UHGV virus genome: UHGV-0374175
Direction: 5' to 3' (one strand)
Source of the DNA: a virus
Length of the DNA: 15,745 bases
Shown: one piece after another, positions 1 to 15,745 of the stretch
How the letters are laid out: each line of letters opens with the position of its first letter
Numbering within the stretch: position 1 is the first letter of the stretch
Position numbers and translations under genes: made by a program
Notes under the pieces: generated by a model
The model's input: only the letters and a program-made list of their open reading frames with translations
What the model was told of the DNA's origin: nothing
The model's database searches: none

Positions 1-100
1 CGATCTTGCAAGTATGGGACAACTTGTGAAATTACCGACAAGAAGGGAAAGGGCCTTCCCGAGAGTGGTAAAGGAGAGGCCCTGGAAATACCCCACAGCC

Positions 101-136
101 CCGAAAAAGAGCCAGTCAGTTGCTTAACTGACTGGC
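101..136 (-). terminator. Putative rho-independent terminator on the minus strand
   Basis: Perfect 11-bp inverted repeat GCCAGTCAGTT (111-121) / AACTGACTGGC (126-136) with a 4-nt loop. On the minus-strand transcript the hairpin is followed by UCUUUUUCGG, the complement of the A-run at 104-108. Confidence 0.5.
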
Positions 137-318
137 ATTACTCCAGTGGAGAGCATTTTTACTGTATACATAACCAGTGTCAATGTATGAAATCCTACGA
201 CCATACATCTCACTGAAGCCATAATGAAGTTGGCTATTCTTTTTGCTATGTGAGCATGTAACTTTTGCGGTTAACCTGCGGCTCATTTTTATTTTAGACG
301 CAGATATAAAAACAAAAG

Positions 319-510
319 TTATCGTGAGTTTTTAGTACAGATTTTTTTGGATTTACTAATAGTTCCATCATTGCAAACGAATTTGCCATCTGAGGTACAG
401 TGAGAAACACCTCCCTTTTTCCCTGAGCAGGGATAATTTCTAGCATAGGTAGTTAGTGGGTTTAATAACAAAGAACATGACAAAACCACAAAAAATACCT
501 TACCAAGCAT
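319..510 (-). CDS. Small cysteine-rich secreted protein (signal-peptide-like N-terminus), hypothetical; likely a prophage moron
   Basis: 63-aa ORF. The N-terminus [23 protein letters not shown] has a hydrophobic core and an A-x-A-like cleavage context. The predicted mature part is about 40 aa with 6 Cys. It sits immediately downstream of the repressor gene on the same strand. Confidence 0.5.
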
Positions 511-525
511 AGTTTCCTCCCGGTA

Positions 526-1182
526 CTATTTAACATACTTGACTGTTAAACTTATAATTTTACCAATTATTTCAATGTCTTCTATCTTGCATTCGAAGGC
601 TCTGTTTCCACCCTCGACGAAGATTCTTCCACCGGGTAAACGAGTAATGTCACGGATCGTTATTTCGCCATCAATACTTATTACCCATTTACCATCACGT
701 ATATCATCAAATTCTTTATCACAAATAAATTCAGAATTGTTATCTGTGATGACAAAAGGTTTTTTAAACGTAGAGGGTAGAAATCCCTTATCAAAAATAT
801 AAAAACCGTCTTTCTGCAATGCTCCATCAGACAATAAATATTTTTCTACTTCTATAGTATTTGTATTTGCTGATGCTTGCTTTGAACCATGCCCTGTTGT
901 TAGCCAATTAAGCGAGGTGCCCGTTTCAAGGGCGCACTGGATTACCCAATCTGCTGGAAAAATATCACGCATATAGCGCGTTGCCATGGTGCTCTTAGAA
1001 ACACCTAAATGATCACAGAGAGCCTGACGAGTACCGAACCCATATGCTTCAACTAAACGTTCTATGGCTTTCTTACCGCCGCTATTGAAATCCACAAGTC
1101 CTCCAAAGAAATCCAAAATTCGTTGACAGATTCCAAAAGCGATCTTAAAGTTGAACCAGAAGTGTTCTTTTGGAGCCTTCAC
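526..1182 (-). CDS. cI: Phage 186-type CI immunity repressor
   Basis: The ORF contains ...LVEAYGFGTRQALCDHLGVSKSTMATRYMRD...CALETGTSLNWLTTGHG, which fits my recollection of the N-terminal HTH region of coliphage 186 CI. It is transcribed divergently from the apl/cII early operon. The true start may be the internal GTG at 1095, which is preceded by GGAGGA and would give about 190 aa; the longest ORF starts at ATG 1182. Confidence 0.75.
   Translation of the reverse strand: MKAPKEHFWFNFKIAFGICQRILDFFGGLVDFNSGGKKAIERLVEAYGFGTRQALCDHLGVSKSTMATRYMRDIFPADWVIQCALETGTSLNWLTTGHGSKQASANTNTIEVEKYLLSDGALQKDGFYIFDKGFLPSTFKKPFVITDNNSEFICDKEFDDIRDGKWVISIDGEITIRDITRLPGGRIFVEGGNRAFECKIEDIEIIGKIISLTVKYVK
1123..1151 (+). 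promoter_or_regulatory. Candidate sigma70 early lytic promoter (pR-like)
   Basis: TTGACA at 1123-1128, a 17-nt spacer, then TAAAGT at 1146-1151, upstream of the apl-like gene. It would lie in the intergenic region only if cI starts at the GTG at 1095. Confidence 0.35.
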
Positions 1183-1240
1183 TACTAATCACGACAAACA
1201 ACGGCTCGCCACAAGCCATATCTAGAAGGAATGTTGCCTT

Positions 1241-1444
1241 ATGACACCTAACATTTCAATTACTCTGAATACACCACATGTCACAATCGAACGTTATAGC
1301 GAACTGACTGGCCTTTCTATTGATACGATTAACGACATGTTGGCTGATGGCCGACTACCTCGTCATCGTCTTCGTAAAGACAAAAAACGTGAAAAGGTAA
1401 TGATTAACCTGGCTGCTCTGACTGTTGATGCTTTGTCTGCTTAA
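1241..1444 (+). CDS. apl: Apl/Cox-like small DNA-binding regulator (excisionase / Cro-like)
   Basis: 67-aa basic protein (…[16 protein letters not shown]…). It is the first gene of the rightward operon opposite cI and directly upstream of a CII-like gene, which is the 186 arrangement. ATG is preceded by AAGGA. Confidence 0.65.
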
Positions 1445-1508
1445 TAGACGTCTATTTTCGCAATAAGACGCTGAGTTCGATTTTGCGATAAGTTCGGAGT
1501 TGAAAACC

Positions 1509-2018
1509 ATGTTTGATTACCAAGTTTCCAAACATCCACATTTTGATGAAGCCTGTCGTGCATTCGCACTGCGCCACAATCTGGTGCAACTGGCAGAACG
1601 AGCGGGCATGAATGTGCAGATTCTGCGGAACAAGCTGAACCCAGCTCAACCTCATTTATTAACCGCACCAGAAATCTGGCTGCTTACCGATCTGACTGAA
1701 GATTCAACGTTGGTAGATGGTTTTCTGGCACAGATTCATTGTCTGCCATGTGTACCGATTAATGAGGTAGCAAAAGAGAAACTGCCACATTACGTCATGA
1801 GTGCAACCGCAGAGATCGGGCGTGTTGCTGCAGGTGCGGTATCTGGCGATGTAAAAACCAGTGCAGGTCGTCGTGATGCTATCAGCAGCATTAACTCTGT
1901 AACACGACTGATGGCGCTGGCGGCTGTTTCATTGCAGGCCCGTTTACAGGCTAATCCTGCGATGGCGAGTGCAGTTGATACCGTGACTGGCCTCGGTGCT
2001 TCATTCGGTTTGCTGTGA
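1509..2018 (+). CDS. cII: CII-like lysogeny establishment activator (186 CII family)
   Basis: [57 protein letters not shown]... matches my recollection of 186 CII. ATG at 1509 follows GGAG (1496-1499) with a 9-nt spacer; the tracked ORF start at 1500 is a TTG. Confidence 0.8.
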
Positions 2019-2025
2019 GGTGCTT

Positions 2026-2322
2026 ATGCTGACGAAAGAACCATCATTTGCATCGCTGCTGGTAAAACAAAGCCCGGCAATGCACTACGGTCACGGCTGG
2101 ATCATGGGTGAGGATGGTAAACGCTGGCATCCGTGCCGTTCACAAGATGAATTGCTGTCTGAATTGACCACGGGGAAACGGAGAAAGTCAAAATGTATGC
2201 AGCGGAAAGTGAAGTGGTTTATCAGTTTCGTTACAGAGGGGAGAGTTATTCAGTACCTGAAGATGATTTGCTCTGTTGTTATCCGTCGTTGTCGGGCGAT
2301 GGCAGTTACTTTTTCACGCTAA
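2026..2322 (+). CDS. Hypothetical early protein (position of 186 fil/dhr-region genes); 3' end uncertain
   Basis: ATG at 2026 is preceded by GAGG. The first ~60 aa look protein-like, but the 3' portion overlaps the better-looking ORF at 2193-2417 in another frame. Confidence 0.35.
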   Translation: MLTKEPSFASLLVKQSPAMHYGHGWIMGEDGKRWHPCRSQDELLSELTTGKRRKSKCMQRKVKWFISFVTEGRVIQYLKMICSVVIRRCRAMAVTFSR

Positions 2323-2417
2323 AGGATGGGACGTTTTTACGGGGAGAGCAGGTTAAAGAGACGATACGAAAAAATGTATCTCCTCTTGAACGTTACCGTA
2401 AGAACAAAGAACGATAG
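2193..2417 (+). CDS. Hypothetical small early protein
   Basis: 74-aa ORF. ATG is preceded by GGAG with a 9-nt spacer. Composition is protein-like (MYAAESEVVYQFRYRGESYSVPEDDLL...). Confidence 0.5.
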   Translation: MYAAESEVVYQFRYRGESYSVPEDDLLCCYPSLSGDGSYFFTLKDGTFLRGEQVKETIRKNVSPLERYRKNKER

Positions 2418-2439
2418 TTGCGTTTTGGGGATATGAATT

Positions 2440-2781
2440 ATGGCAATTAATGGCGCTGCGGCGACTGTTCCATTAAGCCCCGGTGAACGCCTGAATGGAC
2501 TTAATCACATTGCGGAGTTAAGGGCGAAAGTTTTTGGCCTGAATATTGAGTCAGAGCTTGAGCGGTTTATTAAAGATATGCGTGATCCACGGGATATCAA
2601 TAGCGAACAAAATAAACGGGCACTGGCTGCCATATTCTTTATGGCAAAAATTCCAGCTGAATGTCATAGCATCAGCATTAATGACCTGACCACTGACGAA
2701 AAGCGGGAGTTGATTAAAGCAATGAATCATTTTCGTGCAGTGGTGAGCTTATTTCCCAGACGGCTAACCATGCCGAATTAA
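2440..2781 (+). CDS. Hypothetical phage early protein
   Basis: 113-aa ORF with an upstream GGGGA. It sits in the early operon between cII and the replication gene. Confidence 0.6.
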   Translation: MAINGAAATVPLSPGERLNGLNHIAELRAKVFGLNIESELERFIKDMRDPRDINSEQNKRALAAIFFMAKIPAECHSISINDLTTDEKRELIKAMNHFRAVVSLFPRRLTMPN

Positions 2782-2848
2782 CCAGCTAATGAAATTAATG
2801 GCGTAAACCCGCCGGGCATCCCTTTATCTAAATTCAGGAGAATTGATT

Positions 2849-3082
2849 ATGCGTAATATTGAAACCCTCACGACTAAAACCGGACCGGATGACGCAGGGC
2901 TTAATATTTTACTGACAGAGGCTCGTCTGGAAGAACGCCGGGCAAGGGCTGAAGCAATGGCTGCCCGCCTTGATAGTCTTGCGTGTCATATCACATCCCG
3001 CCAGCTAAACCACGTCGAAGCGGCAGAACTGCTGCGTGTGACCGCTGAAGCAATCCAGAACGAAGCGCAGGAGATCCACTAA
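2849..3082 (+). CDS. Hypothetical phage early protein
   Basis: ATG at 2849 is preceded by AGGAG (2836-2840) with an 8-nt spacer; the tracked start at 2843 is a TTG. Its stop overlaps the next start, suggesting translational coupling. Confidence 0.6.
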   Translation: MRNIETLTTKTGPDDAGLNILLTEARLEERRARAEAMAARLDSLACHITSRQLNHVEAAELLRVTAEAIQNEAQEIH

Positions 3083-3309
3083 TGGCTGATGCAATGGATC
3101 TCGTACAGCAGCGCGTTGAAGAAGAACGCCAGCGCCATATCCGTGCTGCCCGTGCCAAAACACCGGGCGTGTCTCGCGTGCTTTGCATTGAATGTGAAGC
3201 GCCAATTCCGCCAGCACGCCGCCGCGCCATTCCAGGAGTGCAGCTTTGCATTACCTGTCAGGAAATCGCAGAGCTGAAAGGCAAACATTACGACGGAGGT
3301 GCTGTATGA
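3082..3309 (+). CDS. TraR/DksA-family C4 zinc-finger protein (P2 Orf82-like)
   Basis: 75 aa with CIECEAPIP...CITC, a 4-Cys zinc-finger signature. GGAG lies 8 nt upstream of the ATG. This is the conserved position upstream of the P2-family replication gene. Confidence 0.8.
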
Positions 3310-3608
3310 CAGGGGCTGTGCGTATCCATCAATTAAAAATTGCACCTAAGTATTTCAACGCTGTGGTTGCAGGTCAAAAGACGGCTGAACTTCGTAAAGA
3401 CGATCGTGGCTATAAAGTTGGTGATGTTCTTTCTCTTTGCGAATGGAAGCATGGCGTATTTACGGGTAGGGAATGGGCCGCGGTTATCTCTCATGTGCTT
3501 CCGGTTAATGACGTCATGGCAGTTTCAGAACAATGGGTGATGCTATCAATTCGCTCATTAACCCCATTAGAAGCTTTAGGATATGTTATTGCAGGAGGTG
3601 CTGTATGA
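3306..3608 (+). CDS. ASCH/PUA-like small protein (DUF3850-like), hypothetical
   Basis: ATG at 3306 overlaps the upstream stop (ATGA) and is preceded by GGAGG. The 100-aa product [33 protein letters not shown]... resembles ASCH-domain proteins often found next to phage methyltransferases. The tracked ORF start at 3246 is probably too far upstream. Confidence 0.6.
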
Positions 3609-4462
3609 GCACCATCCTGAAATGGGCGGGTAATAAAACCACCATTATGTCCGAACTGAAAAAATACCTTCCTGCTGGCACGCGACTGGTTGAACCTTTC
3701 GCGGGTTCTTGTGCTGTGATGATGGAGACGGATTACCCCAGCTATCTGGTTGCGGATATTAATCCTGATTTAATCAACCTCTATAAAAAGGTTGCTGCTG
3801 ATTGTGAGGCGTTTATATCTCGTGCCAGAGCTTTATTTGAGGAAGCAAACAGAGAGGTGGCTTATTACAACATAAGGCAGGAGTTTAATTACTCCACTGA
3901 AATTACTGATTTCATGAAAGCGGTATATTTTCTGTATCTCAATCGTCATGGTTACCGTGGGCTATGTCGCTATAACAAGAGCGGGTATTTCAACATTCCC
4001 TACGGTAATTATAAAAATCCGTATTTCCCTGAAAAAGAAATTCGCGCATTTGCAGAGAAAGCCCAGCGGGCAACGTTTATCTGCGCCAGCTTTGATGAAA
4101 CGCTGGCGATGTTGAAGGCGGGGGATGTGGTGTATTGCGATCCGCCTTATGACGGTACGTTTTCCGGCTATCACACTGATGGCTTCACTGAAGATGACCA
4201 GTATCACCTGGCATCCGTTCTTGAACATCGATCATCTGAAGGTCATCCGGTCATTGTTTCTAACAGTGACACATCCCTGATCCGTTCGCTGTATCGCAAT
4301 TTTACTCACCACTACATCAAGGCAAAACGCAGCATCGGCGTGGCAGCTGGTGAGAGTAAATCTGCAACAGAAATCATCGCTGTTTCCGGGCCGCGCTGCT
4401 GGGTAGGATTTGATCCTTCGCGTGGCGTGGATTGTTCCGTCGTGTACGGAGTGCGTGCATGA
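3605..4462 (+). CDS. dam: DNA adenine methyltransferase (Dam-like, GATC N6-adenine MTase)
   Basis: LKWAGNK and EPFAGSCAV (AdoMet binding), [16 protein letters not shown], and the catalytic DPPY in [10 protein letters not shown]; strongly collinear with E. coli Dam as I recall it. ATG at 3605 overlaps the upstream stop. Confidence 0.9.
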
Positions 4463-6873
4463 GCCATGCTGATATGAACAACTGCAGCGGCTTTAACGAG
4501 GTCGCCGCAGCATTCTCATGGAACAGCCCGAAAAAGGCCATTAACCCTTATCTGGACCCGGCGGAAGTTGCGCCGGTTTCTGCGCTTTCAAACCTGATCA
4601 CTCTGTACGCTGCCGATAACGAGCAGGAACAACTGCGCCGCGAGGCACTGAGTGATCAGGTCTGGGAGCGTTATTTCTTTAATGAATCCCGTGATCCTGT
4701 CCAACGCGAAATGGAGCAGGATAAGCTAATTAGCCGGGCAAAGCTGGCGCATGAGCAGCAGCGTTTTAATCCAGACATGGCCATTCTGGCGGACGTCAAC
4801 GCCCAGCCTTCCCATATCAGCAAGCCGCTGATGCAACGTATTAAATACTTCAGCAGCCTGGGCAGGCCAAAGGCTTATTCCCGCTATTTGCGTGAGACGA
4901 TTAAGCCATGCTTGGAACGACTGGAGCATGTACGCGACAGTCAGCTATCCACTTCTTTTCGCTTTATGGCAAGCCATGAAGGGCTGGACGGCCTGCTGAT
5001 CCTGCCTGAAATGAGTCAGGATCAGGTGAAACGCCTGTCCACCTTGGTAGCTGCGCATATGAGCATGTGCCTTGATACAGCTTGTGGCGATTTGTATGCC
5101 ACCGATGATGTTACGCCAGAAGAAATCCGCAAGACATGGGAAAAGGTGGCAGCGGAAACCCTGCGTCTGGATGTTATCCCGCCTGCGTTTGAGCAACTCT
5201 GTCGGAAAAGAAACCGCCGTAAACCCGTGCCTTATGAACTCATTCCGGGTTCGCTGGCGCGTATGTTATGCGCCGACTGGTGGTATCGGAAATTATGGAA
5301 GATGCGTTGCGAATGGCGGGAAGAGCAGTTGCGTGCTGTTTGCCTGGTCAGCAAAAAAGCATCTCCCTATGTCAGCTATGAAGCTGTGATGCATAAACGT
5401 GAGCAGCGCCGTAAGTCGCTGGAGTTTTTCCGTTCTCATGAACTGGTGAACGAAGACGGCGACACGCTGGATATGGAAGACGTGGTAAACGCCAGCAGCA
5501 GCAACCCTGCGCATCGCCGCAATGAGATGATGGCCTGTGTTAAAGGTCTGGAGCTTATCGCGGAAATGCGTGGTGACTGCGCCGTTTTCTACACCATCAC
5601 CTGTCCGTCACGTTTCCATTCCACGCTAAATAACGGCAGGCCCAACCCGACCTGGACAAATGCGACGGTAAGACAAAGCAGTGATTATCTGGTCGGTATG
5701 TTTGCTGCATTTCGTAAGGCGATGCACAAAGCCGGATTACGCTGGTATGGCGTGCGGGTGGCTGAGCCGCATCATGACGGTACAGTTCACTGGCACCTGT
5801 TGTGTTTTATGCGCAAAAAAGATCGCCGCGCCATTACTGCTTTGTTGCGTAAGTTTGCCATTCGTGAAGACCGCGAGGAGCTGGGTAATAACACGGAACC
5901 ACGCTTTAAGTCTGAGCTGATAAACCCGCGCAAAGGTACGCCAACAAGCTACATCGCGAAATACATCAGTAAGAACATTGACGGGCGTGGTCTGGCTGGC
6001 GAGATCAGCAAGGAAACGGGTAAATCCCTGCGTGATAACGCCGAATACGTTAATGCCTGGGCGTCTCTGCATCGTGTTCAGCAATTCCGCTTCTTTGGCA
6101 TTCCGGGGCGTCAGGCTTACCGTGAACTGCGATTGCTGGCTGGTCAGGCGGCAAGGCAACAGGGTGACAAAAAAGCAGGTGCGCCGGTACTGGATAACCC
6201 GCGTCTTGATGCCATTCTGGCTGCTGCGGATGCTGGTTGTTTTGCCACCTACATCATGAAGCAGGGTGGCGTACTGGTTCCCCGTAAATATCACCTCATC
6301 AGAACCGCTTATGAAATCAACGAAGAGCCGACCGCCTATGGCGATCACGGCATTCGTATTTATGGCATCTGGTCACCCATTGCAGAGGGCAAGATCTGCA
6401 CTCATGCAGTGAAGTGGAAAATGGTTCGTAAAGCCGTTGACGTTCAGGAGGCGGCAGCCGACCAGGGCGCTTGCGCCCCTTGGACTCGTGGCAATAACTG
6501 TCCCCTTGCTGAAAATTTGAACCAACAGGAGAAAGATAAATCAGCTGATGGGGACACCAGAACGGACATTACCCGCATGGATGACAAGGAGTTGCACGAT
6601 TACCTGCACAGTATGAGCAAAAAAGAGCGCCGGGAACTGGCAGCAAGGTTACGCCAGGTGAAGCCGAAAAGGCGTAAAGACTACAAACAGCGAATTACAG
6701 ATCATCAGCATCAGCAGCTCGTCTATGAACTGAAGTCCAGAGGATTTGATGGCAGCGAGAAAGAGGTCGATTTACTCCTTCGCGGTGGCAGTCTTCCGTC
6801 AGGAGCAGGCCTGCGTATCTTCTATCGGAACCAGCGTTTGCAGGAAGATGATAAGTGGCGGAACCTGTATTAA
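4459..6873 (+). CDS. A: Replication initiation endonuclease (P2 gpA / 186 A family, rolling-circle initiator)
   Basis: 804-aa ORF. ATG at 4459 overlaps the Dam stop (ATGA) and follows GGAG. It contains [11 protein letters not shown] (HUH-type metal-binding motif) and YIAKYISKN (catalytic tyrosine region), typical of the P2 A family. Position after the TraR-like ORF matches P2/186. Confidence 0.9.
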
Positions 6874-6942
6874 TTACGCGAGTTAACAATTCGTGCTCTT
6901 AATAATACCAGGCATATCAGGCTGATGAACGTAAAAAAACGT

Positions 6943-7000
6943 TTTACATCAGTAAGATTATTATATACTGTAAATATAAACATTGGTTATATATACAGTA
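6943..7000 (+). promoter_or_regulatory. Candidate SOS-regulated promoter (p95-like) with LexA-box-like operator(s)
   Basis: TTTACA at 6943-6948 and a -10-like TATACT at 6964-6969. Overlapping this is tACTGTaaatataaACATtg (CTGT-N8-ACAT, 16 of 20 matches to the LexA consensus TACTGTATATATATACAGTA). A second, weaker half-site ends in ACAG at 6995-6998. All lie directly upstream of the tum-like/DinI-like pair. Confidence 0.4.
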
Positions 7001-7025
7001 TTACTTTGGTGTCATAGGAGGAAAG

Positions 7026-7214
7026 ATGCAGGACTATTTTTTGGAGTCTTTGAAGCTCCAGCGCATTGATTTTTTTCTTAAGCTTGTAGCGGCTAGTGAG
7101 TGTAGTGATGAAGAGAAGGGGCTGGCTTTGCAGTGGGTTTCTGAATTGACTGATGAACTCATGGCAAAAATCAGAACCCACGAATACAACCGCTCAATGG
7201 ATGTCGTTAACTGA
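7026..7214 (+). CDS. Hypothetical small protein, possible Tum (antirepressor) N-terminal-like module
   Basis: 62-aa ORF with a strong GGAGG RBS, located between the replication gene and a DinI-like ORF downstream of a LexA-box-like site. This is the position of tum in 186. Confidence 0.5.
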   Translation: MQDYFLESLKLQRIDFFLKLVAASECSDEEKGLALQWVSELTDELMAKIRTHEYNRSMDVVN

Positions 7215-7225
7215 GGGAGTAATTT

Positions 7226-7459
7226 ATGCGCATTGAAATAATGATCGATAAAGAGCAGAAGATTAGCCAGTCTACCCTGGAGGCCCTTGAATCCGAACTT
7301 TACCGCAATCTGCGCCCCCTGTATCCCAAAACGGTAATTCGTATCCGTAAAGGTAGCTCTAACGGTGTGGAACTGACTGGACTGCAACTGGACGAAGAAA
7401 GGAAGCAAGTGATGAAAATTATGCAGAAGGTGTGGGAAGACGACAGCTGGCTGCATTAA
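7226..7459 (+). CDS. DinI-family protein (Tum C-terminal-like / SOS-regulated)
   Basis: MRIEIMIDKEQKISQSTLEALESELYRNLRPLYP...KQVMKIMQKVWEDDSW is collinear with E. coli DinI as I recall it (MRIEVTIAK...ELSRR...ILQETWESADDW). GGGAG RBS. Confidence 0.8.
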   Translation: MRIEIMIDKEQKISQSTLEALESELYRNLRPLYPKTVIRIRKGSSNGVELTGLQLDEERKQVMKIMQKVWEDDSWLH

Positions 7460-7603
7460 GAAACGTTGCTGGCGTCTGAACTTGTTTCTGGCGTCAGCAA
7501 GGTTGAACAACGAGCCCTTGTGAGGCGTTAGCTCTGTAGTGCATGTCTATGCCGCATGAGATCGCATGATCGTTTGAGGATCGTTTTTGCTAAGGCCCGC
7601 CAG

Positions 7604-7628
7604 AACTGGCGGGCTTTTGCGTAGATCA
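7604..7628 (+). terminator. Rho-independent terminator
   Basis: GGCCCGCCAG (7604-7613), 2-nt loop, CTGGCGGGC (7616-7624), followed by TTTT (7625-7628). Confidence 0.7.
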
Positions 7629-7663
7629 TGCAGGTGCATGAAAACCACTACATAAAGCGGGCA

Positions 7664-7682
7664 GGCGTGGCGGGGATACGAG
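7664..7682. other. cos-like motif (possible cohesive-end site of the P2/186 family)
   Basis: GGCGTGGCGGGGA at 7664-7676 matches the first 13 nt of the P2/186 19-nt cohesive end as I recall it (GGCGAGGCGGGGAAAGCAC in P2); the remaining 6 nt diverge. It lies between the replication-side genes and the portal side, where the cos of a P2-family prophage should be. Confidence 0.3.
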
Positions 7683-7690
7683 CGCGCGCC

Positions 7691-7719
7691 TTGCCTTATA
7701 TCTATTTGTTCATTAAAAT
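7691..7719 (+). promoter_or_regulatory. Candidate sigma70 promoter for the retron ncRNA/operon
   Basis: TTGCCT at 7691-7696, 17-nt spacer, TAAAAT at 7714-7719, at the left edge of the AT-rich island and upstream of the palindrome and RT gene. Confidence 0.4.
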
Positions 7720-7725
7720 CATTAT

Positions 7726-7925
7726 GCTCTTTAGTGTAGGAACATTGGTTCCAGCCGGGTGATTAGCCAGGCTTAAATTTATTGTCCGGTTTAGGGTTGC
7801 GAAAGACACAGATTTCTCCTTCGCATCCCTGCCCGGGGCAGATATGCGAAGGAGAAATCTGTGTCTTTCGCTGTCTTTAGTGAAGAGTCAAAGCGCTATG
7901 TAAAGTTGCATAGCGCTTTGGTTTT
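7726..7925 (+). ncRNA. Putative retron msr-msd non-coding RNA (boundaries approximate)
   Basis: Non-coding stretch immediately upstream of a retron-type RT. It contains a 28-bp perfect inverted repeat (the likely msd template stem) and a second 12-bp stem-loop before the RT start. I could not identify a convincing a1/a2 inverted-repeat pair or the branching G by eye, so the ends are not defined. Confidence 0.45.
7799..7871. repeat. 28-bp perfect inverted repeat with 17-nt spacer (probable msd stem-loop)
   Basis: GCGAAAGACACAGATTTCTCCTTCGCAT (7799-7826) is the exact reverse complement of ATGCGAAGGAGAAATCTGTGTCTTTCGC (7844-7871). The spacer itself contains the palindrome CTGCCC-G-GGGCAG. Confidence 0.9.
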
Positions 7926-7937
7926 AAGAGGGGTTAT

Positions 7938-8873
7938 ATGCAACTAACTTCTAAAATTATCAGTAAGTTTAATTATAATAGATTAGCTTTCCAATTACTT
8001 TTAAATGAGGCCCCCAAAAAATATAAAGTTTATTATATTCCTAAACGTGGCGCAGGTTTTCGGGTGATAGCTCAGCCGACAAAGGAACTAAAAAACGTAC
8101 AGAGATTTATAGTATCTTTGCTACAGCCAAAGCTGCCTGTTCATCATAAGGCAATGGCATATGAATATAAAAAAAGTATTAAAGATAATGCATTGTTGCA
8201 TAAAGATAATAATTATATTCTTAAAATGGATTTTCAGAACTTCTTTAACAAAATTAAACCTGATATATTTTTCTCGAAACTTGAGAACACAGGGCTGAAA
8301 TTGGATTCATTTGATGAGAACACCCTACGTAATTTGCTTTTTTGGCGTCCGGGAAAAAAGAGAAGTACAACGTTGATATTAAGTGTAGGGGCGCCAAGCT
8401 CACCATTTATTAGTAATTTTGTTATGTATGACTTTGACAAGAGTCTTGATGATTGGTGCCGTAACAATGGTATCACTTATTCAAGGTATGCAGATGATAT
8501 AACTTTTTCAACTAATATTAAGGATATATTGTGCAGGGTTCCTAAGGTGGTAAAAAAAATGTTGTCGCTCCATGTTCCCGGTCTATCAATCAATGAATCT
8601 AAAACAATTTTTACATCGATGGCTCATAATCGGCACGTGACTGGTGTAACACTTACACCTCAGGGCAATTTATCAATTGGTCGCGATCGTAAAAGGATGC
8701 TGTTTGCAAAGATTCATAAATATTCTTTGGGACTCTTATCTTCCGAAGAAATAAATAAAACCAAAGGGATGATTGCGTTTGCAAATTATTTGGAGGGTGA
8801 TTTTTTATTAAGGTTACAAAAAAAATATGGTTGTGAGTTAATAACTAAGTTCCTGATGGAAGGAAACAAATAA
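7938..8873 (+). CDS. ret: Retron-type reverse transcriptase
   Basis: 311 aa. RT active site YADD (YSRYADDITFS), retron-typical motif NRHVTGVTL (NAxxH / VTG), and RT motifs such as VGAPSSPFISN. GAGGGG RBS. Preceded by structured non-coding DNA. Confidence 0.92.
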   Translation: MQLTSKIISKFNYNRLAFQLLLNEAPKKYKVYYIPKRGAGFRVIAQPTKELKNVQRFIVSLLQPKLPVHHKAMAYEYKKSIKDNALLHKDNNYILKMDFQNFFNKIKPDIFFSKLENTGLKLDSFDENTLRNLLFWRPGKKRSTTLILSVGAPSSPFISNFVMYDFDKSLDDWCRNNGITYSRYADDITFSTNIKDILCRVPKVVKKMLSLHVPGLSINESKTIFTSMAHNRHVTGVTLTPQGNLSIGRDRKRMLFAKIHKYSLGLLSSEEINKTKGMIAFANYLEGDFLLRLQKKYGCELITKFLMEGNK

Positions 8874-10507
8874 TGATAAATAAAATGAATTTAGAGACTT
8901 GCTATGTTGATTTTTTAGAGTTGGAATCACATGTGATAAACGAGGATTATTTGAAGGAGTCTGTTGAGCTTCAAAAGCTAATATCTACTTTAAATGAGAG
9001 TAAGTTTCATTTAAATAAAATAGGTATACATGATTTTAAACGGATAAGAGAACTACAGATTTCCTTAGAAGATGATTTGACTGTTTTTGTCGGGGATAAC
9101 GGATTCGGTAAAAGCACTATTTTGGATGCAATAGCAATTGTTTTGAGTTGGTTGAGATCAAATATTGAAAAGGAGAGTAAGCCTGGTACTTATATTAAAA
9201 GCCATGAAGTTAATAACTCTGTTGATGTTGAGTATGCATCAATTGATGCAAATATAAAACTTAAGGACTTTAATACCAGTATTTTGATTACTAAAGCGAA
9301 AGAGGGGGCATATTATTCTAGAAATAATGAATTGTTGGAGGTAAAAAAACTTGCAAGTATTTATAGACTTGTGAATAAATATGTTGATAATGCAAGCTTG
9401 CCTTTGATGGCATATTATTCTATTGCGCGTTCTTATATAGGCGGTGGGGTTGATAGGAAAAGAAAAAATGCTAAAACTAAAACTGTATGGTCAAAATTCG
9501 ATGTGTATGATGAAATCGAGTTTGACAGAAATGATTTTACCGATTTTTTTCAATGGCTTGTATTTCTTCATAACAGAGCTTCACAAGAGAAATTGAGTGA
9601 GTCACAAACGACAATCAATGCGTTATTTTCAGATATTCAAAGTTTGAAAGCAACATTAACTCAACTATCTGCGATTGATAATATTGATTCAACAGTTATA
9701 AAAGGTTTAGAGCTTTCGCTTAAAGAAAAATTGAACTACATGAAATCTCTGCAATCAGGAGAACATAAGTTTAATAATGCAGTATCACTTTATGATAGTG
9801 TTATAAATACCATTCTAAAGTTCTTGCCTGAATTTCAGTGGATTAAGCTTGTTTATGGTGATGATGATTATAAGATTATCCTTAAAAAAGGAGAGGTTGA
9901 ATTAGATGTTCAACAGTTGTCTCAAGGTGAGAAAACTATATTTACTTTAGTTGGTGATTTGGCTCGACGTTTAATTTTACTTAATCCAAATTTATCTAAT
10001 CCTCTATTGGGATATGGGATTGTTTTAATTGATGAAATTGATTTGCATTTGCATCCGCAATGGCAACAGACAATTATTGAGCGTTTGACATCTACATTCC
10101 CAAATGTTCAATTTGTAGTTACTACCCATAGCCCACAGGTTTTATCCACTGTTAGCTCTCGTTCAGTGCGTATTCTACAGGAAGTGGAAGTAGATGGTGT
10201 TAATGATTTGATAGTGTCTCACCCCGACTATCAAATAAAAGGTGTTAGTAATCAGGATGCACTTTTATATGGAATGAGAACTGATCCTATACCCTCTACT
10301 AAAGAAAATGGTTGGCTTGAAGAATATAAAAAATTGGTTGAGCTTAATCGTTATAGCAGTGACGAGGCTCTTTTGTTAAGAGAAAAAGTTATTAAACATT
10401 TCGGATTAGACCATCCTTTAGTTCAAGAGTGTGATGATCTTATATCTGTTTTGGAGTTCAAAAATAAGATAAATCAGCACTTTTCTGGAAGTAAGGATGT
10501 AAAATGA
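8873..10507 (+). CDS. ABC/SMC-like ATPase (Septu PtuA-like retron effector)
   Basis: 544 aa. Walker A GDNGFGKST, ABC signature-like LSQGEKTIF, Walker B VLIDEIDLHLHP, and a long helical middle region. Its start overlaps the RT stop (TAATG). Confidence 0.85.
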   Translation: MINKMNLETCYVDFLELESHVINEDYLKESVELQKLISTLNESKFHLNKIGIHDFKRIRELQISLEDDLTVFVGDNGFGKSTILDAIAIVLSWLRSNIEKESKPGTYIKSHEVNNSVDVEYASIDANIKLKDFNTSILITKAKEGAYYSRNNELLEVKKLASIYRLVNKYVDNASLPLMAYYSIARSYIGGGVDRKRKNAKTKTVWSKFDVYDEIEFDRNDFTDFFQWLVFLHNRASQEKLSESQTTINALFSDIQSLKATLTQLSAIDNIDSTVIKGLELSLKEKLNYMKSLQSGEHKFNNAVSLYDSVINTILKFLPEFQWIKLVYGDDDYKIILKKGEVELDVQQLSQGEKTIFTLVGDLARRLILLNPNLSNPLLGYGIVLIDEIDLHLHPQWQQTIIERLTSTFPNVQFVVTTHSPQVLSTVSSRSVRILQEVEVDGVNDLIVSHPDYQIKGVSNQDALLYGMRTDPIPSTKENGWLEEYKKLVELNRYSSDEALLLREKVIKHFGLDHPLVQECDDLISVLEFKNKINQHFSGSKDVK

Positions 10508-11187
10508 AATATCTATCTAGGCAAATGCCAGGGCCTTCCGTTCTTAATAAATTTGACTATAGGAGGGATGATTGGAATTCCCTATCATCAAATGATAAAA
10601 AAGAAATATGGGAAGAAATAATAAAAATGCAAGGTAAATTATGTGCTTATTGCGAGAAAAAAATAGAGCATCATAAAAGTGGTGACAAAAATAAAGTTGA
10701 GAGGCATATTGAGCATTTTTACAGGAAAAGTTATTACAAAAATTTAACTTTCGAGTGGTCTAATTTGTTTGGCTCATGTGGTGAGCCGCAAAGGTGTGGG
10801 TTTTATAAGGATAAGCAAAAATATAACGATGATGATTTAATTAAAGCTGATAGACAAAATCCAGATGTTTTTTTCCATTTTTTGGAAAATGGTGATGTTC
10901 ATATTAGAGAAGGCTTGAATGAGAAAGAACACAAAATGGCAGAGGTTACGTTAAGAGTATTTAACTTAAACCCGTCCTCAGGAGGAGTCAAGGCGGAAAG
11001 AAGACGTGCAATAGAATTAAGCATGACATTAATAAAGGAACTGGTCGGATGTGCATCTCAGCTTATTGAATCAGGATGTGAAATTGAAGATGTTAGATCT
11101 ATGGTCTTTGATGAGTTTAAAAAGAATGTAAAAGATAGATGCTTTACCACTGCGATAAAGCATGTTTTTGAGAATAGAATGCCTTAA
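10504..11187 (+). CDS. HNH endonuclease (Septu PtuB-like retron effector)
   Basis: 227 aa with CAYCEKKIEHH...ERHIEHFYRKS...NLFGSCGEPQRCGFY (Cys pairs plus His-rich HNH core). Its start overlaps the ATPase stop (ATGA). Confidence 0.85.
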   Translation: MKYLSRQMPGPSVLNKFDYRRDDWNSLSSNDKKEIWEEIIKMQGKLCAYCEKKIEHHKSGDKNKVERHIEHFYRKSYYKNLTFEWSNLFGSCGEPQRCGFYKDKQKYNDDDLIKADRQNPDVFFHFLENGDVHIREGLNEKEHKMAEVTLRVFNLNPSSGGVKAERRRAIELSMTLIKELVGCASQLIESGCEIEDVRSMVFDEFKKNVKDRCFTTAIKHVFENRMP

Positions 11188-11210
11188 AGGTTAGAGGGAT
11201 GTATATATAA

Positions 11211-12242
11211 TTAATCTATATTATATTCTGAGAAATTGATAATATGCATCCCTATCCACTGATTAAATTCATGGATTTTTTTTTGTAGAGGTACTAATTC
11301 ATTTGTCACAAAAACCTTACTAGCTTTCTCCACATCCCCAAACCCCCCAACATTATTCGGCATAATCCCCATCATTTGCGGCGGCACACGGTGTGCCGCC
11401 ATCATGTCGTCCCGGCTCACGTTCTTGATATTCAGAAATTCATCCTTCGCTGCAACTTCTGACAACGGGATGATCTGAAGCCCGTCCTTTTTGCCGTTAG
11501 GCGAGTACATAAACAAGTTACGGAAGTTGCCCGGTCCTTTGGCGTTTTTCATCGCGTTGCGGAGGTTGTTCACATCCTCCTGGTTCTGCGCGGCGTCAGT
11601 CATATACATGATGAAGCCTGCATGACTGCCGTTAATGTAATACTTGCGGCGGAACAGCGTGGCGGACTCGTTGAGCAGGGCTGACGGAATGGCAGAAAGA
11701 TAACCGGGCAGGCCGTAGATCTCCTGGTTGATGTCCGGTTCCATCAGATGAAAAATGCTGCCTTTCGCGAACTGATACGGCTGGGTTGTCATACCGTATT
11801 GCACAAACCAGTAGGTATCCAGGTCTAACCCGCGTCGGGTGTATTTTGCCAGCGCAGGCTCAAGGGCGATAACTTCACCGAATCGGTTCGTGCGTTTCTC
11901 CAGGTAGGCGTTACCAAATACCAGATAGTCCAGCACAAAACGCGAAAAAGCCTGCTGGCTGAGAAGCGGGTGAGGGATGTAGGTGCTGGTCAGAATGTTG
12001 CATTTCACTGCAATTGGTGAACTGTGATGCACGGCAGCGCGGAAGGTGCGCGCCAGTCCGTCAAAGCTGACGGGAGGCTCATACCAGCGATCTGTCTGTA
12101 CGCATTCCACATAGTCCAGCAGTTCGCGGCGGTCAAGTACTGGAATGGGATCACCGAAGCTGAATGCTTCGGCTGAAGCTTGGCTTTTATGCTGGATCTG
12201 GTTCGTCGCCGCAGCGCGTTTTTTTTTACTCTTTCCCATCAA
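11211..12242 (-). CDS. Q: Portal (capsid portal vertex) protein, P2 gpQ family
   Basis: 343-aa ORF matching my recollection of P2 Q in length and arrangement. It is convergent with the cargo island, and its start overlaps the stop of the upstream terminase gene (ATGA), as in the P2 P-Q operon. Confidence 0.85.
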   Translation of the reverse strand: MMGKSKKKRAAATNQIQHKSQASAEAFSFGDPIPVLDRRELLDYVECVQTDRWYEPPVSFDGLARTFRAAVHHSSPIAVKCNILTSTYIPHPLLSQQAFSRFVLDYLVFGNAYLEKRTNRFGEVIALEPALAKYTRRGLDLDTYWFVQYGMTTQPYQFAKGSIFHLMEPDINQEIYGLPGYLSAIPSALLNESATLFRRKYYINGSHAGFIMYMTDAAQNQEDVNNLRNAMKNAKGPGNFRNLFMYSPNGKKDGLQIIPLSEVAAKDEFLNIKNVSRDDMMAAHRVPPQMMGIMPNNVGGFGDVEKASKVFVTNELVPLQKKIHEFNQWIGMHIINFSEYNID

Positions 12243-13081
12243 AAAATCTCCACAATATTGCTGGTATTGGCGGACTCGCCCTGCAGCGGTTCGTTAAACA
12301 GTGCGTGCATTGTTGCCCAGGCCAGATCGGCATGGCTGGCTTCTTCACTGCGGCTTGCTTCATAGGTCGGGCGGTTGCCGCTGGCGGTGGTTGCGCGACG
12401 GATTGCCATAAATGACTGCGCTATGTCGGTGTGTCCGGCGTCAAACTCCAGACGACGGTGACTGATAATGTCGTAGGCCTTGAGTACCAGGGCGTTTTTA
12501 ACGTTGGGGTTGTAGACAAACTCCCGGACGGCTGGAAAAAACGCTTTCACGTTTTCATAAACCCCGTGACCGACACCCGTCGAGTCGATGCCGATATAGG
12601 TCACGTTGTACTGTTCGGTCAGTTTTTTGATGGCGTCAGCCTGGGCGCGGAAGTCCATCCCGCGCCACTGGTGACGCTCAAGAATGCGGAACTTACCGCC
12701 CGGCACGGCTGGCGGTGCCACCACCACGCATCCGGCGCTGTCGCCGTTTTGCGTACCTTTTGCCGGGTCATAACCGATCCACACCTCGCGCCAGCCAAAC
12801 GGGCGCAGGGCCAGTGCATGAAAGTCGGTCCAGACTTCCCAGCTGTCCACCATGCACGCCTGCAGCTCGCTGAGCGGGAACACGGACGCGAGATCGTCCA
12901 CGAACTCGCACATCAGCAGGTTCTGGTATTCGTCCGGGCTGTACTCCATGCGCAACTGGTCAAGGTCGAACAGGTTACAGCCGCCGCGCACCGCATCTTC
13001 CACGGTGACTATCTGGCGGTATTGCCCGTCTGCGCACAGCAGGCCGGGGGCCAGATTGCTATGGGACAGGTCGATGTCCAC
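12239..13081 (-). pseudogene. P: Terminase large (ATPase) subunit, P2 gpP family: C-terminal fragment only
   Basis: The 280-aa ORF (reported start is a GTG) is directly upstream of and coupled to Q. The frame is open upstream to a stop at 13172-13174 with no ATG/GTG/TTG start in between, so the N-terminal ATPase half is absent. The upstream side abuts a baseplate-J fragment on the other strand. Confidence 0.75.
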
Positions 13082-13120
13082 CTTGTCGGCTTTGTTGCGT
13101 CCACGGTTGAACAGCGCACC

Positions 13121-13711
13121 GGACCAGAACGGATACCGCCCGTTGCGGCTGTGATGGAAAGTGATGAAGCGTTACGCCTGCGTGTGCCTGCAGCCTTTGA
13201 AGGGCTTTCTGTTGCTGGGCCAACTGCCGCTTATGAGTTTCATGCACGAAGCGCCGACGGTCGGGTGGCGGATGCCAGTGCAACCAGTCCGGCACCTGCA
13301 GAGGTGGTGCTTACGGTCCTAAGCCGTGAAGGCGACGGAACAGCAGAAAAAGACCTGCTGGATGTGGTGGAGAAAGCCCTGAACAGTGAGAACGTCCGCC
13401 CGGTGGCTGACCGTCTGACGGTTCGCAGCGCGGAAATCATCCCGTACCGCGTGGAAGCCACCATTTTTCTCTATCCGGGGCCGGAAGCAGAGCCGGTAAT
13501 GGCAGCGGCAAAAGCCAGCCTGCAGAGGTACATCGCCAGTCAGACGCGGCTTGGTCGGGATATTCGCCGTAGCGCCATTTTTGCCGCGCTGCATGTTGAG
13601 GGTGTTCAGCGTGTGGAACTGGCTTCCCCGCTGGCGGATGTGGTCATGAACAAAACGCAGGCGGCATCATGTACGCAGTGGAGCGTGACCAACGGGGGTA
13701 CGGATGAATAG
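13121..13711 (+). pseudogene. J: Baseplate assembly protein J (P2 gpJ family): C-terminal fragment
   Basis: ...IPPVAAVMESDEALRLRVPAAFEGLSVAGPTAAYEFHARSADGRVAD...GRDIRRSAIFAALHVEGVQRVELASPLADVV... matches the C-terminal two-thirds of P2 J as I recall it. The N-terminal part is missing. The 5' portion of the tracked ORF (12431-13120) is antisense to the terminase fragment and is not J. Confidence 0.75.
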
Positions 13712-14309
13712 TCTGCTGCCACCGGGTTCAACGCCACTGGAGCGCCGACTGGCGCAAACCTGCAGCGGGATTTCTGATCTGCAGGTGCCGCTGCGTGACT
13801 TGTGGAATCCGGCAACCTGTCCGGTCAGTTTCCTGCCTTATCTCGCCTGGGCGTTCTCTGTGGATCGCTGGGACGAGGGCTGGACAGAAAGCGTCAAACG
13901 TCAGGTGGTGAAGGATGCTTTTTATATTCATCAGCATAAAGGAACCACCAGTGCCGTGCGGCGGGTGGTGGAGCCGTTCGGCTTTCTGATCCGCATTATT
14001 GAGTGGTGGCAGACCGGAGAGGCACCGGGCACGTTTCGTCTGGATATCGGCGTGCAGGACCAGGGCATCACTGAAGATACCTATCTGGAACTTGAGCGAC
14101 TGATAAGCGATGCCAAACCATGTAGCCGTCACATGATCGGCATGTCCATCAACCTGCAGACCAGCGGCCCGCACTGGGTGGGAGCCGCCAGCTATCTTGG
14201 CGAAGAAATCACGATCTATCCGTATATCAACGAAACAATTATTTCCGGCGGCACCGCGCATGAAGGCGGGGCGGTCCATGTTATTGACACAATGAGAGTG
14301 AATCCATGA
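13704..14309 (+). CDS. I: Tail/baseplate protein I (P2 gpI family)
   Basis: 201-aa ORF immediately after J, with its stop overlapping the start of the H-like gene (ATGA). This is the J-I-H order of P2-family tail operons. Confidence 0.8.
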   Translation: MNSLLPPGSTPLERRLAQTCSGISDLQVPLRDLWNPATCPVSFLPYLAWAFSVDRWDEGWTESVKRQVVKDAFYIHQHKGTTSAVRRVVEPFGFLIRIIEWWQTGEAPGTFRLDIGVQDQGITEDTYLELERLISDAKPCSRHMIGMSINLQTSGPHWVGAASYLGEEITIYPYINETIISGGTAHEGGAVHVIDTMRVNP

Positions 14310-15607
14310 GCACAAAATTTTATACCCTGCTGACGGATATTGGCGCGGCGAAACTTGCCAGCGCCGCCGCGCTCGGTGTGCCGCTAAAAATTACCCATAT
14401 GGCGGTGGGCGATGGCGGCGGAGTATTGCCGACGCCGGACGCAAAGCAGACTGCACTGGTAAATGAGAAACGCCGGGCTGCGCTGAATATGCTCTATATC
14501 GACCCGCAGAACAGCAGCCAGATTATTGCTGAACAGGTGATCCCTGAAAACGAGGGCGGTTGGTGGATACGTGAAGTGGGCCTGTTTGATGAGTCAGGGG
14601 CATTGATTGCCGTGGGGAACTGCCCGGAAAGCTATAAACCGCAACTGGCTGAAGGCAGCGGGCGCACCCAGACCGTGCGCATGGTGCTGATTACCAGCAG
14701 CAAGGAAAATATCACCCTGAAAATCGATCCTGCTGTAGTGCTGGCAACCCGCAAGTATGTGGATGACAAGGTACTGGAGCTGAAGGTGTATGTGGATGAC
14801 CTGATGGCAAAACACCTTGCCGCACAGGACCCACATTCACAGTATGCACAGAAAGAAAGTCCGACGTTTACCGGGAAACCCAAAGCGCCAACGCCAGCAG
14901 CAGGGAATAACACCACGCAGATTGCGACCACCGCGTTTGTTCAGGCGGCACTGATAGCCCTTATTAATGGTGCGCCAGCCACACTGGATACGCTGAAAGA
15001 AATTGCCGCTGCCATTAATAATGACCCGAAATTCAGTACCACCATTAACAATGCGCTGGCACTGAAAGCGCCGTTGTCGAGTCCGGCACTCACCGGAACG
15101 CCAACAGCCCCCACGGCGGCGCAGTCGGTCAACAATACACAGATTGCCACTACGGCTTTTGTGAAATCGGCGATTGCGGCAATGGTGGGTTCTGCACCTG
15201 CGGCACTGGATACACTGAACGAACTGGCGGCGGCGCTGGGGAATGACCCGAACTTTGCCACGACAATGCTTAATGCACTGGCAGGTAAACAACCGCTGGA
15301 CAATACGCTGACTAATTTGAGTGGAAAGGATGTAGCTGGTCTTCTCACATACCTTGGTTTGGGAGAAGGTTCGGCATTACCCGTTGGTGTGCCTGTTCCG
15401 TGGCCTTCAGCCACACCGCCTACTGGCTGGCTGAAATGCAACGGTGCGGCTTTTTCTGCTGAAGAATACCCGGAACTGGCAAAGGTTTATCCGACAAATA
15501 AATTGCCTGATTTACGCGGTGAATTTATTCGTGGCTGGGATGACGGACGTGGAGTGGATGCCGGGCGACAATTATTATCTTCACAGGGGGATGCAATAAG
15601 AAATATT
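14306..15607 (+). pseudogene. H: Tail fibre protein H (P2 gpH family), N-terminal ~434 codons, truncated by IS1
   Basis: N-terminus MSTKFYTLLTDIGAAKLASA... and internal repeats (NNTQIATTAFV... twice) are typical of P2-type tail fibres. The reading frame runs into IS1 sequence from 15608, so the C-terminal receptor-binding part is missing from this locus. Confidence 0.8.
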
Positions 15608-15745
15608 GGTAATGACTCCAACTTATTGATAGTGTTTTATGTTCAGATAATGCCCGATGACTTTGTCATGCAGCTCCACCGATTTTGAGAACGACAGCGA
15701 CTTCCGTCCCAGCCGTGCCAGGTGCTGCCTCAGATTCAGGTTATG
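15608..15745 (-). mobile_element. IS1 insertion sequence, terminal part (continues beyond the window)
   Basis: 15608-15745 is the reverse complement of the IS1 end as I recall it (…CATAACCTGAATCTGAGGCAGCACCTGGCACGGCTGGGACGGAAGTCGCTGTCGTTCTCAAAATCGGTGGAGCTGCATGACAAAGTCATCGGGCATTATCTGAACATAAAACACTATCAATAAGTTGGAGTCATTACC), including the terminal inverted repeat GGTAATGACTCC. Confidence 0.9.
15623..15745 (-). CDS. insB: IS1 transposase InsB, C-terminal part (partial at window edge)
   Basis: The minus-strand frame encodes ...[41 protein letters not shown], with the stop codon complementary to 15623-15625. Confidence 0.8.

Follow-up and report, generated by a model that had tools for sequence, protein, structure and literature searches.

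A probable tumA-tumB SOS operon with an overlapping double LexA operator in a defective Fels-2-type prophage of Escherichia coli

The region at 6943-7619 of the window, the whole 15,745-nt stretch of DNA that was analysed, is very probably the SOS operon of a Fels-2-type (P2/186) prophage, in which LexA-controlled tumA and tumB would antagonise the CI repressor. The window derives from a prophage of the P2/186 family whose host is E. coli. The anatomy of the locus, the homologies of its products, and the conservation of its promoter and operator are the demonstrated part of this reading. A tumA/tumB SOS operon of the Fels-2 type is already known, having been annotated in PSP3 and reported for Fels-2, and the novelty is modest: a colicin-like double operator, a private mutation within that operator, and the lack of a curated family for TumA.

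The window carries a 186-type CI gene (526-1095, minus strand, 189 aa), followed by cox/apl-like and cII genes, dam (3533-4462), and the replication gene A (4432-6873; gpA, PF05840), which sits upstream of the tum module. The module itself (promoter, operator, tumA, and tumB; 6943-7459, plus strand) is followed by an Ec78-type retron encoding a reverse transcriptase (RT), the PtuA ATPase, and the PtuB HNH nuclease (7938-11187), and by a portal gene (11211-12242, minus strand). The 62-aa and 77-aa ORFs that a preliminary description of this DNA placed downstream of a promoter are present at 7026-7214 and 7226-7459, and both begin with ATG. An opposite-strand ORF of 158 aa (7034-7510) was considered as a gene and rejected, as it matches no family. 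The tum module lies between gene A and the right end (cos), and this order matches that of 186, PSP3, Fels-2, and SopEPhi, all of which exhibit gene A, a promoter with a LexA box, tum or tumA/tumB, and the cos end. The module is widespread in the host species, being carried by 1125 of 5426 complete E. coli genomes (~21%).

The tum promoter and its two LexA boxes

The tum promoter possesses a -35 hexamer, TTTACA (6943-6948, plus strand), separated by a 17-nt spacer from a -10 hexamer, TACTGT (6966-6971, plus strand), which is also the start of the first LexA box. This is the geometry of the 186 promoter p95, where a TTCACA -35 hexamer and an 18-nt spacer precede an annotated TACTGT -10 hexamer that is likewise the first hexamer of a LexA box. 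The distal box, box 1 (TACTGTAAATATAAACATTG, 6966-6985), has the core CTGT-N8-ACAT at 6968-6983, and the proximal box, box 2 (CATTGGTTATATATACAGTA, 6981-7000), has the core TTGG-N8-ACAG at 6983-6998, such that two 16-bp LexA cores have one base in common and together occupy 6968-6998. The LexA-like CTGT-N8-ACAT operator that had been pointed out in the preliminary description is therefore genuine as a sequence element at 6968-6983 but is only half of the operator, the second box having been overlooked. As a single 16-mer, CTGT-N8-ACA[G/T] is not beyond chance expectation, with two matches in the window versus 0.81 expected and an equal count in 45 of 200 shuffles. The 31-nt composite operator, by comparison, occurs once in the window and in none of 200 shuffles.

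A heterology-index matrix, derived from the 18 E. coli LexA sites in Table 4 of PMC3009722, was used to score every 20-mer of the window. The known sites score 1.8-12.2 and both tum boxes fall inside this range, at 8.65 for box 1 and 6.56 for box 2, while the remaining 20-mers of the window score at least 15.1, with the exception of a third box at 160-179. When the whole window was block-shuffled 200 times, a score as good as 8.65 was attained by only two 20-mers and one as good as 6.56 by none. Of the 20 positions of box 2, 15 agree with the published dinG LexA site (TATTGGCTGTTTATACAGTA).

Conservation across relatives was assessed in 120 IMG/VR contigs collected with a degenerate operator pattern, in which the half-sites and the -35 hexamer are kept while free variation is seen in the promoter spacer and in the middle of box 2. 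The ACAG of box 2 is retained in 117 of these 120 contigs, next to a spacer that is free to vary, and GTTTTACAT is at least 90% conserved among 82 distinct relatives, again with a variable promoter spacer. Half-sites and a -35 hexamer conserved amid variable spacers are what a functional promoter and operator typically show. A CTGT-N8-ACAG LexA box lies 11-37 nt upstream of the start codon in all nine tumA-type loci that were inspected, and four of the nine (Fels-2, SopEPhi, E. coli phage 813R9, and Yersinia phage MLG42) exhibit the double operator CTGT-N8-ACAGTGG-N8-ACAG. A generic promoter and terminator scan of the window detected neither the tum promoter, the -10 hexamer of which is too weak for such a scan, nor the hairpins after tumB. 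In sequence terms, then, a LexA operator overlaps the tum promoter. A literature search with the operator sequences found no description of a Fels-2-type tum double box, and two reviews of the P2 family make no mention of tum.

The closest counterparts of the double operator outside these phages are found on plasmids. A 39-nt query of the Fels-2 operator matched 1181 plasmids, mostly small and mobilizable. In a ColE1-like plasmid, TGCTGTATATAAAACCAGTGGTTATATGTACAGTAT lies upstream of the colicin E1 start codon, and on a Klebsiella plasmid its counterpart is found 43 nt upstream of the gene for a bacteriocin. The Fels-2 operator shares 90-92% identity with the ColE1-like and klebicin operators over 39 nt, and no difference from ColE1 is seen in its 22 proximal nucleotides. 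The operators of ColE1 cea and of klebicin/cloacin consist of two 16-bp LexA cores with a one-base overlap, the junction of which reads ...CAGTGG... there but CATTGG in the window, and the boxes of colicin promoters lie downstream of the -10 hexamer, whereas box 1 of the window overlaps it. Since the operators alone are similar and the -10 hexamer is placed differently, shared descent and convergence cannot be told apart from these sequences. Double boxes of colicin genes are reported to bind two LexA dimers and to repress very tightly, despite the mediocre heterology indices of the single ColE1 boxes, 7.48 and 11.06 (PMC2994835).

The window resembles 186 in having an SOS operon after gene A, a 186-type CI, and homologous N-terminal and DinI-like parts. 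However, 186 encodes a single fused tum of 146 aa with internal starts where the window has two genes, has a single perfect LexA box where the window has a double overlapping operator, and carries the cargo gene orf97 inside its SOS operon where the window has no cargo before cos. The two-gene order of the window is that of Fels-2 (STM2728/STM2726.1), SopEPhi (orf10/orf11), and PSP3 (tumA/tumB). Fels-2 and SopEPhi possess the same double LexA operator, but with G rather than T at the common base, while PSP3 has a single LexA box and its TumA belongs to a different sequence subfamily (phrog_1993). Unlike these three, the copy in the window resides in an E. coli prophage without int and morphogenesis genes. 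[quoted passage not shown]

A private operator variant in a defective prophage

The base common to both LexA boxes, 6983, is T in the window and G in its relatives. The equivalent base is G in 119 of the 120 IMG/VR contigs and in the intact, retron-bearing sister prophage of E. coli SC475, and the sequence from E. coli E308 is identical across 116 nt save for this one base, which is G there. An exact 56-mer carrying the T allele was found in none of the 935 E. coli genomes that carry the operator, and among species-representative genomes the T-variant operator is absent and the G variant was found three times only. The T was also seen once in another lineage (L115), which is just ~83% identical to the window, suggesting that it arose there independently.

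The change converts the operator junction from CAGTGG, as in Fels-2, SopEPhi, ColE1, and klebicin, to CATTGG, with the spacing and both outer half-sites present. The score of box 1 worsens from 4.39 in the Fels-2 (...ACAG) form to 8.65, while that of box 2 is slightly better with T (7.66 to 6.56). It is the outermost base of a CTG triplet that is altered, and non-consensus bases at the same triplet position occur in dinG (TTG) and in the proximal box of ColE1 (GTG). Judged by these comparisons, the G-to-T change probably weakens box 1, and box 2 comes to resemble the dinG operator. Since both boxes remain within the known score range and the triplet position is tolerated in dinG and ColE1, LexA control would be expected to be weakened but retained, and the operon is most likely still LexA-controlled, if perhaps leakier, with LexA binding weakened rather than lost. 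Repression through box 1 could nevertheless be badly impaired, as the altered base is the guanine of its CAG, which is invariant in 18 of 18 reference LexA sites.

It is this guanine that gives some weight to a harsher reading, in which the mutation largely abolishes LexA control, such that tumA-tumB is constitutive or very leaky and CI is chronically antagonised. The size of the drop in box 1 quality points the same way, and the rarity of the T allele, which was seen in none of the 935 E. coli genomes and in one of the 120 viral contigs, is as expected for a change that is normally counter-selected; with the lysis and head genes lost, much of the cost of derepression would vanish. This reading is nonetheless unlikely, given that neither box scores outside the span of proven LexA sites, dinG, dinB, and polB among them, that functional operators deviate at the very same position, that box 2 is unchanged or slightly improved, and that the same T is seen in an unrelated lineage.

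The inability of the prophage to form particles, proposed in the preliminary description, is borne out at both ends of the window. Positions 1-145 are an IS4 end that is 100% identical to E. coli IS4 copies and adjoins the point where int starts in relatives, int thus having been replaced. Alignment to the intact SC475 prophage ends at 13135, within the terminase gene, and the sequence continues as a baseplate J gene; this fusion indicates that the prophage lacks its head and lysis genes as well as some of its tail genes. By contrast, tumA and tumB are intact, as are CI and the early operon, and their proteins are 97-100% identical to those of intact prophages.

The tum module might be a functionless relic that drifts in a dead prophage without consequence for the cell, a view to which the IS4 replacement of int, the terminase-baseplate fusion, and the private operator mutation all lend themselves. 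The same comparison makes this quite improbable: the entire early operon is preserved together with tumA, tumB, and CI at the identities given above, and the control region differs by one substitution in 116 nt. Intact genes and a single substitution across that distance suggest that decay is very recent at most and that the circuit should still run.

Downstream hairpins, cos, and the retron

Two predicted hairpins follow tumB on the plus strand. The first (7462-7504), directly 3' of tumB, is conserved and lacks a U-tract, and its stem sequences differ between relatives by compensating changes. The same hairpin and the motif GGTTGAACAACGAG come after orf97 in 186, and in the window this motif lies between the first hairpin and the second. 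The second hairpin (7592-7619) is GC-rich and is followed by UUUU; it is inside a stretch that aligns with the 186 cos junction and is kept in relatives that lack a retron. From its position and predicted fold, the second hairpin is likely to be the 3' end of the operon. Its designation as a simple operon terminator was dropped, as it is also part of the cos flank common to 186 and its role is ambiguous. The cos site (GGCGTGGCGGGGATACGAG, 7664-7682) exhibits 78% identity with the 186 cos junction in an alignment of 94 nt (E 5e-16).

The retron is found beyond cos, in the interval that ends at the portal gene, and so does not occupy the position that orf97 has inside the 186 SOS operon. A promoter-like site of its own is present at 7691-7719, and the matrix scan found no LexA-like 20-mer anywhere in 7001-11200. 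An Rfam scan of the whole window gave no match, and the retron ncRNA and the hairpins are therefore not in Rfam.

The preliminary description had raised the possibility that readthrough ties retron expression to DNA damage, and this found no support. That SOS transcription from the tum promoter reads into the Ec78 retron is suggested by the adjacency of the two on the same strand, by the absence of a U-tract from the first hairpin and the presence of only four U after the second, and by the behaviour of 186, where the SOS transcript continues through the partial terminator t95a into orf97, the cargo gene that follows. Coupling of this kind is very unlikely, however, since the 186 transcript stops at t95b, ahead of the cos flank, and since two hairpins, cos, and the promoter-like site of the retron stand between the tum operon and the retron, where no LexA box is found. 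A variant of the idea takes in the operator mutation, and its chances are slimmer still: the T at 6983 may make tumA leaky or hypersensitive to low SOS levels, such that the early operon is readily switched on and the Ec78 retron is raised by mild damage, either via readthrough of cos or via in situ A/ori replication. Were this the case, the induction switch of a dead prophage would have become a damage-responsive controller of a defence system.

TumA, TumB, and the proposed SOS circuit

Both genes of the module are preceded by their own Shine-Dalgarno sequence. That of tumA (AGGAGG, 7016-7021, plus strand) was read from the sequence and is conserved in relatives, and that of tumB (GGGAG, 7215-7219, plus strand) begins right after the tumA stop codon (7212-7214). 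The distance from the tumA stop to the tumB start is 11 nt, which would be compatible with translational coupling. The proposal that the two ORFs constitute a split tum, an antirepressor half followed by a DinI-like half, is upheld by the homologies set out below, but the arrangement was known already: a stop codon divides tum into two genes in Fels-2 and PSP3 (Lemire et al. 2011, PMC3121763), and the upstream half carries the antirepressor activity in PSP3 (PMC3121763). The GenBank annotation of PSP3 names tumB and describes tumA as 'similar to 5' end 186 tum; UV induction of prophage', and STM2726.1 of Fels-2 is annotated as similar to PSP3 TumB.

TumB (77 aa, 7226-7459, plus strand) is a DinI-like protein, as had been suspected, matching PF06183 with 81.6 bits against a cut-off of 24.2 (E 5e-23). 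Alignment to 186 Tum, which the preliminary description had recommended, places it on the DinI-like C-terminal half, residues 71-145, with 40% identity (E 1e-23), and 186 also makes this part of Tum separately, from an internal GTG start. TumB exhibits 98.7% identity with Fels-2 STM2726.1 and 76.6% with PSP3 TumB, and it matches the solved structure of E. coli DinI (1GHH) over its full length (E 1e-5). Although TumB and E. coli DinI belong to the same PF06183 family, TumB scores 41.7 bits against the NCBIfam DinI equivalog NF007893 and does not reach its cut-off of 111, suggesting a DinI-like phage paralogue rather than the DinI of the host.

TumA (62 aa, 7026-7214, plus strand) exhibits 98.4% identity with Fels-2 STM2728 and 87% with SopEPhi orf10, but its pairwise identity to the N-terminal part of 186 Tum is too low for BLASTP, which returned no alignment between the two. 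A first homologue search gave, among the matches listed, only proteins that are at least 81% identical and no fused proteins, and hhalign with shallow profiles of these close homologues was suggestive only (P 1.2e-3); the link to Tum became convincing only once diverse representatives were added. A profile of close TumA homologues was therefore searched against 1.84 billion representative proteins, giving 87 matches, most of which are stand-alone proteins of 50-75 aa. No full-length fused Tum is among the significant matches of that search, and in the lack of such a fusion intermediate the link between TumA and Tum rests on profiles. An HMM of the TumA family, built exclusively from representative matches with E <= 1e-6, aligns to residues 5-48 of 186 Tum in the same register with 33.9 bits (E 1.2e-12 for a single comparison), and a probability of 96.7% (E 3.8e-10) was obtained with hhalign when the other profile was made from homologues of the 186 Tum N-terminus. 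The PHROG families cross-match accordingly: the 62-aa ORF matches phrog_698 (its own family), phrog_8554, and phrog_1993; the 186 Tum N-terminus matches phrog_1993, phrog_8554, and phrog_698 (E 2.4e-5); and PSP3 TumA matches phrog_1993. The similarity to the Tum N-terminal region that had been anticipated is thus present, in the form of remote homology.

Several features of the wider family are informative about what TumA may do. The close relatives of the 186 N-terminal half commonly include entries named 'Tum protein' that stand alone at 63-78 aa. Phages of the ESSI-2 type have kept a LexA box and a tumA-like gene without any DinI gene, which fits TumA as the essential induction factor. Although TumA hardly varies, the CI proteins with which it is paired share only 38-50% identity with one another, and its target surface is for that reason putative. 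A PDB sequence search with TumA gave no match. An AlphaFold2 model of TumA forms a two-helix hairpin (mean pLDDT 89.7), for which Foldseek returned generic helical hairpins only, none at E <= 0.001. Pfam and NCBIfam contain no family for TumA, and its PHROG matches are all labelled 'unknown function'. By analogy with 186 Tum and PSP3 TumA, TumA would be a CI-binding antirepressor. That the operon instead pairs a DinI-like SOS modulator with a small protein of some other function could be argued from these missing or uninformative family labels and from the lack of a solved relative or informative fold match, but is very unlikely in view of the profile homology to the Tum N-terminus, with its register kept from residue 4, the retention of a tumA-like gene alone behind the LexA box in ESSI-2-type phages, and the UV induction ascribed to PSP3 tumA in its annotation.

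The presumed target of TumA is the CI repressor encoded at 526-1095 on the minus strand, which is 100% identical to an annotated E. coli CI. Its assignment to the 186 type holds, as it possesses Phage_CI_repr and Phage_CI_C domains and shares 33% identity with 186 CI. Peptidase_S24 scores 16.1 bits, under its cut-off of 23.3, and no autocleavage domain lies above threshold.

LexA binding, the interaction between TumA and CI, and the role of TumB are proposed here from what is known of 186, PSP3, Fels-2, and SopEPhi. Tum of 186 is a LexA-controlled antirepressor (PMC3121763), and expression of the SopEPhi antirepressor Tum is SOS-dependent according to a review (PMC9827884). In the window, a weak sigma-70 promoter (TTTACA, 17 nt, TACTGT) would be covered by the two LexA boxes, with two LexA dimers occluding the -10 hexamer and the transcription start. 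DNA damage would activate RecA and lead to self-cleavage of LexA, whereupon the tum promoter would fire and TumA and TumB would be produced. TumA, as a two-helix hairpin, would then bind the non-cleavable 186-type CI and prevent it from binding its operators, as proposed by analogy with 186 Tum and PSP3 TumA, and inactivation of CI would open the early lytic operon of cox/apl, cII, fil, dam, and A. TumB may modulate RecA filaments and thereby the strength or timing of induction, in the manner of DinI and the short 186 Tum products. Induction would yield no phage here, since the prophage no longer has int, its head and lysis genes, or a complete set of tail genes.

For the Fels-2-type family, the colicin-style overlap of two SOS boxes predicts tight repression and late induction of tum, and the T copy in the window, as a natural single-base operator variant, would be useful for testing the role of the shared base in LexA binding. 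For E. coli, the finding means that what is probably a key induction gene, present in about one fifth of genomes, is annotated as 'hypothetical protein' or, wrongly, as 'levan regulatory protein', a mislabelling that stems from the absence of a Pfam or NCBIfam model and from PHROG families of unknown function.

The former integrase end and the extent of the prophage

The left end of the window (1-145) is the end of an IS4 element, with 100% identity to E. coli IS4 copies, and stands in place of the prophage integrase gene (int). A minus-strand hairpin followed by a T-run lies inside this IS4 end (about 137-105). A third LexA box, TACTGTATACATAACCAGTG, is present at 160-179 and has a strong score of 5.59 (lower is better; known E. 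coli sites score 1.8-12.2 on the same heterology-index matrix). The box is located within the spacer of a promoter that reads the minus strand and has its -35 TTGACA at 183-178. In relatives, E. coli KY202 among them, the start codon of int follows the corresponding promoter by approximately 30 nt, suggesting that the int promoter is SOS-inducible in the lineage of the window. In the window, int is absent and the LexA-box promoter (160-183) points at the IS4 end. On the right side, the match to the intact sister prophage of E. coli SC475 stops at approximately 13135, inside the terminase ATPase gene, and beyond this point the window runs on in a baseplate J gene, indicating that the head and lysis genes and part of the tail genes were deleted from the prophage.

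The cos site, right-end hairpin and retron Ec78

The phage cos site, GGCGTGGCGGGGATACGAG, was located at 7664-7682, and its counterpart in phage 186 is GGCGTGGCGGGGAAAGCAT. This position indicates that retron Ec78 is cargo flanked by cos on one side and the portal gene on the other, so that in the packaged genome it and the tumA-tumB pair are at opposite ends. A hairpin and downstream motif occupy 7462-7536 and are also found in 186 (about 8346-8420) and PSP3. The hairpin stem exhibits many compensating changes across relatives, and the motif downstream of it, GGTTGAACAACGAGCC...GAGGCGTTAGC, is invariant. Phages 186, PSP3 and those of the Fels-2 type all keep hairpin and motif at their right end irrespective of the preceding gene; the element may mark the 3' end of a transcript or take part in packaging.

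The stretches 7799-7871 and 7889-7945 contain an inverted repeat of 36 nt (perfect-type), which presumably forms the msd stem of Ec78, together with smaller inverted repeats directly 5' of the RT gene; Rfam returned no family match for this inverted-repeat region. The retron of the window is present at 99.7-99.8% identity in four complete E. coli genomes, and in SC475, the one of the four that was inspected, it lies within an intact prophage. The same site in strain N10 is occupied by a diverged retron of the Ec78 type, whose non-coding region resembles that in the window.

The tum operator, TumA and its presumed repressor partners

The G-to-T change at the base shared by LexA boxes 1 and 2 of the tum promoter (window 6983) also occurs in IMGVR_UViG_2700989593_000009 (7954, minus strand), whose phage lineage shares only about 83% identity with the window. 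This recurrence indicates that the change arose independently in that lineage and is tolerated at least occasionally. In the P2-like phages ESSI2_ev015 and Cronobacter phage ESSI-2, one LexA box accompanies a tumA-like gene and there is no DinI-like gene, the following genes leading towards the portal gene, and so the DinI half seems dispensable for a tumA-type module.

Neither Pfam nor NCBIfam has a model for the TumA family (window 7026-7214; entries P0012, H39 and H40), and the PHROG families it falls into carry the label 'unknown function'. In some database records the protein bears the name 'levan regulatory protein', apparently a mistaken annotation passed between records. TumA is 97-98% identical among the window, SC475 and Fels-2, whereas their CI repressors (window 526-1095, SC475 prophage 1340-2221, Fels-2 3592-4224) share only 38-50% identity overall; conservation is much higher in the N-terminal DNA-binding domain, which is present in duplicate in the SC475 CI (293 aa). 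Near-identical TumA beside such diverged repressors suggests that one TumA type is able to act on several immunity types, perhaps via the CI N-terminal domain.

Follow-up and report, generated by a model that had tools for sequence, protein, structure and literature searches.

Among the closest described relatives of the locus discussed here are the cos regions of phages P2 and P4, and cos is the only region that these two have in common (PMC9122126, PMC9594776). They share a core of about 55 bp, a finding cited from Ziermann and Calendar 1990 (PMC9594776, PMC5247547), and in one study longer flanks around the packaging signal raised transduction more than 1000-fold (PMC9594776). In P2, a defence hot spot adjoins cos, between gpA and gpQ, and our locus agrees with this placement (Rousset 2022, PMC9122126). 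Salmonella phage SEN8 brings us nearer still; its genome paper names as cos the same 19-mer that we find here, identified by annotation (PMC5427200). Two other systems, neither of them a cos site, enter the story through methylation. The pac site of phage P1 holds seven TGATCA/G hexamers, with GATC spacings of 7, 12 and 15 bp and of 12 and 11 bp, and Dam methylation regulates its cleavage (PMC10028697). SeqA binds pairs of hemimethylated GATC sites that lie on one face of the helix (PMC2691817). When we searched the literature for P2-like phages, Dam, GATC and cos in combination, we found no paper.

The DNA we worked on, called the window throughout, is the whole analysed stretch of 15,745 nucleotides. 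It is a P2-family prophage, and a defective one. Its colinearity with the intact prophage of E. coli 98208 ends at 13135, after which come baseplate J, tail protein I and the tail fibre. The deletion runs from within the terminase gene to baseplate J, so that the head genes and half of the terminase gene are gone. The genes and signals that matter for what follows are these:

526-1182, minus strand: CI repressor
1500-2018: CII
3533-4462, plus strand: phage Dam methyltransferase (open reading frame from 3533; the 858-bp form of the RefSeq relatives is 3605-4462)
4432-6873: replication protein gpA
7026-7214: open reading frame of 62 amino acids
7226-7459: DinI-like gene
7691-7719, plus strand: promoter-like TTGCCT-17-TAAAAT of the retron cassette (Ec78-type RT, PtuA and PtuB)
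7938-8873: Ec78-type retron RT
8873-10507: PtuA
10504-11187: PtuB
11211-12242, minus strand: portal Q
12239-13081, minus strand: terminase P, C-terminal half only

Upstream of the 62-aa reading frame is a LexA-box-like site. The retron has a diverged copy in E. coli M37H, which follows the same cos arm as the one described below and shows compensatory changes in the msd stem.

Our interest was in the short interval between the DinI-like gene and the retron. The original prediction, made from the letters of the window, had noticed a cos-like motif at 7664 and had suggested a comparison with the cos regions of P2 and 186. That comparison revealed clear homology to the window. The motif belongs to a genuine cos site, which extends to 7682 and gives a cohesive end of 19 nt. 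The elements of the site are as follows, with positions relative to the nick in brackets:

7539-7690, unstranded: conserved cos (packaging) module of about 150 bp (-125 to +27)
7541-7568, plus strand: three distal GCATG repeats, at 7541, 7554 and 7564 (-123, -110 and -100)
7560-7563, unstranded: variable GATC (-104), between the second and third GCATG repeats
7568-7582, unstranded: conserved GATC-N7-GATC pair, with GATC at 7568 (-96) and 7579 (-85), 11 bp centre to centre
7595-7618, plus strand: GC-rich inverted repeat GCCCGCCAG-AA-CTGGCGGGC followed by TTTT, a cos-arm element that forms a strong hairpin by RNA folding
7624-7627, unstranded: variable GATC (-40), abutting the proximal ATGCA repeat
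7628-7663, plus strand: proximal repeats ATGCAGGTGCATG then AAAACC...AAAGCGGGCA, the arm-side part of the P2/P4 core of about 55 bp
7664-7682, plus strand: 19-nt cohesive end GGCGTGGCGGGGATACGAG of the Fels-2/SEN8-type lineage of P2-like phages

The nick, from which all relative positions are counted, is placed between 7663 and 7664 by alignment to the ends of SEN8, 186 and P2. To compare the regions, we joined right end to left end for 186 and for P2 and aligned the results with window positions 7440-7760. In that alignment TGCATGAAAACCACTACATAAAGCGGGCA, GGCGTGGCGGGGATACGAG and CGCGCGC are, in turn, the arm-side core, the cohesive end and the first bases beyond it. The whole of 7539-7690 can be aligned to the cos regions of 186, P2 and P4. 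Like sites of the P2/186/P4 type, ours has a GC-rich end, GGCGNGGCGGGGA, followed by six further nucleotides at 7664-7682, a conserved core TGCAT-AAAACC-N-AAGCGGGC at 7635-7663 and (T/C)GCGCGC at 7683-7689. It also lies where such a site should, with gpA on one side (4432-6873), cos at 7664 and Q, on the minus strand, on the other (11211-12242). The cohesive ends of 186 (GGCGTGGCGGGGAAAGCAT) and P2 (GGCGAGGCGGGGAAAGCAC) serve for comparison; ours is identical to that of 186 at 13 of 19 positions and to the cos of SEN8 over the whole 19-mer. The SEN8 record begins exactly with GGCGTGGCGGGGATACGAG, annotated as a putative cos, and its last base aligns with window position 7663. A pattern scan of viral contigs turned up the same 19-mer in 54 of 121 viral loci. 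Over 151 bp the module is 100% identical to that of phage vB_EcoM-813R9, and a match is present in 1277 of 5426 complete E. coli genomes.

The limits of the module emerge from its relatives. Among 53 viral-contig relatives with the same cohesive end, similarity collapses upstream of -125 and downstream of +27, and the cargo is variable on both sides of 7539-7690. Unrelated cargo begins 7-8 nt after the cohesive end in these relatives. Upstream of the arm, different genes have been inserted between DinI and the arm, a place whose equivalent in 186 is occupied by orf97. In the window, almost no left arm is conserved because the cargo was inserted 8 nt after the cohesive end. Judged by these alignments, the interval is almost certainly the accessory (right) arm of the cos site of a Fels-2/SEN8-type P2-like prophage.

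The architecture of this arm runs through the whole family. We assembled 283 loci with genuine arms, taken from viral contigs, from 80 P4-like satellites (found via Psu) and, for 120 of them, from species-representative enterobacterial genomes of many genera. In P2, 186, P4 and these 283 loci, the elements come in one order: three GCAT repeats, the inverted repeat, two proximal repeats and then the nick. GCAT at -123, -110 and -100 is near-universal, in P2-like phages and P4-like satellites alike and across genera, and these distal repeats are the most conserved 4-mers of the arm. The core of the inverted repeat, CGCCAG-N4-CTGGCG near -66 to -53, is common to 186 and P4 and is also among the most conserved arm 4-mers, and ATGCA-N2-TGCAT occupies -36 to -25 across the family loci. 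P4 has all of these elements. From this pattern of conservation, the distal repeats and the inverted repeat are probably functional parts of the packaging site, and terminase would probably assemble there. In the lineage of the window, the inverted repeat probably does double duty as the terminator of the SOS (DinI) operon. A promoter and terminator scan missed the hairpin at 7595-7618, which has a loop of 2-4 nt and a run of only four T, whereas RNA folding shows it.

Within this arm lie the four GATC sites that drew attention to the locus in the first place. They had been reported at 7560, 7568, 7579 and 7624, among short direct repeats and on both sides of a terminator hairpin, and each part of that description held: GCATGA occurs at 7554 and 7564 and GATCGTTT at 7568 and 7579, and three of the GATCs are upstream of the hairpin and one downstream. 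The spacings within the trio 7560/7568/7579 are 8 and 11 bp. The last base of the third GCATG repeat is also part of the GATC at 7568, and GATCATGC, at the GATC at 7624, is the reverse complement of GCATGATC at 7564-7571. Comparing the OxyR, Lrp and IHF consensus sequences with 7555-7590 by eye gave no convincing match.

The four sites have fared very differently in evolution. Both members of the pair, at -96 and -85, are kept in 51 of the 53 members of the lineage, while the sites at -104 and -40 are each present in about half; GATC at -40 also recurs in other arm families. We built a neighbour-joining tree from 47 unique modules and counted Fitch changes on it. An arm column has 2.0 changes on average; the pair, over its eight columns, has 2 in total (P 0.02 by comparison with two random 4-column blocks), and the four columns of the -104 site have 1, 5, 4 and 4. 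The P value weakens to 0.087 once species-level loci are added, the set is defined by the cohesive end alone and recombinant arms are included; two loci of the ATACGAG type (L229 and L317) carry a different, recombinant arm without GATC. A conditional test avoids the ascertainment bias by taking all non-satellite arms with GATC at -96 and then, reciprocally, anchoring on -85. Given -96, the -85 block has 2 changes, on a level with the GCAT repeats, and only a handful of the 86 four-column blocks change so little (it is one of the lowest 4). Given -85, the -96 block is among the 7 lowest of 86.

What surrounds the pair is far less constant than the pair itself. GATC-N7-GATC is kept with 13 different 7-nt spacers, with five types of cohesive end (ATACGAG, ATAGCAT, ATAGCAC, AAAGCAT and AATGCAT) and with both types of gpA (30-100% identical to the gpA of the window), in arms that have otherwise largely diverged. 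A second arm family, of 10 unique arms from Pectobacterium, Serratia and Rahnella phages with a P2-type gpA, has GATC at -93, -50 and -40. There, 41 of 95 columns are invariant, and the sole fully invariant 4-column blocks are GCAT(-110) and the three GATCs. Taking all 112 clusters of non-satellite arms together, GATC is densest in the bin -100 to -51, where it reaches 1.32 per 100 bp while the flanks have 0.2-0.4, and the sites recur at -105/-104, -96/-93, -85, -50 and -40. The commonest spacing between neighbouring GATCs in these clusters is 11 bp (30 of 55 pairs). The arms of P4-like satellites have 0.09 GATC per 100 bp, with none at all in 32 of 35 clusters, figures that come from two or three sequence families only. 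None of 110 satellite loci proved to be a P4-like satellite with the ATACGAG end, which would have given the pair an independent test. Because the sequences are phylogenetically related, the independent observations behind all of these counts are few, about 3-5 arm families that have GATC and roughly as many that lack it.

With that number in mind, we think it quite likely, from the comparison of arms, that the GATCs at 7568 and 7579 are under selection as GATC. The other two, at 7560 and 7624, appear from the same comparison to be lineage-specific extras, or lineage noise. The two main statements taken together, that the interval is a cos arm and that selection acts on its GATC pair, we would still back, with somewhat less assurance. 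A GATC pair one helical turn apart in a cos arm is previously undescribed in the literature we searched.

The phage also carries an enzyme that could act on these sites. A Dam homologue had been proposed at 3605-4462 and it is real, with a Pfam D12 methyltransferase match and a match to NCBIfam TIGR00571 at 320 bits. Against the structure of E. coli Dam (2g1p) it scores E 5e-73, and the DPPY and LCRYN motifs are kept. Since it is so close a homologue of E. coli Dam, its specificity is likely to be for GATC, and it may act on the pair. At first sight the enzyme and the sites travel together: at least two GATCs are present in 12 of 14 Dam-plus arm clusters and in 10 of 33 Dam-minus ones (leaving 2 and 23 clusters, respectively, with fewer than two), an association that is confounded by descent. 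Two Dam-plus lineages (L051 and L313) have no GATC in the arm. The Dam reading frame is absent from three sister phages (L289, L008 and L321), where the order runs CII, DUF5347, small genes, gpA, and the pair is kept in them. Nor is there a Dam gene beside gpA in the four loci of the second arm family with enough upstream sequence to tell. As both these sisters and the second arm family keep their GATCs, the phage's own Dam is not required for retention of the pair. All the hosts are Dam-plus enterobacteria, and so the sites would be methylated with or without the phage enzyme.

What might the pair be for? A link between methylation and packaging had been suggested from the outset. With the GATC sites inside the conserved packaging module it makes anatomical sense, and the comparison of arms lends it some support. 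We envisage that terminase (gpM, the small subunit, together with gpP) would assemble on the monomeric circle at the GCAT repeats, and that the GATC pair would be a selected sub-element of this assembly site. The methylation state of the pair would be set by a Dam enzyme, the host's or the phage's. Its reader could be SeqA bound to the hemimethylated pair, or terminase itself; as conservation is confined to the two tetramers and their one-turn phasing, the likeliest readers are proteins specific for GATC as such. By analogy with P1 pac, cos would then be used or not according to whether replication had just taken place. P2, 186 and P4 package well with no GATC in the arm, and there is no GATC either in those P4-like satellites whose ATAGCAT end is also that of GATC-rich Pectobacterium phages, so the sites are not needed for terminase recognition. 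If they act, they modulate packaging rather than specify it. A methylation-dependent packaging role for the pair is a tentative proposal and one we are inclined to doubt. We would go a little less far again with its broader form, in which a one-turn GATC pair or trio makes packaging methylation-sensitive in several P2-like lineages, phage Dam speeds maturation and the satellites escape the checkpoint.

The alternative that best withstands the evidence gives the GATCs no methylation function at all. They might be part of a lineage-specific sequence recognised by a protein, for example an extended third repeat, GCATGATCG, together with a half-copy, GGATCG, with Dam methylation incidental; or they might hitch-hike in a module that recombines in blocks. 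The overlap of the GATC at 7568 with the third GCATG repeat fits such a reading, as do the invariance of the block GCATGATCG and the fact that GATCGTTT is itself a direct repeat. It would also account for the arms of P2, 186 and P4 working without GATC and for the pair persisting in Dam-less sisters, and it sits comfortably with conservation tests that are modest (P 0.02-0.09). It is strained by the divergent arms, where the spacer (the 13 kinds above) and the bases after the second GATC are changed almost completely, but the tetramers and their phasing stay. It is strained, too, by the second arm family, which holds three GATCs at other positions with variable flanks, and by the general experience that most DNA-binding proteins recognise more than a bare 4-bp palindrome. 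We regard it as a serious contender, though somewhat short of probable.

Chance comes next, and the window by itself offers it some comfort. The 15.7-kb window has 50 GATCs against 52.8 expected from shuffles, hence no overall enrichment. Four sites within 64 bp anywhere in the window have P 0.048 under uniform placement and 0.040 under a first-order Markov model, and three sites within 19 bp have P 0.08 and 0.04 under the same two models. An equally tight four-copy cluster is seen for 50 of the 256 tetramers. The local concentration of GATC that had been predicted thus survived marginally, at P about 0.04-0.05. With such P values, and with 50 of 256 tetramers clustering as tightly, the cluster was not convincingly non-random from the window alone. 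The comparative data, with a peak of GATC density in the arm and two sites at fixed positions, changed that verdict. The sites at 7560 and 7624 vary freely among relatives, as chance would have them do, but those at 7568 and 7579 belong to the least variable blocks and keep their fixed positions in 29 of the 112 clusters of non-satellite arms. That the four-site cluster as a whole is a chance feature of this sequence is improbable; for the pair the idea is largely refuted, and for the other two sites it is tenable.

Less probable again is that the sites belong to an element acting at the level of RNA, either the 3' UTR and terminator of the SOS-controlled operon of the 62-aa reading frame and DinI or a small RNA. 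The region is transcribed up to the hairpin, its fold has a z-score of -3.8 and the operon has the LexA-box-like site upstream, all of which would suit such an element. A scan of the whole window matched no Rfam family, however, and the arm loses none of its conservation where DinI is separated from it by other genes, some of them on the opposite strand (SEN8 gp49). P4-like satellites have the same arm architecture in a different transcriptional context. It is this conservation across transcriptional contexts, with the lack of an Rfam match, that makes an RNA-level role unlikely.

The weakest alternative, Dam-methylation-dependent expression of the adjacent retron, had been part of the original prediction and found no support: it has proximity in its favour, with the sites 64-131 bp upstream of the -35 hexamer, and we consider it very unlikely indeed because the arm is conserved irrespective of cargo, unrelated cargoes following the same arm in relatives, while a strong hairpin and cos lie between three of the sites and the promoter, no OxyR- or Lrp-like arrangement overlaps a promoter element and the msd has no GATC. 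The retron promoter is itself cargo, outside the cos module, since it begins at +27, where homology between relatives ends. A promoter scan found none inside the GATC cluster, and with the promoter in variable cargo, the locus is not of the Dam-dependent phase-variable promoter type (pap, agn43, gtr). The triggering of retron-Sen2 by Dam through GATC in its msDNA, which came up as a literature match, is irrelevant to this GATC-free msd.

We return to the packaging proposal for what would follow from it. Should the pair be read through its methylation, no cos-type phage would have been described with such control before, the presence of a Dam gene beside the replication gene in many P2-like phages would be explained, and phage and satellite would differ at the sole region common to P2 and P4. 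If the pair is mere sequence, the finding reduces to the correct annotation of a cos site beside a retron defence cassette. The map of the arm is also of practical use, since work is under way to engineer P2/P4 cosmids and transducing particles. It points to flanking sequence that takes in the three distal GCAT repeats along with the inverted repeat and the proximal repeats, and in this lineage the GATC pair too.

How, then, does the locus stand beside the systems we know? Lambda cosB, with its R3-I1-R2-R1 small-terminase sites and IHF bend, resembles it in having repeated short motifs on one side of the nick and perhaps, in our case, a bendable spacer; the motifs and proteins are unrelated, and P2-family phages package monomeric circles. 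P1 pac is similar in its clustered GATCs about one turn apart within a packaging site (our module has four, two of them conserved) and in the Dam encoded by the phage. It differs in that P1 packages by the headful with an unrelated pacase and its hexamers flank the cut, whereas here all the GATCs are on one side. Nor is there homology in sequence to P1 pac, the shared 9- and 10-mers (CATGCAGGTG and ATGATCGTT) being not significant (P 0.03-0.1) and the terminase here P2-type. To the targets of SeqA the likeness in sequence is the 11-bp phasing of GATC-N7-GATC, which puts 7568 and 7579 on the same helix face well within the span of about three turns asked of a SeqA site, in hosts that are Dam-plus and SeqA-plus Enterobacterales. 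Unlike SeqA targets such as oriC, the arm has only 2-4 sites, and cos is not known to act as an origin, the origin of the P2 family lying in gene A. With the cos sites of P2, 186 and P4 our locus shares a 19-nt 5' cohesive end of the form GGCG(A/T)GGCGGGGA..., the core TGCAT-AAAACC...AAGCGGGC, three distal GCAT repeats, a central GC-rich inverted repeat and a position between the cargo on the gpA side and the portal gene Q. Unlike theirs, its cohesive end differs in the last nucleotides (6 nt; ATACGAG), the arm in its lineage has 2-4 GATCs where theirs have none and its inverted repeat carries a run of T and probably acts as an operon terminator. There remain SEN8 and its kin. SEN8 has neither the -104 nor the -40 GATC, its cargo differs and it is the window prophage that is defective; yet the Fels-2/SEN8/RE-2010 group (Felsduovirus) and the Wadgaonvirus prophages have the same cohesive end, the same GATCs at -96 and -85 and, like our prophage, a Dam gene upstream of gpA.

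Across the arm loci, drawn from many genera, P2-like phages and P4-like satellites share GCAT repeats at -123, -110, -100 and -36/-28 from the cos nick, together with a central inverted repeat, CGCCAG-N4-CTGGCG. The elements common to the P2 and P4 arms on the accessory side of cos extend well past the usually quoted 55-bp core. The layout outside that core may already be described in the 1990 cos paper. Comparison of all arm loci places the repeats in the window as follows:

7541-7568 and 7628-7640: GCAT repeats

On the left arm, conservation is almost nil in the window's phage lineage and in the P4-like satellites. We compared the cargo border in the window (7683-7719) with the interval +20 to +30, counted from the nick, of loci L006-L125 and L129-L208, and the cargo proved variable from 7-8 nt past the 19-nt cohesive end in both the phage lineage and the satellites. 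The retron promoter has its -35 hexamer at +27, and the defence cassette would form the outermost left-end sequence of the linear DNA packaged in virions. The same retron occurs in E. coli M37H as an 82% identical copy (L126 7001-7400 against window 7534-7940), directly after the same cos arm, and its msd stem shows compensatory changes.

The terminase gene is truncated in the M37H prophage, as it is in the window. Set against the intact prophage of E. coli 98208, the window's match ends within terminase gene P:

near 13135, in window 12239-13711: deletion junction, from comparison with the E. coli 98208 prophage

Past the junction come baseplate J, tail protein I and the tail fibre. The genes for head and lysis, and some of those for the tail, have therefore been deleted, and the prophage is defective.

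All 110 P4-like satellite loci (L129-L208, plus those satellites that fall within L209-L328) lack the ATACGAG cohesive end of the window's Fels-2/SEN8-type lineage; their own cohesive ends read AAAGCAC, AGAGCAT, ATAGCAT, AAAGCAT or AAAGTAT. The lineage may be without P4-like satellites, or it may have evolved away from them.

A second family of GATC-bearing arms, in phages of Pectobacterium, Serratia and Rahnella (L209, L225, L236, L245, L250, L252, L253, L267, L270, L301), has invariant GATC at -93, -50 and -40 (the last two as GATC-N6-GATC) between variable flanks. Four of these loci include enough sequence upstream, and none of the four shows a Dam gene beside the replication gene gpA. Five Caulobacter and Phenylobacterium loci (L220, L233, L256, L279, L323) match the core pattern, followed by GGCGCGGCGGGGATCATCA, and are without the GCAT-repeat arm; here GATC would fall within the putative cohesive end. 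P1 pac (L331, NC_005856 90709-90885) has the words CATGCAGGTG, ATGATCGTT and GCATGATC in common with window 7539-7690, a likeness that is probably coincidence (P about 0.03-0.1 by GATC-preserving shuffles).

Directly upstream of gpA the window carries Dam, whereas the Pectobacterium phage L270 has in that slot (-4550 to -3540 from cos) a gene whose 337-aa product carries an SGGKDS motif, judged by eye, which we take to suggest a PP-loop (PAPS-reductase-like) enzyme. Elsewhere in the window, a LexA-box-like sequence, CTGTAAATATAAACAT, and a second imperfect copy (6968-7000) lie just upstream of a 62-aa ORF and a DinI-like gene, a layout matched by the SOS-controlled p95-tum arrangement of phage 186.

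Follow-up and report, generated by a model that had tools for sequence, protein, structure and literature searches.

The window, a 15,745-nucleotide stretch of the UHGV virus genome UHGV-0374175, carries at positions 7691-11187 a predicted promoter, a retron non-coding RNA (ncRNA) and a translationally coupled operon encoding a reverse transcriptase (RT), a PtuA-like SMC/ABC ATPase and a PtuB-like HNH nuclease. The three open reading frames all lie on the + strand (7938-8873, 311 aa; 8873-10507, 544 aa; 10504-11187, 227 aa) and are joined by the two overlaps that an earlier note on this DNA had described, TAATG at 8871-8875, where the RT and ATPase genes overlap by 1 nt, and ATGA at 10504-10507 between the ATPase and HNH genes. 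The bounds proposed in that note also hold, with 7691 being the first base of the -35 hexamer and 11187 the end of the HNH stop codon.

Every motif on which the three assignments had been based was located, and profile searches agree with them. The RT contains YADD at residues 184-187 and NRHVTG from residue 231 (VTG, 234-236), and its best PADLOC profile is RT_I-A over its full length (4.9e-131). The ATPase carries Walker A (GDNGFGKST, 74-82), LSQGEK at 349 and Walker B (LIDEID at 385, including D387) together with Q454 and V73, and matches PADLOC PtuA (2.3e-193) and ATPase_I-A (1.1e-151). HIEH at residues 68-71 of the HNH protein includes the catalytic H71, G44 is also present, and the matching profiles are PtuB (6e-118) and HNH_I-A (5e-57). 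With RT_I-A, PtuA and PtuB as best matches, PADLOC supports the type I-A retron with PtuA/PtuB effectors suggested from the sequence. Among NCBIfam models, retron_St85_RT on the RT (321 bits, cut-off 235) and PtuB and TIGR02646 on the HNH protein (160 bits, cut-off 150; 106 bits, cut-off 52) exceed their cut-offs, and the PtuA equivalog falls narrowly under its own on the ATPase (471 bits, cut-off 500).

The leader upstream of the operon is palindrome-rich, as previously noted, with inverted repeats at 7799-7871 and 7889-7920. Its fold over 7720-7937 reaches -108.6 kcal/mol compared with -59.3 +/- 4.4 for shuffled sequences (z = -11.3, 0/200 as good). A consensus scan identified a sigma-70-like sequence on the + strand at 7691-7719, made of a -35 TTGCCT (7691-7696), a 17-nt spacer and a -10 TAAAAT (7714-7719), which probably acts as the retron promoter. 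Across distinct I-A loci, the -10 hexamer ends 7 nt before the C of CTCTTTAG in 10/10 cases and the spacer measures 17 nt in nine of them, with 16 nt in the remaining one (L012).

On the same strand, the msr spans 7726-7790 and comprises a2 (7726-7733), the branching G (7734), SL-1 (7739-7752), which is backed by covariation, and SL-2 (7753-7773); G7734 corresponds to the priming G8 of PMC12475279 if the RNA starts at 7727. The msd, which serves as msDNA template, extends from about 7791 to 7880 on the + strand and forms a long stem (7793-7834 / 7836-7877) built on inverted repeat I1, whose 36-nt arms (7799-7834 / 7836-7871) are 94% complementary. Compensatory changes affect 15 of its 27 stem pairs in nine sequences. 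The exact msDNA 3' end and RNA ends given here are predictions; the msd length of 90 nt agrees with the ~90-nt msDNA reported for the FORC_082 retron (PMC12475279). The a1 repeat (7881-7889, + strand; SL-3 of PMC12475279) pairs with a2 through eight pairs, 100% paired across nine sequences with G-U as the only variants. Altogether, the ncRNA consensus structure holds 47 pairs, which are 97.8% paired and include 17 with compensatory changes, a result reached by 0/500 shuffles, while slid controls were 36-51% paired.

In the covariance-model search suggested in the earlier note, Rfam msr (RF00170) matches 7726-7790 and STnc400 (RF02058) matches 7792-7929, both at full length, but the scores of 45.9 bits (E = 4e-7) and 73 bits (E = 2e-14) stay under the respective gathering scores of 52 and 80. 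Scanning the entire window with Rfam under default gathering thresholds returned no match, and the retron RNA was seen only when E-value thresholds were applied to a short region; homologous RNAs exceed the RF00170 gathering score in six of nine relatives. The window RNA, slightly below both Rfam thresholds, shares with the St85/Sen2 ncRNA the features of the IA1/IIA1 family, namely a2, the branching G, SL-1, SL-2, the long msd stem, a1 and the 3' hairpin. One might then suppose a St85/Sen2-like retron of type II-A1, in which the shared ncRNA-RT module serves a different effector, especially as RT_II-A is the second-best PADLOC match of the RT (5.2e-111), NCBI names this RT "retron St85 family" and the msd resembles STnc400, a Salmonella RNA. 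However, types I-A and II-A1 have the ncRNA-RT module in common and differ precisely in their effectors (Mestre et al., 2020), and the effectors encoded at 8873-11187 are the PtuA and PtuB that define type I-A. As RT_I-A is also the best match of the RT, this supposition is already refuted and the probability we leave it is negligible.

The identity of the retron, left unresolved in the earlier note, is that of the published FORC82 retron and not of Ec78 or Ec83. PDB entries 9N69, 9N6B and 9N6C describe the type I-A retron of E. coli FORC_082 (George et al., Nat Commun 2025, PMC12475279). The window RT is identical to chain E of 9N69 (311/311), ATPase residues 2-544 match chain A (1189 bits) and HNH residues 1-227 match chain F (E = 9e-157). 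Over positions 7500-11300, the window differs from FORC_082 by 10 substitutions in 3801 positions (99.7% identity), none of which lies in the promoter and ncRNA (7690-7937) or affects a published catalytic residue. The RT protein is unchanged, and the four amino-acid differences comprise three in the ATPase (E156G, V346I and V416I, window residue first) and one in the HNH protein (D61 in the window, G61 in FORC_082), all outside published active-site residues. Both retrons occupy the same hotspot, flanked by DinI and portal genes. Profiles, motifs and covariation further identify a retron RT of clade 1, an IA1/IIA1-type ncRNA, a PtuA-like ATPase and a PtuB-like HNH. We conclude that 7691-11187 is almost certainly an E. 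coli FORC82-type type I-A retron, a toxin-antitoxin-like anti-phage system. This system is real but not new, having been published in 2025 by cryo-EM on essentially identical sequence, and the discovery value of the locus is small now that system, structure, trigger and target are all described. What the analysis adds is the positions of the predicted promoter, the msr, the msd, the a1/a2 repeats and both island bounds, the rarity of the allele (4/5426 complete E. coli genomes), the recurrence of type I-A retrons at one insertion site, and the 3' hairpin with its link to STnc400.

Published work on essentially identical sequence already covers cloning, challenge with a phage panel, and mutation of YADD, Walker B and the HNH (PMC12475279). 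The FORC_082 retron, cloned with its native upstream DNA and tested on this panel, defends against T3 and T5, while T7 escapes it; defense is abolished by D387A in the ATPase Walker B and by H71A in the HNH protein, and RT-dead (YADD) constructs are toxic (PMC12475279). The nucleases of T3, T5 and T7 degrade its msDNA, and tRNA-Ser is depleted (PMC12475279). These biochemical steps, shown by George et al. (2025), should transfer to the window, and by analogy with FORC_082, which has the same ncRNA and RT, the locus is expected to produce msDNA and to provide defense that depends on the RT, ATPase and HNH. The promoter at 7691-7719 would drive an ncRNA of ~200 nt, with the RT-ATPase-HNH operon expressed by read-through. 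The RT would bind the msr stem-loops, prime from the 2'-OH of G7734 and copy the msd from ~7880 back to ~7791 into a hairpin msDNA of ~90 nt, which would scaffold two ATPase homodimers and one HNH and keep the HNH inactive. An infecting phage would degrade the msDNA with its flap or 5'-3' exonuclease (T3 exonuclease, T5 D15), and the freed HNH would cleave tRNA-Ser, stall translation and arrest growth, such that the phage could not replicate. We assume that the retron is expressed from its prophage in this strain.

The ATPase and HNH pair is homologous to Septu (PtuA/PtuB; PDB 8EE4 and 8EE7), the HNH fold being reported as nearly identical, but Septu has no RT, ncRNA or msDNA and reportedly uses its HNH as a DNase. 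Because the generic PADLOC PtuA and PtuB profiles slightly outscore ATPase_I-A and HNH_I-A, the effectors could be viewed as a stand-alone DNA-degrading Septu system lying beside an unrelated retron or RT. Yet the FORC_082 proteins co-purify and were solved as a single RT-ncRNA-msDNA-ATPase4-HNH complex, with cleavage of tRNA-Ser reported rather than DNA degradation (PMC12475279). At the locus itself, the effector genes directly follow the ncRNA and RT, translation of the genes is coupled, and nine relatives whose RTs are 48-60% identical preserve this linkage to an ncRNA and RT. A separate Septu system is thus extremely improbable.

The FORC82-type retron also has more distant counterparts in Ec78 and Ec83, which the earlier note placed in type I-A, rightly so according to Table 1 of Mestre et al. 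(2020). Ec78 (Retron-Eco7; PDB 9L7P, 9NNB, 9VHE and others) shares the ncRNA, RT, PtuA and PtuB architecture as well as the logic of an msDNA-scaffolded complex, a phage-nuclease trigger and a tRNA-cleaving HNH. Its ATPase (E = 1e-74) and HNH (E = 1e-31 to 1e-35) are nonetheless distant homologues of those in the window, and identity with Ec78 itself was rejected on an RT ~49% identical over 288 aligned columns and on a different published tRNA target. Ec78 depletes tRNA-Tyr and is evaded by the T5 tRNA-Tyr and ORF75, neither of which evades the FORC82 type with its cleavage of tRNA-Ser. Ec83 (Retron-Eco4; PDB 9E8Z), also of type I-A and with the same gene order, is more distantly related (RT E = 5e-79, ATPase E = 1e-65).

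The retron lies within an AT-rich island of about 7690-11255, placed as proposed between a cos-like region and the portal gene and delimited by homology breaks, the ends of E. coli matches and GC content. The cos of the P2/186-like prophage (7664-7682, + strand; GGCGTGGCGGGGATACGAG) shares its first 13 bases, out of 19, with the 19-nt cos annotated in phage 186 (NC_001317, 1-19; GGCGTGGCGGGGAAAGCAT), and L008, L011 and L012 carry the same motif shortly before the retron. The island starts 7 bp past cos and ends within the 3' end of the portal gene, a P2 Q / 186 W homologue (11211-12242, - strand; Pfam Phage_portal) annotated as portal protein in FORC_082, which is convergent with the retron and has its last ~15 codons inside the island. 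GC content is 0.30-0.36 over 8001-11000, lower than on the upstream side (0.44-0.55) and on the downstream side (0.53-0.60). Most E. coli matches to a 7500-11300 query end at 7690-7695, and homology to two prophages with other cargo (L015 and L016) breaks at 7689 and returns at 11256 or 11279. The cargo found at the same cos-portal site in these two prophages is an Ec67 retron and an AIPR/ComF cassette. With gpA at 4432-6873, upstream of cos, the retron is cargo of the cos-proximal gpA-gpQ hotspot documented in P2-like phages (Rousset et al., 2022; PMC9122126), in line with the variable region named in the earlier note.

The surrounding prophage is defective, as the earlier note had stated; it is bounded by IS4 and IS1 and has lost 8.1 kb internally, from the terminase to baseplate J. 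The FORC_082 prophage has decayed differently, since it keeps its integrase and carries a TIR-domain gene after a truncated terminase. The further suggestion that the retron is a domesticated module is not needed, because the same retron sits in prophages that retain terminase and capsid genes, for instance in strains 98208 and 98233. Heavy prophage decay, together with the allelic differences at ATPase residues 156, 346 and 416 and HNH residue 61, could also mean that the operon looks intact but is a silent or inactive relic. However, the three open reading frames are full length, the active system has the very same promoter, ncRNA and RT, and the substitutions are conservative and distant from the catalytic residues that were mutated. 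Since the published effectors become toxic upon loss of the RT or msDNA, selection would act against partial decay, and the simplest reading of an intact operon is that it works. We therefore regard a relic as very unlikely and a functional FORC82-type retron as the better account.

Informative relatives came from an IMG/VR scan. In nine divergent relatives (RT 48-60% identical), ncRNA, RT, ATPase and HNH come in this same order and a convergent portal gene follows, showing that type I-A retrons recur as cos-to-portal cargo in P2-like phages even at this distance. One locus, L013 (RT 48% identical), was left out of the ncRNA alignment; no I-A ncRNA could be recognized in the 260 nt upstream of its RT, and no HNH match was found. 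When the RT was compared by tblastn with a phage GenBank collection, the relatives recovered (in Vibrio, Pseudomonas Pf and Klebsiella phages) were all distant, none exceeding 48% identity, and they did not help with the ncRNA.

Inverted repeat I2 forms a hairpin with 15-nt arms (7889-7903 / 7906-7920) followed by UUUU at 7922-7925 (7889-7925 in all, + strand), placed after a1 and ahead of the RT ribosome-binding site. A hairpin of ~7-15 bp occupies the equivalent position in 10/10 distinct loci, where the structure is kept while the sequences differ, and it belongs to the RF02058 STnc400 consensus structure. Its loop and 3' arm (7904-7912) form a 9-nt perfect complement to the RT start codon region (7937-7945), which beats 500/500 shuffles in the window; a translational switch was rejected as a conserved feature, the longest complement in nine relatives being 4-6 nt, which is chance level. 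A consensus terminator scan of the window did not call the hairpin a terminator because only four U follow it, and with a U-rich tail in only about half of relatives a canonical intrinsic terminator is not established. The texts of the FORC82 and Retron-Eco7 structural papers that were searched do not discuss this hairpin or its link to STnc400. We tentatively propose, at somewhat less than even likelihood, that it may act as a leaky terminator or a 3'-end-stabilizing element through which the antitoxin-like ncRNA outnumbers the RT/PtuA/PtuB mRNA. Such an excess would spare the host the toxicity that the effectors have when msDNA is missing, and the Salmonella "sRNA" STnc400 would then represent, instead of a regulatory sRNA, the msd half of a retron ncRNA.

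The earlier note read 7691-11187 as an operon encoding a retron reverse transcriptase (RT), an ABC ATPase and an HNH nuclease, and three same-strand ORFs lie exactly where it had placed them: the RT at 7938-8873 (311 aa), the ATPase at 8873-10507 (544 aa) and the HNH protein at 10504-11187 (227 aa), coupled by the overlaps TAATG (RT/ATPase) and ATGA (ATPase/HNH). Every motif quoted in the note was recovered from these ORFs, namely YADD at residue 184 and NRHVTG at 231 in the RT, and GDNGFGKST at 74, LSQGEK at 349 and LIDEID at 385 in the ATPase; the HNH motif is HIEH at residues 68-71. The operon is also AT-rich as described, with a GC content of 0.30-0.36 against 0.44-0.55 upstream and 0.53-0.60 downstream.

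Profile searches for the retron RT, PtuA and PtuB, which the note had proposed, pointed to type I-A throughout. PADLOC matched the RT to RT_I-A (4.9e-131), the ATPase to PtuA (2.3e-193) and ATPase_I-A (1.1e-151), and the HNH protein to PtuB (6e-118) and HNH_I-A (5e-57). The RT had a strong second-best match to RT_II-A, because its ncRNA-RT module is common to St85 and other type II-A1 retrons (Mestre et al., 2020). With NCBIfam, the RT (321 bits, curated cut-off 235) and PtuB (160 bits, cut-off 150) scored above their cut-offs and PtuA slightly under (471 bits, cut-off 500). Pfam returned RVT_1 for the RT and AAA_15, AAA_21 and SMC_N for the ATPase, and no Pfam family matched the HNH protein.

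Searches of solved structures provided the decisive evidence for the identity of the retron. The RT is identical over 311/311 residues to chain E of PDB entries 9N69, 9N6B and 9N6C, ATPase residues 2-544 match chain A (1189 bits), which carries an N-terminal extension corresponding to the Strep tag described in PMC12475279, and HNH residues 1-227 match chain F. The 3.8 kb retron region was found in 4 of 5426 complete E. coli genomes, among them FORC_082, the strain with the published FORC82 retron (George et al., Nat Commun 2025, PMC12475279). In a direct comparison, 10 substitutions in 3801 bases separate the window from FORC_082; the promoter and ncRNA region has none, the two RT proteins do not differ, and three changes fall in the ATPase (E156G, V346I and V416I) and one in the HNH protein (D61G). 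All residues mutated in PMC12475279 are kept in the window (ATPase D387, Q454 and V73; HNH H71 and G44). An identical RT is also present in five IMG/VR viral contigs. By these matches the window system is the FORC82 retron, which upholds the interpretation of the earlier note; under the classification of Mestre et al. (2020) it falls in type I-A, a type defined by RT clade 1, ncRNA family IA1/IIA1, ATPase cluster 22_1 and HNH cluster 39_1. Identity with Ec78/Eco7 was rejected, the window RT being ~49% identical, and so was identity with Ec83 in the searches of solved structures with the RT and ATPase. Ec78 targets tRNA-Tyr, whereas the FORC82 retron targets tRNA-Ser (PMC12475279). The effector pair is shared with Septu, but the retron depends on its RT and msDNA while Septu does not (PMC12475279).

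The system is thus already known and characterized in depth, with at least six structural or mechanistic papers published on retrons of this type between 2024 and 2026, and the experiments proposed by the earlier note have essentially been published. According to PMC12475279, the RT synthesizes an msDNA "harpoon" gripped by two SMC-type ATPase homodimers, whose C-terminal claw holds a single HNH protein. Cloned with its native upstream DNA, the operon defends against T3 and T5 and not against T4 and T7, and defense is abolished by ATPase D387A and by HNH H71A. RT-dead constructs were clonable only when the effectors carried suppressor mutations; therefore, the RT and msDNA act as an antitoxin. 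Degradation of the msDNA by the T3 exonuclease, or by its T5 and T7 flap-nuclease relatives, triggers growth arrest; depletion extends to all four tRNA-Ser species, and cleavage of tRNA-Ser-GCT is HNH-dependent. How the HNH protein is released and why T7 escapes were left open in that study. Given its near-identity, the window allele would be expected to act as the FORC82 system does, and we infer that this mechanism transfers to it.

We further analyzed the non-coding leader, described earlier as palindrome-rich. It is indeed rich in inverted repeats (arms 7799-7834/7836-7871 and 7889-7903/7906-7920), and its RNA folds far better than shuffled sequences (z = -11.3). A sigma-70-like promoter precedes it, with a -35 hexamer TTGCCT at 7691-7696 and a -10 hexamer TAAAAT at 7714-7719. 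The -10 hexamer ends 7 nt 5' of CTCTTTAG in all ten distinct type I-A loci compared (the window and nine relatives), and the -35/-10 spacer is 17 nt in nine of them and 16 nt in the relative L012. From this placement, transcription would be expected to begin at 7726 or 7727. Rfam gave no match at gathering thresholds; at E-value thresholds, two full-length matches tile the ncRNA region, both under their gathering scores: RF00170 msr at 7726-7790 (45.9 bits, gathering score 52, E = 4e-7) and RF02058 STnc400 at 7792-7929 (73 bits, gathering score 80, E = 2e-14). Homologous RNAs pass the msr gathering score in 6/9 relatives.

An alignment of the window with eight IMG/VR relatives, seven of them divergent (RT 48-56% identical), yielded an RNAalifold consensus of 47 pairs. 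The order ncRNA-RT-ATPase-HNH is kept in all eight relatives, and a convergent portal gene comes next. The consensus comprises the a2/a1 pairing (7726-7733 with 7881-7889), SL-1 (7739-7743/7748-7752), SL-2 (7753-7760/7766-7773) and a long msd stem (7793-7821/7849-7877) that reaches 7834/7836 in the window. Pair counts favor this structure: 97.8% of cells are paired at consensus pairs, as compared with 36-51% when partners are slid, and compensatory changes occur in 17 pairs (15 in the msd stem), values reached by 0/500 shuffles. Directly 3' of a2 lies G7734, which numbered from 7727 is G8 (A7 being 7733), the priming guanosine of the FORC82 retron (PMC12475279). Copying from 7880 back to ~7791 would give ~90 nt, a predicted length that matches the measured msDNA of ~90 nt (PMC12475279); the exact msDNA ends are those we infer.

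Between a1 and the RT ribosome-binding site, a further hairpin (7889-7920) is followed by UUUU (to 7925). A hairpin of ~7-15 bp occupies the homologous position in 10/10 distinct loci (the window, L007-L012, L014, L019 and L020), its structure kept while sequences differ, and it belongs to the consensus structure of STnc400. It may act as a leaky terminator or as an element that stabilizes or protects the ncRNA's 3' end. This reading is offered as a hypothesis because a U-rich tail follows in only about half of the loci and a consensus terminator scan did not call the window hairpin a terminator. We found no mention of a terminator or 3' hairpin in the text of the FORC82 and Retron-Eco7 structural papers. 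Rfam catalogues STnc400, whose full-length match covers msd, a1 and this hairpin, as a gammaproteobacterial sRNA. It was described in 2008 from a Salmonella Hfq library, between STM3844 and STM3845, with a faint ~190-nt precursor and a ~55-nt product, in a paper that mentions no retron. A discrete msr-msd-hairpin transcript with later processing would be consistent with these sizes, and the Salmonella locus looks more like that of a retron ncRNA than that of a regulatory sRNA. The hairpin loop and 3' arm (7904-7912) are also perfectly complementary over 9 nt to the RT start codon region (7937-7945), a length reached by 0/500 shuffles. A conserved pairing was rejected, as the nine relatives show only 4-6 nt, the chance level; the complement would thus be specific to the window lineage or coincidental.

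The backbone is that of a P2/186-like prophage, with a CI repressor (526-1182, minus strand), a Dam methylase (3533-4462), replication protein A (4432-6873), a DinI-like protein (7226-7459) and a portal gene (11211-12242, minus strand). The cos site, GGCGTGGCGGGGATACGAG at 7664-7682, agrees with the annotated 186 cos over the first 13 of its 19 bases. Related prophages with other cargo are homologous up to 7689, 7 bp beyond cos, and again from 11256 or 11279, within the portal gene's 3' end. In P2 and 186 the cos-to-portal interval is only ~170-180 bp and contains a terminator; at the same site, related E. coli prophages carry an Ec67-family retron or an AIPR/ComF cassette. The retron is thus cargo of a variable region, as the note had proposed, and the cos-proximal gpA-gpQ region is a defense hotspot that includes retrons (Rousset et al., 2022, PMC9122126). 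The last ~15 portal codons (11211-11255) lie within the AT-rich island, and the HNH and portal stop codons are only 23 bp apart. The cassette seems to carry a portal 3' terminus of its own, pointing to cassette exchange through recombination at cos and inside the portal gene. A minus-strand terminator-like hairpin with a T-run (11139-11163), inside the HNH gene and shortly downstream of the portal stop, may take the place of tQ/tW, the terminator sited between portal and cos in P2 and 186. Retron RTs with 41-48% identity to that of the window also occur in small Vibrio (11.5 kb) and Pseudomonas Pf filamentous phage genomes (PQ189325, OR863250, OR801192 and OR863249), so retron cargo is not confined to P2-like phages.

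The prophage is defective, as stated in the earlier note. On the left it ends in an IS4 terminus (1 to ~140) that matches the IS4 copies of many E. coli genomes at 100% identity and stands where FORC_082 has the prophage integrase; on the right, an IS1 terminus (15610-15745; GGTAATGACTCCAACTTATTGATAGTG...) interrupts a tail-fibre gene (ORF 14306-15688). At 13135/13136, a deletion joins the terminase gene directly to baseplate J, so that what is left of the terminase large subunit, its C-terminal half (12239-13081, minus strand), directly adjoins a C-terminal portion of baseplate J. Compared with the related prophage L015, the window lacks ~8.1 kb of head, lysis and tail genes, and a 426-aa ORF (12431-13711) is a chimera across the junction. 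The note had gone on to suggest that the retron was retained as a domesticated module of this defective prophage. The same retron is present in strains 98208 and 98233, whose prophages keep the deleted head, lysis and tail genes, and prophage decay therefore does not explain its presence. In FORC_082, the prophage carries a TIR-domain gene (14471-15271 of that locus) between a truncated terminase and baseplate V, a second candidate defense gene that is absent from the window.

Follow-up and report, generated by a model that had tools for sequence, protein, structure and literature searches.

The window (the whole stretch of 15,745 nucleotides that was analyzed) carries three retron genes on the + strand, preceded by a long hairpin. 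The first gene (7938-8873) encodes a retron reverse transcriptase (RT) of 311 amino acids, recognized by PADLOC as RT_I-A (4.9e-131), by the NCBIfam model retron_St85_RT (321 bits, cutoff 235) and by Pfam RVT_1 (3.7e-30). Its ATG at 7938 is preceded by the ribosome-binding site AAGAGGGG. The second gene (8873-10507) encodes PtuA, an SMC-family ATPase effector of 544 amino acids (PADLOC PtuA 2.3e-193 and ATPase_I-A 1.1e-151; NCBIfam PtuA 471 bits, just under the cutoff of 500). The third (10504-11187) encodes PtuB, an HNH nuclease effector of 227 amino acids (PADLOC PtuB 6e-118 and HNH_I-A 5e-57; NCBIfam PtuB 160 bits, over the cutoff of 150). This set of RT, PtuA and PtuB therefore places the system among the type I-A retrons.

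The prophage around the retron is a P2-like remnant. A Dam methylase, a replication protein GPA and a DinI-like gene (7226-7459) lie upstream, and a portal gene on the opposite strand lies downstream; together with baseplate J/I and tail fibre genes, these are the P2-like genes surrounding the retron. Given such flanks, the retron sits in the gpA-gpQ defence hotspot of P2-like prophages (PMC9122126). A megablast search of the retron against deposited phage genomes returned no match, and among those genomes no sequenced active phage is known to carry it. The length of the hairpin, 73 nt, had also suggested Ec73 and a P4-like satellite. This candidate was rejected, as the surrounding genes are P2-like and the RT and effectors are typed as I-A, not Ec73-like.

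The hairpin occupies positions 7799-7871, between the DinI-like gene and the RT. An inverted-repeat search of the window identified two arms of 36 nt (7799-7834 and 7836-7871), 94% complementary and separated by 1 nt. No longer inverted repeat is found in the 15.7-kb window, the runner-up being 24 nt long with 83% complementarity. The initial annotation had described a perfect 28-bp stem, a 17-nt loop and a nested palindrome, and a separate, independent stem scan recovered all of them. The perfect stem pairs 7799-7826 with 7844-7871, and the loop (7827-7843, CCCTGCCCGGGGCAGAT) contains the palindrome CTGCCC-G-GGGCAG, a 6-bp tip separated from the main stem by a 2x2 mismatch (CC/AT). The full sequence reads GCGAAAGACACAGATTTCTCCTTCGCAT-CC-CTGCCC-G-GGGCAG-AT-ATGCGAAGGAGAAATCTGTGTCTTTCGC.

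Such a stem had been considered very unlikely to arise by chance, and the statistics agree. Among 60 shuffles of the window that preserved its dinucleotides, the longest perfect stem was 8.9 bp on average and 12 bp at most, while the analytic expectation for a stem of at least 28 bp is ~4e-12. The RNA of positions 7715-7937 folds with a z-score of -11.0, and the - strand DNA with a z-score of -13.4 to -13.5; in both cases none of 200 shuffles folded as well. No second copy of the palindrome is present in the window, and none was found in E. coli genomes outside the retron loci.

The sequence on both sides of the hairpin has the organization of a retron non-coding RNA (ncRNA). The sole sigma-70-like match within 7440-8000 is a promoter-like site, TTGCCT-17-TAAAAT, on the + strand (7691-7719, 9 of 12 positions). 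From its position, this site would set the start of transcription at ~7726, where the ncRNA begins. The 5' end of this RNA is formed by the inverted repeat a2 (GCUCUUUA, 7726-7733), which pairs with a1 (UGAAGAGU, 7881-7888) through a stem that includes two G-U pairs and is seen in both the fold and the alignment. Directly after a2 comes the putative branching (priming) G, G7734, which follows a conserved UUA and is invariant in all 12 homologous loci compared. The UUA-G motif, by which a retron priming G is recognized at the sequence level, is located at 7731-7734, in agreement with the published rule of UUA followed by the branching G (PMC12819146). Two msr stem-loops (7739-7752 and 7753-7773) are supported by the folds and by the Rfam msr match. 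They are followed by a highly conserved linker (AAUUUAUUG, 7776-7784; columns A51-G59, invariant or nearly so in the 11-sequence alignment) and by the expected zone where the msDNA's 3' end would stay paired (the termination region, ~7787-7798, with estimated boundaries). The roles proposed for the linker and the termination region are those of the “clamp” and the “termination sequence” (PMC12475279) and of the Eco7 heteroduplex, and are assigned by analogy. Beyond the hairpin, positions 7872-7879 (UGUCUUUA in the RNA) would template the single-stranded 5' tail of the msDNA, following the rule known from Eco7. Position 7880 holds the opposing G, located across from the branching G where the a1:a2 stem ends (concept from PMC12673091), and is likewise invariant in all 12 loci. 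The minimum free energy fold of 7715-7937 contains the GCUCUUUA-UGAAGAGU stem, the unpaired G7734, the two msr loops, the hairpin and a second hairpin.

Two Rfam models match this region over their full length, both on the + strand. The msr model (RF00170) covers 7726-7790 with 45.9 bits (E 1e-6), below its gathering score of 52, and the STnc400 model (RF02058) covers 7792-7929 with 73 bits (E 6e-14), below its gathering score of 80. Placed end to end, the two models span 7726-7929 and reproduce the helices, including the second hairpin. The window differs from the models in its shorter first msr stem-loop and in the hairpin loop, of 17 nt as against 6 in the model. Further Rfam matches to MIR7533, mir-2068 and mir-254, on both strands and far below the gathering scores, were discarded as generic artefacts of long hairpins. 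The sum of the msr and STnc400 model lengths (69 + 125) equals the size of the Salmonella STnc400 precursor, ~190 nt.

The ncRNA and the RT belong to a system that is already known; on comparison of sequences, the element is known at the exact-sequence level. Window positions 7600-8000 are 100% identical to E. coli FORC_082 (NZ_CP026641.1), and a base-by-base comparison of 7620-7937, which contains the promoter-like site and the ncRNA, gave 0 differences. The RT gene shows one silent difference, the protein being 100% identical to that of FORC_082; all 311 residues are also identical to chain E of PDB 9N69. PtuA and PtuB match chains A (1189 bits) and F (522 bits) of the same entry with over 99% identity, and differ from the FORC_082 proteins by three substitutions (G156E, I346V and I416V) and one substitution (G61D), respectively. 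Both retrons occupy the same prophage position. Past ~12772 the prophages diverge: FORC_082 has a TIR gene, gpV and gpW, whereas in the window a terminase fragment is joined to baseplate J. Because the differences in PtuA, PtuB and the prophage mean that the window is not FORC_082 itself, we infer the activity of the retron in the strain of the window.

The entries 9N69, 9N6B and 9N6C are cryo-EM structures of the FORC_082 type I-A retron (George et al., Nat Commun 2025;16:8459, PMC12475279; bioRxiv PMC11974896). The same work reports that the covariance model found upstream of type I-A RTs includes “a long stem-loop” (PMC11974896, PMC12475279) and that the retron protects against T3 and T5 (PMC11974896, PMC12475279). 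The purified complex contains an msDNA of ~90 nt and ~40 nt of ncRNA, and its priming guanosine is position 8 of the ncRNA, preceded by A7 (PMC12475279). When the ncRNA is numbered from 7727, A7 and G8 correspond to A7733 and G7734. The msDNA is described as a “harpoon” that passes through the center of a 364-kDa complex, in which the RT is joined by four ATPases and the HNH nuclease; at the tip of the msDNA, twelve bases are disordered, and truncation of the loop leaves defence intact (PMC12475279). Since the hairpin is the sole long stem-loop in the ~550 nt upstream of the RT and the lengths agree, the published msDNA was mapped to 7787-7879. The proposal that the hairpin is a candidate msd template was thus borne out by its surroundings (the msr match, a1/a2, the UUA-G motif, the opposing G and the downstream retron RT), and equally by covariation and by the 100% identity to the FORC_082 ncRNA and RT. 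All the features that define a retron ncRNA and the type I-A class at the sequence level are present. The best explanation, which we regard as nearly certain, identifies the hairpin with the msd region of a type I-A retron ncRNA, acting by the mechanism proposed below.

In comparison, the closest relatives after FORC_082 are Ec78/Eco7 and Ec83/Eco4. Retron-Eco7 (Ec78) has the same operon of ncRNA, RT, PtuA and PtuB, and it, too, has a1/a2 repeats of 8 nt, a branching G with an opposing G across from it, and a long msd stem-loop from which a DNA spine binding four PtuA is formed (PMC12819146, PMC12673091). Its RT is distant in sequence from that of the window (E 7e-85, as against 1e-209 for 9N69). 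Ec78 has a 22-bp stem and an msDNA of 77 nt, whereas the window has 28 bp plus the 6-bp tip and an msDNA of ~90 nt. The tRNA targets also differ, being tRNA-Tyr for Ec78 and tRNA-Ser for the FORC_082 retron, and debranching by ExoVII, documented for Ec78, is only assumed for the retron of the window. Retron-Eco4 (Ec83, type I-A, PDB 9E8Z) has the same set of RT, PtuA and PtuB. Its RT and ATPase are homologous to those of the window (E 5e-79 and 1e-65, respectively), and this retron is more distant than Ec78.

It had been argued that the perfect symmetry of the hairpin prevents the template strand from being inferred from the sequence alone. In fact, the CC/AT mismatch breaks the symmetry, as does the odd G at the center, and the flanks have no symmetry at all. 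Nor is the strand ambiguous, as the msr and STnc400 matches, a1/a2, the UUA-G motif and the orientation of the RT identify the + strand RNA as the template. The two Rfam matches fall on the + strand only, and the a2/a1 stem, with its two G-U pairs, forms only in the + strand RNA. The same strand also carries the UUA-G motif, the opposing G and, further downstream, the RT gene. On these sequence features, the template is the + strand RNA, and the msDNA carries the - strand sequence. The hairpin at 7799-7871 is accordingly the template as RNA and the duplex shaft of the msDNA as DNA.

The ends of the msDNA were predicted from Eco7. In that retron, the a1:a2 stem ends with the branching G facing the opposing G, and the next base is the first to be templated; the last base to be templated lies 50 nt past the branching G; ExoVII removes nt 1-4; and the final six bases of the DNA remain paired with the msr RNA (PMC12673091). 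Following this rule, A7879 would be the first templated base of the window. Synthesis would stop near 7787, a point placed relative to the conserved AUUG motif, and the distance from G7734 would then be ~53 nt, as against the 50 nt of Eco7. This placement draws on the position of the msDNA end in Ec86. The predicted primary msDNA is thus 5'-TAAAGACAGCGAAAGAC...GTCTTTCGCAACCCTAAACCG-3', on the - strand (7787-7879), with an uncertainty of about 3 nt at the 3' end. Its 93 nt would be arranged as 5'-TAAAGACAGC-[hairpin]-AACCCTAAACCG-3', to be shortened to ~89 nt, with GACAGC as the predicted 5' start, if four nucleotides are trimmed as in Ec78. Folded as DNA, the 93-nt molecule reaches -41.1 kcal/mol (z -13.4). 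Both predicted lengths, ~93 and ~89 nt, match the ~90 nt measured for the identical ncRNA (PMC12475279). The hairpin would therefore be the core of the msDNA, extended by a 5' tail of 8 nt and a 3' tail of ~12 nt. The initial annotation had considered that the hairpin plus a few flanking nucleotides would fall within the length range of known E. coli msDNAs. The core is as it supposed, but the flanks are longer: the msDNA exceeds the hairpin by ~20 nt, at a predicted ~93 or ~89 nt and a measured ~90 nt.

The conservation of this structure was assessed over a wide range of hosts. A scan with one genome per species yielded 12 loci with RTs 45-50% identical, in Vibrio cholerae, Shewanella, Cellvibrio, Ketobacter, Methylococcaceae and others. 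In per-locus folds, 12 of 12 homologous loci carry a2, G, the msr loops, a long and nearly perfect hairpin, G, a1 and a second hairpin, in one and the same order. The sequences of the hairpin are unrelated among the homologous loci. Directly upstream of the RT in ten distant loci, msr matches of 52-79 bits, above the gathering score, were found; when these ten loci are aligned to the window, 47 columns are invariant. Type I-A retrons at the same prophage position are also carried by two more E. coli strains, N10 and AREA_497. A distant blastn search with the ncRNA in 5,426 complete E. coli genomes gave hits in 8 genomes only. As few variants of intermediate distance are available, the covariation analysis relied on an alignment of 11 sequences, comprising three E. 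coli variants and eight distant gammaproteobacterial loci.

RNAalifold recovered three helices from this alignment, with compensatory changes in 28 of the 45 pairs. Over the 11 sequences, 95.2% of the cells are paired, compared with 43-47% when the partners are slid by 1-3 columns, and cells with a double change number 106, versus 14-24 in these slid controls. None of 500 shuffles reached any of the observed covariation measures. The a1/a2 helix (helix 1) is 97.7% paired over the 11 loci and has compensatory changes at two positions (GCUC/GAGC, GCCC/GGGC and UCUC/GAGA), and helix 2, within the msr, is 100% paired over the 11 loci. In the msd helix, 93% of the cells are paired, with changes on both sides. 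The base of this stem is kept, as GCGAAAG/CUUUCGC or GCGGAAG/CUUCCGC, and its distal part varies freely. The covariation check that had been suggested for the stem was thus strongly positive, with two-sided changes in 25 of the 30 msd pairs and no equal among the 500 shuffles.

The composition of the pairs indicates on which molecule selection acts. The msd stem contains 278 Watson-Crick cells, a single G-U and 18 unpaired cells, mostly misaligned tips. The helices that exist only as RNA do contain G-U pairs, which make up 4 of the 88 a1/a2 cells and 17 of the 33 cells of the short extension beneath the stem. Copying into cDNA turns a G-U pair of the RNA into a C-A mismatch, and a stem nearly free of G-U therefore appears to have been selected to pair as DNA too. 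From the alignment, this indicates that the msd stem is under selection to pair both as DNA and as RNA, as expected of an msDNA.

The following mechanism is proposed for this retron. A promoter near 7691-7719 would direct the synthesis of a + strand RNA from ~7726. The ends of this RNA would pair, a2 (7726-7733) with a1 (7881-7888), which would bring G7734 opposite G7880. The RT would prime from the 2'-OH of G7734, copy leftwards from A7879 through the hairpin and stop at ~7787. Removal of the template by RNase H would leave a DNA of ~90 nt with the - strand sequence. This DNA would refold into the same 28-bp hairpin, and its 3' end would remain base-paired with the msr RNA that the RT holds. 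The DNA duplex would serve as a shaft for the assembly of two PtuA dimers and PtuB, which are kept inactive there. Flap nucleases or exonucleases of an infecting phage would then degrade the msDNA, the complex would collapse, and PtuB would cut tRNA-Ser, so that translation stops.

Published work on the identical ncRNA and RT has established the production of msDNA, the structure, the trigger and which tRNA is targeted (PMC12475279). In particular, degradation of the msDNA by phage flap nucleases or exonucleases was found to cause disassembly of the complex, and the HNH nuclease then cleaves tRNA-Ser (PMC12475279). In the window itself, the anatomy, the strand, the conservation with its covariation, and the identity to the published system were observed directly. 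Where exactly the msDNA begins and ends, and whether ExoVII trims it, are predicted by analogy.

The hairpin might instead be the core of a free-standing, Hfq-associated small RNA, STnc400, which would act as a regulator in trans without any template for reverse transcription. The highest-scoring Rfam match over the hairpin is indeed to this family (RF02058, 73 bits, E 6e-14), and STnc400 was detected as a stable RNA in Salmonella, where it maps between STM3844 and STM3845 (PMC2515195). In the window and at two other loci (L007 and L010), though, the STnc400 match comes directly after the msr match and before the retron RT. The STM3844-STM3845 site is immediately upstream of the St85 retron genes, so that the family in Rfam appears to represent, under another name, the msd half of the St85-family retron ncRNAs. 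A stem nearly free of G-U also points to selection on a DNA hairpin and speaks against the small RNA, which we consider very improbable. A strong intergenic hairpin downstream of the gene at 7226-7459 could also be read as an intrinsic terminator of the DinI-like gene, or as a generic hairpin stabilizing its mRNA. The stem had been judged too long for a terminator, rightly so: 28 bp is far beyond terminator length, and no U-tract follows it (UGUCUUUAGUG). The terminator scan made no call at 7799-7871, the DinI-like gene already has a terminator-like hairpin of its own (GGCCCGCCAG..CUGGCGGGCUUUUGC, 7589-7620), and the hairpin is preceded by the msr and by a promoter-like site of its own, so that this role deserves next to no credence.

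The palindrome could finally act as double-stranded DNA, as a cruciform, a site of recombination or packaging near the P2 cos, or the inverted ends of a small mobile element. In favour of such a role, the element is nearly a perfect palindrome at the DNA level and belongs to the cos-proximal gpA-gpQ part of a P2-like prophage. However, type I-A RTs in the unrelated genomes of Vibrio, Shewanella, Cellvibrio and Methylococcaceae are preceded by the same structure with a different sequence, and the flanks fetched for these loci contain no P2 context. The register of the structure relative to msr, a1 and a2 is fixed throughout, and the palindrome has no other copies in the window, nor in E. coli genomes beyond the retron loci. 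A function as duplex DNA of the prophage is thus extremely unlikely, and the msd region of a type I-A retron is retained as the reading of the hairpin.

Since the same ncRNA and RT have already been cloned, the msDNA produced, the complex solved by cryo-EM and the defence mechanism tied to it, the locus has little discovery value. The published mechanism is that of an msDNA serving as a nuclease-sensitive scaffold that restrains PtuAB. The useful outcome here is annotation. For type I-A retrons, the template strand and the approximate ends of the msDNA can be read by rules that need only the sequence: a2-UUA-G, the opposing G before a1, and a stem free of G-U.

Between a1 and the ribosome-binding site of the RT lies the second hairpin, of 14 bp (7889-7920), followed by a GGUUUU tail (7889-7926 in total, + strand). 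A hairpin is present at this position after a1 in all 12 type I-A loci, with unrelated sequences, and it is included in the Rfam STnc400 model. The type I-A retron papers examined make no mention of it. It is possible, if somewhat doubtful, that this hairpin is a leaky intrinsic terminator or the 3'-end hairpin of the ncRNA, setting a high ratio of ncRNA to RT-PtuAB mRNA. Two observations hint at this: the summed lengths of the msr and STnc400 models match the ~190-nt Salmonella precursor, and U-rich tails are found in about 8-9 of the 12 loci. If true, it bears on how the msDNA “antitoxin” is kept in excess over the toxic effectors.

Current annotations do not reflect this organization. In the RefSeq record of FORC_082 the ncRNA is unannotated, the interval from the DinI-like gene to the RT being empty of features. 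The annotation of strain N10 has a pseudo “hypothetical protein” CDS close by, and it places the start of the RT too far upstream, across the second hairpin.

Immediately after a1, the retron carries a second hairpin, distinct from that of the msd. Together with its tail, this hairpin extends from 7889 to 7926 and has a 14-bp stem with a predicted energy of -20 kcal/mol. It abuts a1 and is followed by GGUUUU and then by the ribosome-binding site of the RT gene. A hairpin of unrelated sequence occupies the same position in all 12 of the type I-A loci, and a U-rich tail follows it in about eight to nine of them. The consulted papers on type I-A retrons make no mention of this element. It may represent a leaky terminator or a hairpin at the ncRNA's 3' end.

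The second hairpin is also included in the Rfam model of STnc400 (RF02058), which matches the msd half of the retron ncRNA (7792-7929). STnc400 has been described as an Hfq-associated small RNA of Salmonella, encoded between STM3844 and STM3845. This interval adjoins the St85 retron genes in Salmonella. The STnc400 precursor, of ~190 nt, is as long as the msr and STnc400 models taken together (69 + 125). The consulted papers on STnc400 make no reference to retrons.

The tip of the msd hairpin (7827-7843) contains a nested palindrome with a SmaI/XmaI site, CCCGGG. Small nested hairpins are also present at the msd tip of the near relatives L014 (E. coli N10), L015 and L007, and the msd loops of two other homologous loci, L008 and L009, are unstructured. 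In the retron of E. coli FORC_082, which has an identical ncRNA, defence was unaffected when the loop was truncated (PMC12475279). The homologous locus L013, from a Cellvibrionaceae MAG (1303-1425), possesses a normal msr, a1/a2 pair, branching G and opposing G, but an msd stem of just 8 bp. Its branching and opposing G are 106 nt apart, compared to 142-164 nt elsewhere, and the contig stops within the RT gene. Four PtuA subunits could hardly be scaffolded by a DNA as short as this one.

Upstream of the retron, a hairpin composed of GCTAAGGCCCGCCAG-AA-CTGGCGGGCTTTTGC (7589-7620) follows the DinI-like gene (7226-7459). This hairpin resembles an intrinsic terminator for that gene and sets it apart from the retron promoter. 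The retron itself is located between gpA (replication) and gpQ (portal), in the region 4432-12242. In P2-like prophages, the gpA-gpQ interval constitutes the cos-proximal hotspot for defence systems (Rousset et al. 2022, PMC9122126), and different type I-A retrons are found at the same prophage position in the E. coli strains N10 and AREA_497.

The window is not FORC_082 itself, with which it is collinear up to ~12772. At ~13136 (region 12772-13136), a terminase fragment is fused to the baseplate gene J, creating a chimeric ORF of 426 aa (12431-13711). FORC_082 instead encodes a TIR-domain protein, gpV and gpW at this place (13173-15502 of its locus, L001). Both are P2-like prophage remnants devoid of capsid genes. 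The exact junction of the window is absent from all complete E. coli genomes.

The ncRNA (7715-7937) is rare. Among 5,426 complete genomes of E. coli, only four contain it at an identity of at least 99.6% and only eight contain anything detectably similar; none was found in deposited phage genomes. Based on protein clusters, the same RT, PtuA and PtuB are present in many Salmonella enterica isolates, such as serovar Agona. The ncRNA bears no annotation in FORC_082. In E. coli N10 (NZ_CM165902.1), a RefSeq pseudo "hypothetical protein" CDS (L014 3957-4139) overlaps the beginning of the retron ncRNA, which is itself not annotated. RefSeq also opens the RT CDS of this strain at L014 4291, although the true start probably lies further downstream, and the CDS consequently spans the second hairpin.

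Follow-up and report, generated by a model that had tools for sequence, protein, structure and literature searches.

An internal P–J deletion in a retron-carrying 186-like prophage and a recurrent endpoint in the terminase gene

The fusion of the large terminase gene P to the baseplate gene J in the 15,745-nt stretch of viral DNA analyzed here (UHGV-0374175, hereafter the window) is an ordinary microhomology deletion that lies on a recurrent, nucleotide-precise hotspot. Its P-side endpoint, P nt 870/871 (a slash marks a break or nick throughout), is common to 12 distinct deletions in this and related prophages, and this recurrence, not the junction alone, is the part worth following. No description of a hotspot at P nt 870/871 was found in literature searches.

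The P–J junction and the genes lost with it

The element is a 186-like prophage of the P2/186 family (Peduoviridae), which shares 96–98% DNA identity with annotated prophages and features a 186-type early region with Pfam matches to Phage_CI_repr and Phage_CI_C, Phage_CP76 (CII) and Phage_GPA (427 bits). The window holds neither attL nor attR; judged by the site of its relatives, which carry the att core AACAAAAAACCCAT at rcdA/ybjL, the element is placed in E. coli between these two genes. Alignment (BLAST) to two intact relatives, L002 and L003, located the join exactly at 13135/13136. Upstream of it, window positions 3594–13135 are collinear with L002 14871–24410 (97.9%) and L003 19737–29276 (98.3%), and from 13136 on the window continues collinearly with L002 from 32553 (95.6%) and L003 from 38367 (94.4%); in L002, P occupies 23514–25280 and J 32220–33128. 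This collinearity agrees with a first, sequence-only reading of the window, which had proposed an internal deletion fusing the C-terminal parts of P and J. That the two remnants adjoin was correct as well, while the separation of up to about 50 bp given for them gives way to direct abutment without any spacer, and the estimate of roughly 10 kb for the missing segment is to be replaced by 8,142 bp relative to L002 and 9,090 bp relative to L003. The features concerned are compiled in Table 1.

Table 1. Features of the window at the junction, in the defence cargo and in the flanking phage genes (positions in the window; Pfam, NCBIfam and collinearity as indicated)
Feature	Position	Strand	Remarks
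cos cohesive-end sequence GGCGTGGCGGGGATACGAG	7664–7682	+	P2/186 cos consensus match, chance expectation 0.01; P2 cos annotation
Retron Ec78-type defence operon	7938–11187	+	Convergent with Q–P
Retron reverse transcriptase (RT)	7938–8873	+	NCBIfam NF038233 retron_St85_RT, 321 bits (cut-off 235)
PtuA ATPase	8873–10507	+	471 bits, just under the equivalog cut-off of 500; 509 of 544 residues aligned
PtuB HNH	10504–11187	+	160 bits (cut-off 150)
Portal gene Q, full length	11211–12242	-	Directly downstream of the P remnant; NCBIfam portal_PBSX, 362 bits
Large terminase P remnant, last 298 codons and stop (P nt 871–1767 of 1767)	12239–13135	-	Collinear with L002 23514–24410, L003 up to 29276
Open frame of 426 aa across the fusion, antisense P in frame into the J remnant	12431–13711	+	Open reading frame
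First possible start (GTG) in the P frame past the closing stop	13079–13081	-	Inside the P remnant; yields a 280-aa ORF
Likely junction microhomology ATA (TAT on the P coding strand)	13133–13135		Crossover somewhere within these 3 nt
Baseplate J remnant, codons 112–302 and stop (J nt 334–909)	13136–13711	+	Collinear with L002 32553–33128
Stop closing the P frame upstream of the junction	13172–13174	-	Translation of 13180–12239; sits in antisense J sequence
Baseplate/tail gene I	13704–14309	+	Pfam Tail_P2_I; kept downstream of the junction
Tail fibre gene H	14306–15688	+	Pfam Phage_tail_fib and Collar; kept downstream of the junction

The breakpoint alignment also allowed the microhomology to be assessed. 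Intact P reads ..GGATA/AGCAC at this position and the best-matching intact J allele, that of strain 17MR471 (100% identical to window 13133–13195), reads GCTATA/CCGCCCG, so that the P/J join likely comprises a 3-nt ATA microhomology.

Neither remnant encodes a complete protein. The P remnant retains a complete Terminase_6C domain and merely profile positions 143–214 of Terminase_6N; a functional gpP needs both the ATPase and the RNase H-like nuclease domain, and the 290 N-terminal codons comprising the ATPase are deleted. As had been read from the letters, the P frame features no start codon between its closing stop and the remnant; the exact 280-aa product of the internal GTG is called in many assemblies. 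For J, 111 N-terminal codons are missing, which leaves profile positions 112–254 of 255 of Baseplate_J and removes Baseplate_J_N, a family listed for the full-length protein. The 426-aa frame across the fusion is probably not a gene, and its antisense-P part (12431–13135) showed no match to a Pfam family.

Comparison with the intact relatives confirmed the expected loss of all genes between the breakpoints. The interval bounded by P nt 870 and J nt 334 is gone, i.e., the ATPase half of P, the scaffold gene O, the capsid gene N, the small terminase gene M, L, X, the holin, the endolysin, LysA/B/C, R, S, V, W and the N-terminus of J, with genes for head completion and tail completion among them, and the morphogenesis and lysis module is no longer complete. 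By its gene content, the element is a defective remnant without head-building or lysis functions of its own, which supports the earlier conclusion that it would form no particles. The 19-nt cos is untouched by the deletion and is followed, leftward-oriented on the minus strand, by Q and the P remnant. CI, CII, Dam, replication protein A, the DinI-like gene and RT-PtuA-PtuB are all full length, in line with the immunity, replication and retron functions previously described as intact, and the prophage may have been kept for the functions it carries.

The cargo is a retron with the effectors PtuA and PtuB encoded directly downstream of the RT, and relatives are annotated likewise. Upstream of the RT, no Rfam family for the msr/msd non-coding RNA reached the gathering score. 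Besides, an inverted repeat is located at 7799–7871, just upstream of the RT.

A nucleotide-precise endpoint shared by 12 deletions

At least 11 other deleted copies share the P-side endpoint of the window (P coding strand /TATCCGTTCTGG; window plus strand ...CCAGAACGGATA/), and in all 12 distinct deletions the P-derived sequence starts at the same nucleotide. The carriers are L007, L008, L010, L012, L015, L021, L027, L084, L262, L283, L327 and the complete genome TW14425 (L119), the last two having one junction in common. All of the deletions are collinear, occupy the same att site and have one orientation, with sizes from 5.7 to 18.5 kb and distal ends spread across 13 kb from lysB to gene D (L002 30094–42862). 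The P alleles of the compared carriers differ (93–100% identity), as does the defence cargo wherever the cargo region is visible.

The distal ends are variable in position and biased in sequence. Nine to ten of the 12 distal sites open with TA, TAT or TATCC; on a conservative count, at least 8 of 12 open with TA, compared with a background of 3% (binomial p = 3e-10). Longer homologies include TATCC in two cases and also xATCCG, while homology left of the break was found in one of the 12 deletions. Pairs of distal ends cluster at 2, 10, 13 and 20 nt from each other. At the L008 junction, the first nucleotide is mismatched in every parental allele sampled. Neither an insertion sequence nor other foreign DNA was found at any junction, nor a recombinase site at the join of the window.

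The sampling of these junctions was partly directed, as five of the 12 came from a look-up able to return breakpoints only within about 120 nt of the site. In a metagenome scan without pre-selected upstream positions, three of about ten truncated P copies broke at nt 871 (simulated probability of at least three in ten on one nucleotide, 1.2e-4), and metagenome and viral loci combined gave 6/20, these three included. Other deletions truncating P feature 2–3 nt of microhomology as well. The opposite polarity, in which the upstream part of P is kept, was seen in none vs. three cases of the observed polarity in IMG/VR, a comparison of low power, and the one-sidedness of the junctions may partly reflect sampling and selection. 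In complete genomes, the 100-nt segment downstream of the site is more polymorphic than the upstream one (946 vs. 1,198 places), and counts of truncated copies based on the two segments are not comparable.

Proposed recombination from a strand end and its alternatives

The best explanation is a single collinear deletion of about 8.1 kb that arose by microhomology recombination from a recurrent strand end and was retained by selection, and we favour this joint account with modest confidence. The event in the window is a RecA-independent, microhomology-mediated illegitimate recombination connecting P nt 871 to J nt 334. For this, a DNA strand end would have to form repeatedly at P nt 870/871, most likely as a 3' end ...GGATA-3' on the window plus strand; this corresponds to the leading-strand sense of a fork travelling from rcdA to ybjL, presuming the standard K-12 gene order. 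The end could result from arrest, or the strand could run off the template at a nick. It would then anneal to a short complementary sequence located downstream and be lengthened or sealed by ligation, whereby the intervening DNA would be looped out. Selection would retain a deletion only if it eliminates structural genes along with the lysis cassette but leaves cos, the defence cargo and the immunity and replication functions in place, which would account for the absence of distal ends short of lysB. At 5–18 kb, the jumps are rather long to be simple template switches, and this counts against the account.

No sequence feature that would explain a strand end at nt 870/871 was found. A secondary nick site of gpA was rejected, as the ori-equivalent of this phage at 6466–6501 (GCGCCCCTTG/GACTCGTGGCAATAAC) is unlike the hotspot on either strand; the gpA nick sites are GCGCCTCG/GAGTCC in P2 (annotated at 29892) and GCGCCCCTTG/GACTCG in this phage. 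Likewise, an integrase pseudo-site was discarded, the att core being unrelated to the hotspot. A pseudo-cos was dismissed too: TATCC does occur in the bottom strand of cos, yet the cos nick is offset by 4 nt from the required register and the match to the 19-nt overhang is at chance level. Structure-induced arrest was not indicated by the folding of 171 nt (z of -0.2 vs. shuffled sequence), and no notable inverted repeats occur. Motifs of gix/hix-like invertases, XerCD/dif-like arms, DnaA boxes, Chi, Ter, LexA and type I/IIS restriction enzymes, inspected by eye, do not fit in register. A GGTGCGC resembling a XerCD/dif arm is present 16 nt inside the site. The Gabija nickase GajA (B. cereus site AATAACCCGGATATT, nick CC/GGG) does not fit either, and Rpn nucleases act without sequence specificity.

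Instead of a strand end arising during replication, a site-specific enzyme could cut P at nt 870/871 and link the cut end to TA sites of loose similarity, as would a transposase, an HUH nickase or a recombinase using pseudo-sites. Candidates encoded by the prophage are replication protein A, the terminase, the integrase and the tail-fibre invertase, besides a possible nickase of the host or a defence system. Such an enzyme would fit one end fixed to the nucleotide and another that is variable yet biased (TA, often TAW) in 12 events, the clustering of distal ends, and the TATCC in the bottom strand of cos; moreover, most remnants with visible context retain protein A in full (it is truncated in L010). 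Nevertheless, we consider this explanation unlikely, since the hotspot resembles neither the gpA nick site nor the att core, the nick in cos is 4 nt away from the TATCC and so out of register with it, the GajA site does not fit, and the two TATCC and the xATCCG homologies favour annealing over recognition. The crossover of an invertase acting at gix/hix sites would fall about 12 nt further in, which speaks against the invertase in particular.

Breakage of both strands at the site or close to it, followed by RecBCD-dependent alternative end joining with the P end protected and the other one resected, appears improbable. In E. coli, alternative end joining typically involves 0–5 nt of microhomology and one-sided losses of kilobases, as observed here, and the break could be set by a homing endonuclease encoded in a related phage (terminase genes are a frequent target of these enzymes), by a restriction enzyme or by CRISPR self-targeting. 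Still, resection would normally wear back the P end along with the other one, and the P end is preserved to the nucleotide in all 12 events. Furthermore, about 270 intact P copies show no insertion at the site, and no correctly oriented Chi was seen by eye next to the end.

That the deletion in the window was an ordinary one-off illegitimate recombination, with the common endpoint being due to common descent or sampling bias, is more doubtful again. The restricted look-up behind five of the junctions would be in its favour, as would the clonal spread of remnants exemplified by L327 and TW14425. Against this, there are 12 different distal partners in combination with diverged P alleles and differing cargo, and the less biased scans still return nt 871 at the frequencies given above. 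Later events that converted one junction to another would again have to end exactly at nt 871.

An insertion sequence with a strong site preference in P, later removed together with variable flanks as in events of the IS-excision-enhancer type, is very improbable: deletions flanking insertion sequences do combine a fixed end with a variable one, but none of the 12 junctions contains such a sequence and none of the roughly 270 intact-looking P copies carries an insertion at nt 870/871. Finally, an assembly chimera, which the sequence-only reading had asked to be checked, can practically be dismissed, although the exact junction is found in none of 5,426 complete E. coli genomes and in none of the GTDB species representatives (these hold only an intact Pantoea allele): an independent metagenome contig from ENA, L004, crosses it with 99.82% identity and 3 mismatches over window 12223–13897, the 3 nt shared at the join are too few for a mis-join by a graph assembler, and a sister junction that ends on the identical nucleotide of P occurs in the complete genome TW14425.

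Significance and comparison with known systems

The junction alone establishes that a retron-carrying prophage is defective, which is useful for annotation and for the planning of induction experiments. The recurrent endpoint could mean more. Tentatively, and with more doubt than certainty, it is proposed that nt 870/871 of the 186-type terminase gene may be a built-in fragile site, at which a specific nick or replication block repeatedly triggers one-directional deletions of head and lysis genes. If so, active prophages would be turned into harmless carriers of defence systems, and their domestication would be partly directed and programmed by sequence instead of random decay, with the nickase or blocking factor possibly encoded by the phage, the host or a defence system. 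If a specific lesion within P is behind the recurrent endpoint, it would offer a concrete, testable mechanism by which a very common prophage family of E. coli is repeatedly converted into immobile anti-phage carriers, and would extend the short list of known site-specific illegitimate-recombination hotspots by a natural case in the chromosome.

Among the closest known systems are deletion hotspots at the rolling-circle nick sites of M13 and pC194 and at the replication terminus terB, which are said to have been described in work from 1986 and 1991. They likewise feature one fixed and one variable endpoint and homology of a few nucleotides; unlike them, P nt 870/871 shows no recognizable origin, nick site or Ter.

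With regard to the element itself, the window shares its backbone and gene order (CI, CII, Fil, Dam, A, DinI-like gene, cos, cargo, Q, P) with retron-carrying 186-like prophages of E. coli (retron Ec67/Ec86; Ec78 with PtuAB), including the cargo slot between cos and the portal gene, but differs from them by the absence of 8.1 kb of morphogenesis and lysis genes. Retrons reportedly replace cos-adjacent DNA in 186-like prophages, a finding dated to 1996. With strains FORC_082, 98208 and SC475, the window has its retron Ec78-type set (RT-PtuA-PtuB) in common. In FORC_082, this retron resides in a differently deleted remnant with P cut at nt 1234, and thus FORC_082 and the window decayed independently. 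A defence hotspot next to cos has been described for the P2 family (PMC9122126). As in other cryptic or "domesticated" prophages, lysis and structural genes are lost, immunity and accessory genes are kept, and the junction features short microhomology. The decay of cryptic prophages is usually treated as random, whereas the 12 independent remnants considered here have one endpoint in common down to the nucleotide.

The element and its relatives

Judged from its sequence, the element belongs to the retron-carrying 186-like prophages and is defective. P2-family prophages of this type match the window at 96-98% identity over most of its length, and such relatives occupy a site between rcdA and ybjL in many E. 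coli genomes. Positions 1-140 do not align to relatives that match from position 141 on and probably represent a different integrase-proximal segment. Segments of the window match 5,290 of 5,426 E. coli genomes, and 13,526 of the matching places are on plasmids; some segment is thus widely shared outside this prophage family. The genes of the window were confirmed with family searches (see table).

Features of the window, with the evidence for each assignment
Feature	Position	Strand	Evidence
CI repressor	526-1182	-	family search
CII	1500-2018	+	family search
Dam methylase	3533-4462	+	family search
Replication protein A	4432-6873	+	family search
gpA origin	6466-6501		P2 ori annotation and protein alignment
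LexA-box-like CTGTAAATATAAACAT	6968-6983		sequence, one mismatch
62-aa ORF	7026-7214	+
DinI-like gene	7226-7459	+	family search
cos (GGCGTGGCGGGGATACGAG)	7664-7682	+	sequence
Presumed msr/msd region	7780-7937
Inverted repeat	7799-7871
Retron RT	7938-8873	+	family search
PtuA	8873-10507	+	family search
PtuB	10504-11187	+	family search
Portal Q	11211-12242	-	family search
426-aa frame	12431-13711	+
Tail gene I	13704-14309	+	family search
Tail fibre H	14306-15688	+	family search

The retron is of type Ec78, with PtuA aligned end to end at 471 bits (NCBIfam equivalog cut-off 500) and both PtuB and the reverse transcriptase above their NCBIfam cut-offs. No Rfam family reached its gathering score in the window, including the presumed msr/msd region with its inverted repeat upstream of the RT. 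The cos-proximal defence hotspot in which this retron sits is already known (PMC9122126). The right end of cos reads GGATACGAG in the window versus GAAAGCAC in P2 and GAAAGCAT in 186. A LexA-box-like sequence lies between gene A and the 62-aa ORF, with the DinI-like gene behind the latter. This layout would fit an SOS-controlled antirepressor module like that of phage 186, although LexA-box-like matches are no more frequent in the window than expected by chance.

The same Ec78 system is carried by a sister remnant in strain FORC_082. Its deletion differs, P being cut at nt 1234, and therefore decay occurred more than once in this lineage. In that remnant (17515-19046 of its locus) truncations also affect the tail fibre H and sheath genes, and a TIR-domain gene occupies the position upstream of V that holds SIR2, TIR or DUF6216 genes in other relatives.

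The deletion junction in the window

The join was placed by BLAST against two intact relatives, strain 98208 (L002) and isolate SC475 (L003). Collinear blocks run from window 3594-13135 up to L002 24410 and from window 13136 onward from L002 32553. With P at 23514-25280 and J at 32220-33128 in L002, what remains of P is nt 871-1767 on the minus strand (298 codons; window 12239-13135), and what remains of J is codons 112-302 on the plus strand. The internal deletion joining terminase and baseplate remnants, proposed in the sequence-only reading, is thus borne out with small corrections: the remnants do adjoin, with no DNA between them at 13135/13136 instead of meeting within about 50 bp, and the genes missing relative to L002 amount to 8,142 bp (9,090 bp against L003, whose S and V genes have an additional SIR2 gene between them), not roughly 10 kb. 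Lost are P's ATPase half, the genes O, N, M, L, X, holin, endolysin, LysA/B/C, R, S, V and W, and J up to codon 111. Pfam matches are limited to the tail of Terminase_6N plus Terminase_6C for the P remnant and to Baseplate_J positions 112-254 for the J remnant. As had also been noted, the P frame has no start before the remnant, since the stop at 13172-13174 closes it and the first start is GTG at 13079-13081.

Compared with L002 and L003 the junction appears blunt (..GGATA/CCGCCC). The closest J allele, that of strain 17MR471 (100% identity over 13133-13195), reads GCTATA/CCGCCCG, so that the suggested search for microhomology yields a crossover within a 3-nt ATA at 13133-13135. The fusion also opens a 426-aa frame in which antisense terminase runs in frame with the J remnant; its antisense portion has no match among protein families, so the frame is probably a chance product of GC-rich antisense reading.

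The exact junction was absent from 5,426 complete E. coli genomes and from the GTDB representatives. A look-up of the truncated J product returned an ENA metagenome contig (L004) spanning window 12223-13897 at 99.82% identity (3 mismatches), and a Logan contig identical to 13152-14139. An assembly chimera, raised earlier as a possibility, is ruled out by this independent assembly with few SNPs and by the mere 3 nt common at the join. As a deletion junction, that of the window is ordinary.

A recurrent endpoint in the terminase gene

A look-up of the 280-aa remnant ORF showed it in many contigs, with differing genes in front of it. Aligned to intact P, five of them (L007, L008, L010, L012, L015) begin their P homology at the window's nucleotide, P nt 871 (TATCCGTTCTGG on the coding strand); in L009 the break lies 25 nt deeper. 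Otherwise intact prophages show further ways of inactivating terminase: L006 and L013 have the same TGG-to-TAG nonsense mutation at P codon ~276, and L011 has a frameshift in an A-run of P, some 45 nt upstream of the hotspot.

The five junctions at nt 871 are biased, as their look-up could reveal a break only from about codon 270 to codon 309. A metagenome scan with the 32 nt just inside the hotspot, able to show any P truncation upstream of nt 871, returned 102 contigs; over these and the earlier loci together there were 105 intact copies of P and another three junctions (L021, L027, L084), each at nt 871. P homology in the scan started at 26, 336, 556, 562, 702, 704, 813 and, three times, at 871; in simulation, at least three of ten breaks fell on one nucleotide with a probability of 1.2e-4. 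IMG/VR added L262, L283 and L327, the last sharing its junction with the complete genome TW14425 (L119). Among 318 loci, six P starts lie at 871 and the other fourteen are scattered, while four further P copies end inside P, at 920-1642.

In total, 12 distinct junctions share this P endpoint, all of them simple collinear deletions. The attR flank is the same in every such locus with enough context, and the defence cargo differs among those whose cargo region is visible.

Deletions with the P endpoint at nt 871 and first nucleotides of the distal partner on the deleted side, read against allele-matched intact sequences
Locus	Distal end	Deletion	Distal partner starts
L008	lysB	5.7 kb	G/A, then ATCCG
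L119 / L327 (TW14425)	V	7.4 kb	TA (L119)
Window / L004	J	8.1 kb	TAT (window)
L007	H	10.7 kb	T or TA
L010	FII	13.4 kb	TA
L027	E	13.8 kb	TATCC
L015, L262, L012	T	about 15.9 kb	TA (L015, L262), T (L012)
L283	6 nt before U	17.2 kb	TATCC
L021, L084	D	18.1 and 18.5 kb	TAT (L021), TA (L084)

By a conservative count, 8 of the 12 distal partners start with TA, which occupies 3% of late-region positions (p = 3e-10), and homology left of the break occurs at one junction of 12. Hence the P-derived sequence always begins at nt 871, with homology of variable length into the retained side. Deletions truncating P elsewhere feature 2-3 nt of microhomology too, from which the general process reads as ordinary microhomology-mediated illegitimate recombination; the special feature is the reuse of one nucleotide.

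Minor recurrent sites in P were observed at 339/340 (L125 and L120, complete genome NZ_OU342919, with L090 2 nt away) and ~552 (L105, L128), with distal partners differing as at nt 871. On the coding strand, several P breaks precede a CCG by 1-4 nt (TATCCG, AACCG, ACCGG, ATACCG, TCAACCG). Distal ends cluster as well, in pairs 2, 10, 13 and 20 nt apart, so that endpoint clustering is not limited to the terminase gene; in L002 coordinates, clusters from different remnants lie at ~37783/37796 (tube gene), ~40306/40315 (T), and ~42467-42469 and ~42841-42862 (both D).

Possible origin of the endpoint

A strand end formed repeatedly at P nt 870/871 could account for these deletions. In the simplest form, a 3' end ...GGATA-3' on the window plus strand would pair with TA or TATCC further along and then be extended or ligated. 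On the standard K-12 map the fork travels from rcdA to ybjL, which gives the plus strand leading-strand sense and places the deleted DNA ahead of the fork; in loci with context, transcription of the defence cargo also runs that way. The observed polarity has three matches in IMG/VR and the reverse none, too few to decide.

None of the tested candidates explains the recurrent endpoint. The cos site has TATCC in common with the hotspot but out of register, and folding there is unremarkable. The gpA origin and the att core are unrelated to it, and Chi, Ter, dif, gix/hix, the DnaA box, GajA and Rpn, partly checked by eye, do not fit. Neither an insertion sequence nor foreign DNA was present at any of the 12 junctions, and our literature search found no description of a recurrent nucleotide-precise P endpoint.

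Selection probably shapes the deletions observed. All 12 distal ends lie at or beyond lysB, holin and endolysin being lost every time, and the retained side holds immunity, replication, cos and cargo. It is the hotspot, rather than the window's junction itself, that is the lead worth pursuing. The one at P nt 870/871 resembles deletion hotspots known from the nick sites of rolling-circle origins and from terB.

Follow-up and report, generated by a model that had tools for sequence, protein, structure and literature searches.

In the DNA analysed here, 15,745 nt of UHGV virus genome UHGV-0374175 (hereafter the window), the tail-fibre gene H of a P2-like prophage is interrupted by the insertion sequence IS1. 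We found that the H reading frame keeps its first 434 codons (14306 to 15607, plus strand), and that the right-hand end of an IS1 element in the opposite orientation occupies the last 138 nt (15608 to 15745, minus strand) and runs off the window. The gene is a truncated member of the P2 gene H-type tail fibres and should be annotated as a pseudogene interrupted by IS1. It represents an ordinary step in prophage decay.

The identity of the inserted sequence was established by a sequence search of complete E. coli genomes. All 138 bases from 15608 to 15745 were identical to IS1 (E = 3e-65), and matches covering at least 80% of the query occurred in 4958 of 5426 genomes, at a median of 10 places per genome. 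The features lying under these matches were annotated as 'IS1-like element IS1A/IS1B family transposase'. The match is real, its coordinates are exact and it is far beyond chance. As a reference for the IS1 boundary we used the complete 768-bp IS1A in E. coli EC6563 (L002), the termini of which are set by its 9-bp target duplication; no mismatch was found between the same end of that element and the 138 nt of the window. From 15608 onward the window reads GGTAATGACTCCAACTTATTGATAG..., and its first 23 nt (15608 to 15630) are the right terminal inverted repeat, GGTAATGACTCCAACTTATTGAT, exactly as at the end of the EC6563 element. This 23-bp repeat is present precisely at the boundary with the flanking H DNA. 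Translation of the minus strand revealed the 3' end of insB (15623 to 15745), with its last 40 codons and stop; 15 nt separate this stop from the end of the element, and the terminal repeat covers them and overlaps the 3' end of insB. The transposase genes of IS1 are antiparallel to H. Isoform typing is not possible from the 138 nt of IS1 that are visible; a complete element has 768 bp and both terminal repeats, with insA and insB joined by a programmed -1 frameshift. A sequence-only reading of the same DNA had claimed that the H frame is replaced at 15608 by the IS1 repeat and the InsB C-terminus in reverse, and it was borne out in each respect: identity to IS1 was complete, InsB was recovered from the minus strand, and the frame continued past 15608 with IS1 codons rather than tail-fibre sequence. 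In fact, the listed open reading frame (14306 to 15688, plus strand) is a 460-aa H-IS1 fusion in which 26 IS1-encoded codons and a TGA stop at 15686-15688 are appended to H (15608 to 15688, plus strand), and no tail-fibre homology was found in the 26 IS1-derived residues.

The native part of H comprises the N-terminal tail-collar-fibre domain (PF12571 at aa 1-150, E = 2.6e-64), the shaft and the first part of the collar/tip domain (PF07484, Collar, at aa 361-408), and it has no indels relative to H of E. coli PK8568 (L001). Directly upstream lies the baseplate/tail gene I (13704 to 14309, plus strand), which carries PF09684 (Tail_P2_I) and is annotated as 'phage tail protein I' in PK8568 and in the intact related prophage L006; domains of J were also recognised upstream of H in the window. 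The gene order is V-W-J-I-H-G in PK8568 and EC6563, and V-W-J-I-H with only a fragment of G in L006. Considering this order, and the position of H after J and I, the window reading frame is the orthologue of P2 gene H. The retained 434 native codons compare with about 504 in intact relatives (504 aa in PK8568).

The breakpoint was located by comparison with uninterrupted genes. PK8568 was 96.5% identical to window positions 13136-15608, without indels, and the alignments of all 58 E. coli genomes covering the region ended at query positions 707-709, corresponding to 15606-15608 of the window. At the junction, intact H of PK8568 reads ...AAGAAATATT followed by GAGGGATTCGCAG, while the window reads ...AAGAAATATT followed by GGTAATGACTCC. 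The G at 15608 is common to H and IS1, which leaves the breakpoint ambiguous by one base. PK8568 represents the empty target: ...GCAATAAGAAATATT passes into GAGGGATTCGCAG without interruption, and the sequence across the insertion site is continuous (...GATGCAATAAGAAATATTGAGGGATTC...).

The consequences for the fibre were assessed from the missing residues. In PK8568 there are 70 of them: EGFADGGIGMSFDAIRGAFYDAGTRSARMPNNTTTIDKTDDLGFDASRVVPTANENRPRNIAFNYIVRAA. The frame departs after aa 434, and the complete C-terminal collar/tip domain, which ends in ...RPRNIAFNYIVRAA, is absent. Residues 356-502 of intact H aligned as a single block to the solved short tail fibre 9cuy (E = 2e-31). The tip of T4 gp37 (2xgf) aligned with intact H at aa 356-432, the N-terminal part of the collar, and again at aa 486-504, the final strand. 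Judged by these homologies, the cut would take away the variable insert together with the conserved C-terminal strand that completes the collar/tip, the putative receptor-binding domain, and the shortened protein is not expected to build a functional receptor-binding tip. The proposal that the receptor-binding region had been removed is supported, with qualifications: homology indicates that the collar/tip domain is cut, but only the last ~70 of ~504 codons are affected, and only in the orientation seen here.

How the element came to lie there is best explained by simple transposition, and we consider it probable that IS1 moved into the 3' part of H between codons 434 and 435, with its transposase genes directed against H. 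Under this proposal, an IS1 copy would have transposed into the 3' part of H in a P2-like E. coli prophage and would have duplicated the AT-rich target AGAAATATT. IS1 duplicates 8-10 bp of its target, in most cases 9 bp. The 9 nt adjoining IS1 in the window (AGAAATATT, 15599 to 15607) are the predicted copy of the target-site duplication, and the corresponding intact target in PK8568 reads ...AAGAAATATTGAGGG. The rest of H would resume 768 bp later, as AGAAATATT and then GAGGGATTCGCAGATGG...; the predicted far side consists of the IS1 left end, AGAAATATT and GAGGGATTC..., and the junction between the IS1 left end and H is expected to read ...AAGTTGGCAGCATCACC followed by AGAAATATTGAGGG. The H frame runs into the right end of IS1 and stops after 26 foreign codons, and its product lacks the last ~70 residues. 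IS1 insertions are polar on downstream genes, and the gene exposed to such an effect here would be the chaperone gene G. Phage production would not be affected, as the prophage has also lost the 5' half of P, the capsid and lysis genes, V and W, part of J and the beginning of the H operon, and IS4 lies just upstream of the place of int. Overall, the event would amount to neutral erosion of a prophage remnant by insertion sequences of the host.

Three observations favour simple insertion. The G+C content around the target was 35% (20 nt) versus 53% for the whole gene; IS1 prefers AT-rich targets, and the site fits this preference. A comparable IS1A insertion in H of EC6563 is flanked by a clean duplication. 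In a survey of the LTEE, all IS moves without deletion gave target duplications, including five IS1 events (bioRxiv 10.1101/2024.06.02.596822). Based on the EC6563 analogue, the AT-rich target and the LTEE duplications, we therefore favour simple insertion with reasonable confidence and assign a clearly smaller, though not negligible, likelihood to an IS1-bounded rearrangement.

In the latter case, the visible IS1 would be the edge of a larger rearrangement, produced by an IS1-mediated adjacent deletion or inversion or by recombination between two IS1 copies, and the distal fibre segment, the chaperone genes, the invertase and the tail genes could be lost or located elsewhere. Several features are compatible with such an event. 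All four contigs that bear the junction stop within IS1, so that nothing of the far side is visible. An 8.1-kb deletion is already present in the remnant, and IS4 stands at its opposite edge, with the result that both contig ends are insertion sequences. Moreover, the decayed prophage of FORC_082 shows several independent deletions, one of which truncates H, and IS-linked deletions without target duplication are known in other IS families (bioRxiv 10.1101/2024.06.02.596822). On the other hand, the junction sits in AT-rich DNA of the kind that IS1 typically enters by simple insertion; EC6563, where alone a similar element can be followed to its far end, has a simple insertion flanked by a 9-bp duplication; and five of five IS1 events in the LTEE data were simple (bioRxiv 10.1101/2024.06.02.596822). 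A rearrangement is thus a realistic but less likely origin of the junction, and simple insertion is retained as the preferred explanation.

The far side of the element was sought in several collections. The H-IS1 junction was found neither in the 5426 complete E. coli genomes, nor among GTDB species-representative genomes (exact 46-mer), nor in JGI metagenome contigs (exact 39-mer). When the 70 missing C-terminal residues served as the query of a protein search, only short partial proteins at contig edges, without IS1, were returned. The closest of these, P0001 and P0005 (the latter starting at the break), were considered as the far side of IS1 and rejected: both lie at contig starts and carry no IS1, and we attribute these contig breaks to the passage from conserved to variable fibre sequence rather than to IS1. 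Contigs of several draft E. coli genomes (L007-L011) likewise start at H codon 435 or 438, at most 3 codons from the IS1 site, with no IS1. These breaks suggest that conserved collar and variable insert meet at a mosaic (recombination) boundary, at which assemblies are also interrupted.

It is very improbable that only a solo IS1 end is present, left from an older insertion that was later truncated. Such a reading is consistent with the fact that 138 nt are all that is visible, but those 138 nt are 100% identical to active IS1 copies, and the contig ends some k-1 bases after entering the repeat, as would be expected of a de Bruijn assembly running on into a multi-copy element. The same behaviour is apparent at both edges of the window, which hold 140 nt of IS4 and 138 nt of IS1, each approximately k-1. 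The window ends are therefore best regarded as repeat-induced contig breaks, at which a de Bruijn path would have met a multi-copy repeat, and not as biological ends. The exact H-IS1 fusion protein occurred on four contigs only, of 10-20 kb, in ENA metagenome assemblies with names of the form k141_..., and these were 99.98-99.99% identical to the window and all ended no more than 138 nt into IS1. The junction recurred in contigs that had been assembled independently, from at least two additional ENA samples. An assembly chimera, conceivable for a short-read metagenome contig (k141_...) with repeats at both ends, was rejected as having practically no likelihood, since the junction lies 138 nt inside the contig and must be spanned by real 141-mers, and since it is repeated identically in separate contigs of at least two other samples at 99.98-99.99% identity.

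IS1 is not the only lesion of this prophage, in which cI, the replication gene A, a cargo operon, the portal gene Q and other P2-like genes were recognised. Mapping by BLAST to L006 placed a deletion junction between terminase P and J at 13135 to 13136: window position 13135 equals position 21410 of L006, and 13136 equals 29553. The 8.1 kb lost comprise the head/capsid and lysis genes, R and S, and, with V and W, the beginning of the V-W-J-I-H-G operon. The two sides meet in a blunt junction that shows neither microhomology nor an IS scar, and J is fused there to the 897 nt at the 3' end of terminase gene P, which lies on the minus strand. What remains of the baseplate gene J is a 3' fragment without the first 333 nt, or 111 codons (13136 to 13711, plus strand; mapped to PK8568 and L006). 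The listed 426-aa open reading frame at 12431-13711 is a chimera made by this junction. In P2, transcription of H starts at the late promoter that precedes V; the region of this promoter is deleted, and H has therefore lost its own promoter. At the opposite edge, positions 1 to 140 are an IS4 end (98.7-99.3% identity to annotated IS4 copies), as delimited by the junction relative to L006. Its terminal repeat, CTTAACTGACTGGCATTA, ends at 140, and IS4 adjoins the prophage 10 bp upstream of the position of the integrase start codon in L006. With IS4 in this place, int has either been separated from the sequence upstream of it or been lost. IS1 had been counted as the second inactivating event, a number that has to be raised: with the IS4 end (1-140) and the deletion between 13135 and 13136, it is at least the third. 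IS1 would have hit a gene already unable to make a working tail if the deletion preceded it. Three further blocks of the window (1068-1227, 2181-2440 and 3309-3594) showed no or low similarity to relatives that are otherwise 97-98% identical; these blocks of the immunity/early region reflect the ordinary mosaicism of P2-like early genes.

The cargo of the prophage is intact. A three-gene defence operon (7938-11187, plus strand) occupies the P2 cargo hotspot between the replication and portal genes and encodes a retron type I-A reverse transcriptase (311 aa), a PtuA-type ATPase (544 aa) and a PtuB-type HNH nuclease (227 aa). In the annotation of relatives the retron operon is assigned to the St85/Ec78 family. 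Just upstream of the reverse transcriptase gene, within 7700-7937, there is a near-perfect hairpin of ~73 nt (7799-7871, plus strand; fold z-score -11.2) with short flanking repeats, which is probably the msr/msd non-coding RNA of the retron. An Rfam scan of the whole window at gathering thresholds gave 0 matches, and the retron non-coding RNA therefore falls outside the curated families.

The 3' part of H belongs to an invertible segment in related prophages. PK8568 and EC6563 contain a 27-nt site, TTCTCGCATACCTTGGTTTGGGAGAAG, inside H, and an inverted partner site 1.8-2.7 kb off, adjoining a 'recombinase family protein' gene. Between the two sites are two oppositely oriented chaperone genes and a C-terminal fragment on the reverse strand. 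When the segment was inverted in silico, in-frame alternative H proteins of 468 and 473 aa were obtained in these relatives, and we therefore interpret the arrangement as a host-range switch of the Gin/Cin/Pin type. The inversion in the relatives would exchange a collar-type C-terminus for a gp53-like domain. Phase variation of invertible tail-fibre segments has been reported in P2-like prophages of EPEC (PMC4272514). In the window, a crossover site of the Gin/Cin/Pin-type invertases, TTCTCACATACCTTGGTTTGGGAGAAG (15342 to 15368), with 1 mismatch to the PK8568/EC6563 site, marks the left edge of the segment, and IS1 lies 239 nt past it, within the segment. By comparison with these relatives, IS1 breaks the C-terminus that is now joined to the constant part of H. 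Since the relatives have an alternative C-terminus at the far end of the segment, loss of the tip is shown for the orientation seen here and for that one only. It is conceivable, although we hold it rather doubtful, that the knock-out of H depends on orientation, and that the remnant is kept for its intact retron type I-A operon while insertion sequences erode the virion genes. If this were true, and if the segment and the invertase survive beyond the window, a flip would give the constant part of H an intact alternative C-terminus and put IS1 in the silent arm; IS1 would then disable one of two host-range states and not the fibre as such.

IS insertions in the tail-fibre genes of prophages are commonplace. 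IS1, the P2-type H and the invertible segment are all standard, and nothing in the window departs from known biology. The value of the observation lies mainly in annotation, as the prophage can be described as a defective remnant with three lesions, namely the IS4 end, the 8.1-kb deletion and IS1. It also illustrates neatly how insertion sequences of the host erode the structural genes of a P2-like prophage whose defence cargo (retron type I-A, PtuA and PtuB) is intact. This agrees with the established view that P2 hotspots are defence islands and adds nothing new to it.

Compared with known systems, the window resembles four of them to different extents. With IS1 (IS1A/IS1B) of E. coli and Shigella it shares the 23-bp right repeat and the 3' end of insB, identical over 138 nt, as well as an AT-rich target, and no difference exists in the visible part. 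The closest analogue of the insertion is the IS1A in H of EC6563 (NZ_CP095856.1, L002 4327-5094), which interrupts the same gene in the same orientation within the invertible variable part and also truncates the collar/tip. That element is complete (768 bp), is flanked by the 9-bp duplication CAAACGATG and is followed straight after by the remainder of H; from this clean duplication it follows that simple IS1 insertions occur in this gene region. It is an event independent of that in the window, in another allele of the variable region and ~118 nt further 3' (nt 1420 versus nt 1302 of H). In the EC6563 prophage, moreover, V, W and J are annotated as intact, and the gene normally found immediately before V is replaced by one for a non-phage AAA ATPase. 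That IS1 has hit the variable 3' part of H on two separate occasions hints at a favoured target region, although two cases are no evidence of a hotspot.

The invertible segment has its counterparts in the G/Gin system of Mu, C/Cin of P1, P/Pin of e14 and the P2-like prophages of EPEC E2348/69, in which a constant N-terminal fibre part is combined with a crossover site within the gene. PK8568 and EC6563 are like those systems in having alternative C-termini, which have chaperones of their own, and a serine recombinase gene alongside. The window differs from them in that it shows no more of the segment than the left crossover site and 239 nt, and in that IS1 lies inside the segment. Finally, the decayed P2-like prophage of E. 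coli FORC_082 (NZ_CP026641.1, L003) has its backbone and its retron type I-A cargo in common with the window (98% identity) and has likewise suffered internal deletions of structural genes and truncation of H. It differs from the window in its deletion end-points, in having no IS1 in H and in an integrase that is still adjacent.
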